NCBI GenBank assembly: GCA_048937405.1 | Contig: JBHLNF010000002.1 | Coordinates: 1 to 64,000 of the forward strand | DNA length: 64,000 nucleotides | Direction: 5' to 3' | DNA from: Promethearchaeota archaeon | Lineage (GTDB): Archaea > Asgardarchaeota > Lokiarchaeia > Sigyniarchaeales > SOKP01 | In this document: one piece after another, positions 1-64,000 of the stretch | How positions within the stretch are numbered: position 1 is the first letter of the stretch | Layout of the letters: the number at the start of each line of letters is the position of its first letter | Program-made: the position numbers and the translations under genes | Notes under the pieces: model-generated | The model's database searches: none | What the model was told of the DNA's origin: nothing | Seen by the model: the letters and a program-made list of their open reading frames with translations, nothing else

Positions 1-1
1 A

Positions 2-370
2 AGTATTTCAAAAGAATTAAAGGAGAAAATAATATTAGCACTAAAGCTAAATCATTCAAATCTACAAGAGATTATTATTAAAATCAATGAATTACATGAT
101 AGCTTCTTTGCAATTCTTATTGATAACAGTGAAGGGCATGGAAATAAGTTAGAGATTAGTATAATAAAGGAATTAATGGAAAATATTTCTGAAACCAAAA
201 TCATTCTGGCGGGAGGAATTAGTATCGATAACATAGAAGATATAATTAAAAAATTAAAACCATATGGAATTGATGTAAGTAGTTCTTTAGAATCAAAAAA
301 GGGTGTTAAAAATCCTATAAAAATTAAAAAATTTTTAGATAAAATTAAAGAAATTAAGAAAAAGATATGA
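2..370 (+). CDS. trpF: Phosphoribosylanthranilate isomerase, 5'-truncated by the window edge
   Basis: Frame 2 is open from base 2 ([10 protein letters not shown]...ILAGGI...[13 protein letters not shown]); overlaps the trpB start (ATGA). Confidence 0.9.
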
Positions 371-1584
371 GAATGAAAAAAATGGATTATATTGACAAAT
401 ATCCAGATGAATTAGGAAAATTCGGAGAATTTGGCGGTATGTTTGCACCTGAAATATTAATGCCTGCCCTCAATGAACTTACTGAAGCATTTAACCGATA
501 TATTCATGATAAAAGTTTCATTGAGGAATTTGAACGAATATTAAGATTTTATAGTGGCAGACCGACACCATTATATTATGCTGAGAGATATAGCGAATTT
601 GTTGGCTGCAAAGTTTATTTAAAAAGAGAAGATCTTAACCATGGAGGTGCTCATAAAATAAATAATGTTATGGGGCAAGCTCTTCTCGCTAAAAAAATGG
701 GAAAAAAGAAATTAGTAGCCGAAACAGGAGCAGGACAACATGGATTTGCAACTGCTATAGCAGGTGCATATTTTGGTATGCCAACAAAAGTATTTATGGG
801 TGAAATTGATATTGAAAGACAAGCCTATAATGTCTATAGAATGCAAATTCTAGGTGCCGAAGTGGTTCCAGTTACGTCTGGTTCAAGAACTTTAAAAGAT
901 GCTGTTAATGAAGGTCTTAGATTTTGGATTGCTAACTTAAAAGATTATCATTATTTAATGGGGAGTGTAGTAGGGCCCCATCCTTATCCATTAATTGTTC
1001 GAGAGTTTCAAAGAATTATAGGGAGAGAATTGAAAACACAAATTTTAGAACTTGAAGGTAAGCTTCCTGATGCTATCATTGCTTGTATAGGAGGAGGAAG
1101 TAATGCGATAGGTGCATTTTATGATTTTATTGATGATAGAGAGGTGAAATTAATAGGAGTAGAAGCAGGTGGAGAAGGTAAGGATACTGATAAACATTCG
1201 ATTGCCTTAGGATTAGGACGTAGAGGTGTCCTACATGGTGCTATGCAATACCTTTTACAAAATGAATATGGAAATATATTAGAAACCCATTCGATAAGTG
1301 CGGGATTAGATTATCCTGGTGTAGGTCCAGAACATTGTTATTTACATAAACTCAATCGTTTAATTGTTGCAGATGCAACTGATAATGAAACATTAGAGGC
1401 TTTCAAAAATCTATCTAAACTTGAAGGAATAATCCCTGCTTTGGAAAGCTCTCATGCGTTAGCTTATCTAGAGAAAAATAAGGAGAAATTCAATAAAGAT
1501 GATATTATCGTTATCAATCTATCAGGATCTGGCTCAAAAGATCTTGATATTATTAAAAAACATATGGAGTTCACCATAAAATGA
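367..1584 (+). CDS. trpB: Tryptophan synthase beta chain
   Basis: [22 protein letters not shown] (PLP Lys), [22 protein letters not shown]. Confidence 0.98.
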
Positions 1585-2414
1585 CAATTTCAAATAGAAT
1601 TTTAGAATTATTCAAAAATAATAATAAAGAAAAAAGATTTATGCCCTTCTTAGTAGCAGGAGATCCCAATATAGATCAATTTATAAAACTTGCCAAGATC
1701 ATAGAACCATATTCTGATATTCTTGAAATTGGAATTCCTTTTTCTGACCCAATTGCAGATGGCCCTACTATTCAAGAGGCAAACGTCAGGGCTTTCAATG
1801 CAGGAATAAATACAAGAACAGCTTTAAAAGCTATAAAAGCTATAAGAGCTGAAACAGAGAAACCGATAGTCGTATTAACCTATTATAACATTCTAATCCA
1901 AGGTGCTGACACCATAGAAGCATCTCTTGATATAACTTTTAAAAATTTTAAAGAGAGCGGTGTGGATGGAATCGTGGTTGGAGATTTGCCTATAGAAGAG
2001 GCAGATTTAGCCTTAAAAGCCTGTGAAAAATATGATATCTGCTTGATTTTTCTTATTGCTCCATCCACGACAGAGGAGAGGTTAAAAAAAATTTTGAAAG
2101 TAGGAAAGGGATTTATTTATTTAATTGCGATTATGGGCGTTACAGGTGCGAGAGATACTGTCGCTCAAATTACTAAGGATACCATTAAAAGGATCAAGCA
2201 AAAGACAGAGGAAATTCTCCCAGTATTAGTTGGATTCGGAATTTCTAAACCAGAACATGCTAATGCAATTATTGATGCTGGTGCTAATGGAATCATTATA
2301 GGTTCTGCTATTGTAAATATAGTTAAAAAAAATCTTAATGATCATAGGAAGATGGAATTAGAAATGAAGGATTTTGTTTTAAGTATTAAGAATGCAATAA
2401 GGAGGGTGAATTAA
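1581..2414 (+). CDS. trpA: Tryptophan synthase alpha chain
   Basis: [30 protein letters not shown]; overlaps the trpB stop. Confidence 0.98.
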
Positions 2415-2417
2415 ATA

Positions 2418-3134
2418 GTGAGAAATACTGAAAATGAGTTACTCAATGATATTAATTCTAACTATATTAAGAATAGAATAAATAATTTAGGAGCTGATCT
2501 ATGTGGTATTGCATCAGTTGATAGATTTAAAGATGCTCCTAAAGGATTCCATCCTATTGATATTTTTCCAGAATGTAAATCAATAATTGTATTCTTAAAA
2601 AGAACCCCTAAAAGTTCAAATTATGCTGTCAATTGTGTTCCATATACTTTTGTAAACAGCATGATTATGAGGATTATTGATAAATTAACCATTGATATTT
2701 TATATAGCTTAGAGGAATTGGGTATAAGATGTGTCCCTATACCCTCAGATGACCCATACGAGTATTGGGAACCAGATAGGACTTATGGGAGTGCAATTTT
2801 GTCATTAAGACATGCTGGTTATCTTAGTGGTCTTGGAGTTATTGGAAAAAATACTCTTTTAATTAATAATATTTATGGTAATATGATTCAACTTGGAGCC
2901 GTTCTAGTAGATATCGAACTAGAAGCGGATCCAATTGCTACCTATGAAGGATGTTTGGATTCATGTAATATATGTATTGAATCTTGTCCTCAACAAGCAT
3001 TAAACGGAGAAACGGTAAATCAAGCACTTTGCAGACCAATATCGAATTTTCAACATCAAAAAGGATATACACTCCAAAAATGTAATCTATGCAGAGTTAA
3101 ATGTCCAAGCGCTTTTGGAATTAAAAATAAATAA
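2418..3134 (+). CDS. Epoxyqueuosine reductase (QueG)-like 4Fe-4S protein
   Basis: GADLCGIA, SLRHAGYLSGLGVIGKN, CxxCxxCxxxCP and CxxCxxxCP motifs. Confidence 0.8.
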   Translation: MRNTENELLNDINSNYIKNRINNLGADLCGIASVDRFKDAPKGFHPIDIFPECKSIIVFLKRTPKSSNYAVNCVPYTFVNSMIMRIIDKLTIDILYSLEELGIRCVPIPSDDPYEYWEPDRTYGSAILSLRHAGYLSGLGVIGKNTLLINNIYGNMIQLGAVLVDIELEADPIATYEGCLDSCNICIESCPQQALNGETVNQALCRPISNFQHQKGYTLQKCNLCRVKCPSAFGIKNK

Positions 3135-3170
3135 TTATAAAAAAAAAAAAATAAAAAGGACAGATAAAAA

Positions 3171-4667
3171 ATGGAATTTGATATTCATATTGAAAAAATT
3201 GGAGAATTGGAAAACATCTTTGATTTTTATAAATACTTAGTTGAGATTTATAACTTAAATAAGCATGTTTTATTGGAATCATCTTCAACAAATGCAAATG
3301 AAACTCTTTATAGTTTTATCGCTTTAGAACCCGATTTTATGCTAAAAATTAATGGGGAGAATTTTAAAATTTATGATGTCACTACTGCCCGTGGAGAGAG
3401 TATTAAGACTTATTTAGAATCAAAAGATCCCGCGGAAGAAAGGCCACATAATCCCTTACCCTTTAAGGATAATGTGGATTATAACATGATTGCGTTGGAT
3501 ACTTTGAGTCATCTTACTCCATATTCAAATTTACCATTTACAGAACTATTCCCAAGAAATATTTTTTATGGAGGGATGTTAGGTTATATAGGTTATGATG
3601 TCGTAGCCCCTTACGTAGGATATACTTCTACTAGTGAATTTCCAGATATTCTAATGGGATTATATACTAAGGTAATTGTCTATTCTCATCAATCAAAAGC
3701 TTTATTTTTGATTGATAACAGTATAGATGACTACTCAAAAGACAAGGATATTAGATATCAACTAAGTCTTTTTAATAGAAATAACACATTGAATGAAAAC
3801 AACAAGGTTTCAATTAATCTTGATGAAATAGATGAGTCTAGTTTTCGATCCAATACTTCAAAGTCCGCTCATGAACGAATGATTGAAAAAACAAAAGAAT
3901 ATATTTATGATGGTGATATAATACAAGCAGTCATTTCTCGAAGATTATACACTGAAAGTAAAATAGACCCAATGGAGATTTACGAGGTGCTAAGGGTGCT
4001 TAATCCCTCCCAGTATATGTATAATATTAATTTTAATGATGTCAAAATCATAGGAAGTAGTCCTGAGGCATTGATTTCAAAGAATAAAGACATTCTGAGT
4101 ACAGTACCAATAGCAGGAACAATAAAGCGAGGAAAAACACCTGAAGAAGACCTGAAATTAGAAAGAGAATTGCTTGCTGATCCTAAGGAGCAGGCAGAAC
4201 ATATTATGCTGGTGGATCTAGCTAGAAACGATTTAGCAAAAGTATCTTATCCTGGCACAGTAGATACTTATGAACTTATGTCAATTCAAAAATATCGTAA
4301 AGTTCAGCATATTGTGAGTAAAGTAAGAAGTAAGACGCCTCTTGATGGATATCAAGTATTAAAAAGTGTTTTTCCTGCTGGAACTCTTTCTGGAGCCCCC
4401 AAGAAACGTGCTATGGAAATCATTCAAGAACTAGAAACAGAAAGTCGGGGACCATATGGTGGGGGAGTAGGATATTTCAGTTTTAATGGGGATATGACAT
4501 TTGCTATTGCAATCAGAACGATGTTTGGGAGGAATGGGACCTATTTTGCTCAAGCAGGTGGGGGTATCGTAGCAGATAGTCAACCAGATGATGAATTCCA
4601 AGAGACTTACAACAAATTATATAGTGTATTAAAATCAATTAAAATAGCGGAGGCTAAAGAAAAATGA
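3171..4667 (+). CDS. trpE: Anthranilate synthase component I
   Basis: LLES, GSSPE, PIAGT, EHIMLVDLARND, FPAGTLSGAPK, GGGIVADS. Confidence 0.96.
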   Translation: MEFDIHIEKIGELENIFDFYKYLVEIYNLNKHVLLESSSTNANETLYSFIALEPDFMLKINGENFKIYDVTTARGESIKTYLESKDPAEERPHNPLPFKDNVDYNMIALDTLSHLTPYSNLPFTELFPRNIFYGGMLGYIGYDVVAPYVGYTSTSEFPDILMGLYTKVIVYSHQSKALFLIDNSIDDYSKDKDIRYQLSLFNRNNTLNENNKVSINLDEIDESSFRSNTSKSAHERMIEKTKEYIYDGDIIQAVISRRLYTESKIDPMEIYEVLRVLNPSQYMYNINFNDVKIIGSSPEALISKNKDILSTVPIAGTIKRGKTPEEDLKLERELLADPKEQAEHIMLVDLARNDLAKVSYPGTVDTYELMSIQKYRKVQHIVSKVRSKTPLDGYQVLKSVFPAGTLSGAPKKRAMEIIQELETESRGPYGGGVGYFSFNGDMTFAIAIRTMFGRNGTYFAQAGGGIVADSQPDDEFQETYNKLYSVLKSIKIAEAKEK

Positions 4668-5266
4668 ACATTTTATTTATTAACAACTATGACAGTTTCG
4701 TATACAATTTGGTTAATTATATTTGTCAACTTATGCCTAATGCAAATATATTAGTTGAAGATAATAATCTCTCTATTCAAAAAGCTAAAGATTATTTCCC
4801 TAATAAAATTATCATATCACCGGGACCTGGTCATCCTAAATATGATACTGGTACTGTAATTCCTATCATAAAGGAATTCTACAAAAAAGTGCCAATTTTA
4901 GGAATATGTTTAGGCCATCAAACTATTATTGAAGCTTTTGGAGAAAACCAAGAAATAGAATATGTGGTTCGTGCTAAGGTTGGTCCGATGCATGGAAAAC
5001 AATCGAAAATCTTTCATGATCAAGAAACCATTTTCAAAGATATTCCTAATCCGCTAAAAGTAATAAGGTATCATTCATTAGCTGCGAAAGGAGATATCAT
5101 ACCTAAAGAACTTAAAATTACTGCAACTGCGGATGATGGAACAATTATGGCAGTTCGTCATAAAAAGTATCCCATAGAAGGTGTTCAATTTCATCCAGAA
5201 TCAATAAAAATGAAGCCATATGGTATGACAATACTTAAAAACTTTCTTGGAATTAATAAAATATAA
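4664..5266 (+). CDS. trpG: Anthranilate synthase component II (glutamine amidotransferase)
   Basis: NYDSF, SPGPG, GICLGHQ, RYHSL, QFHPES; overlaps trpE. Confidence 0.96.
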   Translation: MNILFINNYDSFVYNLVNYICQLMPNANILVEDNNLSIQKAKDYFPNKIIISPGPGHPKYDTGTVIPIIKEFYKKVPILGICLGHQTIIEAFGENQEIEYVVRAKVGPMHGKQSKIFHDQETIFKDIPNPLKVIRYHSLAAKGDIIPKELKITATADDGTIMAVRHKKYPIEGVQFHPESIKMKPYGMTILKNFLGINKI

Positions 5267-5318
5267 ATATCAAATAATCCTTACAATTGTTTAATTAACA
5301 AAACCTTTTGAATGAAAA

Positions 5319-5396
5319 ATGACAACAATTAGAAAAAACTTAGACTTAAGAAAATCTTTCATTAATTGGTTTTGGGTATTACATTGGCACGTATAG
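5319..5396 (+). CDS. Putative Trp-rich short peptide MTTIRKNLDLRKSFINWFWVLHWHV (25 aa, not in ORF track)
   Basis: Hand translation ATG 5319 to TAG 5396; three TGG codons within seven codons; TATA-like TTTAATTA at 5290-5297. Confidence 0.45.
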   Translation: MTTIRKNLDLRKSFINWFWVLHWHV

Positions 5397-5439
5397 AACG
5401 TGCGCAATGGTTTAATCATTAGAATTTCTAATTTTTTTT
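5382..5439 (+). terminator. Overlapping hairpins plus T8 tract (terminator/attenuator-like)
   Basis: CATTG-GCACGT/ACGTGC-G-CAATG (5382-5409), AATGGT/ATCATT (5406-5420), ATTAGA/TCTAAT (5418-5432), T8 at 5432-5439. Confidence 0.45.
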
Positions 5440-5608
5440 CAAAGATTAAAGGGATTCTTTTATCATTCCAAATATCTTTCACTTCTTTAAGAAATTCTAA
5501 TCCAATTAATAAAATATATTGAATATGAGTGAAAAAAAAAAATCAAAAAAAAATCAAAAAAAATAATCGAAATGGTAGATCGGAAAAAATCAATGAGGAG
5601 AAAAAATA

Positions 5609-6766
5609 ATGAGTGAAATTAAATCTATTGAAATTAAATCAGTTAAAGAAAATGATTTAGAAGAAATTCTTCAACTTCAAAAAATAGCATATCAAAGCGA
5701 AGCAGAAATCTACAATGATTTCAATATCCCTCCATTACATCAGACAATTGAAGAGCTTAAAGAGGAGTATAGAAGAAGTATATTTCTAAAAGCTTTAAAA
5801 AATGATAAAATAATTGGATCTGTAAGAGCATATCGAGATAAAGAATCATGCTTCATAGGAAAATTAATAGTCCATCCAGAATATCAAAATCAAGGGTTAG
5901 GTACTTTAATTCTTAGAAAGATTGAAAATAATTTTAGCTATACTGACAGATTTGAATTATTTACTGGATTTAAGAGCGAAAAAAATCTATATCTTTATCA
6001 GAAACTGGGATATAAGATATTTAAAACTGAAGAGTTAAATGAAAATGTTAAACTTTTGTATTTAGAGAAGTATAATACAAAAAGTATAAATGAAAAAATT
6101 AGAGTTCGATTTGAAGAAATATCATTTGCATATGATGATTTTATCCCCAAAGTGATTCCCTATTATAATGAAATGCTGATAGCATTGATAAATTCTATAC
6201 CATTTGATACACATCAACAAATAAAAATAGTTGATTTAGGCTCTGGAACAGGAAATCTCTCAAAATTGATAAAAATGCACTTTCCGAATTCTAAAGTAAC
6301 AATGATTGATGTATCTGAGAATATGGTCGAGTTAGCCAAAAAAAAGCTTTCAAACTTTAACAATGTTGAATTTCTCATAGACGATTTTAATACACTATCT
6401 TTTACATCTCAGTATGATGTAATATTATCATCATTAGCCTTACATCATCTTAGATCTGATGAAGATAAAGTTAAGTTTTATACAAAAATTTATGATGCTC
6501 TTAATCAAGGAGGAGTATTTTATAATTTGGATAATATTCTAGGTTCAAATAATTATTTACAAGATATGTATGTAAAGCAATGGACGGATTTTTTAAGAAG
6601 TAATTACTCAGTGGATGATATTGAGAGAATTCTCATAGATCACCGTCAAGAAGACTGTCCTGCCATACTTTTCAATCAGTTAAAGTGGCTTGATAATATT
6701 GGTTTTAAATACGTTGATGTAATTTGGAAATGCTACTATTTTGCTGTTTATGGGGGTGTAAAATGA
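5609..6766 (+). CDS. GNAT acetyltransferase fused to class I SAM methyltransferase
   Basis: N-half: VHPEYQNQGLGT and LYQKLGY (GNAT). C-half: VDLGSGTG and SSLALHHL (SAM MTase). Confidence 0.88.
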   Translation: MSEIKSIEIKSVKENDLEEILQLQKIAYQSEAEIYNDFNIPPLHQTIEELKEEYRRSIFLKALKNDKIIGSVRAYRDKESCFIGKLIVHPEYQNQGLGTLILRKIENNFSYTDRFELFTGFKSEKNLYLYQKLGYKIFKTEELNENVKLLYLEKYNTKSINEKIRVRFEEISFAYDDFIPKVIPYYNEMLIALINSIPFDTHQQIKIVDLGSGTGNLSKLIKMHFPNSKVTMIDVSENMVELAKKKLSNFNNVEFLIDDFNTLSFTSQYDVILSSLALHHLRSDEDKVKFYTKIYDALNQGGVFYNLDNILGSNNYLQDMYVKQWTDFLRSNYSVDDIERILIDHRQEDCPAILFNQLKWLDNIGFKYVDVIWKCYYFAVYGGVK

Positions 6767-7500
6767 TGGAAAATCATTTGAAAAACCAAGTAGCGGCACA
6801 GATAAAAGAAAAGATTAATTTGGATAAAGTTGCTCTAATCGGGAGGACATTCGATGAATATGAGAGAATATTTAGACTTAGTGATTTTAGGTTGAAAAAT
6901 ATTACAATATTAGATGTAGGTTCAGGAGTCAGTTCTTTTTGCGCAGAAGCTTCGAATAGGGGGATTAAGGTAATAGCAATGGATCCAATTTATGATTATA
7001 ATTCAAGTTCTCTTGAAGCAAAATGTTCAAAGGATTTAGATTTAGTGATTAAAGAACTTAATGGTGTAGAACATTTATATATATGGGAGATATTTCGTAG
7101 TAAAGAGGATCTGAAAAATTATAGGGAAAAAGCATATAAACAATTTATTAAGCATTTTAGAGATAATAAGAGTAATCTCTATACCTCCGAAAAAATGCCG
7201 AAAACGACATTTAAAAATAATCAATTTGATCTTATAATTTCATCTCATTTATTATTTCTCTATGATCATATTTTTGATTATACTTTTCATAAAGAAACAA
7301 TAAAGGAAATGCTTAGGATTTGTTCGAAAGAAATTCGCATTTTTCCTCTTGTAAACTTATATGGAAGGAGATCTACCTTTCTTCAAGATTTTTTAAAGGA
7401 TCCTAATTTTAAAAATTATAAAAAAACAATTGAACGAGTAGATTACGAATTTATTAGAGGTGGGAATGAATTTATAAAAATAATTAAAACAATCACTTAA
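6763..7500 (+). CDS. SAM-dependent methyltransferase
   Basis: GRTFDEYERIF, LDVGSG, FDLIISSHLLFLY, EIRIFPL; start moved to ATG 6763 (ATGA overlap with upstream stop). Confidence 0.8.
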   Translation: MMENHLKNQVAAQIKEKINLDKVALIGRTFDEYERIFRLSDFRLKNITILDVGSGVSSFCAEASNRGIKVIAMDPIYDYNSSSLEAKCSKDLDLVIKELNGVEHLYIWEIFRSKEDLKNYREKAYKQFIKHFRDNKSNLYTSEKMPKTTFKNNQFDLIISSHLLFLYDHIFDYTFHKETIKEMLRICSKEIRIFPLVNLYGRRSTFLQDFLKDPNFKNYKKTIERVDYEFIRGGNEFIKIIKTIT

Positions 7501-7562
7501 ATTTGAGTGGGTTATTTTGCTATCCCGAATGAATTAAAATGAAACTCCTTAGAATGTCATTA

Positions 7563-7919
7563 TTATAGACTTTTTCTTATTGCTTCAAGATTCTTCCTAG
7601 CAAAATCTTCCCATTTTAGAAACCCTTTAAGACGGTTATCTAGTTTCTCACACGAGTAATCAATACAGTGTCCACATGTTTCAACTTCCATTTCCAGACC
7701 ACAATTTCTAACATCACAATTTCTGCAATTAACCCAAAGTCTTCCTTTTTTTGAATGACATCCATCACAGTTAATATCTTCCTTCTCATATTCACTATTT
7801 AACAATTTACTCCAATTTTTAGCGACTTTTTGCCTTTCCTTATCATCATTTTTCTTTGTTGCTATAAAGATTGGACATTCACTACAATTTAATCCACAAT
7901 AAGCAATAATTTTTTCCAA
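7563..7919 (-). CDS. DUF3795-like Cys-rich protein
   Basis: AYCGLNCSECP, CDGC, CxxRxC, CGHCxDYxC pattern. Confidence 0.8.
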   Translation of the reverse strand: MEKIIAYCGLNCSECPIFIATKKNDDKERQKVAKNWSKLLNSEYEKEDINCDGCHSKKGRLWVNCRNCDVRNCGLEMEVETCGHCIDYSCEKLDNRLKGFLKWEDFARKNLEAIRKSL

Positions 7920-7983
7920 TTTTTTTCTCCATCATTAGATTAATTTATAAATTTTTATATCGTCTATCAATTAAAAAATTCTG

Positions 7984-8544
7984 TTACTTTTTAATAACAA
8001 AAGTATTATAGAATTCTCCTTTAATTTGCTCTACTAATGACTTATCAACAAAATCTCGCGGATCAACAATATCTGGATGGGTAGGAACCTCTTTTCTTAT
8101 GAATTGAAGCGTTTTTTGTGATGGTTCTATAATACAAATTACACCATCTGATTTGATTACTCGCAGTGATTCTTTTATTGCCGCTTTTTTATTTTCAATG
8201 TGGTGGAGAGAGCCCATAATAAATACGGCATCAAATTCTCCTTCATTAAATGGCATTTTTTCAGCATCAAATGACTTAAAGGTAATTAAATGATCTACAT
8301 TAACTTTTTTTGCCTTTTTTAACCAATCTTGCTTAGCATACCTAGACATATCAGTATCAGGTTCTCCGGTAAAAATATGAAAACCATTTAAAGCTAAAGT
8401 TATTGCCATTTGACCATCTCCTGTCCCTATATCTAAAATTTTTGAATCTTTGTCTAAATTTAGGTTTTTAATTATTGGATTAACAGCATCATATATTAAA
8501 CTAAATGGAATTCCTAATAGTTCTTTTATTTCTTTTATATCCAT
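7984..8544 (-). CDS. Class I SAM methyltransferase
   Basis: ILDIGTGDG, DAEKMPF, SLHH, RVIKSDG. Confidence 0.85.
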   Translation of the reverse strand: MDIKEIKELLGIPFSLIYDAVNPIIKNLNLDKDSKILDIGTGDGQMAITLALNGFHIFTGEPDTDMSRYAKQDWLKKAKKVNVDHLITFKSFDAEKMPFNEGEFDAVFIMGSLHHIENKKAAIKESLRVIKSDGVICIIEPSQKTLQFIRKEVPTHPDIVDPRDFVDKSLVEQIKGEFYNTFVIKK

Positions 8545-8559
8545 ACGTTATAACCTTAT

Positions 8560-8916
8560 TTATTCTACTCCCATTATTGCATTATTTAAGAACCCTAACC
8601 CTCTTGGTGTAGATTTCCATCCTTCAGAAGATTCAATAATATAAAGACTTTGTTCCAGCATTGATAAATGATATTTAAGTTGATTTTCCTCTAAATTAAA
8701 CTTTTTTTTGATTTCTGATATACTCCTTATTTCATAACCAATGAACTTCAAAAGTTCTCTTCGAATTTCATTCATTAAGGTTCTATAAGCCCTGCTATGA
8801 TCTAGCTTTTTATCACTAGCTTCTGTTTTTGCTAAAAAATCTTTCATTTCTTCCTTAGTTAATTTTGATTTTTTCATCATATTGGAAATTTCATTTTTCA
8901 TATAACAAATCTTCAC
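8560..8916 (-). CDS. ArsR-like winged-helix transcriptional regulator
   Basis: RRELLKFI...SISEI...QLKYHLSMLE...WKSTPRG; true start may be a downstream ATG. Confidence 0.75.
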   Translation of the reverse strand: MKICYMKNEISNMMKKSKLTKEEMKDFLAKTEASDKKLDHSRAYRTLMNEIRRELLKFIGYEIRSISEIKKKFNLEENQLKYHLSMLEQSLYIIESSEGWKSTPRGLGFLNNAIMGVE

Positions 8917-8960
8917 CAGAATTGGTTTAATTTTAAAAAATTTTAATAATAATTAGAGAA

Positions 8961-8978
8961 TAATACGGTACCGTATTA
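8961..8978. promoter_or_regulatory. Perfect 18-bp palindrome, candidate operator
   Basis: TAATACGGTACCGTATTA upstream of the ArsR-like gene. Confidence 0.6.
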
Positions 8979-9057
8979 AAATCTTCTCAAATCCAAACTA
9001 TGTTAAATTAAGTTGTACTATTTTTGTTAACAAATATCATTAAATCGCATAATGTTT

Positions 9058-9531
9058 TCAATAATTTTCTAAAGAATTTGAGAATTTTTTTAGTAGTAAA
9101 GTTAACATTTGAAGCTCTTCTTTACTAATATTCTTACAGTGAGTCATCATATATTCATCTAAAGGAAGTGTATAACGTCTTAGGTTTTTCCCTAAAGCAG
9201 TGAGTTTAACTAATGTACTACGACCATCTTTAGGATTTGGAACTCGTGTAACTAATCCATTCTTTTCCATCGTATCTACCACTCCTGTCATGGTGGAACG
9301 TGAGCATTTTGCCGCAGTTGCTAGAAATTTCAATGCAAAACCATCTTCTATCCATAATAAGCGTAAAACGAATAATTGAGGGGGTGTGATTATGCTTTTA
9401 TCGATCTTTGGTTGATCTTGGAGTAGTTCTCGTTCAATATGATTAAATTGTTTTTCGATATTTTTTATTAAATGAAAAACACTCATAAATATGTCTTGTT
9501 TGGTTGTTTTTTCATTATTTTCATTAAGCAT
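9058..9531 (-). CDS. MarR family transcriptional regulator
   Basis: ITPPQ, STMTGVVDTMEKNGLV.R..NPKDGRSTLVKLT..G. Confidence 0.92.
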   Translation of the reverse strand: MLNENNEKTTKQDIFMSVFHLIKNIEKQFNHIERELLQDQPKIDKSIITPPQLFVLRLLWIEDGFALKFLATAAKCSRSTMTGVVDTMEKNGLVTRVPNPKDGRSTLVKLTALGKNLRRYTLPLDEYMMTHCKNISKEELQMLTLLLKKFSNSLENY

Positions 9532-9546
9532 TCTTTTGATAGTAAA

Positions 9547-9566
9547 TTAATTAGGAACCTTATTAA
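9547..9566. promoter_or_regulatory. Imperfect palindrome, candidate MarR operator
   Basis: TTAATTAGG-AA-CCTTATTAA (one mismatch), 16 bp upstream of the marR start. Confidence 0.4.
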
Positions 9567-9752
9567 ATAATACGATTACTTAATTATAAAATTTCTGACT
9601 CTTTACGATACTATTAAAAAATGTTTTAAAAATTCGGTTTTTTGTTATTGTTGTATTATGCCTATTAGATTTTTAGTTAATTTTTATACAAGAATAGAGA
9701 TATTAAATATTTAATAATGAAAATTTGAAATTTAATACAATTTACTGTTCTT

Positions 9753-10598
9753 TTACAGATGTTTTTCTAACCACACATACATATCTTGATATACTTGTGC
9801 TCTTCCTTTTTCATTCCATAATTCATGTAGAAAACCATCATATTCTCGATATGTTTTATCCTTGATGTTAACTAAATCAAAGAATTGTTTTGTTTTATTC
9901 TTATCAACTATTTTATCATCTCCAGATTGCATAAGAAATATTGGACAAAGTAATTTTGAGGCATTATCCATTGCCCACTTTGAATATTTATCAATTTCAA
10001 TAGCAGATTTGGCAGAAATAACTTCTGTTTTATGTTTATCAGCGATATGTTCCCGTAAAATTTTTAAATCGCTTGTTAATTGATTTTGATCTATTAAATG
10101 ATCTAACATCTTGTTTGGTGATAATCTATCAAGAGTTTTAGATATCGATTTTATAACTTTTTTACCCATTGACAACTTTAAAAACATTCCTAACAATGGA
10201 GATGATATTAACACTCCTGCTAAGTTTGGGTGATTAATGGCAAAAACTAGCGCTATTAAACCTCCAAAAGAATGCCCCATCAAAAAGATTTTTTTATTAC
10301 CAGCCATATCACGGAGCATATCCATAAAGAGAAGGGTATCCTTTTGGATATGATCCATACTATCTATATGTCCTGGTGTATCTCCAGCATTTCTCCAATG
10401 CCCCCGCAAATCAAACGCATAAACAGCATATCCATTTTCTGTAAGAAAATTAACAACATGTTTCAATCTATCTGAATGAGTCCCCCATTCATGAATTGCT
10501 ATAATATATGCTTTTATTTCTTCCGAATCTGGTAACCAACATTGATAGAATAATTTTTTCAATTCTCTGCCTTCATAAAATCCTGTTTCATTTTTCAT
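9753..10598 (-). CDS. Lysophospholipase/monoacylglycerol lipase (alpha/beta hydrolase)
   Basis: FDLRGH, GHSFGG nucleophile, DKIVD, HELWNE. Confidence 0.9.
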   Translation of the reverse strand: MKNETGFYEGRELKKLFYQCWLPDSEEIKAYIIAIHEWGTHSDRLKHVVNFLTENGYAVYAFDLRGHWRNAGDTPGHIDSMDHIQKDTLLFMDMLRDMAGNKKIFLMGHSFGGLIALVFAINHPNLAGVLISSPLLGMFLKLSMGKKVIKSISKTLDRLSPNKMLDHLIDQNQLTSDLKILREHIADKHKTEVISAKSAIEIDKYSKWAMDNASKLLCPIFLMQSGDDKIVDKNKTKQFFDLVNIKDKTYREYDGFLHELWNEKGRAQVYQDMYVWLEKHL

Positions 10599-10735
10599 GC
10601 TTAAATCACATAGGTTTTAAAATACAAGTTATAAGGTTAATGATAATTTATAATAGCTTTATCTGCTTAATATTATTTTCTTTGAAGTTTTAGTATTTTT
10701 TTTTAGAACAATTTAAAAAAGAGAGTAAAAATCTA

Positions 10736-11410
10736 TTAATCTCTCTCTTTCGAAATTATAAAACCAACAATAACCATTGGAATTGCTAAAAATATAAACA
10801 TGGTAGAATGTAACAATGAATTTTTTGTTATATTACCAATTATACTCATCGTAGGACTTAATATTGCAAGGAGCTGAGCAATTAATAAAAGATTTATCTT
10901 GTTCTTTAAGGTTTTATCTGGATCTTCTATATTTTGCAGAGTTTTATATAACTGAATTGAATTATAAATCATCAAAATGAAAACCCAAATTCCCGTTGTT
11001 AAAAGAGAAATAATGTTTTTATCTGCTTCTATTTCTGGTTGAATCTGCAATACTTTATATGGAAAAAAGAAGGTTAAAACACATACAACTACAGATATTA
11101 TAATTATCACTTTAGTGATTGGTTTTTTTAAAAATATTGAACTCTGGACAAATACCTGCATCGAGAGTACAAAGAAAAGTATCCCCATTACTATTATTAT
11201 TAATGAGGAGCCTATAAGTATTTCATTAAATATAATCGAAATCGGGAATTCATATAAGAACAAAACAAGAGCGTAAAATCCAAATAGTACAAATGATATA
11301 ACAAATAATTTATTTCCAAGATATTTTACATTTTTTCTGATAATTACAAATACAATATAAAAAGCAGCAATAAAAGCAGTAGATTGAAAAATTAGAGATA
11401 TAAGATCCAT
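10736..11410 (-). CDS. Multi-pass (~7 TM) membrane protein
   Basis: About seven hydrophobic segments; N-terminal RK..K..N.LF pattern recalls HisKA_7TM-type receptor domains. Confidence 0.7.
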   Translation of the reverse strand: MDLISLIFQSTAFIAAFYIVFVIIRKNVKYLGNKLFVISFVLFGFYALVLFLYEFPISIIFNEILIGSSLIIIVMGILFFVLSMQVFVQSSIFLKKPITKVIIIISVVVCVLTFFFPYKVLQIQPEIEADKNIISLLTTGIWVFILMIYNSIQLYKTLQNIEDPDKTLKNKINLLLIAQLLAILSPTMSIIGNITKNSLLHSTMFIFLAIPMVIVGFIISKERD

Positions 11411-11809
11411 TTATCCAACACATTTTTGTTTTAACTAATAATATAACTTCATATTTATATAGATTCATAATAGTCCAATTAATTTTGCATTCTTGTAGTA
11501 TTTTTATAATTAAATTTTTAAAGGTAGAGAGGATTTATGAATAGGAATATAAACAGAATCAGAAAGATAAATTGAAATTTACTATCTAAGCAAAAAGACG
11601 ATAATATGAAAAAGAGAAAATATAGGACTTGATAAAATTAGTTAAAATTAAATTCTAAAATCTAAAGGATATTACTCAAAATCTTCTGTAGAGTAAATTT
11701 AAAAATTGGCTATTCTTAATCAATTTAATAAAAACAGTAAAATGTGAAAAATCTTCGTAATCAAAATAATCTTTTTATTAATGCTAATTCTACATAATAG
11801 GTTTTTTTC

Positions 11810-12412
11810 ATGAGTAAAGAAAATGATAACGACTCCAAAATTATTAATATAACAATTCACGGTAGAGGGGGAATGGGTTGTGTTACTGCTTGTGAAATTA
11901 TTGCAGAAGCAGCTTATTTGAGTGGAAATTTTATTGATGTCCATGCATATCCTTCTTTTGGAGCAGAAAGAAGAGGCGCTCCTGTTCAAGCATATGCTAA
12001 ACTCTCTCGAACAGAGATAATATGGGATAGAGCTCAAATAGAAAAGCCAAATATTTTAATTATATTTGATGAAACTGTATTGTCAGAAAATATTGCATCT
12101 TCTCTTAGAAAAAAAGGATATTTTATTATTAATTCTGAAAAGAATCCTGATTTTTTTTTAAATAAATATAATTTACATAAAGATATAAAAATAATTGTAG
12201 CAGATATCAGCAAAATAGCATTAGAGAATAACTTAACGATTGAAGGAAATCCTGTAATCAATACTCCGATCCTGGGATTATTATCAAAAGCATTACCAGA
12301 TTTAGCATTAGAAAATTTAAAGACAGTTGTGTATAAACGGATGGGTGAAGAAATAGGAAGACTTAATTATGATTTAATTGAACTGGCATATAATTATTCG
12401 AAAATAGTATAA
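11810..12412 (+). CDS. porG: 2-oxoacid (pyruvate):ferredoxin oxidoreductase gamma subunit
   Basis: HGRGGMG, AYPSFGAERRGAPV, INTPILG. Confidence 0.92.
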   Translation: MSKENDNDSKIINITIHGRGGMGCVTACEIIAEAAYLSGNFIDVHAYPSFGAERRGAPVQAYAKLSRTEIIWDRAQIEKPNILIIFDETVLSENIASSLRKKGYFIINSEKNPDFFLNKYNLHKDIKIIVADISKIALENNLTIEGNPVINTPILGLLSKALPDLALENLKTVVYKRMGEEIGRLNYDLIELAYNYSKIV

Positions 12413-12426
12413 TCTCTGCAATTAAA

Positions 12427-14337
12427 TTATAATTGATTAATCGGTAATTTAAATATAAAAGAACAACCCTTATTTCTACCTTCTGATTCAACCCATATTT
12501 GGCCTTCATGCAAATCTATTATTTCTTTAGAAATATACAATCCAAGACCAGTTCCTTGAATGTCCATATATTCCAATCCCTCTCCATGTCTCTCTATTTT
12601 CCCAAACCTAATAAAGAGTCTCTCCATTTCTTCCTTGGTCAATCCAATTCCGGTATCTTTAATTATTATTTCAACTTTACAATCTTTTCTCGAAGAATAT
12701 ATTGAAATCACTCCTTTAGGTGGTGTGTTTTTTATAGCATTTGATAACAAATTTAATATAACCTGTTCAATTCTTACTTTATCGATTTCTAAAAATAGTT
12801 CATCTATAAGATTAAGTTCTAATTTTAATTCACGTTGTTTGATAAGATACTTCATTTCTTTAACACAATCTATAATTAATTGGTTGATATCTGTTCTATC
12901 TTTCTTTAATTTGAATTTTCCATATTCTATTCGAGTAATATCAACTAAATTGTCTACAAGGTATTTTAATCTCTTTCCGCCTTTTTCAATCATTTTAATT
13001 AATTCTGTTGCTTCATCCTTAAATTGCTCTAGATATAAATCTAAAAGTAATTCAGTAGCACCACAAACAGAAACTAATGGAGTTTTTAATTCGTGTGAAA
13101 CTCTTGAAATTAAGTCCTTCCTAATTTGGTCTAATTCTTTTAATTTTACAATCTCTTCTTTAATAAGAAGATCTGCTTTTCTTTTCTCTGTTATATCACT
13201 TATTACAGTTTGTAGTAAAGTTACATCGCTCACTTTAACTAATGTACTTTGATAACTTATCCAGGATGTATGACCATCCTTTTTATACAATTCAATCTCT
13301 AAAGGAGGTAAAAATTCACCTTTTAAAACTTTCTGAAATCGATTAACCATTTCAGGTAAATATTTTGGATGAACTGCTGGAAGTTCCTTAAAATTGGTTC
13401 CAACTAATTCTTCTTGTTTATATCCAAATAATTTTTCGACTGCTGGATTACAATAAATTATTGAACCTTCTTGATTTATTAGTACTATTGAGAATGGAAC
13501 AGATTCGATTAAATTCCTATATCTTTCTTCAGACACTTTCAATTTTTTTTCCGTTAAAATACGTTCTGTAATATTACGAATATTACCTTGAATTACTTGC
13601 TTCTCTCCCATATAAAACATACTTGATGATACTTCAGCAATGAAAATTTCGCCATTCTTTTTCAAAAAATTAATTTCAAATTTAATAACACCTTTTTTTT
13701 GAATCTCTTCAAATGCTTTTTTAGAAACTTCAAGCGCATTCACTGGATGAAGATCCGCTATTTTTAATTTTAATATTTCTGATCTTGTATAACCAAATTG
13801 TTCTAATGCTCTTTGATTAACATCTATAATGTTGCCTTCTATATCATGAAGTAGAATTCCATCATTTGAATGATGGAATAGAATGCTGTATTTCTCTTCA
13901 GATTCTCTTAATTCTTTTGTCTTTTTATTTACTAATTGTTCAAACTCATCTTTAAATTTTTCTTCTTCTTTTTTTCTTTTAGTAATATCGCGAAATATTC
14001 CATAAAAACCAATTTTATTGCCATTAGAATCATATTTTAAATATACAGAAGTTTCTCCAGTGATAATTTCTTTAGATTTATTAAAAAATTGATATTCCAG
14101 ATCTATTTTCGGGATTCCTGTTTTAAAAACCGTATTAAATCCTTCAAACACTATTTTTTGATTTTCCTTATCTGTAACTTGTTTATAGTTTAACTTCAAA
14201 AATTCTTCTCTCGAGAAACCTGTCATCTCACATAATGCTTTATTACAATAAATATAATTACCCTTTAAATCAACCTCATAATAACCTTCTTTAATATTAT
14301 CAATAATCATTAAAAATTTATTTTGAGGTAAATTCAC
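12427..14337 (-). CDS. Multi-PAS sensor histidine kinase
   Basis: Three PAS/PAC repeats (DIT.RK), SHELKTPL H-box, NLLSNAIK, DTGIG, GTGLGL. Confidence 0.95.
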   Translation of the reverse strand: MNLPQNKFLMIIDNIKEGYYEVDLKGNYIYCNKALCEMTGFSREEFLKLNYKQVTDKENQKIVFEGFNTVFKTGIPKIDLEYQFFNKSKEIITGETSVYLKYDSNGNKIGFYGIFRDITKRKKEEEKFKDEFEQLVNKKTKELRESEEKYSILFHHSNDGILLHDIEGNIIDVNQRALEQFGYTRSEILKLKIADLHPVNALEVSKKAFEEIQKKGVIKFEINFLKKNGEIFIAEVSSSMFYMGEKQVIQGNIRNITERILTEKKLKVSEERYRNLIESVPFSIVLINQEGSIIYCNPAVEKLFGYKQEELVGTNFKELPAVHPKYLPEMVNRFQKVLKGEFLPPLEIELYKKDGHTSWISYQSTLVKVSDVTLLQTVISDITEKRKADLLIKEEIVKLKELDQIRKDLISRVSHELKTPLVSVCGATELLLDLYLEQFKDEATELIKMIEKGGKRLKYLVDNLVDITRIEYGKFKLKKDRTDINQLIIDCVKEMKYLIKQRELKLELNLIDELFLEIDKVRIEQVILNLLSNAIKNTPPKGVISIYSSRKDCKVEIIIKDTGIGLTKEEMERLFIRFGKIERHGEGLEYMDIQGTGLGLYISKEIIDLHEGQIWVESEGRNKGCSFIFKLPINQL

Positions 14338-14652
14338 TGCTTTCCATACCTTATTAGTTTTTTGAGAGGTTTAGATAAAGAAAATTTTGTTCAAAATTAT
14401 TTCTTTGAAATCTCAAGAAATTTAACTATTTCCATATGGTTAATAAAATAATTAGTATTTATTTTTTACATTTAGAAAAAATCAAAATTTTTTTTTTGAT
14501 ATACCCAAGTTTAGGCAATTTAACTAATGTAATTCTTATTGAAATAATTGAAATCTGACAAAAGCTCTTATTTTAATAAATGATAAGAATTAAAAACTTA
14601 AGTATGTTGTATTTCATACAGAAATAAATATGAAGCTATTTTTGGTGTTATT

Positions 14653-14952
14653 ATGAAAAACTCAAAAAAATCTTATCAAAGGATTTTAGGCTCAGTTCAA
14701 AAACCAGTAATAGGAGAAGCAGGTAAAACTGGAACATGGAGCGCAAAAAAACCGATTATTGATAAAAATAAATGTATTCCTGCAAAATCTGGAAAACCAA
14801 GTTGCTTTAACTGCTGGCTTTATTGTCCTGAAGCGGTTATTACAAGAACTATCCCTCCTGAAATAGATCTAATTCATTGCAAAGGTTGTGGTATTTGTAT
14901 GGAAGAATGTCCTGTAAACGCAATTAGTATGGAGGAAAAGAAATTAAGATGA
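14653..14952 (+). CDS. porD: 2-oxoacid:ferredoxin oxidoreductase delta subunit
   Basis: KTGTW...KP, CWLYCPE, CKGCGICMEECP. Confidence 0.92.
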   Translation: MKNSKKSYQRILGSVQKPVIGEAGKTGTWSAKKPIIDKNKCIPAKSGKPSCFNCWLYCPEAVITRTIPPEIDLIHCKGCGICMEECPVNAISMEEKKLR

Positions 14953-16241
14953 CTGTGACTGAAAAGCAAAAGATGAGTATAGATAACGACATGAGACTAT
15001 TAACAGGAAATCATGCAGCTGCACATGCTTTTAGACAGGCTCGAGTTGGAGTTATTTCGGCTTATCCAATTACACCTCAGAGTCCTGTAGTCGAAAAAAT
15101 TGCTGAGTTTATAGCAGATGGAAAATTAAATGCAAGGTTTGTAAAAGTTGAATCTGAACATTCAGCATTAGCAGTGTGTTGTGCAGCTTCTGCAACAGGT
15201 TCACGGGTTGGCACAGCAACTTCTGCTCATGGGTTGGAATTGATGTATGAAATGTTACCTTGGGCAGCGGGGAATAGATTACCTATTATAATTAATCTAG
15301 CAACAAGATCCTTGGGAGCACCCTGGTCCGTCTGGACAGATCACTCTGATTTTGTTACAATAAGAGATGTTGGGTGGATTCAGTATATGTGTGAAAATAA
15401 CCAAGAGATCTATGATACTAATCTTCAAGCATTCAAAATTGCTGAAGATCCTCGTGTTTTTCTTCCTTCTGTAGTGGCTTATGATGGGTATATACTTAGT
15501 CATACAATGATGCCTGTCAAATTGGAAAATCAAGCCAAAATTGATGAATTTTTACCACCGTTAAATCATCACATTAATCTTTCTGATATCTCAACAGTAA
15601 AAGGTATAGATCCAGTAACCACTCCTAATATTGTTAAGCGAGTAGAAGGAACAGCTCCAGGTTATTATGAATATAGATATGCACTTCAGAAATCATTAGA
15701 AAATTCAATTGATATTATTAAGGAGGTACATAACGATTTTGCTAAAAGATTTGGGAGATCATACGGAAATGGGATATACAAAACAGTTCAAACTGAGGAT
15801 GCTGATACTATAATTTATGCTATGGGTTCTGTTGCTTCTCAGGCTAGAGTTGCTATAAAGAAACTTAGAGCAGAAGGATTAAAGATTGGAATAGTAAGTC
15901 TTAAACTTTTTAGACCTTTTCCACATGAAGAGTTAAGAGATTTCTTTAAAGACAAAGAAAATATCATTGTGTTTGATAGAGATATTGGATATGGATATGA
16001 AGGTGTTTTATCCTATGAATTAAAAGCTGCACTTTATAGTTTAAAAAAAAGACCTAATATTAAAGGTTTTATTATAGGTTTAGGAGGTAGAGATATTAAA
16101 ACTAAGCATATAATAACTGGTGTCCATAAAGCTTTAGAGGAATTTCAAGAAGGAATACTTACAAATAAGACTGATTTTTTGGGTTTAAGATTAGGTGAAC
16201 TAAGTGATTATGATGAATCAACATACTTTAAAAATAGGTGA
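14949..16241 (+). CDS. porA: 2-oxoacid:ferredoxin oxidoreductase alpha subunit
   Basis: AYPITPQS, VESEHSA, FRPFP, GLGGRD. Confidence 0.95.
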   Translation: MTVTEKQKMSIDNDMRLLTGNHAAAHAFRQARVGVISAYPITPQSPVVEKIAEFIADGKLNARFVKVESEHSALAVCCAASATGSRVGTATSAHGLELMYEMLPWAAGNRLPIIINLATRSLGAPWSVWTDHSDFVTIRDVGWIQYMCENNQEIYDTNLQAFKIAEDPRVFLPSVVAYDGYILSHTMMPVKLENQAKIDEFLPPLNHHINLSDISTVKGIDPVTTPNIVKRVEGTAPGYYEYRYALQKSLENSIDIIKEVHNDFAKRFGRSYGNGIYKTVQTEDADTIIYAMGSVASQARVAIKKLRAEGLKIGIVSLKLFRPFPHEELRDFFKDKENIIVFDRDIGYGYEGVLSYELKAALYSLKKRPNIKGFIIGLGGRDIKTKHIITGVHKALEEFQEGILTNKTDFLGLRLGELSDYDESTYFKNR

Positions 16242-16247
16242 AAAATA

Positions 16248-17150
16248 ATGGTAAATGTTATGGATCTTCCTGAAGAGGAATATATATATCCGGGTACTCG
16301 TGCTTGTGCTGGATGTGCTATGGCTTTAATATATAGAATAGCGTTAAAGGCTCTGGGAGCGAAAACATTAATAACCGTACCAGCATCATGTTTAACAGTT
16401 TTACATGGTATGCAGGGATTCTGCTCTACGAAAATAAGTGTATATCATACGCCTTTTGCAACTACAGGTGCTTCAGCATCGGGTATTTTAGCCTCTTTGG
16501 AAGATAAAGGATTAGCGGATGAAATCACAGTTTTAGCTTTTGCAGGTGATGGAGGTACATCTGATATCGGAGTGCAAGCTCTAAGTGGTGCAGTTGAAAG
16601 AGGGACAAACTTTATATATGCGTGCTATGATAATGAAGCCTATATGAATACAGGTGTTCAACGAAGTAGTTCTACACCCTTAGGAGTAAAAACGACTACC
16701 ACTCCAGAAGGTAAACTAGGGCATAAAAAAAATATGCCTAAAATTTTAGAGGCCCATGGTATTCCATATGTTGCAACGGGAATTGCCTCATATCCTTTAG
16801 ATTTATATGAAAAATTTAAGAAAGCAAAAAATATATATGGATCAAAGTATTTTCATATTCTATCGCCTTGTCCACCTGGATGGGGCTATGATCCTAAAGA
16901 CACCATATTAATCGGGCGTTTAGCTATACAAACAGGTTTCTGGATTTTGTACGAAATTGAAAATGGTAAATTCAAATTATCAAGACCAAGTACCAGATAT
17001 TTGGATCCATCAAAACGTAAACCTATTGAAGAGTATCTCAAGACTCAAAAAAGATTCAGTAAAATGACTCCGCAAGAAATTGAAGTGTATAAAACATATA
17101 TTAATGATATGTGGGCAGATATTAAAAGAAGAATTGAATACCAAGACTAA
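16248..17150 (+). CDS. porB: 2-oxoacid:ferredoxin oxidoreductase beta subunit
   Basis: ACAGC, GDGG TPP motif, DNEAYMNTGVQRS, PCPPGW. Confidence 0.95.
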   Translation: MVNVMDLPEEEYIYPGTRACAGCAMALIYRIALKALGAKTLITVPASCLTVLHGMQGFCSTKISVYHTPFATTGASASGILASLEDKGLADEITVLAFAGDGGTSDIGVQALSGAVERGTNFIYACYDNEAYMNTGVQRSSSTPLGVKTTTTPEGKLGHKKNMPKILEAHGIPYVATGIASYPLDLYEKFKKAKNIYGSKYFHILSPCPPGWGYDPKDTILIGRLAIQTGFWILYEIENGKFKLSRPSTRYLDPSKRKPIEEYLKTQKRFSKMTPQEIEVYKTYINDMWADIKRRIEYQD

Positions 17151-17249
17151 ATTCTAATCTAAAATATCTTCTCTATACAATTTTTTACTATTTTCTTAAT
17201 ATTTTATGGTAAAAATTAAAAGTTAATCCTATTTAAATTAAGTAGAGAT

Positions 17250-18035
17250 TTGACGATAAGAACCTTTATTTTTGATGAGGATAAATCCCATTGGTTAGAA
17301 GAAGAACGTAGTTTATTGCCTCATGATATTTGTACAATCTTAGATGAAGAAAACGAAATTCTTTATTTTTGGAGAGGTCCAAAAAGTAATAAGGAGAGCT
17401 TTAGAATGGGGTATAAACAGATAACAAAATTAATTTCAGAATTTTCTGATTTAAACCTTCAACTTGTTATGGATCAGAAGAATATACCTCTTAACATCCT
17501 ACATAAGGTTGATACGATGTTAGAATCTATGAAATTGGGAAATAAAAAATTATTAAAATTTAGTAGTTTTACCACAATAAGAATTTATTCCATTTTAATA
17601 ACAATTTCTGTTTTATTACCAATTTTATTATTTATACTTTTAAGTTCATCTCTAACATGGAATATATCTAATGGAAATTATGAAGTCAATAGTTCACTCT
17701 ATGATTTTTGGATCGATACTTCAAAGTTACTCACATTTCTTACCTTGATTGTTTTTTCAATAAATATTATAATTGGAATTATTGAATCCGAATATCAGGT
17801 AATTATAACTTCATTAAACGGATTGATTCTCTCAATTGGTCTAGTAATATACCTTAACCAGGGAATTTTCCTATTTTTATTTCAAGAAGGATCAACCCTC
17901 AACACATACTTAATATCACAAAAAGACCTATTTATCTTTTTATTACTTACTTTAATTACAATACTGATTTTTGAAATACCAAATATATATAAACTAATAT
18001 CTTTTTTCAACACTTATCGAAAATTCATTTTTTAG
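17250..18035 (+). CDS. Gelsolin-like domain fused to ~4 TM helices
   Basis: SLLPHDICTILDEENEILYFWRGPKS matches the gelsolin-repeat core; four hydrophobic stretches in the C-terminal part. Confidence 0.65.
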   Translation: MTIRTFIFDEDKSHWLEEERSLLPHDICTILDEENEILYFWRGPKSNKESFRMGYKQITKLISEFSDLNLQLVMDQKNIPLNILHKVDTMLESMKLGNKKLLKFSSFTTIRIYSILITISVLLPILLFILLSSSLTWNISNGNYEVNSSLYDFWIDTSKLLTFLTLIVFSINIIIGIIESEYQVIITSLNGLILSIGLVIYLNQGIFLFLFQEGSTLNTYLISQKDLFIFLLLTLITILIFEIPNIYKLISFFNTYRKFIF

Positions 18036-18046
18036 TTGAGAAAAGT

Positions 18047-18925
18047 GTGGAAGCCGCTAACATTCTTAAGAATCTTGAAAAAGAGGATTTTCGAGTCCTC
18101 ATGGCAATTGAAATTGGAATGAAAAGATCAGAATACGTCACGGTAGCTAATATCAAATTCTATGCGAGGTACAAGATGGAAGAAACACTTTTTCGTTTAA
18201 AAAAAGTCCATAAACTTGCTTTAATAATTAGAGATGCTTCTAAACATGAAATTGCATATACTCTTAATTCAAAAGCATATGATATCCTTGCTTTACATAC
18301 ATTGGTTGAACAAAATGTAATAAGTCAGTTAGGACCTTTAATAGGTAAAGGTAAAGAATCAGATGTATATAGTTGTATGAATGATGATGGAGATATTTAT
18401 GCAGCTAAATTTTATCGAATGGGGAGAACAAGTTTTAAAAATATAAAACAGATGAGAGATCTTGTTGGGGAGAGAGGACATTTATCATGGCTGTATGTTA
18501 ACAGACTTGCTGCTAAAAAAGAATTTGAGGCTCTTGAAAAAATTTTTACCCTTAAATTAAATACACCAAAACCAATTGCTTATAATAGACATGTAATTAT
18601 AATGTCTTACTTGAGAGGTAAAGAATTAGTTTATTATAAAAGTATTAAAAATCCTGTCAAAATTTTTAATAAAATTATCAAACAATTAAAAATAATCTAT
18701 AAGAAAGCTAAAATGATACATGGTGATTTGGGGGAATTTAACATCGTTCTAGATCATAAGGGCAATCTCCTCTTAATTGATTGGCTCCAGTGGGTTCCAG
18801 ATGATCATCCTAATGCTGCTTCTTTATTGGAAAGAGATATTAGAAATATATGCTCATATTTCGAAAAGAAATATAAAATTGAATGCAATATAGATGAAAT
18901 TCTTAAATCATTTTATAAAAATTAA
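18047..18925 (+). CDS. rio2: RIO2 serine/threonine kinase
   Basis: N-terminal wHTH, IGKGKESDVY, KFYRMGRTSF, IHGDLGEFN, IDWLQ. Confidence 0.95.
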   Translation: MEAANILKNLEKEDFRVLMAIEIGMKRSEYVTVANIKFYARYKMEETLFRLKKVHKLALIIRDASKHEIAYTLNSKAYDILALHTLVEQNVISQLGPLIGKGKESDVYSCMNDDGDIYAAKFYRMGRTSFKNIKQMRDLVGERGHLSWLYVNRLAAKKEFEALEKIFTLKLNTPKPIAYNRHVIIMSYLRGKELVYYKSIKNPVKIFNKIIKQLKIIYKKAKMIHGDLGEFNIVLDHKGNLLLIDWLQWVPDDHPNAASLLERDIRNICSYFEKKYKIECNIDEILKSFYKN

Positions 18926-18927
18926 AA

Positions 18928-19551
18928 TCAGAATGGTTTATTTTTCAAAATCTTTCCCTGAATCACTAAATCTTCTAAATTATCTCTTTTTGTTAGCCTC
19001 AAATCTTCAATTTTAGATTTCAATATGTTTATTAAATTTTCTTCCTGAATATTTTTCTTTAATATTGAAAATTTAAAATCAGCATTATTCTTCCCTACCA
19101 TATACAATTCCTCAATTCCATTTTTAATATTAGGTAAATTTTGAAATGCTGTAAGTGAAAAAATAGAATTAAAGATATTTTCCCTAAAAGGCAAAAATTC
19201 AATATCAGATAGAACTAAATTTAATGAAATTTTTTTTATATCCCTCTTTATAACTTTTGATTTGAATTCTAATAACATATTCCTAGAGATGTCTAATGCA
19301 ACATAATTATATCTTATTACTCTCTTATCTAATATCAACTTTAATAGGTGTTCAAAAATTAGTCCTGTACCACACCCCATATCTAAAATGAGTTTACTGT
19401 TTATTTTGAAATTACTGAAGATAATTTCAAATTTTTCTGTTTGTATTGATTTATACCTTTTATCATAAAAATATGATGTTGAATTGTATTTCTCTATTAT
19501 TCTTTTCTTTTTATCTTGATTTTTAAGGGAATCTTCCAATATATTTACCAA
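18928..19551 (-). CDS. Class I SAM methyltransferase
   Basis: YDKRY..Q..K, LDMGCGTG, LDISRNML, LPFRE. Confidence 0.85.
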   Translation of the reverse strand: MVNILEDSLKNQDKKKRIIEKYNSTSYFYDKRYKSIQTEKFEIIFSNFKINSKLILDMGCGTGLIFEHLLKLILDKRVIRYNYVALDISRNMLLEFKSKVIKRDIKKISLNLVLSDIEFLPFRENIFNSIFSLTAFQNLPNIKNGIEELYMVGKNNADFKFSILKKNIQEENLINILKSKIEDLRLTKRDNLEDLVIQGKILKNKPF

Positions 19552-19660
19552 TGGATTTTATTTGTATTTTTGTGTCGTAAGGTTTTAATTTAAAAAATGC
19601 TATCTTTAAATTATCTTTTCAATAAATGTTATAATAATTTCAGTAATTTAAGAATTTAAA

Positions 19661-19924
19661 ATGTCAAACCGAAATGATCAGCAACAAAGGTCAAAAAATC
19701 CTTTATCTATCCTTCAATCAGCCCAAAACTCAATAATCTTACTAAGATTAAAAGATGGGACTGAATATAGGGGATTATTAAAAGAAATAGATGCATATAT
19801 GAATATGATTTTAGAAGATGCTACTGAACTCCTAGAAGGGACTCCTGTAGCTAAATATAATGAGATTTTCATTCGAGGTAATAATCTCCTTTTTATAAAG
19901 CCAGATGCTTCTCAAATCACATAA
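19661..19924 (+). CDS. Sm/Lsm RNA-binding protein
   Basis: LKDG.EYRG.L...D.YMN.IL (Sm1); IRGNN (Sm2). Confidence 0.95.
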   Translation: MSNRNDQQQRSKNPLSILQSAQNSIILLRLKDGTEYRGLLKEIDAYMNMILEDATELLEGTPVAKYNEIFIRGNNLLFIKPDASQIT

Positions 19925-20012
19925 GTAAAGATAAATTTTTGTACTAATGCATTTTCTTTAATACTTTAGAGTTCTTTACTAAAAAGGAATTTTGAAAAAT
20001 ATTAGTATATAA

Positions 20013-20912
20013 TTATATGAGTTTCGGAATTACTTTATTATTTTTAATTATTGCATATGAAGCTGGATTGGGATGATAAGATCCTCTATAATTAGCAGAA
20101 GAAAATACTGATAACAATCTTTTGTTGAAAAACCATTTAAATCCTTCTGGAAAGCATTCATGTGCTCTAATAAGATATTCTAAATTATTTACTTCCATAA
20201 AATTTTCAAAAACTTCATATCCAAAAAAAAAAATGCCTGGACCTCTGAAACTCCTAGAGAACCCCATTATTTCTGATTTAGGGTCATTCCACATAATCTG
20301 ATAAATACCTTGTGAAATGGAATTAAAAATTAATTTCAAATCCTTACACTTTTGACCTTTTAATTTCTTAATAATATCTGTATCTTGTGGAATTCCTCCA
20401 TGTAAACACAAAATATTACCATTAATTAATGCACATATGGGAAGAACATCATATATACTCAACACTTCATTGAATCTATTACTATTTTTAAATCTTAAAA
20501 TAAAATCTTGAAAAAAACCATAATATTCATTCATCTCCAGAGTTTCATGATTTCCCCTTAATATATAATATTTTAATGGGAAAAGAATCTTTAAAATGAG
20601 AATTATTAGTAAACAATCTAGTTGATTTGGCCCCCGATCAACGATATCTCCCAAAAAAATAACTAATTTTGGATTTTTTTTATTAATAATTTCAATCAAT
20701 TTCATCAACGTGCTTAAATTTCCATGAATATCTCCTATTACATAAACTTCCTCAATTTCCTCCTTTATACTAAACTCTAGAAGTAAATATTCTTCCTCTA
20801 AAATATTCTTAACCGTTTTAAAAATCTGTAGTATAGCATCAAACTCTAGTTCAGAGATTTTTTGTGGATTATTTATTATATCATTTAGGAATGATTTATC
20901 AATTCCATTCAA
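20013..20912 (-). CDS. PPP-family Ser/Thr protein phosphatase
   Basis: GDIHG, GDIVDRG, RGNHE, HGG, WNDP, RAHE, FSSANY. Confidence 0.93.
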   Translation of the reverse strand: MNGIDKSFLNDIINNPQKISELEFDAILQIFKTVKNILEEEYLLLEFSIKEEIEEVYVIGDIHGNLSTLMKLIEIINKKNPKLVIFLGDIVDRGPNQLDCLLIILILKILFPLKYYILRGNHETLEMNEYYGFFQDFILRFKNSNRFNEVLSIYDVLPICALINGNILCLHGGIPQDTDIIKKLKGQKCKDLKLIFNSISQGIYQIMWNDPKSEIMGFSRSFRGPGIFFFGYEVFENFMEVNNLEYLIRAHECFPEGFKWFFNKRLLSVFSSANYRGSYHPNPASYAIIKNNKVIPKLI

Positions 20913-21018
20913 ACTTTTTTTGATCCCAATGTTTTGTTTTTTATATCACTTACATCATTTTTATTATTGTCTTTAATGTTTTTATAAATAAAGAATTTTA
21001 ATTATTGGTTAAATTCTG

Positions 21019-23127
21019 ATGGAAGAATCATTTACTCGAGAAATGTACCGTTTAATAGAGCAAAAGATTGAGAGTTTTGAAAATGAAAAATTTCTTGAGA
21101 AGGACGAGAATCATAATCTTGGAATAATCTATACTCCTAAACAGCTTGTAGATTTTATCGTATCTAATATATTCAGAATTCATTTTGAAAAGATTTTGAA
21201 TTATCAAAATAAAACTAAAGGGAATCTAAATTTAGAAAAGATAAGTTATTTATTTAATAATAATCAGAAATTTAATAAAACCTTTACCAAAATAGTTAAA
21301 AATCTTAGGATATTAGACCCATCTTGCGGTTCTGGGAGATTTTTAATATCAATTGCAGAAACATTATATCAAATTTATCGAATTATCAATCCTGAATTGT
21401 CTGATTTCAACATAAAAAAAACTATAATTCAAAATAATCTTTATGGAATTGAAATTGATAATTCTGCTCTTTCCATTTCAAAATTAAGGTTATTTAAATG
21501 GTTGATTTCTTCTAATTTGAATAACTCCTTCCTCCGCAATGTCGACATCGAGAGTTTTAATGTTACATATATTAACCAAATTATTGAAAAATCTGGTTTA
21601 AAATTTAATATTTTCAATCAGGATTTTCTGTTAGAATTTAGATCTGAGAAATTCGATATAATAATTGGAAATCCACCTTATATTGAAAATAAAAAGATAA
21701 AAGATAAAGAATTTAAGAATAAGATTAAAAGTAAATTTAAAACTGCTTATCGTTTATATGACCTTTCTATAATTTTTATTGAGAAATCTTTACAATTATT
21801 GGAAGATAACGGCTCTCTCTCATTTATTCTACCTAATAAATTTTTATCTGCAGACTATGGTATTAAAATCAGAAAATTATTATTGAATGAATCTGAAATT
21901 AAAGAAATTATAAATATTTCATCTTTACCAATATTTCAAAACACTGCTACATATCCTATAATCTTATCTTTAAAAAAGAATGATCAAAATAAAAACCAAG
22001 AAATAAAATTTAAAATTTTAAATGATAAGAATGATATAATTGAAAATAACAGAATTAAGACTAAAAAGTTTCATCAAGATTTAATTCAGAAATTTCCCTC
22101 CAATGTAATTCCAATTTCAGGAAATATAAATTTAGTAACATACTTATATAATAACTTTAAAACCTTTTCGGATACCTATAAGGATTTAAAAATAATATAT
22201 CGACCTTTTGGTTTTTTAAAATATAGGAAACATTTTGATAATATAAGTGATGAGCGTCAATCAGATAATGATTTACTATTAATTGGAACAGGCAATATAG
22301 AAAAATATTATATTAAATTCAATAAAAGAATAAAAATTGCTGGCAAGGATATCAAAATCTCATATTTTAATTATAATCATAATTTTGATCATATTTGGAA
22401 TGAGATTGCCTGTGAAAAACTAATTTTTAGGGAAATCGCGAAAGATTTAACTTGTTATTATGATCCAGGGATATTCACCAATATAACGGGGCTCTATTTT
22501 ATAAAAATTGCTTCATTCAACACTGATCAATTATTCGGTTTGTTAACAATTCTTAATTCAAACATATTAGATTTGGTGTTTAAAACACTATTTGGTACTT
22601 TACATATGGCAGGAGGATATTTACGATTTAACGGGAGTTTTATTAAGAGATTACCATTACCAAGAAAAATTCCTATGGTTTTATCACAATTAGGAAAAAT
22701 TATACAACTCCTTTCTCAATTAAGATATGATTCTAACTCAATTGATCTCAAAATTATAATTAACTCTGAATTTGAAAGTTTTGATAACAAATACCATAAT
22801 CAAATAAATGCACTCCTTAAATATTTTATAAAATTGAGCAATTCTTTAGTGAATTTATTGTTTTTAGATGAATTTTATTTGAAATCTAATTTAGATTACA
22901 ACATTTTAAGAGAATTATTTAGTTTACATATTGAACCTCAAACAATTCCATTTAAATATTTAATTCCTCGATTTGAAGTACAAAATTATGAGGTATATTC
23001 CATAGATGATTTAGATTCTATTTTAACAAAAATAAAAAAATTGTATAACCAATTCTATATTAATACTGATTTATTAAGACAATTAGAGGATATTGAAAGA
23101 AAATTTTCTGATAAAACGAAAATATAG
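21019..23127 (+). CDS. Amino (N6-adenine) DNA methyltransferase, Eco57I/TaqI-like
   Basis: YTP, DPSCGSG (motif I), GNPPY (motif IV), TaqI_C-like LNS...LP tail. Confidence 0.88.
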   Translation: MEESFTREMYRLIEQKIESFENEKFLEKDENHNLGIIYTPKQLVDFIVSNIFRIHFEKILNYQNKTKGNLNLEKISYLFNNNQKFNKTFTKIVKNLRILDPSCGSGRFLISIAETLYQIYRIINPELSDFNIKKTIIQNNLYGIEIDNSALSISKLRLFKWLISSNLNNSFLRNVDIESFNVTYINQIIEKSGLKFNIFNQDFLLEFRSEKFDIIIGNPPYIENKKIKDKEFKNKIKSKFKTAYRLYDLSIIFIEKSLQLLEDNGSLSFILPNKFLSADYGIKIRKLLLNESEIKEIINISSLPIFQNTATYPIILSLKKNDQNKNQEIKFKILNDKNDIIENNRIKTKKFHQDLIQKFPSNVIPISGNINLVTYLYNNFKTFSDTYKDLKIIYRPFGFLKYRKHFDNISDERQSDNDLLLIGTGNIEKYYIKFNKRIKIAGKDIKISYFNYNHNFDHIWNEIACEKLIFREIAKDLTCYYDPGIFTNITGLYFIKIASFNTDQLFGLLTILNSNILDLVFKTLFGTLHMAGGYLRFNGSFIKRLPLPRKIPMVLSQLGKIIQLLSQLRYDSNSIDLKIIINSEFESFDNKYHNQINALLKYFIKLSNSLVNLLFLDEFYLKSNLDYNILRELFSLHIEPQTIPFKYLIPRFEVQNYEVYSIDDLDSILTKIKKLYNQFYINTDLLRQLEDIERKFSDKTKI

Positions 23128-23231
23128 ATTAGTAATTTTTTATATAAAAACGAATTAAAAATAAATTTTAACAAAGATTATATATTTAAAAAATTATAGA
23201 TACATATCAATAACAATCGTGAGTAATAACT

Positions 23232-23546
23232 ATGGCTAAAAAAAAGACCACTTCAAGTAAAGAGGAGGATTTTGAACTTCCAGATGGAAAAAAGGACGAA
23301 GATGGAGATGAAATCTTGGATCTGAATGATTGGAAAGATAATTTAGAAGAAGATGTCATCTATGAAATCCCAGATAATGATGAAATGTTGGCAGATGAAT
23401 CTGAGGATGAAGAATTTGGGATGGAAGTCGATGAAGTTGTTAAGATGTTGCGAGATGTAAAATGTAAACCTTGTCCGGGGTTAAAGAGTAAACCAGATTG
23501 TAAAATCGCCCATGATTATGGGTGTCCAAAACCAAAAAAGCCATAA
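23232..23546 (+). CDS. Hypothetical acidic protein with C-terminal Cys cluster
   Basis: D/E-rich residues 10-70; CKPC...C...H..C tail. Confidence 0.75.
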   Translation: MAKKKTTSSKEEDFELPDGKKDEDGDEILDLNDWKDNLEEDVIYEIPDNDEMLADESEDEEFGMEVDEVVKMLRDVKCKPCPGLKSKPDCKIAHDYGCPKPKKP

Positions 23547-23601
23547 AATTTTATTTTTTTATTATTTAATCGGTTAAATCATATCTGATTATAACATTTA
23601 G

Positions 23602-24609
23602 TTGAAAAATTTGCTTTCAAATACCCTTAAACGTATCATCATAATAATTATTGATGCATTGTTTAGTTGGTATATTTGGGAAGTAAATATTTGGTTAGGA
23701 AATCCATGTTATACAACTGCTTTTTCAAGATGTTTTATTTTATCTATGACTACTTTTTTAATTGTTTATACCCCATTTGAGATTTATTTTTCTTTTAGAG
23801 ATCTCTGGTATGATCGTTGGAAAAGACTTTATCAAAAGGAATTAGAGGTCTCAACCATAAAAATAAAGGTTTCTGATGGCTTTATATTTGGTATTCTTGT
23901 AAGAAATAAGAACCAAGCCAAAATTAATTCTAAAAATGCTTTAATTATAGTCTGTCATGGTTTTTCAGATACAAATGAAAAACTTGAGTATTATTATTTT
24001 CCACTAGCCCTTCAGGGTTATATGATTCTTGCTTTTGATGCAAGAGGTACAGGTAAATCCAAAAAAACAGGGAAAAGGGGTGAATTTTTAAAAAGAATTG
24101 ATGATTTTCAAAAAATAACCGAATGGGTGCAAAATCATGAAGAATTTATAAATGTAAAAATTTTTTGTGTAGGATTTAGCATTGGGGGAATAACGGCTTT
24201 AGCTGGAGGGTTTTTAAATAAAAAAATTGAAAAAATTATTGTAATTTCTTCAATGTCTTATTATAAACAAAACATACCAAAATATAATCCTATAGTTATG
24301 TTGAGTTATTTAATGAAAGGAGTTAGCCTCTTTCCAAATGAGGAAGAGAATATTAAATTATCACCTTATTCTATGTTTGAAAGTATTAAAAAAGAATTAT
24401 CTACAGAAGAATGGAATCAAATATCAAAAAAGGTTATGTTAATCCATTGTAAAAACGATAAAGTGATAAAATTTAAAAATTTTAGAGAAAATAAAATGAT
24501 CTTAAATTCTCCAGCACAAAATTTACTAGTTTTGAAAAAAGGTGGGCACTCACAAAAAAAAAATGAGTGTGCTTTAGTAGGAGCTACAATTGGTTTCTTA
24601 GGCAATTAG
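23602..24609 (+). CDS. Membrane-anchored alpha/beta hydrolase
   Basis: Two N-terminal TM segments, HGF, FDARG.G.S, GFSIGG, GGH. Confidence 0.85.
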   Translation: MKNLLSNTLKRIIIIIIDALFSWYIWEVNIWLGNPCYTTAFSRCFILSMTTFLIVYTPFEIYFSFRDLWYDRWKRLYQKELEVSTIKIKVSDGFIFGILVRNKNQAKINSKNALIIVCHGFSDTNEKLEYYYFPLALQGYMILAFDARGTGKSKKTGKRGEFLKRIDDFQKITEWVQNHEEFINVKIFCVGFSIGGITALAGGFLNKKIEKIIVISSMSYYKQNIPKYNPIVMLSYLMKGVSLFPNEEENIKLSPYSMFESIKKELSTEEWNQISKKVMLIHCKNDKVIKFKNFRENKMILNSPAQNLLVLKKGGHSQKKNECALVGATIGFLGN

Positions 24610-24645
24610 ATATATAGTATTTCGTATTTTTTTATTTCTTATTAG

Positions 24646-25806
24646 TTAAAATAATTCTATCATTTCTTTTAGAGTTTCAAGAGCTAATTCTATACTTACA
24701 TTCATGCTTTTAAGTTTATTCTCAAGATAATTAGGAACTGACTTTGAATTTTTTATTTCTTCAAAAATGTTAAAAAAATGTTTCCTAGACTCTAATTCCA
24801 TTGAATACACCTTAGGACGAGGTGTAGCATCACTCATTTTCACAAAACATCCGTGATTTATAAAATTATGACTAAATGCGGGAAAGCAAGTCTCCCATAA
24901 TTTTTCTTTTAATTTATTATAAACAATATTAGCTAATTTTAAACAGTATTCTTTACTCTTATTGCTGTAGCAGAAGTAAAAAGGCAATTTATCCTTTTCT
25001 TTATTTTTTGATATATAATCAACGAGTTTCTCAATAACCAGCTCAAATTGATTTTGGGTCAATTTGAGTAGTCTATAGTCTACAGAAGGATTTTTTTTAA
25101 CAAATAACGGTTTTTGAGAATAAGAGATTCCGTAAAGCTTAATTATATTAAAAATTATACCCTCTTTTAGCCAATGATCAAACTTGTAAAGTAAATTTAA
25201 TTTTTCACTTAAATCAGCTAAAAATCTTTCCAATAAAGAAGTTTCATGAAAATCCAATATATAAATGTAGATATCTTCATTTTTCCAATATTTTTGGAGT
25301 AGTTTTTTTACAATATTGACTTGTGGCGGAGCTGAGTATCTGTTTAAATCTTTCATTCCATTATTATATTCTGGAGCAAACGCTCTACGCCAAAATCGGT
25401 TTAGATTCATTCCATTTTTTAAATAATAACCAGATTTGTTATTTCTTTTAGGATTTAAAAAACCATAAGGATTTAATAATGGTAAAAAAAATAAGATTTG
25501 ATCTGGTCTCACCACTTCATCAATTTTAATTTCTTCTTTGTTAATTAACTGAAAAAACTTCAAGATGCTAAAAAGGCCATTATATTCATTATGCTGTGCG
25601 CCAATAAAAACCTTTACATGTTTTATATCTTCAATTTTTGAATTTTTTGCTATTTTAAGGAGAGGGATGATACCTTCAGTTGTTTCAAAAGTCTGAAAGC
25701 TTACGTAATCTATATTTCTAGTCCGTTCTAGTTCCTTTAGTATTTTATTAAATAGTTTATGCCGGTTTTGAATATCTAGTAATGCTATTAATGTTTCAAT
25801 TTTCAT
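24646..25806 (-). CDS. M14-like zinc carboxypeptidase/deacylase
   Basis: GAQHNE, PLLNPYG, NLNR, LDFHE, late MELE; 1 bp downstream of the ATP-grasp stop. Confidence 0.75.
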   Translation of the reverse strand: MKIETLIALLDIQNRHKLFNKILKELERTRNIDYVSFQTFETTEGIIPLLKIAKNSKIEDIKHVKVFIGAQHNEYNGLFSILKFFQLINKEEIKIDEVVRPDQILFFLPLLNPYGFLNPKRNNKSGYYLKNGMNLNRFWRRAFAPEYNNGMKDLNRYSAPPQVNIVKKLLQKYWKNEDIYIYILDFHETSLLERFLADLSEKLNLLYKFDHWLKEGIIFNIIKLYGISYSQKPLFVKKNPSVDYRLLKLTQNQFELVIEKLVDYISKNKEKDKLPFYFCYSNKSKEYCLKLANIVYNKLKEKLWETCFPAFSHNFINHGCFVKMSDATPRPKVYSMELESRKHFFNIFEEIKNSKSVPNYLENKLKSMNVSIELALETLKEMIELF

Positions 25807-25807
25807 T

Positions 25808-27250
25808 TCAATCGATTATTTTACTCCAATCTGAGAAATTAATGATTTTATTATAATTTTTAACGATACTCGTAAATAATACGCAACCTATGCAAAACAT
25901 ATTGACAAAATCTTCTTTAGTTAAATTCAATAACTTGCAATTATTTTCAGAAAACGCTATTCCTCTTTCAACTTCAATCTGACCATTATACCCAGATAAA
26001 TTAACCACAAATTCTTTTTTATTTAGACCACCTCTGTATTCACCTCGAGCTATCCTAGCTAAACCTCCTACAGGAACGATTATACCATTTCTTTGTGTTA
26101 AATAAAATCTTAAATCAAATGTATGTTTGGTTTCTCTCCATTTAATGATTGAGAAATCCGCCATTTCCTGTATTGTATAAGGATAAGGATCACGGTTTTT
26201 CATAAATTTAGCAAAAAACTCTTTCTTACTCTCACTTACAATCTTTTTTATATTGGAGGTATCTTCAGTCTTAGAAATCGGCATAACTCCAGCACCTCCT
26301 GATCCTCCACTAGGTTTAATAATAAAGGATTTTTGATATTTTTTTGTAAGATATTTCAGTTTCTCTATTAATTCTTTTTCTGAAAATGCTTTAGTAAATA
26401 ATAGGTACTGTAGATTATAACTCTTAAGAATATCCTTACTGAAATAGCTAGCTAAATATGTTAAAGATTTATCATCAGTTATTCTAAAAATAGGGTTGAC
26501 AATCATAGATTTAATTTTACGAAAATCTTCCACAATGAGTTTTGAGAATTCCTTATTCTTAAAACGTCTAGCAATACCATCTCCTATTAACACATGAACC
26601 TTTTGGTCTTTAAATTTAATCCAATTATTTGAAAATGAAAGTGAATGGGATAATTGTGTATAATCTGCTATTAAAAACACAACTTCTGCTTTAAACTCTT
26701 TATCATAATTGTCAGTATTAAAAATCTTCACAGTGAAACCCTGGGATTTAAGTGTTTTTCGAAAATATTCAATCATTACAACTTTTTCATGGATTAACCC
26801 ATCATTTACTGGTACTCCAACTAACACAAATATTTTATTAGTTCTTCTCCTACTTTTCTTTACTGCTTGAAAAATGGCTTCAAGATATCCATTATATAAA
26901 AGAGATTGCTGTTTTTTGGTGATAATTGAAAGACCTCTGTGAGATCCTCCGTTAGTCTCTAAAAGGAAAAATCTTTTCCCTTCAGGTTCATCCGATACCA
27001 TGAAATCAATACTTCCTACATAAAATGAATCGATATTATCTAAAACATTATCTCTTCCTTTTTCCATCTTCTCCAGAGCTTTATCTCTTACCTTATCAGC
27101 AAAATTATCTTCTTGTGAAGCTCTCAAATCAGCAAAAGACACTAAATCTAGACCTAATGATTTTCCCAAATTGACTAATTCTAAGTCTGAATCAGAAATC
27201 TTAGAAGTCATTAGTTTTAGGAACTTTGTAAGAAGATTCTCATCCACCAT
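25808..27250 (-). CDS. Circularly permuted ATP-grasp amide ligase
   Basis: N-terminal GSIDF...LLETN, then NP...DDK, IIKPSGGSGGAG, YTIQE, FDLR, GGLARIA, VVNLS. Confidence 0.8.
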   Translation of the reverse strand: MVDENLLTKFLKLMTSKISDSDLELVNLGKSLGLDLVSFADLRASQEDNFADKVRDKALEKMEKGRDNVLDNIDSFYVGSIDFMVSDEPEGKRFFLLETNGGSHRGLSIITKKQQSLLYNGYLEAIFQAVKKSRRRTNKIFVLVGVPVNDGLIHEKVVMIEYFRKTLKSQGFTVKIFNTDNYDKEFKAEVVFLIADYTQLSHSLSFSNNWIKFKDQKVHVLIGDGIARRFKNKEFSKLIVEDFRKIKSMIVNPIFRITDDKSLTYLASYFSKDILKSYNLQYLLFTKAFSEKELIEKLKYLTKKYQKSFIIKPSGGSGGAGVMPISKTEDTSNIKKIVSESKKEFFAKFMKNRDPYPYTIQEMADFSIIKWRETKHTFDLRFYLTQRNGIIVPVGGLARIARGEYRGGLNKKEFVVNLSGYNGQIEVERGIAFSENNCKLLNLTKEDFVNMFCIGCVLFTSIVKNYNKIINFSDWSKIID

Positions 27251-27493
27251 AGATTATTATAATTAAACAATAATTTAAAAAAATTAGTTTTAATTTCGCC
27301 TATTTTGAATTACGACCCCCTAAAGAATAAGAAATCTTAAATACTAATCTTTTGAAAGAATAAGATAAACTAATACTTGCAATCTACTTTTTAAGAAAAA
27401 TAACCAAAATATAATGGAAATTATTTGGTAATCATATTTCTCTTTATTTTTTTTTATCTAAAATAAATTTCAAAAATGGTTTAAGAGATATAA

Positions 27494-27595
27494 CTATAAT
27501 AATAGATCCTCTAATTTAACTAATTCAAAGTCATCATCATCAGAAATCTTTCTTGACATTAATTTCAGAGATCTATTGAGAATATCCTCATTCAT
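27494..27595 (-). CDS. Unannotated 33-aa ORF MNEDILNRSLKLMSRKISDDDDFELVKLEDLLL, homologous to the ATP-grasp N-terminus (peptide gene or duplication relic)
   Basis: Hand translation; aligns to MVDENLLTKFLKLMTSKISDSDLELVNL; TTTAAA box at -24..-29, as for the ligase. Confidence 0.6.
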   Translation of the reverse strand: MNEDILNRSLKLMSRKISDDDDFELVKLEDLLL

Positions 27596-27688
27596 AGATA
27601 ATAAATATTATATGACAATTTAAAAAAAACGTCTTGACGTAACAAAATAATATTTGAAATCAAAAATAGAATTATAGAGAAATTACTT

Positions 27689-28912
27689 TTAAAGATATAG
27701 ATAACCTTGATGATTTCCTTTAGTAGATAACCTGAGGGAACCTAATAAAATCTTTTTGACTTTAATTTGTTCTTTATAGGTTAAATTAGAATATAACAAA
27801 ATATAATTTTTTTCTGGATTAATTGTAAAAAGAAGTCCTATTTCTATTAATTCTGAATATTCAGTCATTAAGCCAATTATTACATAGTGATAAGGAAGAT
27901 TGAGAAGATCATTAACATTAATTTCCATTTCGATGATTTCATCTTTTTCTTTATCATAATCTGCTTTTATAAACTTCATATCATTTAAAGGTATAGAGAT
28001 TTTTCTAAACTCCTCAAATTTCTTTGAAAATTGACTTTGGCGTAAGAATCTTCTTTCATCCTTATTCTTCTCATAGAAGTATTTATTTTCCTCTTTAATT
28101 AAAAATATTTTCCTGTCTTTTCTCAAACTCGAGGAGGTTTTTTCGATTGAATCTAATTCTTCAATAGTTTCATCATGAAATACAATTAAAATATCTGGAT
28201 CAATTGTTTTAATAAAAAAATTCTTGTATAAAATCCCTGCTTCGGTCTTTATCCATCCATCTGTATCAATTAATACAAAATTGATATCTTTATTCTCTTT
28301 AACGTAATTAGCTATTAAATCTCTACATGAAAGGGATACAATAAACTTATTATTACCCTTAGGAAAGGTGGCTCCAATAAACACTGTTTTTTCAGAATTA
28401 ATATTTTCACTTGAAATAATATAATCATTTACTGTCCCTATATTTATTGTTGTGGGTACGTATATAATTTGTTGTCCTAAATCAGAATCTAAATACCCTC
28501 CCTTCAGCCCTGCTTTAATGAAATTATTCGCGAGATATTTAATAAATGTAGTTTTTCCACTACTTATCCCCAAAACCATAATTTTTAGAGGAATATTTGG
28601 ATTTTGCTTTATATCTTTTATAATTGTATCTTTAATTTCAATCCATTTAGGAGATATTGAATTTTCCTCAATTTCTATAAGATTTTCCTCGAAGTTAGTA
28701 TATATTTCTAATTTTGATTTATCAATAATAAAGATAGGATAACTTTGAGCACTGGGTACTATTAAAGAATTAGCATCATTATTTTCTGGAGATAAGTTAT
28801 CTTCTTCTGGGATAAATATCTTTCCGAAGACCTCAATTTTTCCTTCTAATAGTGTTATTCGCGCTGGGCCTTTTACTAATAAAGTATGCCCTTTTTTTAT
28901 ATCCTTAATCAT
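27689..28912 (-). CDS. Clp1/Grc3/Nol9-family polynucleotide 5'-kinase
   Basis: LLVKGPA N-domain, SGKTT, DSDLGQ, DTDGW, ER..LR. Confidence 0.9.
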   Translation of the reverse strand: MIKDIKKGHTLLVKGPARITLLEGKIEVFGKIFIPEEDNLSPENNDANSLIVPSAQSYPIFIIDKSKLEIYTNFEENLIEIEENSISPKWIEIKDTIIKDIKQNPNIPLKIMVLGISSGKTTFIKYLANNFIKAGLKGGYLDSDLGQQIIYVPTTINIGTVNDYIISSENINSEKTVFIGATFPKGNNKFIVSLSCRDLIANYVKENKDINFVLIDTDGWIKTEAGILYKNFFIKTIDPDILIVFHDETIEELDSIEKTSSSLRKDRKIFLIKEENKYFYEKNKDERRFLRQSQFSKKFEEFRKISIPLNDMKFIKADYDKEKDEIIEMEINVNDLLNLPYHYVIIGLMTEYSELIEIGLLFTINPEKNYILLYSNLTYKEQIKVKKILLGSLRLSTKGNHQGYLYL

Positions 28913-29001
28913 CAGGGTTTCCTCATGTATTAAAATTAATTTATAAGTGTTGTTTAATCTACTCTTCGATATTGAAAGTAATTAAATTTAAAATAAATAA
29001 T

Positions 29002-29349
29002 TTAAGGACAAATATCGCTAGTGAAATTATGAATTTCTGAAAAGATTTTTAAACGATCTGGGCTATCTATAATTGGATATGAATTGAGTTCTAGCCAAAT
29101 TTCCTTTTTATGGTTTAAAGCAATTATACTAAAGATATAAGCGATATTTTTTTTTTTTTTAATATTATCCAACCATCCCTTAAAGAATATTATTGGGTAA
29201 TTTGCTATATTTATTGATTGCTTCATTTCTCTGGTCAATTTCTTTGCTTTTAAAGCAACTTTCAAAAGAATTTTATTTTTAACCATTTTATATACTAATC
29301 TAATAAAAAAGTATGTTTTATGATATCGAAATTTAAAAAACTCAATCAC
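29002..29349 (-). CDS. Hypothetical protein (start uncertain, perhaps MVKN)
   Basis: ORF co-oriented with neighbours; no motif recognised; contains a long homopolymer. Confidence 0.4.
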   Translation of the reverse strand: MIEFFKFRYHKTYFFIRLVYKMVKNKILLKVALKAKKLTREMKQSINIANYPIIFFKGWLDNIKKKKNIAYIFSIIALNHKKEIWLELNSYPIIDSPDRLKIFSEIHNFTSDICP

Positions 29350-29364
29350 TTTACTTTTTTTTCT

Positions 29365-29892
29365 TTACTTTCTCATTTTCTTATAGCAAGGAATACAAAT
29401 TTCAGAATTATTATATAGCATGATACGAGAACTCATAGTGGATTCTCCACATATTTGACACGGTACAGAATCTTCAATCAAAGCTAAGTCTGGGGGATTA
29501 AAGTCAACTTCTTCTATATTGAATATCTTTTCTGGCTTGGAGCTTAATAAAGATTGAACTCTCTGGTCTCTTGTTAATTTTCTATCACCAAAACTGTTCT
29601 TTTTGAGAGATAGTCTTACACCTTTCTCTGTTCTTCTATCATAAAATGTATAATTAATTTTACCATAATCTTGATGAATAAGATTTCCTTTTCCATAGGT
29701 TGTTCCTAATATTGATTGAAGAGCATCAACACTACAATTATCATTTTCAACAACAGCTACTAATTCTTCATTAGGAGAATAATTATATCCATGCTCTAAG
29801 ATATATTTAGCAATTAGCACACCGATTGCTAAACCTGGACAGATATGTCCATGGAATCTTACTGCTTTTTCCATTAACTCTTTAGCTTCCAT
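29365..29892 (-). CDS. FmdE-family protein with C-terminal zinc finger
   Basis: FHGHICPGL, ENDNCSVDALQ, GTT.GKGNL, CQICGE...CIPC. Confidence 0.9.
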   Translation of the reverse strand: MEAKELMEKAVRFHGHICPGLAIGVLIAKYILEHGYNYSPNEELVAVVENDNCSVDALQSILGTTYGKGNLIHQDYGKINYTFYDRRTEKGVRLSLKKNSFGDRKLTRDQRVQSLLSSKPEKIFNIEEVDFNPPDLALIEDSVPCQICGESTMSSRIMLYNNSEICIPCYKKMRK

Positions 29893-30052
29893 TTTAATTT
29901 GAATTTTTTTTTTTTTGAATATTTTTCAATTATATTATAATCTTACTGTCGTTAAATATACTTTTATGAATGCTAAATTCTTTTTTAAAATAAAAAATTA
30001 TATTTCAGAGATATAAAATATAAAAAAATCAAAAAAGTTTAAGTTATTCAAT

Positions 30053-30547
30053 GTGAAATTCTTAGTTGATGCAATGTTAGGAAAATTAGTACGTTTCCTA
30101 CGAATGTTTGGATTTGATACAGTATATGCAAATGATTTAATAGAATATTTTAATATAAATCCTGTTCCTGATGAAAAATTAGTAGATTACGCAAATAAAA
30201 ACAACAGGATTATTATTACAAAAGATTATCCCTTATATAACCAAAATAAGGATAAAATTATTTTCTTAAGGGGAGAGGGAATATACAATTATCTTAATTT
30301 CCTTAATAAGAAAATTGGTTTGAAGTTCAAATTCGATATAAAAAAAGCACGCTGTTCAGTCTGTAATTCACAGTTAAATAGAGTTATGTCTAAATCTTCA
30401 ATAAAAGATTACGTATTGCATGATACATATAAGAATTACAATGAATTCTATCAATGTTCTAATCTCCAATGCAAAAAAGTATATTGGCAAGGCTCCCATA
30501 TTGAAGATATCGAAGAAAAACTGGACAAATTTTTAGAAAATGATTGA
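30053..30547 (+). CDS. Mut7-C (PIN-like) RNase domain protein
   Basis: FLVDAMLGKL.R.LRM.G.DT, ITKD, RCSVCN, C..C.KVYW.GSH. Confidence 0.9.
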   Translation: MKFLVDAMLGKLVRFLRMFGFDTVYANDLIEYFNINPVPDEKLVDYANKNNRIIITKDYPLYNQNKDKIIFLRGEGIYNYLNFLNKKIGLKFKFDIKKARCSVCNSQLNRVMSKSSIKDYVLHDTYKNYNEFYQCSNLQCKKVYWQGSHIEDIEEKLDKFLEND

Positions 30548-30552
30548 AATTT

Positions 30553-30780
30553 TCATTTCTGAAAATATTTTTCTTTAATTTCTAAGAATCTCTGCTTTGT
30601 TTTTTCGGCGAGGTCTGAATAATTCCCTTTCATATACATTCCATAAGCCTGATTTAATAATTCAAGACATTTTCGATATTCTACATTCTTAAAATGATTT
30701 TCTGAAAGGGAAACCAAATAATCTCCTTTTTTCTTATAAAATTCGATAAATTGGTCGGATGTATCAATTTTTTTATCCAT
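30553..30780 (-). CDS. Small helical hypothetical protein (TPR/MIT-like)
   Basis: 75 aa amphipathic helices (YRKCLELLNQAY). Confidence 0.6.
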   Translation of the reverse strand: MDKKIDTSDQFIEFYKKKGDYLVSLSENHFKNVEYRKCLELLNQAYGMYMKGNYSDLAEKTKQRFLEIKEKYFQK

Positions 30781-30864
30781 TCTAATTAAACTATCTAAAT
30801 TTTGGTTTTAATTATAAGATATTTTGTGTTAGTAATTATAATAAATTATCTATATAATTATTTT

Positions 30865-31020
30865 TGAACTACCATACTCTAAAGGGTATGGATTCGTAGT
30901 CCCTATGATTCAATGAGAATCGTAGACACTAAAGGATAGTTCTCTACCCTTACATCATCAATATGATGATCATGATAATATTTCTTAAGAATATTAATAC
31001 CCCCTACTACATCTCTATCT
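30865..31020 (-). ncRNA. Predicted omegaRNA (reRNA) scaffold of tnpB; boundaries approximate
   Basis: Hairpins AAGGGTAG-AGAA-CTATCCTT, GATTC-TCATT-GAATC and the right-end hairpin overlap the tnpB 3' end, as known for TnpB. Confidence 0.55.
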
Positions 31021-32156
31021 TGCTCATACCCACAATGAGGACACTTAAACATTCTATCATTCGGACGGACCTTCTTATTACATATGGGGCAAATAGAAGA
31101 TGTATAGGCTTCATCGATTTCCACAAGTTCAATTCCAAACTCCTCACATTTATTTTGTAGCTTTTCTTTAAAAAGATCAACTGACCAGAAGTTTTGAATC
31201 ATCTCATTGATCTTTTTCTTATTTTTATAATAGGAGGGAATCTGAAAATCTCTAATACCCTTTAATTCTCCGATTACAATCACAGAGACCTGATATTGGT
31301 TCAATTTCCGAAATAAATGTGCTAAAATATTATTAAGATAGTTATGTAGCTTTCGTCTTCTTTTAAGATATAATCTCCTAATTCTATGAGTAGTGTATTT
31401 GTTATTCTCTTTTTTAGCTCTTGCTTGATAATAGGCTATTCTTCTTGAAAGAATGAGATATTCTTGAAATATATGCTCTGATTCATAGATAAAAGATAGA
31501 TCTTCAGAATTTTTAATGTAGGTGGTAAGATATCGCTTAATTCCCAAATCAATAGAACAAATATTCTCTTCTTTAAAGTCTATGGGAGGAGAAGCTACCT
31601 CTTCAGTCTGATACGCATAAAATTTTTTAATATGGGGAATATATTTAATCTCCATAGCTTTTTGCACTCCCTTCCATTTTCTTATTCCTTTATATCTTAT
31701 TTTCATAAGTCCTTTCCTTCCATATTCTTCCTTTAAGTCCTTAGAACAAGAAATATGAATATAGTCCTTATCAATATGGTAACAATCGTTTCTACAAATC
31801 AATAATTTAGGGATTGTTTGATTAGTCTTATAATTCTTAAAATAGCGAGGGATTGATAATTTATGTGCAATATTCTCAGATTTTAAAGAATTCCAAAATG
31901 ACTGCCATGAGTTATCCAATTTCTTTAAGATTTGCTGGGAATATGCGGATCCTAACGATTTATAAAGATCATTGTTCTTTAGTTCCTTACATTGAATAGA
32001 ATAAGATGAACTCTTTATATCTTTATTAAAGAATGCTTGTCGCCGTGCATAATTCCCTAAGTTCCAAACGGCACTAGATCTTACCAACATTTTGTTAAGA
32101 ATCTTCCTCTGTTGTGTGGAAGGGTTCAGTTCTAATATGTTGGTACGAAGTATCAT
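30903..32156 (-). CDS. tnpB: TnpB RNA-guided endonuclease
   Basis: RuvC SIDLG / IGEL / DRD..G.INI; zinc finger CPIC...CPHC. Confidence 0.95.
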   Translation of the reverse strand: MILRTNILELNPSTQQRKILNKMLVRSSAVWNLGNYARRQAFFNKDIKSSSYSIQCKELKNNDLYKSLGSAYSQQILKKLDNSWQSFWNSLKSENIAHKLSIPRYFKNYKTNQTIPKLLICRNDCYHIDKDYIHISCSKDLKEEYGRKGLMKIRYKGIRKWKGVQKAMEIKYIPHIKKFYAYQTEEVASPPIDFKEENICSIDLGIKRYLTTYIKNSEDLSFIYESEHIFQEYLILSRRIAYYQARAKKENNKYTTHRIRRLYLKRRRKLHNYLNNILAHLFRKLNQYQVSVIVIGELKGIRDFQIPSYYKNKKKINEMIQNFWSVDLFKEKLQNKCEEFGIELVEIDEAYTSSICPICNKKVRPNDRMFKCPHCGYEQDRDVVGGINILKKYYHDHHIDDVRVENYPLVSTILIES

Positions 32157-32537
32157 AAATAGTATATTATTTTACCTATTTTAAAAGATACACTAGAATG
32201 ATTTAATGATGTTCGCAGCAAAATTCATCCCATCCCTAAAGGGAAAGATTTTCTTCTACATTTATTTGTAAAAAAATTTTCAGGAAAGTTCTAATCTTAT
32301 ATGAAAAACTTCCACTTTAATCACAATTCCTTATATTTGAGAATGTATATCAAAAAAATTCCTGTCAAAATAAACCTTTATAACTTCTAATCTCCTTCCC
32401 CCTTACAGAGACGCAATTGGAGAATATATGTAATTTTTAATATTAATATTAAAAAATTGAAATTGAAAACTAACTTAAACTAAAATATTATGAGTCTTAT
32501 TAATTCTAATGAGTATTTAATTCATTTCATATTCATT

Positions 32538-32762
32538 TTAAATAGCCATAAGTTTTTCTCTATAATCAAAGACAATTTTGGAGATTTGTCCTAAATATTC
32601 TATTGGACTCATGGACTTCCCACATTTACTACATTTAAAATCAACCATCCCCTCAATTGAAATTAGTGTTCCATCCTCACAATATGCACATTGATCAAAA
32701 GACCATCTGTCTATAATTTTTATAATATCTTCGATAAATTTTTCTTGACTTATAGTAGTCAT
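32538..32762 (-). CDS. Small zinc-ribbon hypothetical protein
   Basis: CAYC...CSKC. Confidence 0.7.
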   Translation of the reverse strand: MTTISQEKFIEDIIKIIDRWSFDQCAYCEDGTLISIEGMVDFKCSKCGKSMSPIEYLGQISKIVFDYREKLMAI

Positions 32763-32843
32763 AATACTATTTTAGTTTGTTTAATTAGGTTTTTTTTTTA
32801 GTTTTAAAATGAATATGTTTTATAATTAAATACATGATTATTC

Positions 32844-33950
32844 TTACTTTTTAAATACTTTAGGGATAAAACTCTCTATTAACAAACGATCTAATAAGAC
32901 ATTTGCTGTCATTGCTTCTACAACCGGAACAATTCTTGGCACAATACAAGGATCATGACGACCAGAATATTCAATTTCTACGTTTTCCATAGACTTAATA
33001 TTTACTGTTTTTTGAGAAAGACCTATAGAAGCAGTAGGTTTAATTGCTACTGTAAATTCGATTGGCATCCCCGTAGAAATTCCCCCTATTATCCCTCCTG
33101 CGTCATTTTTCGTTGTCTGGACTATTGAATTCTTCACAATCCAAGGATCATTATGTTCTGAACCTTTCATTTTGGATGAATTAAAACCAGCTCCAAATTC
33201 TATTCCTTTTATTGCAGGGATCGCAAACATAGCATGACTTATATTTGATTCGATACTATTAAAAATCGGTCCTCCTTTTCCCTCTGGAAAATTCGATACT
33301 ATGCATTTTACCGTCCCTCCAATTGAATCTTTTTGATTTTTAACTCCTTTAATTAATTTCTCCATGGTTTGTGATTTATTAGAATTTATTGCCCTTACGG
33401 GAGATTTTTCTCTTAATTCTCTTAATTTATCTAATTCTTTAATTGAAGGGTTATCTTCATCAAAAACATTTCCAATACTTTTTGTATAAGCAAATATTTG
33501 AATATTATATTTTTTTAATATTTGCTTTGCTATTGCACCAGCCATAACAAATCCTGCTGTTATTCTCCCAGAAAACCTTCCTGATCCTCTATAATCAGAA
33601 AAACCGCCATATTTTTTTAAAGTCGGGTAATCTATATGGGAAGGTCGTAAGAAATTTTTATATTTTTCATACTTTGATGAATCAATATCTTTATTCTCAA
33701 TGATTAAGCAAATCGGCGCACCTGTTGTTTTATTATTGAAGATACCAGATAACGCTTTAACTTGATCTTCTTCTGTACGAGGAGTTGTTATAGATGATTG
33801 ACCTGGTTTTCTTCTGTTAAGTTCCTCTTGGATAAATTCTAGATCAAAATCTAATCCTGCAGGTACACCATCTAATATAATTCCAACTATACTTCCATGG
33901 CTTTCTCCAAATGAAGTTATCTTATAGATTGTACCAAATGAATTATCCAT
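32844..33950 (-). CDS. aroC: Chorismate synthase
   Basis: FGESHG, RPSH.D, GIEFGAGF, GRHDPC. Confidence 0.97.
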   Translation of the reverse strand: MDNSFGTIYKITSFGESHGSIVGIILDGVPAGLDFDLEFIQEELNRRKPGQSSITTPRTEEDQVKALSGIFNNKTTGAPICLIIENKDIDSSKYEKYKNFLRPSHIDYPTLKKYGGFSDYRGSGRFSGRITAGFVMAGAIAKQILKKYNIQIFAYTKSIGNVFDEDNPSIKELDKLRELREKSPVRAINSNKSQTMEKLIKGVKNQKDSIGGTVKCIVSNFPEGKGGPIFNSIESNISHAMFAIPAIKGIEFGAGFNSSKMKGSEHNDPWIVKNSIVQTTKNDAGGIIGGISTGMPIEFTVAIKPTASIGLSQKTVNIKSMENVEIEYSGRHDPCIVPRIVPVVEAMTANVLLDRLLIESFIPKVFKK

Positions 33951-34037
33951 TTATATCAAGGTCATTGAGGTTATATATACTAATATTACAAAAGTATTTA
34001 ATTAATATTATATCCATAAGTATCTTTTTATTATTTA

Positions 34038-35354
34038 ATGAATCTTAAAATAAATCCACTAACAAATAGTTTAAATGGTGAAATCATAGCACAACCATCT
34101 AAAAGTTATTCCCATAGAGCTTTTATCGCAGCTAGTCTTGCAGAGGGTATTTCTATAATCAAAAATCCTTTAACAAGTGGAGATGTTAAAATTACAATGA
34201 ATGTATTAAGATCTCTTGGTGTAAAAATCCTAGAAAAAAATGATAATATATATATTATTAAAGCTAGTAAAGATTCTTTCAAATCTTATAAAAAAGCTCT
34301 GGATTGCAAAAACTCGGGAACAACCATAAGAATATTAAGCGCATTAAGTTTATTATTTGAAGGTGGACTTACTCTAAAGGGAGAATTTTTCACACTTAAT
34401 CGACCAATTCTTCCTTTCCTCGAAGCAATCAATAGTATTGGAGCTGTTTTTAAACTGTCAAATAATAAATTGAAAATTAAAAGAAAAAAAGCAATGTGTA
34501 ATAAAATTAAAATTCCTGGTGATGTAAGTTCACAATTTATCAGTGCTTTGTTATTTTTGTGTCCTAAATTAAAATGCGTTAATACAGACTATATAGAAAT
34601 CGAAATTACAACACCATTAGTCTCTAAGCCTTTTATTTATATAACTTTAGATGTTTTGGAAGCATTTGGAATTAATATCCAGTCTAATTTTGAAATTGGT
34701 AGATTCATTATAACAAATGATCAAACTTATCGCTCTCAATCATATTCGATACCAGGTGACTTTTCTTCCGCAGCATTTATTTTAGCATTAGGAGTGCTAT
34801 CTAAAAAACCTTCTTCTATAATTATCAACAATTTAAGTATACACAATTCCCAAGGAGATAAAAAAATTATTGAAATTTTACAAAAGATGGGAGCTAATAT
34901 AAAAATTGAAGAAGAGGGAGATCGAGTTTTAATATCTGGAGACATAAATAAATATTCTCTCGAAGGAATTGAAATTGATTGCAAAGATGTACCTGATTTA
35001 TTTCCAATATTAGCAGTTATTGGAGCTTTTGCAGAAGGAAAAACTATACTTTTCAATGCTTCTCACTTACGCTTAAAAGAAAGTGACAGAATTTCTGTTA
35101 TGACTCGAGAATTAAAAAAGATGGGCGTGAAAGTTATTGAAGAAGATGATAGACTGACTATATTTCATTGTGATAAGCTGAAAGGGATAAAAATAGATCA
35201 TAATAATGATCATAGAATTGCTATGGCCTGTAGCGTAGCAGCTCTATTTGCAGAATCAGAGTCACAAATTTACAATAGTGAAATTGTTCAAGATTCATAT
35301 CCCTCTTTTTTTGAGGATCTAATAAAGTTAGGTGTTCAGATAGAATCTTTTTAA
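34038..35354 (+). CDS. aroA: EPSP synthase
   Basis: SKSYSHRA, NSGTT.R, SSQFISA, PGDFSSAAF, LRLKESDR, DHRIAMA. Confidence 0.97.
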   Translation: MNLKINPLTNSLNGEIIAQPSKSYSHRAFIAASLAEGISIIKNPLTSGDVKITMNVLRSLGVKILEKNDNIYIIKASKDSFKSYKKALDCKNSGTTIRILSALSLLFEGGLTLKGEFFTLNRPILPFLEAINSIGAVFKLSNNKLKIKRKKAMCNKIKIPGDVSSQFISALLFLCPKLKCVNTDYIEIEITTPLVSKPFIYITLDVLEAFGINIQSNFEIGRFIITNDQTYRSQSYSIPGDFSSAAFILALGVLSKKPSSIIINNLSIHNSQGDKKIIEILQKMGANIKIEEEGDRVLISGDINKYSLEGIEIDCKDVPDLFPILAVIGAFAEGKTILFNASHLRLKESDRISVMTRELKKMGVKVIEEDDRLTIFHCDKLKGIKIDHNNDHRIAMACSVAALFAESESQIYNSEIVQDSYPSFFEDLIKLGVQIESF

Positions 35355-35366
35355 TATCTTAATTAA

Positions 35367-35777
35367 CTATCTGAATGACTTTTGACGCCGAGATCTTGCT
35401 TTCTTCCCGCCAAATTTCTTAGGCTCTGTGCGTCTTGAATCACCACTTAGAAGAGAATCATCATATTCTCTAAAACTTCTTTCAATAGTCTTTGTTCCGA
35501 TAAATTTATTTATGGATTTTGCAATAGCCATACGGACAGCATCAGTTCTACCCATTATACCACCACCTTTGACCCTTACATTGATATCACATTTCTCAAT
35601 TTTTGGATGATTGATTATCTCAAGTACTTCTTGAATCCTTAATCGAGCAATTTCAGGTTCATATAATTTTAGAGGTATATTATTAATTTTTATTTGGCCT
35701 TTAGCTGGATGTCTCAATACAGCCCTCGCAATTGCGGTTTTTCTTTTTCCTGAAGCTTGAATTATTTTTATTGACAT
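35367..35777 (-). CDS. rps9: 30S ribosomal protein S9 (uS9)
   Basis: GKRKTAIARA, GGG, D.RR.EPKKFGG..AR...QKSFR. Confidence 0.98.
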   Translation of the reverse strand: MSIKIIQASGKRKTAIARAVLRHPAKGQIKINNIPLKLYEPEIARLRIQEVLEIINHPKIEKCDINVRVKGGGIMGRTDAVRMAIAKSINKFIGTKTIERSFREYDDSLLSGDSRRTEPKKFGGKKARSRRQKSFR

Positions 35778-35779
35778 TA

Positions 35780-36271
35780 CTATGCCTCAATCTCCGTTTT
35801 TTTCCAACCTATGCGTTGGCATAAATTTTCTAAGGTAATAAACTTGTTATAATATGAAAGTCGTTTTTTACCTACATTAATTATATCATTTGGGTTTAGA
35901 ATTTGATACTTATTTTTAAATCGTTCTGGGATATTAGATATATAGATTTGCACTCTTTTAATTGCTTCCTTACCACGTAATTTCTTTCGTGGTAACATTT
36001 GTTTCACTACTCTTCTCATAAAAGTATCTGGTCTCCTTTCATGAAATGGCCCTCTTCGGGGATTAGTTGCAGTTGAAATTTTTAACCTTGCCAAGTACTT
36101 TTCATGAATATTTTTTTTCGATCCACTAATAATTGCATTTTTCGCATTAATTATTACAATGTTTTCACCTAATAATGCTTTCTTAGCAATTATAGAGCAA
36201 AATCTTCCTAAAATTTGATCAGTTGCATCATATAACTGATATTCAATAACCATATAAAGTTCACTACTCAT
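35780..36271 (-). CDS. rpl13: 50S ribosomal protein L13 (uL13)
   Basis: DA...ILGR, NPRRGPFH.RRPD, MLP.K..RG. Confidence 0.96.
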   Translation of the reverse strand: MSSELYMVIEYQLYDATDQILGRFCSIIAKKALLGENIVIINAKNAIISGSKKNIHEKYLARLKISTATNPRRGPFHERRPDTFMRRVVKQMLPRKKLRGKEAIKRVQIYISNIPERFKNKYQILNPNDIINVGKKRLSYYNKFITLENLCQRIGWKKTEIEA

Positions 36272-36286
36272 AAGAATATAATAATT

Positions 36287-36643
36287 TTAATAAAAAACCT
36301 TTACCCCACTACCCTTAGGGTTCTGTTCTAATAATTCTTCAATTGTTAATAGTTTACTACCTGATGTTTCAATTTTCTTTTTAGCAGATTTTGAATAATC
36401 TAAGCATGCAATTGTTAGAGCATGATCCAATTCTCCCATTCCTAAAACCTTTCCGGGAATAACAATTACATCATGTTTTTTTGTCTTTTTGTTAATACGA
36501 TATAAATTAGCCTTAACTCTATTTCTTCTTGGTCCACTTAATTTTTTTGAAACTTTTTTCCAAATTCTTATCTTTGTCTTCCATAAGTTTCTTATCAATT
36601 TTCTGATATAATAGTTATTTGGACCAGTAATTTTATGAGACAT
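36287..36643 (-). CDS. rpl18e: 50S ribosomal protein L18e
   Basis: PRRNR..ANL.RI, VIPGKVLG.G, NPKGS. Confidence 0.96.
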   Translation of the reverse strand: MSHKITGPNNYYIRKLIRNLWKTKIRIWKKVSKKLSGPRRNRVKANLYRINKKTKKHDVIVIPGKVLGMGELDHALTIACLDYSKSAKKKIETSGSKLLTIEELLEQNPKGSGVKVFY

Positions 36644-36706
36644 GACTTATAACCACCAGTGAACTGATATCTGAAATTTATAATATTTTAATAATTTTTT
36701 GATAAT

Positions 36707-37549
36707 TCATGATTCTATCTCAATTTCTTCTAGATTTTCAATGAATTCCTCTATTTTCTCTAAGAAAATTTCAAATGTTTTCTTTATAATAACATCAAAA
36801 GGTAGAACTCCATCACTTTCAATTAAGAAGAGATAAGCATTTTCTTTCCATTCTACTTTTATAGCCTTCTCCAGACAACTATTCTCGCATGAATTACATA
36901 GTGTACATGTTTTCCAATAATCTTCTATTAAAACTGGAGTTTTTTTATTCGAAAAATCATATAATTGTTCAGGACACATTCGTGATACTAAACACTTATC
37001 TGGACATTTAGCACATTTAGTACTATCAAATTCAATTTGTGGATAAAATCTATAGAAAATATTTGAAACTGCTTGATGTTTTACGTGATCCTTTCCTAAA
37101 CCTAATGCAGCGTAAGCTTCAATTATCACTTTATCATTCTTATCAATTTTAACTAATGGAATATTAGGATTAACAGGAACTATTTTTGGATCATTAGAAT
37201 TCAAATTAGCAGAATAAATCTCCATCGGGGTATTTGATGTATTAGTTACTTCACATGTTAGAGAAACTTGGCAGAGTGGACATCCGTAACCTCCACATTC
37301 ACAATCTCGGGGAAGCTTATAAACATCTAAATCAGTTTTTAAAGGGATTAAACCCAGACGATGAGCAATAATTTCATCATACAATGGGCTATCGTTTTTA
37401 AGAATAATAACCTCATCTACAGCCATAACAGGGATTTCAGAAATAATAATTCTACGAATTGCATTTGCCATTTCAATAGATATACCTTCTACCACAAAAA
37501 CAAGTTTTCTATCGTTTTTTTCAAGAACTTCGAGACTCATAACTTTCAA
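36707..37549 (-). CDS. rpoD: RNA polymerase subunit D (Rpo3) with ferredoxin-like insert
   Basis: ANAIRR, NDS.LYDE.IAHRLGLIP, G.GK.H.K; Cys-rich insert CAKC...CP...CTLCNSC...C. Confidence 0.96.
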   Translation of the reverse strand: MKVMSLEVLEKNDRKLVFVVEGISIEMANAIRRIIISEIPVMAVDEVIILKNDSPLYDEIIAHRLGLIPLKTDLDVYKLPRDCECGGYGCPLCQVSLTCEVTNTSNTPMEIYSANLNSNDPKIVPVNPNIPLVKIDKNDKVIIEAYAALGLGKDHVKHQAVSNIFYRFYPQIEFDSTKCAKCPDKCLVSRMCPEQLYDFSNKKTPVLIEDYWKTCTLCNSCENSCLEKAIKVEWKENAYLFLIESDGVLPFDVIIKKTFEIFLEKIEEFIENLEEIEIES

Positions 37550-37630
37550 TAATTCAAATTATAATATGTTTAAAATGAATTGTATAAGATAAGTTTTATT
37601 ATTGTTAATAAAAAATAGGAGGAAATGCTA

Positions 37631-38959
37631 TTAATAAAACTTCAAATATTCATAAGCTTTATTTTCAGATTGAAAACAGAATTTAATTTCTTGAAAACCT
37701 TTTCTAAACTCTGCTACTTCATTTTTTACTTTTATTGGTTCTTTTCTGTCTATGATCAACTTTTTGAAGAACTCTGCAATATCTATCATTTCTTGTTTAC
37801 CCATTCCCAATCGAGTAATTTCAGAGGTTCCTATTCTCAAACCTCCCGGATTTTGATAATGCCTGCCCTGCGCAATATCATAAGGCAAAAGATTACGATT
37901 TAAAATAATGTTTGCTTTTTCTAATAACTTCTCAATATCCCCACCTAAACCTATAGTTTTCTCAAAATCAGTAATATCGACTACTATTTGATGAGATTCT
38001 GTGAAACCTTTATGTTCCATTAAAACATTAAACCCTAGATCATGCAAAGCTTGTCCAAGTGCTTTTGCATTTTCAATCACTTTTTTATGGTATTCTCTTC
38101 CAAATTCTAACATTTCTGCTAAAGCTACTGCTAATCCCGCCACTGCTGCTAAGTGGTGGTTAGATAATAAGGCAGGAAAAGCACATGATCTCAACTTTTC
38201 AATTAAATCTTCTCTATTTGAGATTACAGTACCATGTTGAGGGCCTGGAAGAGTTTTATGGGTACTCATAGTCATAACATCCGCACCTTCTCTCAAAGGA
38301 TCTTGGAAGTATCCGGATCCAATTAAACCAGCTACATGTGCTCCATCATACCCAACATTTGCACCAACTTCTTTTGCTACGTCACTAAGTTCCTTTACTG
38401 GGTGTGGAAATAAAAATACTGAACCACCAAATAGAACTAATTCTGGCTCAAATTCTCTAATAATTTTAGCAGATGCGTCAATATCAAGATTCATTTCATC
38501 ATTATCAAATGCTAAATACTCCACATTTATTCCTCTTGTTGTTCCAGCTGTTCCAAAAATTTCATTTCCACTTTTAGCAAAACGAGGACCATGTGAAATA
38601 TGACCTCCCCGAACAATAGCCATACAACACATCTTACCATTATTATCTGAAGTAAATGCATTATACATAACTAAATTCGCTACAACTCCCGATACTGGTC
38701 TAACATCAGCATGAATACACCTAAAATATTCTTTTGTGAGATCCATACAAATATCTTCAATTTGGTCTATATATTTGCATCCCGCATAAACTCTTTGTCC
38801 GCTCCATCCTTCTGCATATCGATGCGAAAAATCACTAGTACATGCTTCATCAACAGCAGGACTAGTGATGTTTTCAGAAGCAATTAGAGGTATGCATTTT
38901 TGGAATAAACCATGATGTTCCATTAGAAGATTTCTAATCTCTTCAAGTTTCTCTCTCAA
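37631..38959 (-). CDS. glyA: Serine hydroxymethyltransferase
   Basis: LIASEN, RYAEG, GGHISH, STHKTLPGPQ, GLRIGT. Confidence 0.97.
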   Translation of the reverse strand: MREKLEEIRNLLMEHHGLFQKCIPLIASENITSPAVDEACTSDFSHRYAEGWSGQRVYAGCKYIDQIEDICMDLTKEYFRCIHADVRPVSGVVANLVMYNAFTSDNNGKMCCMAIVRGGHISHGPRFAKSGNEIFGTAGTTRGINVEYLAFDNDEMNLDIDASAKIIREFEPELVLFGGSVFLFPHPVKELSDVAKEVGANVGYDGAHVAGLIGSGYFQDPLREGADVMTMSTHKTLPGPQHGTVISNREDLIEKLRSCAFPALLSNHHLAAVAGLAVALAEMLEFGREYHKKVIENAKALGQALHDLGFNVLMEHKGFTESHQIVVDITDFEKTIGLGGDIEKLLEKANIILNRNLLPYDIAQGRHYQNPGGLRIGTSEITRLGMGKQEMIDIAEFFKKLIIDRKEPIKVKNEVAEFRKGFQEIKFCFQSENKAYEYLKFY

Positions 38960-39165
38960 TTTTCATCATATCTTTTTATTCTAATTTAAAGAACAATAAA
39001 AAAATAAAAATAACAATTTTTTTAAATCTTATGTGAAAAAAATAAATCTCTAAAAGATAAATAGAATCTTCTTTTAGTATTTTTTATAGTACTAATATCT
39101 CTTTTAATATTTTAAAAATATATTTCAAAATCAATTTAAATTAATAAATATCACTATTAAAAAGG

Positions 39166-39675
39166 CTATTTTATATCGTTTAGAATGGATTTAATGAATT
39201 CTTTAGGCATTAGTGATTTTTGAGCAATTTCTTCAATAGTATTTCCTTCGACATGAAGTCTAACTACAACCTTTGACATAGATTCAGCAATTTCAATTAT
39301 ATGATCATCTGGGTCATAAATTCTAAACGCTCTCTGACCCCACGGATGTTCTATAATAGGATGTATAATTTGAATTTCCTGTTTTTTTAATTCTTCGAAA
39401 ATTATCTCAATTTCAGCACATTCAAAGTATAACTCAGAGTGATTCACCCCAACTTTAATGTTTTTCGCATCCTCAGAAAATATTGTATTCAACGCATAGT
39501 TTTTTTCCCAAATAGCGAAACCACCCTCAAAACCTACATTTCGGCCAAAATCCATTGTAATTTTTTGACCAAGAATTTTATTATAAAAGTATTTTGAACT
39601 CTTAATATCATTCACAAAAAATACAGAACTTTCAAATTTTAAAATTGGTTTTTTATTTTTAACTTGTGTTGACAT
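39166..39675 (-). CDS. VOC/glyoxalase family protein
   Basis: S..FY..ILG, HPWGQRAFRIYDPD.HIIEI. Confidence 0.9.
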   Translation of the reverse strand: MSTQVKNKKPILKFESSVFFVNDIKSSKYFYNKILGQKITMDFGRNVGFEGGFAIWEKNYALNTIFSEDAKNIKVGVNHSELYFECAEIEIIFEELKKQEIQIIHPIIEHPWGQRAFRIYDPDDHIIEIAESMSKVVVRLHVEGNTIEEIAQKSLMPKEFIKSILNDIK

Positions 39676-39774
39676 TTTCCCAATATGAATATAGTTTTAA
39701 TACATACTATATTTTGTATGGATAAAAAATATTAATACAGTAACTAATTTCTAGATTTTTATTTATGCGAAAAT

Positions 39775-40683
39775 TTATTCCTTGGATTTTTCTAGAATCA
39801 ACCGTGCTTCAAATAGATTTAATTTTTTTCCTGCTTTTTGTTTTTCTAGGGCTGTAGCTAATTTATCTTGTTTAATTTTTTCAAGCATTTCATCTTTTTT
39901 ATTTACTCGATAATATTTCATTGCTGGTTTTTTACTAGATTTGGGAGTTTTCTTCCCTTTATAGGTGTTTTTTCTTTGATTCATTAACTTTAGATATTGT
40001 TCATGGAATTTATCAGCCGTTTTTTTATTATTTATTAGTTCCTCTTCTAGTTTTCTCTTATCTTCTTTCAATTTATCTACATTCTGAAATTCTTGAAGCA
40101 TTTTTGAATGATTATCTTGTGATTTTTCTGACCATTTATTCAATTGTTCATAGATTTTATTGAGATTAATTTTAACAATTTCAATTTTTCTTTCAATTAT
40201 AAATAATTCATTGCTGTTTTGTTCTGATAGATATTCCTGTTTCATTGCTGCCAATTCTCTTATTTTATCAATTATAGTGTTTTCTTCGTTAATATCCAGT
40301 TTTTCAGTTTCTATTCTTCTCTCTAAATTCTCTATCTTATGTTCAATTTGTTTTATCGAAAGGATTTGTTTGTTTTTATTATCCTCTTTTTGGAGATTTT
40401 TTTTTTCTTCTATTAAATCCTCTAAAAGAGTTTTATATTCAATTTTTTTTTCTTTTAATTTTTTAACCTTATTATTCCAGAAATCTCTTTTCTTTTTATA
40501 ATGATCTTTCGCGATTTTTAGAGATTTAGCAATTTCATTATCAATTTCTTGAAGACCGTTGATGTAATCTTTTGTTTTTTTATTTAGTCCATCCCTCTTT
40601 TGGCGCAAATCTTCAATTTTTGATTGAAGGCTTCCAAAGGTAGTTTGCGATGATCGAGTTTCTTGGGGTTTCTCTTTACTCAT
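39775..40683 (-). CDS. Archaeal coiled-coil protein
   Basis: Heptad K/E-rich sequence; C-terminal K.KAGKKLNL.E typical of archaeal coiled-coil (COG1340-like) proteins. Confidence 0.75.
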   Translation of the reverse strand: MSKEKPQETRSSQTTFGSLQSKIEDLRQKRDGLNKKTKDYINGLQEIDNEIAKSLKIAKDHYKKKRDFWNNKVKKLKEKKIEYKTLLEDLIEEKKNLQKEDNKNKQILSIKQIEHKIENLERRIETEKLDINEENTIIDKIRELAAMKQEYLSEQNSNELFIIERKIEIVKINLNKIYEQLNKWSEKSQDNHSKMLQEFQNVDKLKEDKRKLEEELINNKKTADKFHEQYLKLMNQRKNTYKGKKTPKSSKKPAMKYYRVNKKDEMLEKIKQDKLATALEKQKAGKKLNLFEARLILEKSKE

Positions 40684-40853
40684 AAATTAATTCATAAAAG
40701 AGTATTTATAAAAAGCGTTTTTATAAGTTTAATATATTTGTGAGTTGTAGATTTTTTATATATTTTGTGTAAATAAATTAATAATAATAATAAGCTTTCT
40801 TAATAAAAATTAAAGATTTTATACTTTAGAAATTAAAAAAGATAATATTTAAA

Positions 40854-41720
40854 ATGAGCTCTGATATTATTAAAGAGAATGACTTAATCTTTTTGGTTCT
40901 TGATGAAAAAAGAAGATGGTTAGTTCAAGCGAAATCTGGAAATGATTTTCATACACATAAAGGAATTATTGAATTTGATGATATAATTGGTAAAAATTAT
41001 GGTTCAGTAATATTTTCAAAACCTCTTGAAACTCAAGGGTATAAATTTTATATACTAAAACCATTACCCTCTGATTATATTCTTCATATGACAAGGAAGA
41101 CTCAAATTATATATCCAGAAGATGCAGGATTAATCTTACTTTATACTGGAATTGGACCAGGAAGTACGGTTATTGAAGCAGGATGTGGATCAGGGGCTCT
41201 AAGTTGTATTTTAGGAAATTTTATTCGTCCAAATGGACATGTATATTCATATGATGTTAGTGAAAAATCAATTAAAAGAGCAAAGTTAAATTTGAAGAGA
41301 GCCAACTTAGATAGTGTTGTTTCAATTCAATCTGGAGATATTATAAATGATGATTTTCACTTAAAAGATATTGATGCTGTAGTTTTAGACATGCCTACTC
41401 CTTGGAACGCTATTGAAAAAGCATTAAGTTATTTGAAATTAAGTGGTACGATTGCTTCTTTTTCACCTACTATTGAACAAATTAAAAAAACAGTTTCAAT
41501 AATGAAGGAAAAAAAAATGGTTGAGATTAATACCTATGAACTCATAAAAAGAAGAATTCAAGTAAAAGAAAACGCCACTCGACCAGAAGTAAGAATGATT
41601 GGGCATACTGGCTATTTAACATTTGGAAGAAAAATCAATAATATTGAAAATCCTTATCGAGAAAGGAAACCTAAAGTAAATGAATATATTGATCTTACTG
41701 ATATGCCTTTAAGAGAATAG
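40854..41720 (+). CDS. trmI: tRNA (adenine-N1)-methyltransferase TrmI
   Basis: FHTHKG, RKTQIIYP.D, EAGCGSG, LDMP.PW, GHTGYL. Confidence 0.95.
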   Translation: MSSDIIKENDLIFLVLDEKRRWLVQAKSGNDFHTHKGIIEFDDIIGKNYGSVIFSKPLETQGYKFYILKPLPSDYILHMTRKTQIIYPEDAGLILLYTGIGPGSTVIEAGCGSGALSCILGNFIRPNGHVYSYDVSEKSIKRAKLNLKRANLDSVVSIQSGDIINDDFHLKDIDAVVLDMPTPWNAIEKALSYLKLSGTIASFSPTIEQIKKTVSIMKEKKMVEINTYELIKRRIQVKENATRPEVRMIGHTGYLTFGRKINNIENPYRERKPKVNEYIDLTDMPLRE

Positions 41721-41727
41721 AATTATT

Positions 41728-42060
41728 ATGGAAGTGAATTATGAAGATTTTTTAAAGCTAGATATACGTGTTGGATTAGTAAAAAGTTGTCAAAAAATCC
41801 CTAAATCAAAAAATCTCTATAAGTTAATGGTAGATTGTGGACAGAAAAGCTTAAGGCAAATCGTGACAGGTATTGCGAAATTTTATTCTCCAGAGGATTT
41901 GATTAATGAGAAGATTATTGTACTTATAAATTTAAAATCAAGAAAATTCATGGGTATTGAAAGTCAAGGGATGCTTCTTGCAGCCGATCTCAATAATGAA
42001 CCTTTTTTGTTAAAAATTGATGAACGAAAACCTGTTCCTCCAGGATCTAAAATAAGGTGA
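41728..42060 (+). CDS. tRNA-binding OB-fold protein (Trbp111/MetRS C-terminal-like)
   Basis: DFLKLDIRVG, RQIVTGI, NLK.RK.MG.ESQGMLLAA. Confidence 0.92.
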   Translation: MEVNYEDFLKLDIRVGLVKSCQKIPKSKNLYKLMVDCGQKSLRQIVTGIAKFYSPEDLINEKIIVLINLKSRKFMGIESQGMLLAADLNNEPFLLKIDERKPVPPGSKIR

Positions 42061-42483
42061 TTAAAATCCTTTCAATTGAGCACCAGTTCTAAATTCCTTC
42101 TTTTTTTTAAATCGTTCAGTCTTAAAAAAATGTTTTTTCTTTTCAGGTAAAATCTCTACATATTTTCTTAGAATATCTTCAATATATTCTTTCGTATACT
42201 TATTACTTGTAATATTATTTGGTTCTGATAAATATTTTAATATTTCTTTATTTTTTGCATCATAAGAAAGACCGAGATTTTTTAACGGAATATGAACAGA
42301 ATGTTGAAACCATCCTGAGGATTTCTCGTCATGAGCAATTATTTTCAATATATTAACTTCTTCTTTTTTAATTTTAAAATCAAGAAGTCTTTTACCAGGT
42401 CTAATGATTATACTTATGTATTCTGGGATTTTATTCTTAGGATCGTGTATTTTCTTGTAAAATTCCTCTAACCTTTTACTCAT
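42061..42483 (-). CDS. Hypothetical basic protein
   Basis: 140-aa ORF with gene-like composition; no motif recognised. Confidence 0.65.
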   Translation of the reverse strand: MSKRLEEFYKKIHDPKNKIPEYISIIIRPGKRLLDFKIKKEEVNILKIIAHDEKSSGWFQHSVHIPLKNLGLSYDAKNKEILKYLSEPNNITSNKYTKEYIEDILRKYVEILPEKKKHFFKTERFKKKKEFRTGAQLKGF

Positions 42484-42598
42484 GATTTATTTAAATAGTC
42501 AATATATTTGAAAACTAGATAGTTAAATTAAAATTCATAAATAAATTTATTATTTAATAGTATTAGCTTTTTTTCTAAATCATTTAGAAGACAGCAAA

Positions 42599-43648
42599 AT
42601 GAGCTCTTTAGAATCTCAACTTTATGAAAAAATTGTAATGAAAAAGAAAGTTTGCGTTTTAGGGGGGATGGAATATTATAAAGATGAATTTCAAAAAGAA
42701 TTGAGTTCTAATACCTTACCCATAGAAAATAAGCAAAATATTGGAGTAAATATTAGTAAAATTGATTTTTTATTTGGAGAAAATGATAGATTTGAGATTC
42801 TTTTATGGAATATTGATTGTAGACAACAAAGAGCTTATTTACGCACAATTTTTTACAATGGTGCTGAAGCGATAATAATACTGATATCTGAATCAAAAGT
42901 GGATCAACTTTTAAGTTATCTTGAAGAAATCCAAACACGTATGCCCCCTATTACTTTAGTTTTCTGTATTATTCTTGAGAAATTCACCAAAAATGAAATT
43001 ATTGATAGATATTTCAAAGAAAAAGATTTTAAATCAAAAATTAAATCATATAATATTAAAATTAGGGAAATATCTAAACCCTCAGACATTTTAGATCAAA
43101 TTTGTTCTAATTTCATAAAAAAGGAGAAACAGAAAGAAATAGATAATACGTATTACATTGATTTTATTCCTTTAAATTTACTTTTCTTTCAATCTGAGGT
43201 TTCTGATGAATGTTATGATTATTTCGAACCTGAAATTCGCAATACCAAAATCAGTCATAAAATAAATATAGAAAAACTCACAAAATACATTTTAAGTCTA
43301 AATTTAAATGTAAAATATGAAGCCCCAAATTGGCTAATAATTGAAAATAAAGTTTTTGGTACTTTTTCCTTATATCTAAAAAATGGAAATATATACTATT
43401 ATCCCAAAAAATGCAAAAATTGTAAGGAGAGCAAGTGTTTGAAAAGAAAAAAGGCGCCCTTTTTCATTTGCATTGAAGCAGGAGAATCAAATGGGTGGAC
43501 GAATATTAAAGGATTTGAAAAAATTGAACTTCTTATCCTATCAAAAATATTTGCTTTAAAGGAAGGAAATGAGGATAATCTTCCAAAATCAGTATTGAAC
43601 CAAATTATCAATATTAATAAATGTGATAAAGAAACTAATGAAAAATGA
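42599..43648 (+). CDS. Degenerate Ras/Rab-like GTPase domain plus Cys-rich C-terminal domain
   Basis: KKVCVLG, IGVNI, LWNI, FYNGAEAII follow small-GTPase strand order but GKS/T and DxxG are missing; CKNC...C...C. Confidence 0.6.
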   Translation: MSSLESQLYEKIVMKKKVCVLGGMEYYKDEFQKELSSNTLPIENKQNIGVNISKIDFLFGENDRFEILLWNIDCRQQRAYLRTIFYNGAEAIIILISESKVDQLLSYLEEIQTRMPPITLVFCIILEKFTKNEIIDRYFKEKDFKSKIKSYNIKIREISKPSDILDQICSNFIKKEKQKEIDNTYYIDFIPLNLLFFQSEVSDECYDYFEPEIRNTKISHKINIEKLTKYILSLNLNVKYEAPNWLIIENKVFGTFSLYLKNGNIYYYPKKCKNCKESKCLKRKKAPFFICIEAGESNGWTNIKGFEKIELLILSKIFALKEGNEDNLPKSVLNQIININKCDKETNEK

Positions 43649-43766
43649 CTGCTGTGGTAAAAACTTTTAATCTCTAGTTCCATTTATTTCTTATTTATTT
43701 TAAAAAAAACAAGCATTAGAATGTAATTACATAGAATTAATATAACAAAGCCAAATTATAAGCATC

Positions 43767-44189
43767 ATGGCAGTCATATTACAAAAATTTGGAATTAAAA
43801 CAAAAGCTTATTGTGACGTAATTAATATTACTCAAGATGTTCAAAATGCTATTAATAAAAGTGGAATTGAAAATGGATTAGTAAATGTTCATGTTGCAGG
43901 TTCTACTGGGGCAATATCAACCACAGAATATGAACCAGGATTGGTAAAACATGATATTAAAAATTTATTAGAAAAACTAATACCATATGATCACGATTAT
44001 GCGCATCATAAAACTTGGCATGATTATAATGGAGCTGGACATTTAAGAAGTTTTCTCATAAAAACAAGCCAAACTTTTCCAATTCAAAAAGGAAATTTAC
44101 TATTAGGCAGCTGGCAAAATATCATTTTCATTGAAAATGATGAAAAAGGAAGATCGCGTACTATATATTGTACTGTGATAGGGGAATGA
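43767..44189 (+). CDS. YjbQ/UPF0047 family protein
   Basis: GST.AI...EYEPGL, Y.HH, N..GHLRS, LG.WQ.I...E.D. Confidence 0.92.
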   Translation: MAVILQKFGIKTKAYCDVINITQDVQNAINKSGIENGLVNVHVAGSTGAISTTEYEPGLVKHDIKNLLEKLIPYDHDYAHHKTWHDYNGAGHLRSFLIKTSQTFPIQKGNLLLGSWQNIIFIENDEKGRSRTIYCTVIGE

Positions 44190-44339
44190 AAAAAGATTAT
44201 ATATATTGTATTAATTTGTTAAAATTTTCAGCCACAATTAATCTTCTCATTAATAATCTAAGATTTATAATAATTTTACTTAATTTAAGACCTAGCTTAT
44301 CCTAACCTCTCCTAAATTATCAAAAATAATTTGAAAAAA

Positions 44340-44570
44340 TTATTTTGTTTTAGAATCTTTTATCAACTTATCTAATTCTGCAATTATTATCTGGTATTTG
44401 TCCCGTATACAAATTTCCTCAAATTTTTCAGCAAGATTCACAACAGTTTTATCGAATTGTTTAACCTGCTCAGTGAATACAGGAATTTTTTTAAATGTTT
44501 CATAGCTTTCTTCTTTGAGTCTAATTTGATATTCTAAATTTTGCAAAAATTTATTTTCTACCTCAGTCAA
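44340..44570 (-). CDS. Short hypothetical protein, possibly a gene remnant
   Basis: 76-aa helical ORF with TTG start; upstream region has broken frames. Confidence 0.4.
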   Translation of the reverse strand: MTEVENKFLQNLEYQIRLKEESYETFKKIPVFTEQVKQFDKTVVNLAEKFEEICIRDKYQIIIAELDKLIKDSKTK

Positions 44571-44886
44571 AACATCAACCTCTTTTATGAATTATATTAT
44601 TGAGTAAAATCAACCTATCCACTTTTAAAAATATAAATATCATATAAATGTCATCAAATTTACAATACAATTGCTTTTCTTTTTGAAAAATCTCTCAGAA
44701 AATTAATATTGTGACCATAGGAATGATATCTAAATGAGATCTCAATATTATAGTGATCATTATATTTATCAGAGTCAATAAAAAAAATAAAAATCCTTAT
44801 TTTTTATTCACAGAAATTTAAATTTATGTAGATCTATTATTTTATTACATTCAATAAATACTTTAAATAAGTATGAGTTATTCTCA

Positions 44887-45810
44887 ATGGAGTCATTATT
44901 AAAAATTATTGTAAGTGGTCTCGATAATGCAGGGAAGACTTCAATCTTAACAGCATTAGATAAAAAATATGATTTTGAAAAGGATATAGTCCAACTTAAG
45001 CCTACTATTAGAGTGGAATATCATAAAATGAATTTTTTAAGGAATCGGACTGTATTTTGGGACATGGGGGGTCAAGAGACTTACCGTGAGATTTATGTAA
45101 ATTATCAAGATGTTTATTTTGATGCTACAGATCTCCTTATTTACGTAATTGACGTTCAAGATCCAGATCGATTTGATACTTCACTTGAATATTTAAACTC
45201 AATTCTAACATTTTTTTCAGAAAATGAGATGGATGTTCCAATAATCATAACATTTCATAAATTAGATCCCGAGTTAAAAGCTGATGAGAAGATCCTCGCA
45301 AATATTGAAAAATTAAGAGAAAGGATTTTAGAAAAATATCCAAACTTCAATATTTTATTTCAACAATCCTCTATTTATGATATTATTTCAATAGTGCAAT
45401 TAGTTTCATATGGTTTATCTGTGTTTGATAAGAAGTTCTTCGAACTAAGCGAACTTTTGGAATATTATCTGGAAATTTTTAAGAGTCAAGCTCTTATTGT
45501 GTTTGATCATAATGGTATTATTATTTCAGAATATTATAATAATATCGATCCTGATGTATATGTTGAGTTGATAGAATCAATTAAAGAACATCTTTTTTTA
45601 CTTAAACGAATGGAGGAGGAAAAATATGAAGGGAATTTTGATTTTATCGCATCTGAAGGGAAACTATTTTCATATCTACTGAAATTCAAAATTAAATCTG
45701 ATACGTTTTTTGTATCAGCACTCTTGAAAGAAGATTTGAAAACAAAATTTTTTGAGAAATTCCCTGAATTTCTTGATGATTTAACCAAGATTTTAGAGCA
45801 GTTAATGTAA
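44887..45810 (+). CDS. Arf/Rag-like small GTPase with C-terminal roadblock/longin-like domain
   Basis: GLDNAGKT, PT, WDMGGQ, HKLD, SSIYD; C-terminal LIVFDHNGIIISE. Confidence 0.85.
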   Translation: MESLLKIIVSGLDNAGKTSILTALDKKYDFEKDIVQLKPTIRVEYHKMNFLRNRTVFWDMGGQETYREIYVNYQDVYFDATDLLIYVIDVQDPDRFDTSLEYLNSILTFFSENEMDVPIIITFHKLDPELKADEKILANIEKLRERILEKYPNFNILFQQSSIYDIISIVQLVSYGLSVFDKKFFELSELLEYYLEIFKSQALIVFDHNGIIISEYYNNIDPDVYVELIESIKEHLFLLKRMEEEKYEGNFDFIASEGKLFSYLLKFKIKSDTFFVSALLKEDLKTKFFEKFPEFLDDLTKILEQLM

Positions 45811-45845
45811 ATGAGTTACTAACAAAATAGCATTTAAATAAATGC

Positions 45846-46868
45846 TTATTTTAGAAGTGATTTGAAATTTGATTTTTTAAAATATGTAAACGCACGTTTA
45901 CCTGCTGTAATTTGCAGCTCAGATATGATTTCATTCAATACTTTAAAAAACTGGTATTCCTGAAGATTGGAATCAACTTTCATTCTAATAATATAGGCAG
46001 ATTTGTTAGTTTTGGGTACTTTTACTCTCATATAACCTCCAGGAGTGTATAAATCATCAGTTTTTATCTCTAATTTAGCATTTAACCCAAATTGTGCTAA
46101 AATGTTGAAGTATATCTGCCATGCTTCTTCATTACTCGGAAGTGATATTGGTTTTCGATTCTCATAAAGAGTAGCACTATCAATTATTAAGTCAGTCTCC
46201 TTAATTTTTCCAAATAATCCGAGAATCCAAATGAATCTCCACAGAAAATCTTTTCTTAACAAATAATTTTCATACCCTGCGACAGTATCGATACCTTTAA
46301 CACCTAAATTAGAATTAGCAATTTCAACCAATTTATTGTATATTCGATTAAAATTACTATTCTTAAATTCCCCCTTTAATATTGTAATGTTAGTTTTTTT
46401 AGATATGAGCTTTGGATCTTTAATTTGATTATCCTTCAGTTCACTACGGATTTTCCCGAGATTTGTCATAAAATCAAACATCTTAATATAATGATCGTAA
46501 GTGTCATCATCGATATCACTTTCTATTTTTTCTGATATTTTTTCCCTTGTAAAATCATTTCTAGCTACGGTATTTGCACATGGGAATCTACTACAATAAG
46601 CACAATTCTTAATTTCATTATATTCTCCACACTTTCTTGTACGACATTTTTTTAGTAAATTAAAAAAAGGATGTTTTGGTAATTCTTCATTTGGAGTTAA
46701 ACAACCAACACAACCTTCCCATTCGTAATTTACTGGTTTAAACCCAGTATATTTCTTCACTTTTTCAGAATATCCCTCCCAATCCTCTTTATTGATTTTC
46801 TTACGCATGTACATAGACCAAGGGCATTCAGAACATAAATAACCGCATCGTGAGATTATCTGATTCAT
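45846..46868 (-). CDS. DUF3795-like domain protein with C-terminal extension
   Basis: SRCGYLCSECP, CVGC, CRTRKC, NCAYCSRFPC. Confidence 0.8.
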   Translation of the reverse strand: MNQIISRCGYLCSECPWSMYMRKKINKEDWEGYSEKVKKYTGFKPVNYEWEGCVGCLTPNEELPKHPFFNLLKKCRTRKCGEYNEIKNCAYCSRFPCANTVARNDFTREKISEKIESDIDDDTYDHYIKMFDFMTNLGKIRSELKDNQIKDPKLISKKTNITILKGEFKNSNFNRIYNKLVEIANSNLGVKGIDTVAGYENYLLRKDFLWRFIWILGLFGKIKETDLIIDSATLYENRKPISLPSNEEAWQIYFNILAQFGLNAKLEIKTDDLYTPGGYMRVKVPKTNKSAYIIRMKVDSNLQEYQFFKVLNEIISELQITAGKRAFTYFKKSNFKSLLK

Positions 46869-47046
46869 AATTATTTCACTGTGATTATTTAATCTCCTTT
46901 ACATTTTAAACAATAACAAACTTAAGATTTTTCAATTTATTTAAAAAATTCTGAAATTTATATTCAAATTTTTGTAAAGCGAAGTTTATGCTTATTTACT
47001 TAATCGATATATTAATCTAGGGTAAAGTAATAGAAACAAAATACTA

Positions 47047-48159
47047 TTAATCAATATTTAAAAGAGATCGAGCAATATCAATCGACTTTTCTTTTTTCTT
47101 TTGATGTTCTTTTATAAATTTCAATACTTTTTCGACACATTCACGTTTATGATCACCGCACATTAATTCTCCTTTAACGCACATTTCGAAGTCTTTAGCT
47201 AACTTATCATCATCTTCTTCAAAATGATACATAAGCATTTTATAAATCATGCACTTCTGTGGCTCACCACCTAATTCTTTTTGTTCTTTTAGATTTTTTC
47301 TGCCCCCAGTAAGTGCTCCTTTCACTTTTTTTTCAATTGATTCCAACGATTCATTAAATGTAAAGTAACTATTAGGATGTCTTTTAGCCATTTTTTCAGA
47401 TCCATCAATTCCCGCTAATAAATAATGATAAGTAGCACCAGGTAAGAAGAAATTCTTATAATTCCTGCGAGTTAAATCTCTAGTAAGACGTAAATGAGGA
47501 TCCTGATCAATTCCTACTGGTACTAATGTTGGTTGTGGACCGTCTAGAACCTGTGGTAAAACGATATCTCCAACTTGAATTAATGATGAGAGATAAAGCC
47601 CAAATGTTCGTTCACCATAAATTGCATTTAACATATTTTGAGTTACTAGTCTACTCACCTTAAAACATACTTCTTGGACAATGGATTCTTTTGACTGTCT
47701 CCAAATGTAAGCTTTTTCTGGAGAAGGGTCTAAACCAAGAGCTATTATGTCTGCAAGATTATCTACTGCAGTTTCTTCTGCTTCATCCCATGGAATTCCA
47801 TTATCTTCCCAGCTTTCAATATCTGCTATCCCATAATATGCTTTTGCTCCCATTTTTTGAAATTCCACGATCTCTAAAGCCGTAGTTGACGTTCCTAAAT
47901 GAAAAGGTCCAGAAGGCTTAATTCCACTCATTACAGCCCAAGGTTGATTTTTTTCCATTGCTTTAAAAATGAGTCCCAAATCTCGATGTCCGAATATAAT
48001 TTTCCGACGGATAAAACGATTCTCATTCAACTTTAACCTTAAAGTATCTGTAACTTCCTCGATCCCAAATTCTCGGATTAGTTTATCATAATCATCCTCT
48101 AACAACGATGTAGATCCCCAAGGATCTATTTTAAAATCGTCATCCATGCTTTTATTCAC
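47047..48159 (-). CDS. trpS: Tryptophanyl-tRNA synthetase (archaeal/eukaryotic type)
   Basis: IDPWG, GIKPSG.FHLG, PVGIDQDPH.R.TRD, KMAK, ALTGG, MCG..K. Confidence 0.95.
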   Translation of the reverse strand: MNKSMDDDFKIDPWGSTSLLEDDYDKLIREFGIEEVTDTLRLKLNENRFIRRKIIFGHRDLGLIFKAMEKNQPWAVMSGIKPSGPFHLGTSTTALEIVEFQKMGAKAYYGIADIESWEDNGIPWDEAEETAVDNLADIIALGLDPSPEKAYIWRQSKESIVQEVCFKVSRLVTQNMLNAIYGERTFGLYLSSLIQVGDIVLPQVLDGPQPTLVPVGIDQDPHLRLTRDLTRRNYKNFFLPGATYHYLLAGIDGSEKMAKRHPNSYFTFNESLESIEKKVKGALTGGRKNLKEQKELGGEPQKCMIYKMLMYHFEEDDDKLAKDFEMCVKGELMCGDHKRECVEKVLKFIKEHQKKKEKSIDIARSLLNID

Positions 48160-48337
48160 TCTTTTCTTAACATTTGATATAAAAAATATATAAAGGAAAA
48201 TAAATTTGATACATTTTCAAAAGGATTAAAAAAACAAGCTATAACTTTGTTAAAAAATTTTCAATAAAAATAAGATTTTTCTAAACTTTTATATATTTCT
48301 CAAAATAAATTATATTGATCGCACTTTTATTTTAAAG

Positions 48338-48811
48338 TTGGTTCATAAAATGAAAAAAGAGAAGATCCTCGATGAAATTGATAGAAATATTCTTAGAATA
48401 CTACAAGAGGATGCTCGAACGAGTTACCGCGAGATTCAGGATAAATTAGGAATCTCAATTGGTACTATACATAACCGCATCACTAAATTAAAGAAGAATG
48501 GAGTGATTGAGGGATATACTTTACGTTTAAGCAATGAAAAACTTGGCTATAAATTATCCTTCTTGATTAGAATCGACTGTGATGGTAAATTTACTGAAGA
48601 AATCTTAAGTGAAATTGCTAAAATCCCTGAAGTTTGTAGCATTTTCCATACAACTGGTGACCAATCTGCTGCTCTAATTTGTAGATTTAAAGAATCGGAA
48701 GACGTCCATAACTTTATTCGAAATTTAAATCAAAGAAAATATATTTCGAGAACTAATTCGAATATGATTTTAAAGGAATACAAAAACAGTTCATACGTAG
48801 AATTTCAATAG
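48338..48811 (+). CDS. Lrp/AsnC transcriptional regulator
   Basis: LDEIDR.IL..LQEDAR.SY.EI...GIS.GT..NR...L...GVI.GY. Confidence 0.95.
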   Translation: MVHKMKKEKILDEIDRNILRILQEDARTSYREIQDKLGISIGTIHNRITKLKKNGVIEGYTLRLSNEKLGYKLSFLIRIDCDGKFTEEILSEIAKIPEVCSIFHTTGDQSAALICRFKESEDVHNFIRNLNQRKYISRTNSNMILKEYKNSSYVEFQ

Positions 48812-48973
48812 TATATTTTTAATATCTTATTTTTAGAAAATACAATTATAGAATTATCTCTTTATTAACGTTTTTAATGAAATAAAGAAAACTTTTTTAA
48901 TTTTTATGATTTAGAGATCATTAAATAATCTGAATCATCAATCAATAATTTATTATAAAAATGTGAAAAAAAA

Positions 48974-50563
48974 ATGAGTAATGTTCCAATAATCATATTA
49001 AAAGAAGGTACAGAAGAGGTTCGTGAAAAAGAAGCTCGAAAACAAAATATCACAGCTATGGTTGCAATAGCGGAAACTATCCGATCAACCCTTGGTCCAA
49101 AGGGTATGTCGAAAATGTTAGTTGACTCTATGGGAGACGTGACTATTACCAATGATGGAGCAGAAATTTTATCTAATTTGGATATCGAAAATATAGCAGC
49201 AAACATGATGGTCAATGTCGCAAAATCCATTGATGATGATATTGGTGATGGTACCACATCAGTAGTAATCTTTTCTGCTGCTTTATTAAATAATGCCTTA
49301 GAATTGATTGAACAAGATATTCATCCAAAACCTATTATACATGGATATAAAATCGCAGCTGATAAAGCCCTTAAGATAATCAGTGAAATTGCTGTGAAAA
49401 TTTCGAGTGAAGATAATGAAGTTCTAAAAAATGCTGCTAAAACAGCTATGAATGCAAAGGATATTTCCCCATTAAAAGACTTTTTTGCAGATTTGGCCCT
49501 TAGAGCTGTTAAACATATTGCTGATGAAGATGAAAAAACGTTTTCAAAAGTAGGTAATGTTAAAATTGTAAAAGCTCCAGGGAAATCGCTTAGAGAGACA
49601 GAATTGATCAATGGGGTATATACACAAAAGGAAAAGGTTAATACTATGATGCCTGATCAAATAAAGAATGCAAAAATCGCGGTTATTAGGAGAAAATTAG
49701 ATGTAAAGAAAACTGAATTTGATGCTCAAGTTAGAATTTCTAGTCCTTCAGAGATACAAAAATTCCTAGATCAAGAAGAGAAAATACTGTTAAATTACTT
49801 GAAAATTTTTAAAGATTTAGGAGTAAATATGATTGTAAATAGTAGTGATATCTCTGATAAATTTGGTGCTTTCTTAGCTAAGGAAGGAATAGCGGGAATT
49901 AAAAGTGTAGGTGAAAGTGATTATAAATCAATTATGAAGGCAGTTGGTGCTAATCTTGTAGATGATTTAACATCACTATCAGAAAATGATTTGGGTTTTG
50001 CCGAAAAAATCTTATTTGAAAAAATAGGTGATGATGAGTATACTTTATTTTCTGGGTGTAAAAATCCAAAATCTGTATCTATTTTACTTAAAGGTGGGCT
50101 TGATAAGATACTAAGTACTGCTGAAGTTTCTTTACACGACGTATTATGCGTCATTGCCAAAATCCTTGACACTAAAATGGTTGTGGCAGGTGGAGGTGCA
50201 ATTTTTATTGAACTTGCAAAAAGAATTAGAGATTACGCAAATGAAATTGGTGGTAAAGAACAACTTGCGGTAAACGCTTTTGCTTTAGCACTTGAAGAAA
50301 TCCCAAAAACATTAATAAAAAATGCTGGACTAGAAGAAATTGAAAAATTAACCGAGTTAAGAGCAGCACATAAAACAACAGATGATAAATGGATTGGGAT
50401 CGACACTATAACTAACACAATTGGAAATAATTTTAAAAAAGGAATAGTCGAACCCGCCGAATTAATTAACCATATTATTAAATCTGGTAGTGAATTAGCA
50501 AATCTTATCTTGAGAGTAGACAGAATCATAAGTGCTAAAGGTACTAAACCAGAAGGATTATAA
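48974..50563 (+). CDS. Thermosome (group II chaperonin) subunit
   Basis: TLGPKGM, ITNDGA, GDGTTS, HD.LC, GGGA. Confidence 0.97.
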   Translation: MSNVPIIILKEGTEEVREKEARKQNITAMVAIAETIRSTLGPKGMSKMLVDSMGDVTITNDGAEILSNLDIENIAANMMVNVAKSIDDDIGDGTTSVVIFSAALLNNALELIEQDIHPKPIIHGYKIAADKALKIISEIAVKISSEDNEVLKNAAKTAMNAKDISPLKDFFADLALRAVKHIADEDEKTFSKVGNVKIVKAPGKSLRETELINGVYTQKEKVNTMMPDQIKNAKIAVIRRKLDVKKTEFDAQVRISSPSEIQKFLDQEEKILLNYLKIFKDLGVNMIVNSSDISDKFGAFLAKEGIAGIKSVGESDYKSIMKAVGANLVDDLTSLSENDLGFAEKILFEKIGDDEYTLFSGCKNPKSVSILLKGGLDKILSTAEVSLHDVLCVIAKILDTKMVVAGGGAIFIELAKRIRDYANEIGGKEQLAVNAFALALEEIPKTLIKNAGLEEIEKLTELRAAHKTTDDKWIGIDTITNTIGNNFKKGIVEPAELINHIIKSGSELANLILRVDRIISAKGTKPEGL

Positions 50564-50787
50564 TAATTATAACGAAGTCATTTTTATTTCTTCTTTTTTA
50601 TTCTCTTTTTATGTAATATTTTCGGAAATCCATATCTTTGTTATTTTAATTTTATTAAATCTAAAATAATCTCTTGGAAATCTGAAAGGATAAAAAAGGT
50701 AAAATTATAAAAAGCTAATACTTTTCTAATAAACATCATTAATCAGTATCAATTAATTCTATTATAAAAGGCTCTAAATAAGGTAAA

Positions 50788-52665
50788 ATGGAAGTTATCG
50801 ATAAAAAAAATCTTGATAAATTAAAAGATCTTAATAATAGTCGTGTCTTAAAAATCGTGAATGAGTTTATTACGTTATGTAAACCCTCTAAAGTCTCAGT
50901 TATAACAGATTCTAAAGAAGATATAGATTATGTGAGAAACAGAGCTATTGAACTTGGAGAAGAAGCAAAATTAAACTTGGAAGGACATACCATCCATTAT
51001 GATGGATTTTTTTCAATGGTTAATCATGATCAAGCTAGAGATATTGAACATACTCAAGTGCTTGTGCCTAAAGATGAATTAGACTTATATCCATGGATAA
51101 ATACCATGGAAAGAGAACAAGGTTTAAAAGAAATCTTGGAAATAATGGATGGTTGTATGGAAGGTCATGAATGTGTTGTTCGCTTTTTCTGTCTAGGACC
51201 AAAAAAATCCAAATTTTCAATCCTTGCACTTCAATTGACTGACTCATTTTATGTTGCACATAGTGAAGATCTATTATATAGAGCGGGTTATGAGGAATTC
51301 AAAAATTTGAGTAAATCTGATGATTTTTTCTATTTTATCCATTCTTCTGGGGAATTAACTGGTGATCCACCAGTTACCAAAAATCTCGAGAAAAGGAGAA
51401 TTTATATAGATTTAAAAGAAGGAAGTGTACTTTCGGTAAATAATCAGTATGCTGGAAATTCACTAGGATTAAAAAAACTTGCTTTACGTTTAGGGATTTA
51501 TAAAGCTAATAACGAAGATTGGCTAACTGAGCATTATTTTATAATGGGGGTCCATCCAAAAGGAAAGAACAGAATCTCATTTTTCTGTGGGGCATTTCCT
51601 TCTGCATGTGGCAAAACCAGCACTGCTATGTTACCAGGGCAAACTATAGTAGGTGATGATATTGCGTACCTTCGAGTTTGGGAAGATGGCTATGCTCATT
51701 CAGTAAACATTGAGAGAGGAATATTTGGAATAATTAAGGATGTTAATGCTAAAGATGATCCTGTTATATTTGATGCTCTGACAACACCCCGAGAAACTAT
51801 CTTTTCTAATGTTCTAATTAAAGATGGAGCACCGTATTGGATAGGGGATGGGAGAACAATTCCAGATGAGGGATTTAATTTTTCAGGTAATTGGAAAAAG
51901 GGAAAAAAGGATGAAAATGGGACAGAAATTCCCCTTGCTCATCCAAATGCTCGGTATACAATCCGTATTGAAGAATTAGATAATGCTGATCCTAACCTCC
52001 ATGATCCGGATGGAGTACCTGTCCATGGAATTTTATATGGAGGTCGCGACAGCGATACAATGCCCCCAGTAATTGAAAGCCTCAATTGGGAACATGGTGT
52101 TTTTTTAGGGGCTTCAATTGAATCAGAAACTACTTCTGCTACCCTTGGTGCCGAAGGAGTTAGAAAACAACAACCTATGGCCAATTTAGATTTTATGGTG
52201 GTTCCTTTAGGAAAATATATAGAAAACCATAAAAAATTTGGAATTAGGCTAGATTATTGTCCAAAAGTTTTTGCCACTAACTATTTTCTTAAAAATAAAC
52301 AGGGCAAGTATTTAAATGGAATTTTAGATAAACTTTGTTGGGTAATATGGGCAGAAGGGCGGGTTAATGGTGATTTTCAGGCTATTAAAACAGTAATTGG
52401 TTATATTCCAGAATATTCAGATTTAAAAATACTTTTTAAAGAATATCTTGATAAAGAATATAAGGAAAAAGACTATATTAAGCAATTTTCTATTAGACCT
52501 AATAAGCTTCTCGATAAATTGGATCGTATTGAAATAATGTATAAGAAAGAAAAAGATATGCCTAAATTTTTCTGGAATATACTTAAAAATCTAAGATCAA
52601 ATCTAAAAGATTTGAAAAAAGAGTATAATGGTGAGGAAATTTCTCCTTTATCATTTAAAAAATAA
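50788..52665 (+). CDS. pckG: Phosphoenolpyruvate carboxykinase (GTP)
   Basis: YAGNSLGLKK, FPSACGKTS, VGDDIAY, HPNARY, GGRD. Confidence 0.96.
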   Translation: MEVIDKKNLDKLKDLNNSRVLKIVNEFITLCKPSKVSVITDSKEDIDYVRNRAIELGEEAKLNLEGHTIHYDGFFSMVNHDQARDIEHTQVLVPKDELDLYPWINTMEREQGLKEILEIMDGCMEGHECVVRFFCLGPKKSKFSILALQLTDSFYVAHSEDLLYRAGYEEFKNLSKSDDFFYFIHSSGELTGDPPVTKNLEKRRIYIDLKEGSVLSVNNQYAGNSLGLKKLALRLGIYKANNEDWLTEHYFIMGVHPKGKNRISFFCGAFPSACGKTSTAMLPGQTIVGDDIAYLRVWEDGYAHSVNIERGIFGIIKDVNAKDDPVIFDALTTPRETIFSNVLIKDGAPYWIGDGRTIPDEGFNFSGNWKKGKKDENGTEIPLAHPNARYTIRIEELDNADPNLHDPDGVPVHGILYGGRDSDTMPPVIESLNWEHGVFLGASIESETTSATLGAEGVRKQQPMANLDFMVVPLGKYIENHKKFGIRLDYCPKVFATNYFLKNKQGKYLNGILDKLCWVIWAEGRVNGDFQAIKTVIGYIPEYSDLKILFKEYLDKEYKEKDYIKQFSIRPNKLLDKLDRIEIMYKKEKDMPKFFWNILKNLRSNLKDLKKEYNGEEISPLSFKK

Positions 52666-52683
52666 TTTATTTTAAAAAAATAA

Positions 52684-53379
52684 TCAGATTAGGTATTTCA
52701 TCCCACTTCTTACCTTATAAACTTTATTTATTCTGTCCACTTCAATAAAACGTTTAATCTCTAAGTTATTTAATAAATCTCGCATTTGAACTTTATCTTT
52801 TTTTAATTCTCGAGCCAATCCCTCAATATCATTTTCATAAGTACGAAGTGTTTGTAGTAATGTTGAATATTCTTCATAAATATGATTTACCAAATAAGTG
52901 ATTGATTCTCTTATATTCATTCCAGTTTTAGTACTTGTAGGAAAGATTTTACTATCTTCAGGTAAATAATTTTGAGCTTGAATAACTTCTGGAGATCTTG
53001 CACCTTCGACATCCTGCTTATTTGCTAAAAATACCACTGGAGTATTAGAAGGTAATAACTTTCGAATAGAATTTAAGATTACGATAGCACTATCATCTTT
53101 TTCTGGAGCAACGGCATCAAAAATAAATACTATACCATCCGAACCATTAGTAACTATATTTCTCATTATTGAGAATCGTAAAAGTCCTGGAGTACCAAAT
53201 AAATAGCAATCAAATCCATTTAACTTTATACTTCCAAGATCCATCCCCACTGTATAAAATTTCTCGTCCTTTCCTTTTGCTTCTACATTCAAAGCATTTG
53301 GATCTAATGCTTTAATATAGCTTGATTTACCTGATTGTAATGGACCAGAAACTAGAATTTTTATAACCGTTTCACCAAT
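52684..53379 (-). CDS. MglA/GPN-like small GTPase with C-terminal wHTH; extended upstream of the track call to include the P-loop
   Basis: In-frame upstream IGETVIKILVSGPLQSGKSS; TVGMDLG, FGTPG, NKQD, TST; helical C-tail LLNNLEIKRFIEVD. Confidence 0.85.
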   Translation of the reverse strand: MGETVIKILVSGPLQSGKSSYIKALDPNALNVEAKGKDEKFYTVGMDLGSIKLNGFDCYLFGTPGLLRFSIMRNIVTNGSDGIVFIFDAVAPEKDDSAIVILNSIRKLLPSNTPVVFLANKQDVEGARSPEVIQAQNYLPEDSKIFPTSTKTGMNIRESITYLVNHIYEEYSTLLQTLRTYENDIEGLARELKKDKVQMRDLLNNLEIKRFIEVDRINKVYKVRSGMKYLI

Positions 53380-53834
53380 TTTTAGTAATGCAAGTTTAAC
53401 TTAGATTTTACTTTTTTATTTATATATTTAAAAGGATAATATATTTGGATAATATATTTGTTATTATCTTTTTAATATTTTAAATAGTTAATTTATGCTT
53501 TAATTATAATAAAATTAATATTTTCATTTCAAGTTTTTGCAAAAATTAAAAAATTCTTTTATAAAATTAACTAATTTTCACTTGATTTATTTATTCTTTT
53601 AGAAATTATTTTTCAAATTATTTATAATAAAAAATTTAGAAAAATTAGATATTGAGAAATCTGTAAGAATTTTAAAAATTATGAACTTTCTACTAATTAA
53701 TTTTTTTTTTCCTTATATCTATTTTTAGCAATACCAGTATAATTAAAATTGGACTAATAATTAACCAAATTATCAATAAAAAAAAGCATTATATTTATCA
53801 AGTACAAAAATGGAATCAAAAGAAGATATCAAAA

Positions 53835-54914
53835 GTGGAACAATCAAAAATTAGACCCGAAATTCTTAAATTAGTAGAAACTAGGCAAAAAATTGAGAGC
53901 CTTGCAACTCAAGAATTTCTTAAACTTGAAGAAAACAAGGGAGTTAATCTAAAAGCATATTTACAGAAAGTAGCAAAAGGAAATGAATTATATCATCAGA
54001 TTGCATGTAATAAGAGTGAAAATATAGAAGAACTCCATAAAATATTATCCTATGAAGATATGCTATTTTTGGCAAGATATTTTCGATTCATCTCCAATTA
54101 TACAGCAAATATGACTTTAGAACGACATCCAGTACCAGAAAGTATAAACGTAGAAGAAATCGATGCTGGAGGTGTTGCGGCAGAATGGCAAATTATTCCT
54201 GAAGCAAAAAATGATAGAGTCCTCTTATATTTTCATGGTGGAGCCATGATTGTAATGTCTCCAAAAACCCACAGATTATTAACAATTGAAATAGCAAAAC
54301 TTACTAAAATGCGTGTATTGAGTGTTGATTATCGTCTTGCACCTGAACATCCACATCCTGCACCTTTAGAAGACTGCGTTAAAGCATATCATTGGCTTCT
54401 TTCCAAGGGATATAAACCTGAAAACATAATTATTGCTGGAGATTCAGCAGGAGGTAGTTTAACACTAACTACTTTACTAAAAGTACGTGATGAAGGTTCA
54501 CCATTACCTTTAGGAGCTGTTACAATGTCACCACATACAGATCATACCACTTTAAGTAGAACTATTTATGAAAATGTTAAATCAGATCCTTTACTATCAA
54601 ATTCAGGTCATTTTTGGTTTTCTCAGGCTTTTTTAGCTGGAGCAGATCCAAAAGAACCATTAGCATCTCCTCTTTTTGCAGATTTAAAGGGGTTGCCTCC
54701 TCTTTTAGTACAGGTTAGTACAAGCGAAATGCTATATGATCATTCAACACGATTTGTAGAAAAAGCTAATGCTGCGGGCGTAAATGTTACATTACAAGAA
54801 TGGGATGGTATGGTCCATGTATTTCAAGGTTATGGGTTAAATATTTTACCTGAAGCTAGAGAAGCATTGAATAAAATTGGTGAATTTATTCAATCTCTAT
54901 TCAACAAAATTTAA
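53835..54914 (+). CDS. Hormone-sensitive-lipase family esterase
   Basis: HGGA, DYRLAPEHP, GDSAGG, LPPLL, HVFQ. Confidence 0.93.
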   Translation: MEQSKIRPEILKLVETRQKIESLATQEFLKLEENKGVNLKAYLQKVAKGNELYHQIACNKSENIEELHKILSYEDMLFLARYFRFISNYTANMTLERHPVPESINVEEIDAGGVAAEWQIIPEAKNDRVLLYFHGGAMIVMSPKTHRLLTIEIAKLTKMRVLSVDYRLAPEHPHPAPLEDCVKAYHWLLSKGYKPENIIIAGDSAGGSLTLTTLLKVRDEGSPLPLGAVTMSPHTDHTTLSRTIYENVKSDPLLSNSGHFWFSQAFLAGADPKEPLASPLFADLKGLPPLLVQVSTSEMLYDHSTRFVEKANAAGVNVTLQEWDGMVHVFQGYGLNILPEAREALNKIGEFIQSLFNKI

Positions 54915-55137
54915 TTTTTATTACTTTTTTTTTGATGAAAAGTAGATTGTTTGTTTTAGAATTAATAAAAATATTATGTTTTTTTTAATCAAATTTAATA
55001 TTAGTTGAAATTTGAATTTGTAATAGATAATCTTTTATATAGCGAGTGTTTTTTATAAAAACTATATCTTTTGGATTCATTTGATATTATTATTGGAAAG
55101 ATTAGTTATTTTGAACTCTGTATTTTATTAAATAGGA

Positions 55138-56367
55138 GTGATTTTTAATAATAGTAACGTGAAATTAACTGAAGTTATCCAAATAAACTATTCATCAGAA
55201 TTATCACACTTATGTCATTTAGCTAAGAATCTTTACAATTTAGCAAATTGGTATGTGAGACAACAGTTCTTTAATCTCAATACTCTCTTATCATATTATG
55301 ATTTAGATTTCATTCTTAATCATAAACAAGCTTATCAGAGCCTTCCTTCTCAAACATCACAACAAATTCTCAAATACGTGAGCAGAAATTGGAAATCTTA
55401 TTTCAGAGGATTAGAAGAATATAAAATAAATTTTAAGAAATTTAAAAAAAAGCCCAAAATTCCACGATATAAGAAGAAAAATGGAGAATTTGTAATAATT
55501 TTCACTAATCAGCAGTGTAAAATTAAGAATGGATATTTGTATTTTCCTAAAAAGGTGAATATAGAACCAGTTAAAACAAGAATCACCGAAAGGTTAAAAG
55601 AAGTGAGGATAGTCCCTTTAGGAATAAAATATAAAATTGAAATTATATATGAAAAAGAAGTGAAGGATTTAAAATTAGATAAAGATCATATATTAAGTAT
55701 TGATTTAGGATTAAATAATCTCATAACTGCGGTAAATAATAATGGATGCAAACCATTTATTGTTAAAGGTGGGCTGATAAAATCCATAAATCAATATTAT
55801 AATAAGCAATTGGCATATTTTAGGCGTATAGAAAATAAAAAAGGCAATTTCACTGATACAAAACGAATTCAAAAACTTCATTTAACTCGAAACAATAAAC
55901 TTACCACCTTATTTCATCGAATCTCAAAGAATGTAATTGAGTATTGTGTTCAAAATAACATTGGGACAATAGTAATAGGATACAATCATGGCTGGAAGCA
56001 AAAAATCAACATAGGAAAACGAAATAATCAGAAATTTGTACAAATCCCTTTCCTGAAATTAGTAAAACAACTCGAATATAAAGCGAAATTGAAAGGTATC
56101 CATGTTTTAACTATTGATGAATGTCATACTTCTAAATGTTCTTTCTTAGATAATGAACCAATTGAAAAACATAAAAAATATGCAGGAAAAAGAATTTCTA
56201 GAGGGCTGTTCAAAACCTCTAAAGGTATTCTACTCAATGCTGATGTGAATGGAGCATATAATATTATGAAAAAAGCATTCCCAAATGCCATATCGGTGGA
56301 TGGGATAGAGGCATTTGGACTAATGCCACAAATACTACAACTTAACATTGTTGATATTAGTATTTGA
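55138..56367 (+). CDS. tnpB: TnpB-family nuclease, rearranged-RuvC type
   Basis: AKNLYN, SIDLG, IVIGYNHGWKQ, DECHTSKCS, R..RGLF, NADVNGAYNI. Confidence 0.92.
   Translation: MIFNNSNVKLTEVIQINYSSELSHLCHLAKNLYNLANWYVRQQFFNLNTLLSYYDLDFILNHKQAYQSLPSQTSQQILKYVSRNWKSYFRGLEEYKINFKKFKKKPKIPRYKKKNGEFVIIFTNQQCKIKNGYLYFPKKVNIEPVKTRITERLKEVRIVPLGIKYKIEIIYEKEVKDLKLDKDHILSIDLGLNNLITAVNNNGCKPFIVKGGLIKSINQYYNKQLAYFRRIENKKGNFTDTKRIQKLHLTRNNKLTTLFHRISKNVIEYCVQNNIGTIVIGYNHGWKQKINIGKRNNQKFVQIPFLKLVKQLEYKAKLKGIHVLTIDECHTSKCSFLDNEPIEKHKKYAGKRISRGLFKTSKGILLNADVNGAYNIMKKAFPNAISVDGIEAFGLMPQILQLNIVDISI
56281..56366 (+). ncRNA. Structured region overlapping the tnpB 3' end (probable omegaRNA scaffold part)
   Basis: CCAAATGCC/GGCATTTGG and CAAATACTA/TAGTATTTG 9-bp stems with inner TATC/GATA and CAAC/GTTG stems. 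Confidence 0.5.
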
Positions 56368-56662
56368 AATAAAATGAGTATAATTTTACTTTTTTTAATG
56401 GTCTTGCATTTCCAAGTATGATAGATTTTATCAAGAAAAGCATGCAAAAATACCCTTAATTATTAATCTTTTAAATAAAAATGGTGAAATTTTAATAATA
56501 TTTTACTAGTTTTGTTCTTTTTTTAAATTACTATTTTTAAGGAAAAAACACCTTCTTTTATCATATTTTGAATAAGTATTTAAGATTGATAAATTAAAAA
56601 GTTGTAAAATTTTTAATTCAATACTTTTTCCGTTCTTTTTATATGAAATGATACATAAAAAT

Positions 56663-56732
56663 GTCGGAAATTTTAAAAAAAGTTATTTAAATCCGACTTG
56701 GTAAAAAATATTTAAATACGAAGATCGATCTT
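56663..56732. promoter_or_regulatory. Inverted repeats around a TATA-like box upstream of the hdr cluster
   Basis: GTCGGA(56663)...TCCGAC(56697); TTTAAATA 56711-56718; perfect AAGATCGATCTT 56721-56732. Confidence 0.35.
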
Positions 56733-56867
56733 AATTATAGTATTGGGAAAAATTATTGGAATGCTTAAAAATATAATAAATACATTATTAAAAATATCAA
56801 TATTTATAAGTTTAGATAATTAGAATCTAAAACATATTAAATAAATTAATGTATAGTCTGAAAAATT

Positions 56868-57374
56868 ATGCAAATGGTTGATTTTGAATTTCGAAATGAG
56901 CTTATAAAAGAAGATTTCTCATTAAATTATTGCTATCAATGTGGAACTTGTTCTAGCTCATGTCCAGTAGCACTCATTACAGAAGGGGAATATAACCCGC
57001 GAAAAATTATTGAACAATCACTTTTAGGCCTTAAAGAGTTGCTTATTAAAGAACAAAAACCTAATATATGGCTGTGCTGTACATGTCAGATGTGTGTAGA
57101 AGAGTGCCCCCAAGATGTTTTTTTGACAGAAATATTTGAAAGAATTAAGAATAAAATAGTATCAGTGGGAGAACCTTATCCGGAGACATTTAAAACGCAA
57201 GCTATAAGTGTACTTGAAAATGGTCTGGCAATTCCATTTACACAACCCATTATTCGTAGGAGAGATCAATTAGAACTTCCAAAAGTGGAGGTTGTTGACG
57301 TTAACGAGATAAAAAAATTACTAGATGCTACTGATTTTAGAAAAAAAATTAATATAATGGAGGCAAGTAAATAA
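56868..57374 (+). CDS. hdrC: Heterodisulfide reductase subunit C
   Basis: CYQCGTCSSSCP; WLCCTCQMCVEECP. Confidence 0.93.
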   Translation: MQMVDFEFRNELIKEDFSLNYCYQCGTCSSSCPVALITEGEYNPRKIIEQSLLGLKELLIKEQKPNIWLCCTCQMCVEECPQDVFLTEIFERIKNKIVSVGEPYPETFKTQAISVLENGLAIPFTQPIIRRRDQLELPKVEVVDVNEIKKLLDATDFRKKINIMEASK

Positions 57375-57375
57375 G

Positions 57376-58245
57376 ATGTCTTATAATTATTTTTTAGGGT
57401 GTGTTATTCCTGGAAGGCTTCCATTTTTAGAAGCATCAGCCCGAAAAACATTTGAGAAAATTGGTCTGAAAGTGGGAGATCAAAAAAATTGTTCTTGCTG
57501 TCCAGATCCTACTGGAGCAGCTCAATTGGATCATGAATCATTCTTAGCTTTGGGAGCAAGAAATATATGTATTTTTGAAGAAAGTAAAAAAGGTATATTA
57601 AGTCTTTGTTCTGGGTGTACTGAATCTCTCAAAACAGTAAAGCATATATTAGATAATGATAATGAGAAAAAAAAAGAGATTAATTTGAAATTAAAGGCAA
57701 TTGGGAAGACTTATAAAGGTAATATCGATATTAAGCATTTTGCTGAAGTATTATATGAAAATATTGAAAAGATTGAGAAATTAGTTAAAAATCCATTAAA
57801 GGATTTAAAAGTTGCAGGTCATCCTGGTTGTCACTATTTACGCCCGTCGGAAATAATAAATTGGGATGATCCACTTAATCCTCAAACGTTAGATAAATTA
57901 ATAAAAGTAATTGGAGCAGATCCTGTTGATTATAGTTTGAAGAATGAGTGTTGTGGGAACCCAGTAGAAAAATCTGATAAAGAGATTTCGTTAAATATGC
58001 TAGAAAGTAAACTCAAAAGTATGAAGGAAGCAGGTTCAGACTGTATTGCTGTTGTATGTCCCGCTTGTTATCAACAATTTGATTTCAATCAGAGAGAAAT
58101 AAATAAAAGAAATAATACAGATTATAATTTTCCTGTTTTTTATATTACTGAACTGATTGCTGTAGCTTTAGGAATGAATATTGAAAAACTTGGATTAAAT
58201 TTCCATAGGATTAAAGTTAATGATATTCTACAGAAAATTACTTAA
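57376..58245 (+). CDS. hdrB: Heterodisulfide reductase subunit B
   Basis: FLGC, SCCP, CSGC, HPGCH, CCG, CPAC..QFD (CCG domains). Confidence 0.95.
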   Translation: MSYNYFLGCVIPGRLPFLEASARKTFEKIGLKVGDQKNCSCCPDPTGAAQLDHESFLALGARNICIFEESKKGILSLCSGCTESLKTVKHILDNDNEKKKEINLKLKAIGKTYKGNIDIKHFAEVLYENIEKIEKLVKNPLKDLKVAGHPGCHYLRPSEIINWDDPLNPQTLDKLIKVIGADPVDYSLKNECCGNPVEKSDKEISLNMLESKLKSMKEAGSDCIAVVCPACYQQFDFNQREINKRNNTDYNFPVFYITELIAVALGMNIEKLGLNFHRIKVNDILQKIT

Positions 58246-58265
58246 AATGTAGGAGGTGATCGAAT

Positions 58266-59561
58266 TTGAGTGAGAAATCAAAAAAGGTAATGGTTATTGG
58301 CGGAGGAATCTCCGGAATTCAAGCATCTTTAGATTTAGCTGAAAGAGGTATAGAGGTTGAATTGATTGAAAAAAATGCCTGTATTGGAGGGAGGATGGCT
58401 CAACTTGATAAAACCTTTCCTACAAATGATTGTTCAATCTGTATTTTAGCTCCAAAGTTGGCAGAATGTTTCCGGCATCCGAATATTACTTTACATACGC
58501 TTTCAGAAGTGAAGAATTTATCAGGCCAACCAGGAAATTTTAATGTAAAGATTTTTAAGAAAGCTAGATATGTGAAGGCAGAGAAGTGTATAAATTGCGG
58601 GCAATGTATAGAAAAATGTCCAATGAGGGTAGATGATGAATTTGATATGAAATTAAGAAAACGGAGAGCAATTTATATCGATTATGTTCAAGGAGTTCCC
58701 TCAATAATGACAATAGATCGAGAAAATTGTTTATTTTTCACTAAAAATGCTTGTAGAATTTGTGAAAAAGTATGTGAAAGAGAAGCGATTGATTTCGATC
58801 AAAAGGATAAAGAAATTGAATTAAATGTTGGTTCCATCATCGTAGCAACAGGGTATGATATATTTAACCCAACATCACTAGAATCTTTAGGGTATGGACG
58901 TTATCCCAATGTTGTTACAGCTTTAGAATTTGAAAGATTAATTTGTGCTTCTGGGCCTTTAGGTGGTCACTTGATGAGACCTTCGGATAAAAATGAACCA
59001 ACAAAGTTAGCTTTTATTAATTGTGTGGGTTCAAGGGATATAAAGAATAATCCATATTGTTCATCCTGTTGTTGCATGTATACTACTAAAGAAGCTATGA
59101 TAGCGTTTGAACATAATAATGAAATAGAGACTTCAATATTTTACATCGATCTTCGAGCCGCAGGTAAAGGTTTTCGAGAATATATTCAAAGAGGGGAAAA
59201 TGAATATGCTATTAAATATATTAAAGGGAAGGTAGCAAAGATATTGGAAGACGATCAAAGGAATCCTCTCATTGTTTATGAAGATATTAATACTTCACAA
59301 GTTAAACAGCTTAAATTTGACTTAGTAATTTTAGCTACTACTATGGTACCTAAAAAAGATGCTAAAGATTTATCTAAAATATTAGGAATCAAGGTAAATG
59401 ATTTTAATTTTTTCAAAGCAAACAATTATCAACCACAGATATCCTCTAAGGAAGGAATATTTCTCTGTGGTGCTTGTAGAGAACCAATGGATATTCCAAG
59501 TTCAGTTGTTGATGCAAGTGGAGCGGCTGCTAAAGCAGCTGAAATAGTAATGAGGGGATAA
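58266..59561 (+). CDS. hdrA: HdrA-like flavoprotein module 1
   Basis: GGGISG, LDKTFPTNDCSIC, 2x[4Fe-4S], CVGSR, YCSSCCC; GGAGGTGAT SD upstream. Confidence 0.92.
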   Translation: MSEKSKKVMVIGGGISGIQASLDLAERGIEVELIEKNACIGGRMAQLDKTFPTNDCSICILAPKLAECFRHPNITLHTLSEVKNLSGQPGNFNVKIFKKARYVKAEKCINCGQCIEKCPMRVDDEFDMKLRKRRAIYIDYVQGVPSIMTIDRENCLFFTKNACRICEKVCEREAIDFDQKDKEIELNVGSIIVATGYDIFNPTSLESLGYGRYPNVVTALEFERLICASGPLGGHLMRPSDKNEPTKLAFINCVGSRDIKNNPYCSSCCCMYTTKEAMIAFEHNNEIETSIFYIDLRAAGKGFREYIQRGENEYAIKYIKGKVAKILEDDQRNPLIVYEDINTSQVKQLKFDLVILATTMVPKKDAKDLSKILGIKVNDFNFFKANNYQPQISSKEGIFLCGACREPMDIPSSVVDASGAAAKAAEIVMRG

Positions 59562-59566
59562 AAAAA

Positions 59567-61234
59567 ATGTCAGATAAAGAAATTAGAATTGGTGTTTTTA
59601 TTTGTCATTGTGGTACTAATATAGGTGGAGTTTTAAATATTGAGGAGTTAACGGATTATACTAAAACTTTACCAAATGTAGTTTATAGTGCTGGTAACCT
59701 TTATACGTGTTCAGAAGTTGGATTAACTGAGATTAGAGAGAATATTAAGGAACATAATCTAAATCGTGTTATTGTAGCATCGTGTTCTCCTCGAACTCAT
59801 GAACCTTTATTTCGAGCAACCTGCCAAGAAGCAGGTCTTAATCCATATTTATTCGAAATGGTTAACATTCGAGATCAAGATTCATGGGTTCATATGAAGG
59901 AACCAGAAAAAGGCACAGAAAAAGCTAAAGATCTCATTAGAATGGGTGTATATAAAGCCACCTTGTTAGAACCATTGGAAAAAATGCAAGTTAGTGTAAT
60001 ACCTTCTGCCGTTGTAATAGGTGGAGGGATTGCAGGAATGAATGCTGCTTTAAATTTAGCAAACCAGAGATTTAAAGTAAGTTTGATAGAAAAAGATTCT
60101 GAATTAGGAGGATTAATTAGACATCTCAATAAAATATATCCTACAAATGAAGATGCTTCAAATTTATTAGAAACAAGAAATTTAGTAGAAAGCCATAAAG
60201 AAATAGATGTATATAAATCTGCAACAATAGAAAAAATTGAAGGGTATGTAGGAAACTTTAAAATTGTTATTCAACAAAATAAAAAAATTATAGAAATTGA
60301 GGCAGGTGCAATTATTGTTGCTACTGGAGCAAAGGCATTATCACCTGAAGGATATTATAATTATAATGGAAAATCCATAATAAGTCAATTAGAATTAGAG
60401 AGATTGTTAAAAGAAAATTCAGTTAATGCTAAAAATATTACAATGATACAATGTGTGGGTTGTAGAAATGAAGAACGAAAATACTGTTCTAATATATGTT
60501 GTATGACCGCTCTTAAAAATGCAATTTTAATCAAAGAACAAAGCCCAGATACTAACATCAACGTAATTTTTAGAGATATGCAAACACAAGGGGTTGTTTA
60601 TGAAGAATACTATAGAAGAGCAAGAGAAATGGGAATATTATTCATAAAATATTTACCAGATAAACCCCCAAATATTAAAAAGAATATTATTGAGGTTTAT
60701 AATGAATTTATGAATCAAGATATCGGTTTTCCCTATGATCTTGTTGTGTTATCGATGCCCCTTATAGCTAATGAAGATTCGGAGAGATTAGCTAAAATGT
60801 TAAAGGTTCCATTAGAAGAGAACAATTTCTTTTTAGAGGCTCATGTGAAATTAAGACCGGTTGACTTTGCTACAGACGGAGTGTTTGTATGTGGTTCTGC
60901 TCATTGGCCAGCAGATATTTCAGAAAGCATATCACAATCAAATGCAGCAGCTTCCAGAGCTAGTACAATTCTTTCTAAAGAAATGCTAGAAGTAGAAGGA
61001 TCTACTGCCGAAGTTAATACTGATTTATGTGTAGGCTGTGAAGCATGTATAAAGATTTGCCCTTATAGTGCAATATCTAAAGATGAAGAAACTGATACAG
61101 TAATAGTTAATAAAGTTGTTTGTAAAGGATGTGGAGTATGTGGTGCAAGTTGTCCACAGAATGCTATTATTATACATCATTTTACATCGGATCAAATTGT
61201 AGCTGAAATTGTAACTTATGGAGGTGGAGAATAG
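59567..61234 (+). CDS. hdrA: HdrA-like flavoprotein module 2
   Basis: RIGVFICHCG, ASCSPRTHE, NIRDQ, GGGIAG, EAHVKLRP, C-terminal ferredoxin. Confidence 0.92.
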   Translation: MSDKEIRIGVFICHCGTNIGGVLNIEELTDYTKTLPNVVYSAGNLYTCSEVGLTEIRENIKEHNLNRVIVASCSPRTHEPLFRATCQEAGLNPYLFEMVNIRDQDSWVHMKEPEKGTEKAKDLIRMGVYKATLLEPLEKMQVSVIPSAVVIGGGIAGMNAALNLANQRFKVSLIEKDSELGGLIRHLNKIYPTNEDASNLLETRNLVESHKEIDVYKSATIEKIEGYVGNFKIVIQQNKKIIEIEAGAIIVATGAKALSPEGYYNYNGKSIISQLELERLLKENSVNAKNITMIQCVGCRNEERKYCSNICCMTALKNAILIKEQSPDTNINVIFRDMQTQGVVYEEYYRRAREMGILFIKYLPDKPPNIKKNIIEVYNEFMNQDIGFPYDLVVLSMPLIANEDSERLAKMLKVPLEENNFFLEAHVKLRPVDFATDGVFVCGSAHWPADISESISQSNAAASRASTILSKEMLEVEGSTAEVNTDLCVGCEACIKICPYSAISKDEETDTVIVNKVVCKGCGVCGASCPQNAIIIHHFTSDQIVAEIVTYGGGE

Positions 61235-62005
61235 ATGGAATTTGAACCAAAAATTTTGGGTTTTTTATGTAATTGGTGTTCCTATGCAGGTGCAGACCTC
61301 GCAGGAGTTAGTCGAATCCAATATCCTACTAATGTCAGAGTTATCCGTGTGATGTGTTCGGGTAGAGTAGATCCTGTATTTATAGCTGAAGCATTTATGA
61401 ATGGTATTGATGGAGTTCTTGTTTTAGGATGTCATTTAGGAGATTGTCATTATATAAGTGGAAATTATGAAGCAGAATTAAAAATGAAAATGTTAAGCAA
61501 AACATTAGCATTGATAAATTTTGCAGATCGAGTACGTCTTGATTGGGTTTCAGCATCAGAAGGAAATAGATTCGCTCAAATAGTTACTGATTTTACTGAA
61601 CATATCCGTAAATTAGGACCATCACCAGTTAAAGATGATAAATTAAAGAAAGAAATTCTGGATAATTTGAGTGCCACTAAATTTGCTTTATGTGATTCAC
61701 GTCTAAGAGCTTTAGTTGCACGTCAAAGGGAATTAACAACAGAGGGAAATGTATATGGGGACATAATTCCTATCGAAGAATTCGATGAAATACTTGATAG
61801 CGCTATTGAAAATGAGTTAATTCGTCATAAAATTTTAGAAAAAATTAAGAAAGAAGGAAAATCTGTTCCAGATATCGCAAAAGAAATTAAAGTAGAACCT
61901 CATAAGGTATTACAGCATATAGTAACTCTTCGAGCTCGCGGTTTAGTTGATCTCGATCAAATAAATGAAGAAATTCCCACTTTTATTTCGATTAAAGAGG
62001 TTTAG
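61235..62005 (+). CDS. mvhD: MvhD/FlpD [2Fe-2S] subunit with C-terminal wHTH-like extension
   Basis: FLCNWCSY, MCSGRVD, GCH.GDCHY, WVSASEG; extra ~120 aa ending SVPDIAKEI...LRARGLV. Confidence 0.9.
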   Translation: MEFEPKILGFLCNWCSYAGADLAGVSRIQYPTNVRVIRVMCSGRVDPVFIAEAFMNGIDGVLVLGCHLGDCHYISGNYEAELKMKMLSKTLALINFADRVRLDWVSASEGNRFAQIVTDFTEHIRKLGPSPVKDDKLKKEILDNLSATKFALCDSRLRALVARQRELTTEGNVYGDIIPIEEFDEILDSAIENELIRHKILEKIKKEGKSVPDIAKEIKVEPHKVLQHIVTLRARGLVDLDQINEEIPTFISIKEV

Positions 62006-62007
62006 AT

Positions 62008-64000
62008 ATGGAAAAAATAGGATCAGTATTGGTTGTAGGTGGAGGGATTGCAGGAATCCAAGCTTCGATGGATTTAGCAGATTCAGGTTTTAAAGTCTAT
62101 TTAGTAGAATCATCGATGAGCATTGGAGGAGTTATGTCTCAATTAGACAAAACATTTCCTACTAATGATTGTTCAATCTGTATTTTGGCTCCTAAATTGG
62201 TTGCAGCAGGACGTCATGAAAATATCACGCTTTTGATAAATACTAATTTGGAAAGTGTTGAGGGAGATCCAGGGAATTTTAGTGTTAAGTTAAAACAAAC
62301 ATCTTTACTTTTAGATCAAGAAAAATGCACTGGTTGTGGAGTGTGCGCTCGAGAATGCCCAGTAGAAGCGATTGATTTTTTTAATGAGGGACTTTCAAAT
62401 AGAGCTGCAATCTCAGTTAAATTTCCACAAGCAGTTCCATTAGTTTTTTCAATTGATCAAGAATTGTGTATAGGATGTGGTTTCTGTAAAGGTGTATGCA
62501 AAGCTAAAGCAATAGATTATACATTAGAAGATAAATTTACCACCTTAAACGTTGGAGCTATTATATTAGCACTTGGATTTGATGAATATGATCCTGGTCT
62601 TTCGCAACATTATGGATACAGTAAATATTTGAATGTGGTTACCAGCATTGAATTTGAACGGATATTAAGTGCTAGTGGTCCACATTCCGGACTTATACTA
62701 AGACCGTCTGATGGAATTATTCCAAAAAAAATAGCATTCTTACAATGTGTTGGTTCAAGAGATAAAAAGCATGGAGCAGAGTATTGTTCATCTGTTTGTT
62801 GTATGTACACTGCTAAAGAAGCAGTAATTGCAAAAGAACATATGGAAATCATTGAACCAACGATTTTTTCGATGGATGTGAGGGCTGTTGGAAAAGATTT
62901 CGATAAATATATTGAACGTGCGCAAGATGAATATGGTATAAGATATATTAGAAGCAGAATATCAGACATTAAGGAAATATCAGATACAAAAGATTTAATT
63001 CTACACTATGAAAATGAAGATGGAAAAGTAGTTAGTGAGATTTTTAATCTTGTTGTTCTAGCAGTAGGCGCTTTACCACATCACAGCACTAAAATAATAG
63101 CAAAAAAGTTAAATATTGAATTAAATAATTATAATTTTTGCAAAACCAAACCGTTTTCACCAGTAGAATCATCTAGAGAAGGAGTCTATGTATGTGGTAT
63201 GATTTCAGAGCCTAAAGATATTCCAGAAACAGTTGTAGAGGCTAGTGCTGCCGCAGGTGTTGTAGATATTCTTTTATCCGATGTGAGAAATACGTTAATC
63301 ACTGAAAAAGAATTACCGAAAGAATTGGATACAAGTGGAGAACCCCCTCGGATAGGAGTCTTCATATGTCACTGTGGTATTAACATTGGAGGTGTGGTAG
63401 ATGTTCCTGAAGTTGTTGAATATGCGAATAAATTACCTGATGTAATTTATGCAGAAAGAAATTTGTATACATGTTCTGCTGATACACAAACCAATATTAA
63501 AGAAAAAATTAAGGAATATGATTTAAATAGAGTAATTGTTGCTTCATGTACACCAAGAACCCACGAACCTTTATTTCAAGCAACTATTAGGGAGGCGGGT
63601 TTAAATAAATATTTATTTGATTTAGCAAATATTCGAGATCAATGTTCTTGGGTGCATATGCATGAACCTGAAGAGGCGACAGAAAAAGCAAAGGATCTCG
63701 TAAGGATGGCTATAGCTAGAGCTCGAAAATTAGTTCCTCTTCAAGAACAACAAGTGGAAGTTATTCATAAGGGAATGGTAATAGGGGGAGGTGTAGCAGG
63801 TATGACAGCTGCCTTAACCCTTGCAAATCAAGGATTTGAAGTATTTCTCATTGAAAAAAGCGAAAAATTGGGAGGATTTTCCAATAATATTTACCAAACT
63901 ATAGAAAATCATGATGTTCAGACATTTCTTAAAGATTTAGTAAATAAAGTCAATAATCATAAGCTCATTAATATATTCCTCAACGCTAGAATTAATACAA
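62008..64000 (+). CDS. hdrA: Large fused HdrA, 3'-truncated by the window edge (absent from ORF track)
   Basis: ATG 62008: MEKIGSVLVVGGGIAG...FPTNDCSIC...CVGSR...RIGVFICHCG...CTPRTHE...GGGVAG; no in-frame stop seen before the edge. Confidence 0.93.
   Translation, partial: MEKIGSVLVVGGGIAGIQASMDLADSGFKVYLVESSMSIGGVMSQLDKTFPTNDCSICILAPKLVAAGRHENITLLINTNLESVEGDPGNFSVKLKQTSLLLDQEKCTGCGVCARECPVEAIDFFNEGLSNRAAISVKFPQAVPLVFSIDQELCIGCGFCKGVCKAKAIDYTLEDKFTTLNVGAIILALGFDEYDPGLSQHYGYSKYLNVVTSIEFERILSASGPHSGLILRPSDGIIPKKIAFLQCVGSRDKKHGAEYCSSVCCMYTAKEAVIAKEHMEIIEPTIFSMDVRAVGKDFDKYIERAQDEYGIRYIRSRISDIKEISDTKDLILHYENEDGKVVSEIFNLVVLAVGALPHHSTKIIAKKLNIELNNYNFCKTKPFSPVESSREGVYVCGMISEPKDIPETVVEASAAAGVVDILLSDVRNTLITEKELPKELDTSGEPPRIGVFICHCGINIGGVVDVPEVVEYANKLPDVIYAERNLYTCSADTQTNIKEKIKEYDLNRVIVASCTPRTHEPLFQATIREAGLNKYLFDLANIRDQCSWVHMHEPEEATEKAKDLVRMAIARARKLVPLQEQQVEVIHKGMVIGGGVAGMTAALTLANQGFEVFLIEKSEKLGGFSNNIYQTIENHDVQTFLKDLVNKVNNHKLINIFLNARINT

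What the first reader, a model, noticed from the sequence alone, without database searches (positions are those of the whole stretch)
17250..18035. Gelsolin-like domain fused to a four-helix membrane domain
Seen: residues ~20-60 (SLLPHDICTILDEENEILYFWRGPKSNKESFRMG) fit the gelsolin-repeat consensus (L...D.FILD....IY.W.G..S), followed by four hydrophobic helices at about aa 112-135, 160-178, 184-201 and 227-243. Known: Asgard archaea encode actin and soluble gelsolin-family regulators. Inference: an integral-membrane gelsolin could tether or cap actin filaments at the membrane, relevant to Asgard protrusions. I am not aware of this architecture being characterised. The gene lies 11 bp upstream of rio2.
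Basis: partly seen in the sequence, partly recalled or inferred. Interest (0 to 1): 0.72.

Follow-up and report, generated by a model that had tools for sequence, protein, structure and literature searches.

The report
Membrane-anchored gelsolin-domain protein of Lokiarchaeia
This Asgard (Loki-type) archaeal gene encodes a small membrane protein whose inward-facing head is a true gelsolin-type domain (the fold that regulates actin) on four membrane helices, so it is a testable but unproven candidate for fastening the archaeal actin skeleton to the cell membrane.

Summary
Window 17250-18035 (+) is a 261-aa ORF with a gelsolin-homology head (aa 2-88), a short basic linker and a four-helix membrane bundle. 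It ends 11 nt before rio2.

Four tests support the gelsolin assignment:
- AlphaFold2 model (pLDDT 85.7): best Foldseek match is Thorarchaeota ProGel 7C2F (E 2.7e-5).
- VIA-align to the same chain: Z 10.1.
- hhalign against ProGel: 95-97% probability.
- An order-wide family profile hits villin at E 1e-10 and gelsolin at about 9e-9.

The positive-inside rule puts the head in the cytoplasm. The membrane module matches no named family.

The full-length protein is confined to one Asgard order (126 of 152 other genomes). Unnamed orthologues exist in Promethearchaeum syntrophicum MK-D1 and Lokiarchaeum ossiferum. No paper I searched describes a membrane-integral gelsolin.

Actin binding is not shown:
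- The canonical calcium-site Glu is missing.
- The exposed face of the long helix varies.
- ProGel itself binds actin weakly.

This scan has already found and followed up orthologues in at least 20 other genomes, with the same reading. New here:
- the stronger profile statistics;
- a conserved C-terminal tail motif in the MK-D1-type orthologues;
- loss of the canonical ATG in this copy.

Verdict: a new variant of a known kind; its function is a hypothesis.

The parts
17250..18035 (+). Whole gene ('GelTM'): 261 codons plus stop, TTG start
   Evidence: ORF list and translation. 157 homologues. Intact copies in 150 of 399 Asgard genomes.
17250..17258 (+). Start region: TTG ACG ATA. The ACG sits where all 21 relatives compared have their ATG start.
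   Evidence: Alignment of start regions in 21 related loci.
17180..17249 (+). AT-rich upstream region with an A-rich box (AAAAATTAAAAG...). The genus relatives keep a similar box about 35-48 nt upstream of the start. Candidate own promoter.
   Evidence: Upstream sequences printed side by side. Inference only; no archaeal promoter model was run.
17253..17513 (+). Gelsolin-homology domain, aa 2-88: strands 3-9, 14-17, 27-32, 37-42, long helix 48-64, strand 71-73, then helix 81-96, whose C-terminal part lies beyond aa 88
   Evidence: AF2 model. Foldseek 7c2f_B E 2.7e-5, TM-score normalised to the target 0.70. VIA-align Z 10.1, rmsd 2.8 A, 84 of 88 residues. hhalign to ProGel 95.5%. Family profile against PDB sequences.
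17322..17384 (+). Signature core, aa 25-45: H25-D26 ... L31-D32-E33 ... Y39-x-W41-x-G43-x-K45. D32, Y39, W41, G43 and K45 pair with the ProGel invariants D33, Y40, W42, G44 and K46.
   Evidence: Invariant columns. hhalign alignment. D26 and G43 are two of only three residues invariant across the whole order-level family.
17532..17567 (+). Linker, aa 95-106: low-confidence stretch 95-101, then the basic flank before TM1 (family K+R 3.1, net +2.1 for aa 97-108)
   Evidence: pLDDT below 50 at 95-101. Charge counts over the alignment.
17568..18029 (+). Four-helix membrane bundle, aa 107-260: helices 107-136, 148-178, 182-202, 224-260. A beta-hairpin at 138-147 and a strand at 219-223 lie in the two outward loops.
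   Evidence: AF2 model, pLDDT 92-96. Hydropathy. VIA-align finds only generic four-helix bundles. ESM Atlas gives no named family.
17844..17897 (+). End of TM3 and start of outer loop 2, aa 199-216 (Y-L-N-Q-G-I-F-L-F-L-F-Q-E-G-S): the best-conserved membrane segment. G197 (just before this segment), Y201 and F209 are invariant or nearly so across the whole order.
   Evidence: Invariant columns. Loop 3 pairwise identity 65% in the window's own clade.
18047..18925 (+). Neighbouring rio2 (GTG start, 11 nt after the GelTM stop), probably co-transcribed in this genus. Context only, not part of the protein.
   Evidence: Pfam RIO1 and Rio2_N. The GTG start and short spacer are conserved in relatives. 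The adjacency is lost in the other family.

Best explanation
The gene encodes an integral membrane protein found in one order of Lokiarchaeia. Its first ~90 residues form a single gelsolin-homology domain of the ProGel type, which faces the cytoplasm. A short basic linker joins it to a conserved antiparallel four-helix membrane bundle, with both termini inside.

The most likely function is to hold a weak, calcium-independent, ProGel-like actin-binding head at the inner face of the membrane. Many copies, or oligomers formed through the membrane module, could then attach Lokiactin filaments to the membrane by avidity, for example in protrusions.

Shown here: the gene is real and conserved; the gelsolin fold and homology; the four hydrophobic helices; the charge bias that puts the head inside. 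Inferred: actin binding, attachment rather than capping or severing, and any oligomerisation.
For: 1. Homology of the head.
- Foldseek on the model (pLDDT 85.7) puts ProGel 7c2f_B first (E 2.7e-5), and every listed match of the top 50 is a gelsolin-family domain.
- VIA-align gives Z 10.1 over 84 of 88 residues.
- The MK-D1 orthologue modelled separately (pLDDT 90.7) gives the same answer.
- hhalign to a ProGel alignment gives 95.5% (E 1.5e-8) and 97.2% (E 4.7e-11).
- The order-wide profile hits villin at 1.1e-10, gelsolin at about 9e-9 and ProGel at 1.3e-6. ProGel has the best single-domain score, 31.1 bits.
- 29 of 47 family members touch Pfam Gelsolin.
- An HMM of the head finds 3 of the genome's 4 Pfam-gelsolin ORFs among its six best non-self hits out of 10,719 ORFs.

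2. Topology.
- K+R per protein is 8.0 on the predicted inside against 1.0 in the two outer loops in the window's own clade, and 14 against 1.9 in the order-wide set.
- A 100-residue charged head without a signal peptide is not expected to be exported (general knowledge).

3. Partner and precedent.
- The genome encodes Lokiactin and four other actin-family genes.
- ProGel crystallised on actin at the gelsolin G1/cofilin site, bundles filaments at high concentration and decorates F-actin in cells (PMC7444086).

4. Across the order the head is the best-conserved part (33% pairwise identity against 19-22% for TM1, TM2 and TM4).
Against: - No result here shows actin binding.
- ProGel, the closest relative, has negligible affinity for G-actin (Kd 337 uM) and no capping or severing activity (PMC7444086).
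- The outward-facing positions of the long helix (aa 49, 52, 56, 58, 62) are variable and polar in this family, while the ProGel helix is almost invariant at similar divergence. This is odd if the partner is actin, which is more than 80% identical across these genomes.
- ProGel-invariant polar helix residues (K52, T56, R57, S63) are not kept.
- The gelsolin fold also occurs in proteins not shown to bind actin, such as Sec23 (noted in PMC7444086).
- The membrane module is as conserved as the head in the window's own clade (51-65% against 55%) and carries invariant polar residues (E179, S188, D226; E181, Q183, Q212, E242 and N245 in at least 90%). It is therefore more than a passive anchor.
- The gene is missing from some near-complete genomes of the same family, for example 0 of 4 in one genus (the first-look filter may miss some).
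- The known L. ossiferum actin co-IP list does not include the orthologue, although its authors say membrane proteins are under-represented.
Confidence: 0.45

Rival explanations
1. The gelsolin-fold head has been put to another use. It binds a partner other than actin, or it regulates the membrane module, which has a function of its own (small channel or transporter, receptor for an outside signal, or assembly factor). The protein would then be a membrane protein with a gelsolin-like cytoplasmic regulatory domain and not a cytoskeletal linker.
For: - The exposed face of the long helix is variable, and ProGel's invariant polar helix residues are lost.
- The most conserved head residues lie elsewhere: E17, H25 and D26 in the strand 2-strand 3 region.
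- The membrane module is strongly conserved, with invariant or nearly invariant polar residues and a very conserved outer loop.
- Sec23's gelsolin-like domain is a precedent for a gelsolin fold not shown to bind actin (PMC7444086).
Against: - The membrane module matches no transporter, channel or enzyme family. The only matches are generic or designed four-helix bundles.
- Four helices per chain with no match to a known pore are thin support for transport.
- The closest relatives by sequence are all actin regulators, and Sec23 or cofilin do not appear in the Foldseek top 50.
- The gene neighbourhood gives no alternative pathway.
Confidence: 0.35
2. One reading: a calcium-regulated, gelsolin-like capper or severer fixed in the membrane, which caps barbed ends at the membrane.
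For: - The Asp at the position of the type II calcium-site Asp (D26) is invariant across the whole order-level family.
- 13 of 30 distant orthologues, including those of MK-D1 and L. ossiferum, have an acidic residue at G43+7, where gelsolin repeats carry the type II Glu.
Against: - In the window's clade G43+7 is Lys by consensus and Ser in this protein, so the Asp/Glu pair is incomplete.
- D26 is spaced one residue further from the L-D motif than in gelsolin repeats, so its equivalence is uncertain.
- Single-domain Asgard gelsolins are not calcium regulated, and ProGel does not cap or sever (PMC7444086).
- There is no second gelsolin domain, and no WH2-like L-basic-basic-T/V motif after the head in this clade.
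Confidence: 0.08
3. In this particular genome the copy is silent or decaying, because its ATG start has mutated to ACG.
For: All 21 relatives compared start at ATG where the window has ACG. Only a TTG one codon upstream remains.
Against: - The frame is fully open.
- All 21 family-invariant residues are kept.
- TTG is a usable start in archaea, and two relatives also carry TTG just before their ATG.
- A single base could also be an assembly error.
Confidence: 0.05

Closest known systems
Thorarchaeota ProGel (PDB 7C2F chains B/D; Akil et al. 2020, PMC7444086)
   Same: Single gelsolin/cofilin-type domain of about 90 aa. It is the best match by structure (Foldseek E 2.7e-5, VIA-align Z 10.1) and by profile (hhalign 95-97%; 31.1 bits, the best single-domain score). 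It shares the D...Y-x-W-x-G-x-K core and the one-residue-longer hairpin. It also lacks the complete type II calcium pair.
   Different: ProGel is a free soluble protein. This protein carries a 160-aa four-helix membrane module. Sequence identity is only 18-24%. ProGel's invariant polar helix residues are not kept. ProGel lacks the H-D pair that is invariant here.
Asgard 1DGelX / B35_GelX (one gelsolin domain plus domain X)
   Same: One gelsolin domain followed by a non-gelsolin C-terminal module, which is the design principle Akil et al. propose for gaining new activities.
   Different: Domain X is described as a predicted coiled coil or disordered soluble region (PMC7444086; bioRxiv 10.1101/2025.11.30.690169). 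Here the C-terminal module is four hydrophobic transmembrane helices. I did not compare the sequences directly.
Asgard 2DGel and eukaryotic gelsolin/villin/CapG/adseverin
   Same: The same superfamily: the order-wide profile hits villin at 1.1e-10 and gelsolin at about 9e-9, with several repeats of each matched.
   Different: Those proteins have 2-6 repeats, type I and II calcium sites and a WH2-like linker motif, and they are soluble. They reach membranes only peripherally, for example through phosphoinositides (my own knowledge). None is an integral membrane protein.
Eukaryotic actin-membrane linkers (ERM proteins, talin-integrin, supervillin)
   Same: The proposed job: coupling cortical actin to the membrane.
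   Different: There is no homology in the anchoring part. The eukaryotic systems use peripheral adaptors plus separate transmembrane partners. Here the head and the anchor would be one polypeptide. This is an analogy only.

Membership tests
Gelsolin superfamily (gelsolin-homology domain) | Fold: central beta-sheet packed between a long helix and a shorter helix | tested here: met
   AF2 models of the window protein and the MK-D1 orthologue. Foldseek top hit 7c2f_B, with every listed match of the top 50 from the gelsolin family. VIA-align Z 10.1, rmsd 2.8 A, 84 of 88 aa.
Gelsolin superfamily (gelsolin-homology domain) | Sequence signature L-D...I-Y-x-W-x-G (the D/W/G motif of Akil et al.) | tested here: met
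   L31, D32, Y39 and G43 are invariant and W41 nearly so in the window's own clade. They align to ProGel D33, Y40, W42 and G44.
Gelsolin superfamily (gelsolin-homology domain) | Statistically significant profile match to known members | tested here: met
   hhalign 95.5% and 97.2% to ProGel. Order-wide profile: villin 1.1e-10, gelsolin about 9e-9, ProGel 1.3e-6.
Gelsolin superfamily (gelsolin-homology domain) | Pfam PF00626 hit above the curated cut-off for the single protein | tested here: not met
   The window protein has no Pfam hit at E<=1. 29 of 47 family members hit PF00626 only weakly, best E 1.3e-4. This explains why the family is annotated 'hypothetical'.
Gelsolin superfamily (gelsolin-homology domain) | Binds actin at the cleft between subdomains 1 and 3 | not testable with these tools
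Indirect signs are mixed; see the Against line.
Calcium-regulated gelsolins (2DGel, eukaryotic gelsolin) | Type II site: Asp before the core strand plus Glu at the start of the long helix (G+7 after the W-x-G glycine) | tested here: not met
   The Asp (D26) is invariant, but G43+7 is Lys by consensus and Ser in the window protein. It is acidic in only 13 of 30 distant members. Which residues form the site is taken from my knowledge of gelsolin G2 (D187/E209).
ProGel (free single-domain Asgard gelsolin/cofilin) | A protein of about 90-115 aa that consists of the domain alone | tested here: not met
   261 aa with a 160-aa membrane module. True ProGel ORFs of 90-112 aa were fetched from another Asgard family for comparison.
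1DGelX | Gelsolin domain followed by a soluble coiled-coil or disordered domain X | tested here: not met
   The C-terminal part is four hydrophobic helices (Kyte-Doolittle 19-aa window means 2.1-2.7) that form a membrane bundle. No sequence comparison with 1DGelX was made.
Named four-pass membrane families (claudin/PMP22-like, tetraspanin, small transporters) | Structural or profile match of aa 100-261 | tested here: inconclusive
   VIA-align wide search lists only designed or generic helical bundles, Z up to 15.1, which is in the range typical for helical bundles. ESM Atlas, Pfam and NCBIfam give nothing named.

The most novel reading that the evidence does not exclude
GelTM is a one-chain transmembrane coupler. 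Its very conserved outer loops (a beta-hairpin plus the aromatic G-x-F-L-F-x-F loop) engage something outside the cell, such as the surface layer, the substrate or a partner cell. Its cytoplasmic gelsolin head engages Lokiactin. In the MK-D1 / L. ossiferum type, a conserved tail (P-T-I-L-R-D-K-x-P-V-E-L-K-E-I, with an L-K-E-I that resembles WH2-like motifs) would add a second contact. That would make it a functional analogue of integrin-talin adhesion in the crawling, protrusion-forming Asgard cells, built from a gelsolin domain.
Probability: 0.1. Interest if true: 0.9.

Novelty: new variant of a known kind. Interest (0 to 1): 0.6.

Why it matters
Cultured Lokiarchaeia have actin-filled protrusions and crawl (bioRxiv 10.1101/2025.11.30.690169). 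The papers I read name no protein that ties Lokiactin to the membrane. The described Asgard actin regulators (profilins, ProGel, 1DGelX, 2DGel) are presented there as free proteins without a membrane domain.

A gelsolin domain built into an integral membrane protein is not described in any paper I could search. It gives a concrete candidate with orthologues in two cultured strains (DSAG12_00505 and NEF87_002464), so the question can be tested at the bench. If the head does not bind actin, the family still shows that the gelsolin fold was recruited to a membrane role before eukaryotes arose.

Tried and rejected
No verdict.
- RNA evidence: no RNA holder was listed for window 16800-19600.
- Proteome and co-IP table of the L. 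ossiferum preprint. It uses GNAMCCOK identifiers. UYP46179.1 and NEF87_002464 do not occur in the held text. By offset the orthologue should be GNAMCCOK_02482 to 02485. Only 02483 appears in the held, truncated file, without a mass, so its identity stays open.
- Accession searches in the paper library: none found.
- Supplement of Akil et al. 2020, wanted for the actin-contact residues: not held.
- Claudin-like idea, prompted by beta-strands in the outer loops. No claudin or PMP22 chain appeared among the 50 rows shown by VIA-align, and only generic bundles did. I dropped it as unsupported, but it is not excluded.
- ESM Atlas, Pfam and NCBIfam for the membrane module: nothing named.
- Search for the C-terminal tail motif. 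The own genome has one chance-like hit to the short core pattern and none to the full tail pattern. In MK-D1, L. ossiferum and Harpocratesius only the GelTM orthologues carry it. It is therefore not a shared targeting motif.
- Functional link to rio2: rejected. The adjacency is part of a long syntenic block within one family and is lost elsewhere.

Full report
**What is there**

Window 17250-18035 (+) is an open frame of 261 codons. No ORF of 50 aa or more overlaps it in another frame. It lies between a 2-oxoacid:ferredoxin oxidoreductase-like operon (14653-17150; TPP_enzyme_C in the last gene) and rio2 (18047-18925; RIO1 5.9e-50, Rio2_N 4.5e-19). On its own the protein has no Pfam or NCBIfam hit.

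**Is it a real gene?**

A word-indexed search found 157 homologues at E<=0.01, nearly all 257-262 aa and all named 'hypothetical'. An exhaustive search of 1.84 billion cluster representatives found 74 clusters. These include full-length relatives of 270-320 aa at 22-30% identity.

In 399 Asgard genomes, an HMM of the family matched 150:
- Full-length matches are confined to the window's own order: family f1 110/133, f2 1/1, f3 12/14, f4 3/4.
- Outside that order, nearly all listed hits (E 1e-5 to 1e-3) fall on short ORFs of about 93-170 aa and cover only the gelsolin core. The ten I fetched are ProGel-type proteins.
- The one stronger outside hit is the EamA-fused remnant described under other observations.

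Exact look-up identifies orthologues in three named organisms, all unnamed proteins:
- Candidatus Lokiarchaeum ossiferum: NEF87_002464 / UYP46179.1, 283 aa.
- Promethearchaeum syntrophicum MK-D1: DSAG12_00505 / QEE14692.1, 286 aa.
- Candidatus Harpocratesius repetitus.

**The head is a gelsolin domain**

AlphaFold2 on a 47-sequence alignment gave mean pLDDT 85.7. It shows strands 3-9, 14-17, 27-32 and 37-42, a long helix 48-64, strand 71-73 and helix 81-96.

Structure comparison:
- Foldseek against the PDB ranks Thorarchaeota ProGel (7c2f_B) first, with E 2.7e-5 and TM-score normalised to the target 0.70. Every listed match of the top 50 is gelsolin, villin, adseverin, CapG, severin or an Asgard gelsolin.
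- VIA-align, which does not depend on Foldseek, gives Z 10.1, rmsd 2.8 A and 84 of 88 residues for the same protein.
- The MK-D1 orthologue, modelled from a different alignment (pLDDT 90.7), gives ProGel first again, with E 2.1e-4 and TM-score normalised to the target 0.75.

Sequence comparison:
- The window clade's profile hits ProGel at 1.1e-3, followed only by gelsolin-family chains and two weak RbcX hits.
- The order-wide profile hits villin at 1.1e-10, gelsolins at about 9e-9 and ProGel at 1.3e-6. ProGel has the best single-domain score, 31.1 bits.
- hhalign against an alignment of ten ProGel ORFs that I fetched gives 95.5% (E 1.5e-8) and 97.2% (E 4.7e-11).
- D32, Y39, W41, G43 and K45 pair with the ProGel invariants D33, Y40, W42, G44 and K46.
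- 29 of 47 members touch Pfam Gelsolin weakly.
- An HMM of the head, run on all 10,719 ORFs of the window's genome, finds 3 of the 4 Pfam-positive gelsolin ORFs among its six best non-self hits.

**The membrane module and topology**

Four hydrophobic segments (Kyte-Doolittle means 2.1-2.7 over 19 aa) form an up-down-up-down bundle of long helices at pLDDT 92-96. A beta-hairpin (138-147) sits in the first loop and a strand (219-223) in the third. Structure searches return only designed or generic helical bundles. The ESM Atlas gives nothing named.

Charge counts over the alignments follow the positive-inside rule:
- Window's own clade: pre-TM1 flank + loop 2 + C-terminus carry 3.1 + 0.1 + 4.8 K+R, against 0.6 + 0.4 in loops 1 and 3.
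- Order-wide set: 14 against 1.9.

So both ends, and the gelsolin head, face the cytoplasm. N-x-S/T sequons cluster around the first outer loop, which is weak support.

The module is not a bland anchor. In the window's own clade it is as conserved as the head (51-65% against 55%). E179, S188 and D226 are invariant, and E181, Q183, Q212, E242 and N245 are kept in at least 90% of members. Across the order, G197, Y201 and F209 are invariant or nearly so.

**Does it bind actin?**

This is not shown. The genome has Lokiactin and four other actin-family genes.

In favour: the closest relative, ProGel, was crystallised on actin at the G1/cofilin site, bundles filaments and decorates F-actin in cells (PMC7444086).

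Against:
- ProGel's affinity for G-actin is negligible (Kd 337 uM), and it neither caps nor severs.
- In GelTM, the conserved positions of the long helix follow the buried i, i+3/4, i+7 stripe (G54, L61, F65). The outward positions (49, 52, 56, 58, 62) are variable and polar. The ProGel helix is nearly invariant at similar divergence.
- Earlier follow-ups in this scan (e1-5701589, e1-5649636) made the same point. I could confirm it only at this sequence level.

Calcium:
- D26, at or next to the type II Asp position, is one of three residues invariant across the order.
- The Glu expected at G43+7 (as in gelsolin G2 E209, aligned) is Lys or Ser in the window's clade, and acidic in only 13 of 30 distant members.
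- A canonical calcium switch is therefore unlikely in this protein.

**Context**

Within family f1, the block oxidoreductase-GelTM-rio2-methyltransferase-Sm-phosphatase-N6 methylase is syntenic throughout. In MK-D1 and L. ossiferum the neighbours differ: an N6-methylase-like gene lies downstream in both, and TFB lies upstream in L. ossiferum. The rio2 link is therefore local history and not a functional clue.

**Literature**

Akil et al. 2020 list three Asgard architectures: ProGel, 1DGelX and 2DGel. Akil et al. 2022 and the 2025 L. ossiferum motility preprint add extended 2DGels and single-domain proteins with disordered parts. The preprint's co-IP list does not contain UYP46179.1 and, by the authors' own remark, under-samples membrane proteins. 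Full-text searches for gelsolin with Asgard and transmembrane or membrane-anchored found no description of this architecture.

**Earlier notes of this scan**

Orthologues in at least 20 other genomes were flagged, and several were followed up with the same reading. My tests agree with them independently. New here:
- the order-wide profile statistics;
- the second model, of a cultured-strain orthologue;
- the tail motif;
- the start-codon change;
- the EamA-fused remnant.

**Other observations**

- The orthologues of MK-D1, L. ossiferum and Harpocratesius, and many metagenomic ones, carry a 30-50 aa cytoplasmic tail with a conserved P-T-I-L-R-D-K-x-P-V-E-L-K-E-I motif. The window's clade lacks it and ends right after TM4.
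- The window's clade has turned the short inner loop 2 from basic (T-K-K-I-F) to acidic (E-x-E-x-Q).
- The window copy has ACG where all 21 relatives compared have the ATG start, with a TTG one codon upstream.

**Verdict**

This is a new architectural variant of the gelsolin superfamily, of moderate to high interest because it can be tested in cultured strains.

Noticed in passing
window 17250-17258: The canonical start codon of this gene family (ATG in all 21 relatives compared) is ACG in this genome. The only nearby in-frame start is TTG, one codon upstream. This could be a real start shift, a sequencing error or early decay.
   Followed up: partly
L018:4927-5016 (-), L019:4817-4900 (-), L020:4700-4790 (-); alignment A3: Orthologues in P. 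syntrophicum MK-D1, L. ossiferum, Harpocratesius and many metagenomes have a C-terminal cytoplasmic tail with a conserved motif P-T-I-L-R-D-K-x-P-V-E-L-K-E-I. Its L-K-E-I resembles the WH2-like L-K-D-V / L-R-R-V motifs of Asgard 2DGels. The tail is absent from the window's clade and occurs only in GelTM orthologues in those three genomes.
   Followed up: partly
L037:1826-2962 (-) (G058, another Asgard family): A truncated piece of this gene (aa about 38-110: half of the gelsolin head plus the pre-TM1 flank) is fused in frame to an EamA/DMT transporter (PF00892, 2.5e-33). The sequence upstream is unrelated. It is a rearrangement remnant or an assembly chimera.
   Followed up: partly
L038:2860-3567 (-) (MK-D1 genome): MK-D1 and several genomes of its family carry a second, shorter paralogue (235-250 aa) with a gelsolin-like head and hydrophobic helices. 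The order therefore has at least two subfamilies of membrane-bound gelsolin-like proteins.
   Followed up: no
window 17784-17798 (aa 179-183): The short inner loop between TM2 and TM3 is acidic in the window's clade (E179 invariant, E181 and Q183 in at least 90%) but basic (T-K/R-K/R-I-F) in the MK-D1 / L. ossiferum type. This is a clade-specific charge switch on the cytoplasmic face.
   Followed up: no
window 12427-23127: A syntenic block is conserved across the family: PAS histidine kinase (-), oxidoreductase delta/alpha/beta, GelTM, rio2, SAM methyltransferase (-), Sm-like protein, metallophosphatase-like gene (-; not checked against Pfam), large N6-methylase-like gene. Rio2 keeps a GTG start in the genus.
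   Followed up: partly
one search hit table: Source names of proteins 60-75% identical to this one range over Odin-, Thor-, Hod-, Hermod- and Promethearchaeota. The genome-based search places all full-length matches in one order, so these deposit labels look unreliable for taxonomy.
   Followed up: no
G000 C28:502979-503821 (-) and C27:130465-131385 (-): Two further ORFs of the window's genome (281 and 307 aa) give marginal hits (E 0.002-0.004) to the GelTM head HMM but are not Pfam-gelsolin positives. They may be additional divergent gelsolin-like proteins.
   Followed up: no

Follow-up and report, generated by a model that had tools for sequence, protein, structure and literature searches.

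Description

A 64,000-nucleotide stretch of a Promethearchaeota archaeon contig (JBHLNF010000002.1, positions 1 to 64,000; hereafter the window) carries two adjoining genes, for a ligase (P0001) and a hydrolase (P0002), whose products probably form and hydrolyse a small amide compound and do not tag proteins as tubulin enzymes do. Judged by its predicted structure, P0001 is a circularly permuted ATP-grasp enzyme, and P0002 has an M14 peptidase fold. The features of the locus are as follows.

24646 to 25806, reverse strand: P0002 hydrolase, 386 aa; predicted cytosolic metallo-hydrolase of M14 fold, with H72 and E74 in an HxE first motif, plus N136/R137, H187 and E339
25808 to 27250, reverse strand: P0001 ligase, 480 aa; predicted circularly permuted ATP-grasp carboxylate-amine ligase of an unnamed family
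27494 to 27595, reverse strand: 33-aa ORF inside a tandem duplication of about 345 bp; diverged ligase promoter and first 28 codons
27513 to 27628, reverse strand: duplicated DNA segment, about 73% identical to 27168-27283 (ligase 5' end and upstream TTTAAA...ATCTATG)
27689 to 28912, reverse strand: P0004, Clp1-type P-loop polynucleotide kinase; upstream of the ligase and in the same orientation

The ORFs (480 and 386 aa) agree with the original prediction of two reading frames lying 1 nt apart, the gap running from the P0001 stop codon to the P0002 start. The neighbouring genes encode neither alpha-E nor transglutaminase domains, as had also been noted. Homologues of the pair occur in Promethearchaeota (Loki-type Asgard) MAGs, and relatives of P0001 in NCBI gene calls often start at the equivalent of M14, giving proteins of 467 aa.

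A 33-aa peptide ORF upstream had been counted as a component of the system and as a candidate substrate. The ORF exists but proves to be a duplicate of the ligase 5' end, since diverged and confined to this genome: 15 of 28 amino acids are identical to those of the first 28 ligase codons, and the duplicated DNA, which includes the ligase promoter, retains about 73% identity over 116 nt, with 345 nt from the start of one copy to the start of the other. A second copy was not found by tblastn in approximately 110 related loci, and the spacer between the Clp1 and ligase genes is 25-210 bp in 54 relatives vs 438 bp here. The ORF is a duplication specific to this genome and probably not a functional gene; as a partial duplication without a counterpart in relatives, it was rejected as precursor or acceptor.

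The ligase

The motifs of P0001 stand in the order originally described. The Mg-binding D...ExN hairpin spans residues 82-100, which places D82/E98/N100 at the N-terminal instead of the C-terminal end of the protein. D82, E98, N100, K261, K312 and R381 are nearly invariant in a 36-sequence alignment of the family, and the near-invariance of the ATP-binding lysine (K312) and the KPSGGSGG loop shows that this feature of the ATP-grasp fold is present. The predicted structure (pLDDT 92) aligned with many ATP-grasp structures at Z 11-16, the best matches being the GshA-type protein 3k1t (Z 15.8) and YjfC (14.6). Eukaryotic glutathione and homoglutathione synthetases (Z 13-14) are, like these two, collinear with the model from the N-terminus, and Cp1B was among the Foldseek matches.

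End-to-end alignment was confined to known permuted ATP-grasps (glutathione synthetase, Gsp synthetase/YjfC, 3k1t and Cp1B). Permuted enzymes (3k1t, 7uk6, 2hgs, 3kal, 2io9) align to model residues 19-58 through 435-470, whereas ordinary ATP-grasps (ArgX/LysX, Ddl, TTL, TTLL6) align only from approximately residue 138, using the first 223-324 residues of their own 272-403-residue chains; TTL and TTLL6 match this core at Z 11-11.6. The difference supports the permutation that had been proposed from the motifs, with the metal hairpin ahead of the Rossmann-like and central domains. Clustering of the ligase with a characterised small-molecule synthetase, named beforehand as an outcome adverse to the tagging idea, is seen structurally, but sequence identity to the closest characterised enzymes is only 10-14%.

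Pfam returned weak matches to several ATP-grasp families, of which YheCD was the best (26.5 bits, just under the cut-off). CP_ATPgrasp_2 matched at the C-terminal end of the model with 19.2 bits (cut-off 32); GSH_synth_ATP, GSP_synth, GshA (PF08886) and CP_ATPgrasp_1 were not listed at E<=1, and there was no TTL match. At cut-off, P0001 matched none of the Pfam or NCBIfam models of permuted ATP-grasp families, and PF08886 clusters in an Atlas feature search were distant look-alikes only. An ACP-like N-terminal domain was considered from matches of residues 4-69 to acyl carrier proteins (E 0.013, phmmer against the PDB) and of P0001 to the NCBIfam AmcB ACP model (0.048). It was rejected because the conserved motif is IRxxQD, not DSL, and because the N-terminal helices align with the N-terminal part of glutathione synthetase/GspS.

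The hydrolase

The M14-like motifs reported for the downstream ORF are present (HNE, residues 72-74; NPYG; NLNR, 134-137; DFHE, 185-188), and the fold was confirmed structurally. The model (residues 1-386) forms a complete M14 fold that aligns over its whole length with carboxypeptidases A, B, D and M and with bacterial CCPs at Z 20-21 (about 257 residues, 3.2-3.5 A, 14-16% identity), and classical M14 chains rank above AstE/AspA in the structure search. The bacterial CCP homologues 4a37, 4b6z and 3l2n (Z about 20) align over chain residues 80-371 only, so their N-domain has no counterpart in P0002. P0002 itself has no Pfam match, PF00246 (M14) included; four of its 22 relatives match PF00246 (best 26.5 bits vs a cut-off of 21.6) and three match AstE_AspA (PF24827) weakly. 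The hhalign comparison of the P0002 group with the ligase-linked AstE-like group described below gave 92% probability and E 6e-7 over the N-terminal 160 columns only. P0002 is the sole protein of its kind in its genome.

H72, N73, E74, N136, R137, H187, E188 and E339 are invariant in the 22 relatives. By motif position, not residue-level superposition, N136/R137/E339 presumably correspond to N144/R145/E270 of CPA. A lost zinc site had been raised as a concern on account of the first motif. The unusual spacing is real: H72, E74 and H187 stand at HxE...H, vs HxxE...H for the M14 zinc ligands, and the motif is one residue shorter than the HGNE of the AstE-like proteins. Metal binding may be altered or abolished by it; being invariant, however, the spacing does not establish loss of the site, and the invariance of H72, N73, E74, H187 and E339 down to 28% identity argues for a working active site.

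Linkage and distribution in Asgard archaea

Among 301 Asgard genomes sampled, the ligase was found in one family (63 of its 68 genomes) and in one genome of a sister family; a profile search aimed at more distant ligase homologues in the remaining Asgard families gave partial matches to the ATP-grasp core only. The peptidase is encoded in 42 of the 68 genomes and always adjoins the ligase when present, with a spacing of -8 to +19 nt in 34 peptidase-bearing loci (five over-extended ORF calls ignored). An apparent peptidase without ligase in genome G077 proved to be an assembly break, the contig ending 91 nt past the peptidase gene. The proposed linkage thus holds wherever both genes exist, but the peptidase is missing from about a third of the related genomes that retain the ligase. 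At least eight independent changes of peptidase presence fall on the ligase tree; where it was lost the ligase stays intact and syntenic, and in one genome a 64-codon remnant of the peptidase gene is still in place. The idea that the ligase and the M14 hydrolase form a real functional module is upheld by this adjacency and by the same-clan hydrolase that lies beside the ligase in other phyla.

Proposed function

The reading we favour, and to which we give about an even chance, is that P0001 is a small-molecule amide synthetase and P0002 its accessory hydrolase. By its structural likeness to enzymes of the glutathione synthetase, Gsp synthetase/YjfC, Cp1B and 3k1t type, P0001 would carry out an ATP- and Mg-dependent carboxylate-amine ligation. 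We infer that K312 and the relocated D82/E98/N100 metal site would serve to activate a carboxylate as an acyl-phosphate, and that an amino acid or amine would then react with this intermediate through its amino group, giving a small N-acyl-amino acid or a pseudodipeptide-like amide. P0002 is presumably co-transcribed with P0001, probably translationally coupled to it, and appears to retain the Asn-Arg clamp for a free C-terminal carboxylate. It may cleave the kind of bond that P0001 makes, in which case it would be a turnover or recycling enzyme for the ligase product and not a step needed for synthesis. To our knowledge, all characterised members of the permuted ATP-grasp class ligate small molecules, and the known members of the AstE/DoeB-type family likewise act on small molecules, as deacylases of small N-acyl-amino acids. 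The substrates that Cp1B links are a dicarboxylic acid and an L-amino acid, and YgiC/YjfC ligate peptides to spermidine (PMC12568646). Several features count against the amide-synthesis reading: identity to the closest characterised enzymes is only 10-14%, the HxE spacing may impair metal binding by P0002, YheCD is the best Pfam match of a protein whose FDLR-type motif also has equivalents in TTL-like protein ligases, and P0002 is structurally nearer to peptide and protein carboxypeptidases than to AstE/AspA.

At 50% identity, the ligase family accounts for 67 clusters among 1.8 billion representatives. Its members in Actinomycetota, Chloroflexota, Hadarchaeota and further phyla belong to a cassette of three genes, the other two encoding a divergent RtcB-like protein and a deacylase of the AstE/DoeB type, and the ligase/hydrolase pair may descend from an older cassette of this composition. 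Of 14 well-flanked non-Asgard loci, 13 have an AstE_AspA-type (AstE/DoeB) enzyme beside the ligase, and the profile of this group matches DoeB (6twm) at 2e-38. The RtcB-like gene is directly upstream of the ligase and co-oriented with it, also in 13 of the 14 loci (all 13 within 1.4 kb, 10 within 40 nt). Its product retains counterparts of the Cys and four His of RtcB, which was the sole match in a PDB profile search (E 0.024); Atlas and NCBIfam gave weak RtcB leads. None of the cassette components matched a PADLOC defence model, and a literature search, which did not extend to the 2009 amidoligase survey of Iyer et al., found no paper on an RtcB-like/ATP-grasp/AstE cassette. The cassette has no small ORF or carrier gene as a conserved companion.

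A simple synthesis-and-degradation model does not explain the tight cross-phylum linkage to the RtcB-like gene, nor why genes for Clp1 kinase, HD and metallophosphoesterase proteins are occasionally linked as well. It is conceivable, though unlikely, that the ligase and hydrolase act with the RtcB-like enzyme, and sometimes with Clp1, HD or metallophosphoesterase proteins, on a nucleotide-linked compound or the end of an RNA. They might, for instance, attach amino acids or peptides to a nucleotide or an RNA-borne group and detach them again, or make a peptidyl-nucleotide. The RtcB-like linkage, the retained Cys/His residues and the sole PDB match speak for this, as do the observations that follow. 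In one Actinomycetota MAG the cassette is preceded by a genuine Clp1 kinase gene (PF16575, 6.5e-35), although Clp1 is present in only 0.9% of bacteria (PMC6777427), and in the Loki family a Clp1 gene lies upstream of the ligase on the same strand in nearly all loci that reach that far. In other Asgard families the RtcB-like gene adjoins HD, metallophosphoesterase and GDPD genes, and the ligase, peptidase and RtcB-like genes are jointly absent from three near-complete genomes of the ligase-bearing family. Against it, the RtcB-like family occurs in 141 of the 301 Asgard genomes, mostly without the ligase, and so does not need it; in the present genome the gene is unlinked to the ligase, on another contig (G000:C19:64567-65766) next to MetRS. 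The Actinomycetota locus is the only bacterial one with Clp1, and P0004, an uncertain member of the system and the only Clp1 of its genome, may be a housekeeping protein that is merely syntenic. We also know of no ATP-grasp of the permuted glutathione-synthetase-like class that acts on RNA.

In its broadest form, which we hold at the same low level of confidence, the ligase and M14 hydrolase would be the amide-making and amide-removing arms of an undescribed system centred on a divergent RtcB-like nucleotidyl-transferase, which phosphoester enzymes (Clp1 kinase, HD, metallophosphoesterase) would join in certain lineages. The ligation of amino acids or peptides would thereby be tied to an RNA end or nucleotide-linked molecule. 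The predicted complex of the ligase with the RtcB-like protein of this genome scored 0.00, run without controls, and counts neither for nor against. P0004 shows no similarity to a 396-aa cassette protein, and the 396-aa ORF upstream in locus L052 is not an RtcB-like protein.

The original prediction had proposed reversible protein or peptide tagging, in which the ligase adds amino acids to a C-terminus or an acidic side chain (as RimK, TTL or TTLL do) and the M14 protein trims them (as CCPs do). The YheCD match, the alignment of the core with TTL and TTLL6, the predicted cytosolic location of P0002 and its similarity to protein carboxypeptidases, bacterial CCP homologues among them, all fit this proposal, and an acidic 104-aa protein is encoded nearby in this archaeal family. 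We nevertheless consider it improbable and find weak support for the TTLL/CCP analogy. Similarity to TTL-type and ordinary ATP-grasps is limited to the core, the whole-length matches and nearest structural relatives being small-molecule ligases; there is no Pfam TTL match, the CCP N-terminal domain has no counterpart in P0002, and outside the Asgard phylum the ligase is partnered by an AstE/DoeB-type enzyme, from an N-acyl-amino-acid deacylase family. No acceptor gene conserved across phyla was found at the ligase loci: the 33-aa ORF is a duplication, and the acidic protein, suggested as a conserved partner, is encoded by a convergent gene with synteny confined to the one family.

Slightly less probable still, P0002 could perform a required late biosynthetic step, removing a protecting acyl or amino-acid group as ArgE/LysK do, or be a catalytically dead scaffold through the HxE change; the tight coupling of the two genes and the one-residue deletion relative to HGNE fit these ideas, but at least eight losses beside an intact, syntenic ligase are hard to reconcile with an essential step, and the invariant H72, N73, E74, H187 and E339 speak against a dead protein.

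Significance

The analysis defines a rare permuted ATP-grasp family without a Pfam or NCBIfam model, whose gene partnerships, with an M14-clan hydrolase and, unexpectedly, with a divergent RtcB-like protein, are kept across bacterial and archaeal phyla. Characterised permuted ATP-grasp enzymes make glutathione, polyamine conjugates and protease-inhibitor warheads, so the P0001 reaction could yield a new metabolite, one made by sediment archaea and bacteria. Biochemical attention is merited both by the RtcB-like family, which is uncharacterised, and by the invariant HxE form of the M14 zinc motif. For Asgard biology the message is chiefly one of caution: the pair should not be read as a forerunner of tubulin-type tagging, and the gene taken for a peptide substrate is a duplication scar. 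Limited to one Asgard family and a single sister-family genome, the patchily distributed ligase says little about eukaryote origins.

Comparison with known systems

TTLL/CCP systems, and RimK, pair an ATP-grasp ligase with an M14 hydrolase as the present locus does, but P0001 lies on a different structural branch (permuted, glutathione-synthetase-like), and the narrow and patchy occurrence of the ligase speaks against common ancestry with the eukaryotic TTLL/CCP system. The Pfam CP_ATPgrasp_1/2 systems share the permuted ATP-grasp (3n6x aligns at Z 12) but differ in context, a search of the window and of approximately 80 related loci having revealed no neighbouring alpha-E or transglutaminase genes. 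P0002 has the fold and the His, Glu, His, Asn-Arg and Glu residues of the M14 and AstE/AspA/DoeB clan, without the signal peptide, pro-domain, CCP N-domain or AstE-type C-terminal domain. Glutathione and homoglutathione synthetases, Gsp synthetase, YgiC/YjfC, Cp1B and 3k1t resemble P0001 in topology, with the Mg-binding Glu/Asn N-terminal (Z 12-16), and by analogy the same chemistry would be expected of P0001, an acyl-phosphate followed by an amide. The Cp1B product, an N-(dicarboxyacyl)-amino acid, contains the type of bond cleaved by AstE and M14 enzymes; unlike this class, P0001 has a gene context of an M14/AstE hydrolase and an RtcB-like protein. In GspSA (glutathionylspermidine synthetase/amidase) a permuted ATP-grasp is joined to a hydrolase for the same amide. 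That hydrolase is a fused CHAP cysteine amidase, whereas here it is a separate, often lost M14-fold protein, but the logic, a writer and an eraser acting on a small molecule, is the one proposed here.

Locus organization

The ligase P0001 and the M14-fold hydrolase P0002 (the "peptidase") are each single-copy in the window genome (4.47 Mb; marker genes 100% complete) and are separated by one nucleotide, with P0002 downstream. The region contains the following features:

20013-20912, minus strand: calcineurin-like phosphoesterase
21019-23127, plus strand: 702-aa protein with an Eco57I/MmeI-type N6 DNA methyltransferase domain
23232-23546, plus strand: 104-aa protein, N-terminal two-thirds very acidic, C-terminal cysteine cluster (CKPCPG...C...GC)
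24646-25806, minus strand: P0002, 386-aa ORF
25808-27250, minus strand: P0001, 480-aa ORF
27494-27595: 33-aa ORF, within the 438-bp spacer upstream of P0001
27689-28912, upstream of the ligase: P0004, Clp1-type P-loop kinase (PF16575, 4.6e-27)
29365-29892, minus strand: FmdE-domain protein with a C-terminal zinc ribbon
30053-30547, plus strand: Mut7-C RNase-domain protein
30903-32156, minus strand: TnpB/IS605 OrfB-type protein (OrfB_IS605 and Cas12f1-like TNB domains)

Three plus-strand genes downstream of P0002, convergent with the ligase-peptidase pair, encode an alpha/beta hydrolase with a hydrophobic N-terminus, the acidic 104-aa protein, and the Eco57I-type methyltransferase. No alpha-E or transglutaminase domains were found among the genes near P0001 and P0002. 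The phosphoesterase and methyltransferase genes keep the same synteny throughout the archaeal family of the window genome (Loki family), the acidic protein, which has no family assignment, is kept in 54 related loci, and the FmdE-domain and Mut7-C genes belong to a conserved block upstream of Clp1. The TnpB-type gene is missing from the relatives' syntenic block.

The 33-aa ORF, originally predicted to be part of the system, is by sequence comparison a duplication scar private to the window genome and not a conserved peptide gene, because it resembles the ligase 5' end (54% identity to ligase residues 2-28; 73% over the approximately 116 nt around the ORF, including the upstream TTTAAA...ATCTATG, the two copies lying 345 nt apart), no second copy was found by tblastn in about 110 related loci (matches were to the ligase N-terminus only), and the Clp1-ligase spacer is 438 bp in the window vs 25-210 bp in 54 relatives.

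Ligase and hydrolase folds

The Pfam ATP-grasp matches of P0001 are all sub-threshold and confined to residues 280-402; the best is YheCD (26.5 bits, cut-off 26.8), while CP_ATPgrasp_2 scores 19.2 bits with the profile's C-terminal end alone matched. The family is rare, since just 67 relatives (E<=1e-3) turned up when 1.84 billion cluster representatives were searched exhaustively. Near-invariant positions in an alignment of 36 sequences, with identity down to about 15%, are the N-terminal IRxxQD motif (R43, Q46), the N-terminal metal hairpin (D82, E98, N100, G101), K261 of the DDK motif, the ATP-loop residues K312, P313, G319 and G321, and R381.

The AlphaFold model of P0001 is confident (pLDDT 92, pTM 0.92). 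In the Foldseek and VIA-align rankings, the GshA-type protein 3k1t comes first, with Z 15.8 over 331 aligned residues (model residues 58-470). Next are E. coli YjfC (Z 14.6), eukaryotic glutathione/homoglutathione synthetases (Z 13-14, model residues 19-439), and Gsp and trypanothione synthetases (Z 11-13); Foldseek additionally matches the fungal ligase Cp1B. The predicted circular permutation was confirmed structurally, because the top matches are known permuted ATP-grasps that align collinearly from the N-terminus, whereas ordinary ATP-grasps (ArgX/LysX, Ddl, TTL, TTLL6, CPS) align just from model residue 138 or so, over the initial 223-324 of the 272-403 residues in their chains (CPS chains are much longer), and exclude their C-terminal metal hairpin.

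A weak likeness of residues 4-69 to ACP was rejected as spurious, since the helices in question are part of the glutathione-synthetase-type fold. The start of P0001 is ambiguous: non-Asgard homologs and many NCBI calls (467 aa) start at the equivalent of M14. A TTTAAA box 24-29 nt upstream of the first ATG and conservation of residues 1-13 at the protein level in the Loki family suggest a leaderless transcript from M1.

P0002 matched no Pfam or NCBIfam model; among 22 relatives, four matched Peptidase_M14 (one up to the cut-off) and three, weakly, AstE_AspA. Its model (pLDDT 91.3) has a complete M14 fold, aligning to M14 structures with Z 20-21 (about 257 residues, 3.2-3.5 A, 14-16% identity), with carboxypeptidases A1, A4, B, D and M and bacterial cytosolic carboxypeptidase homologs statistically tied. 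Invariant residues include H72-N73-E74, N134, N136, R137, H187-E188 and E339, which we take, from motif position, to be the zinc ligands, Asn-Arg carboxylate clamp and catalytic Glu of M14 enzymes. The first zinc motif is indeed HxE, as originally read, and represents a one-residue deletion (QH-NEYNG vs QHGNEWNG in ligase-linked AstE-like proteins). The deletion and the residues around it stay invariant even in a homolog with 28% identity, which points to a constrained, probably active site.

Distribution and conserved pairing

In a sample of 301 Asgard genomes, the ligase is present in 63 of 68 Loki-family genomes and one of seven from a sister family, with none in the other roughly 225, family profile search included. 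The peptidase is present in 42 of the 68 and in the ligase-bearing sister-family genome, always directly downstream of the ligase (spacing -8 to +19 nt, five over-extended ORF calls set aside); one apparent peptidase without a ligase was a contig end. The common order in 62 informative loci is Clp1 - ligase - [peptidase] - hydrolase - acidic protein - methyltransferase. Because peptidase presence changes at least eight times on the ligase tree of these loci, and in one genome all that is left of it, with an intact ligase on one side and the following gene on the other, is the first 64 codons, the peptidase is dispensable for ligase function; a turnover or recycling role is a better fit than a mandatory step in biosynthesis.

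Scanning genomes that represent species recovered full-length ligase homologs from Actinomycetota, Chloroflexota (Anaerolineae), Bipolaricaulia, Hadarchaeota, Methanohalarchaeum and Thermoplasmatota, with 30-47% identity among themselves and to the query sequences; the ligase tree has one clade per group, with Asgard sequences monophyletic. Among 14 non-Asgard loci flanked on each side by 2 kb or more, an AstE_AspA-type gene adjoins the ligase in 13, in co-oriented overlap or convergent. The profile of these AstE-like proteins matches the deacetylase DoeB (6twm, 2e-38; NCBIfam DoeB, 7.7e-24) and other AstE/AspA structures, matches P0002 alone in the window genome, and in profile-profile comparison aligns with the P0002 group over the N-terminal 160 columns (92% probability, E 6e-7). 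Given this adjacency and profile kinship, permuted ATP-grasp and M14-clan hydrolase form a pair conserved across domains, which is the strongest evidence that P0001 and P0002 work together.

Three Chloroflexota cassettes (L043, L045, L054) carry two permuted ATP-grasp paralogs, in tandem or back to back. Three ligase cassettes contain HD genes; beside three more lies a xylose-isomerase-like TIM barrel. An ABC-2 exporter pair (ABC_tran and ABC2_membrane) directly downstream in Actinomycetota and Hadarchaeota (L036, L039, L040), and an alanine racemase upstream in L036, hint that the product is exported.

RtcB-like partner

A Pfam-less protein of approximately 400 aa is encoded in 13 of the 14 non-Asgard loci, co-oriented with the ligase and in most cases 0-40 nt upstream of it; profile matches and motifs mark this protein as a divergent RtcB-like enzyme. 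In the PDB, RtcB structures are the sole matches to its profile (E 0.024, NHF...H region), its Atlas neighbors carry PF01139, and its NCBIfam RtcB match is faint; the invariant motifs N-x-C-G, N-H-F, H, H and P-H-G-x-G-Y occupy the positions of the RtcB Cys and four His, with the first metal-binding Asp replaced by Asn. The family (about 400-415 aa; L129-L140) occurs in Asgard and several other phyla.

Besides a canonical RtcB, the window genome encodes a single RtcB-like copy, which lies on a separate contig (G000:C19:64567-65766; locus L118, 8529-9773) and adjoins MetRS (4e-125). The RtcB-like gene is present in 63 of 68 Loki-family genomes; it is missing together with ligase and peptidase from three that are 98-99% complete, which are related, so the loss may be a single event. 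The ligase-bearing sister-family genome holds all three genes inside 5.6 kb (L139, G282:C101, 1013-6700), the RtcB-like gene being separated from the ligase-peptidase pair by genes for pyruvoyl arginine decarboxylase and deoxyhypusine synthase. In the sister family these two enzymes are encoded next to the RtcB-like gene (L139, L130, L133); with spermidine ligases among the ligase's structural relatives, a polyamine link in this single lineage is possible. The RtcB-like family has members in 141 of the 301 Asgard genomes. Most of these lack the ligase, and in them the gene often adjoins HD, metallophosphoesterase and GDPD phosphoesterase genes. The family may represent an independent, uncharacterized system of nucleotidyl-transferase or ligase type.

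Throughout the Loki family a Clp1 gene lies ahead of the ligase, but P0004 is the sole Clp1 of the window genome, so the adjacency may be plain synteny. A genuine Clp1 kinase (6.5e-35) also precedes the cassette in one Actinomycetota MAG; Clp1 is reported in just 0.9% of bacterial species (PMC6777427).

Predicted function

We give about an even chance to P0001 being a small-molecule amide synthetase and P0002 an accessory hydrolase for the same bond: P0001 would form the amide and P0002 would cleave it. This reading is favored because the biochemically characterized enzymes of P0001's structural class, to our knowledge, all join small molecules, because AstE, AspA, DoeB and M14 carboxypeptidases hydrolyze N-acyl-amino acids with a free alpha-carboxylate, and because the cassette comes with no carrier or precursor gene that is conserved. 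It leaves the RtcB-like, Clp1 and phosphoesterase associations unaccounted for, which keeps a nucleotide- or RNA-linked function in play as a rather unlikely alternative. Protein tagging of the TTLL/CCP kind, one of the original predictions, gained little specific support and is improbable, as P0001 lies in a different structural branch from TTL, no acceptor is conserved, the peptidase is optional, and in the sampled Asgard genomes the ligase occurs only in one family and one sister-family genome, its other homologs being scattered in bacteria and archaea.

In the structural class of P0001, glutathione/homoglutathione synthetases join gamma-Glu-Cys to Gly or beta-Ala, and Gsp-type ligases join glutathione or peptides to spermidine. 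Cp1B condenses a dicarboxylic acid with an L-amino acid to yield an N-acyl-amino acid (PMC12568646). The bifunctional Gsp synthetase/amidase follows the same make-and-cleave logic as that proposed for P0001 and P0002.
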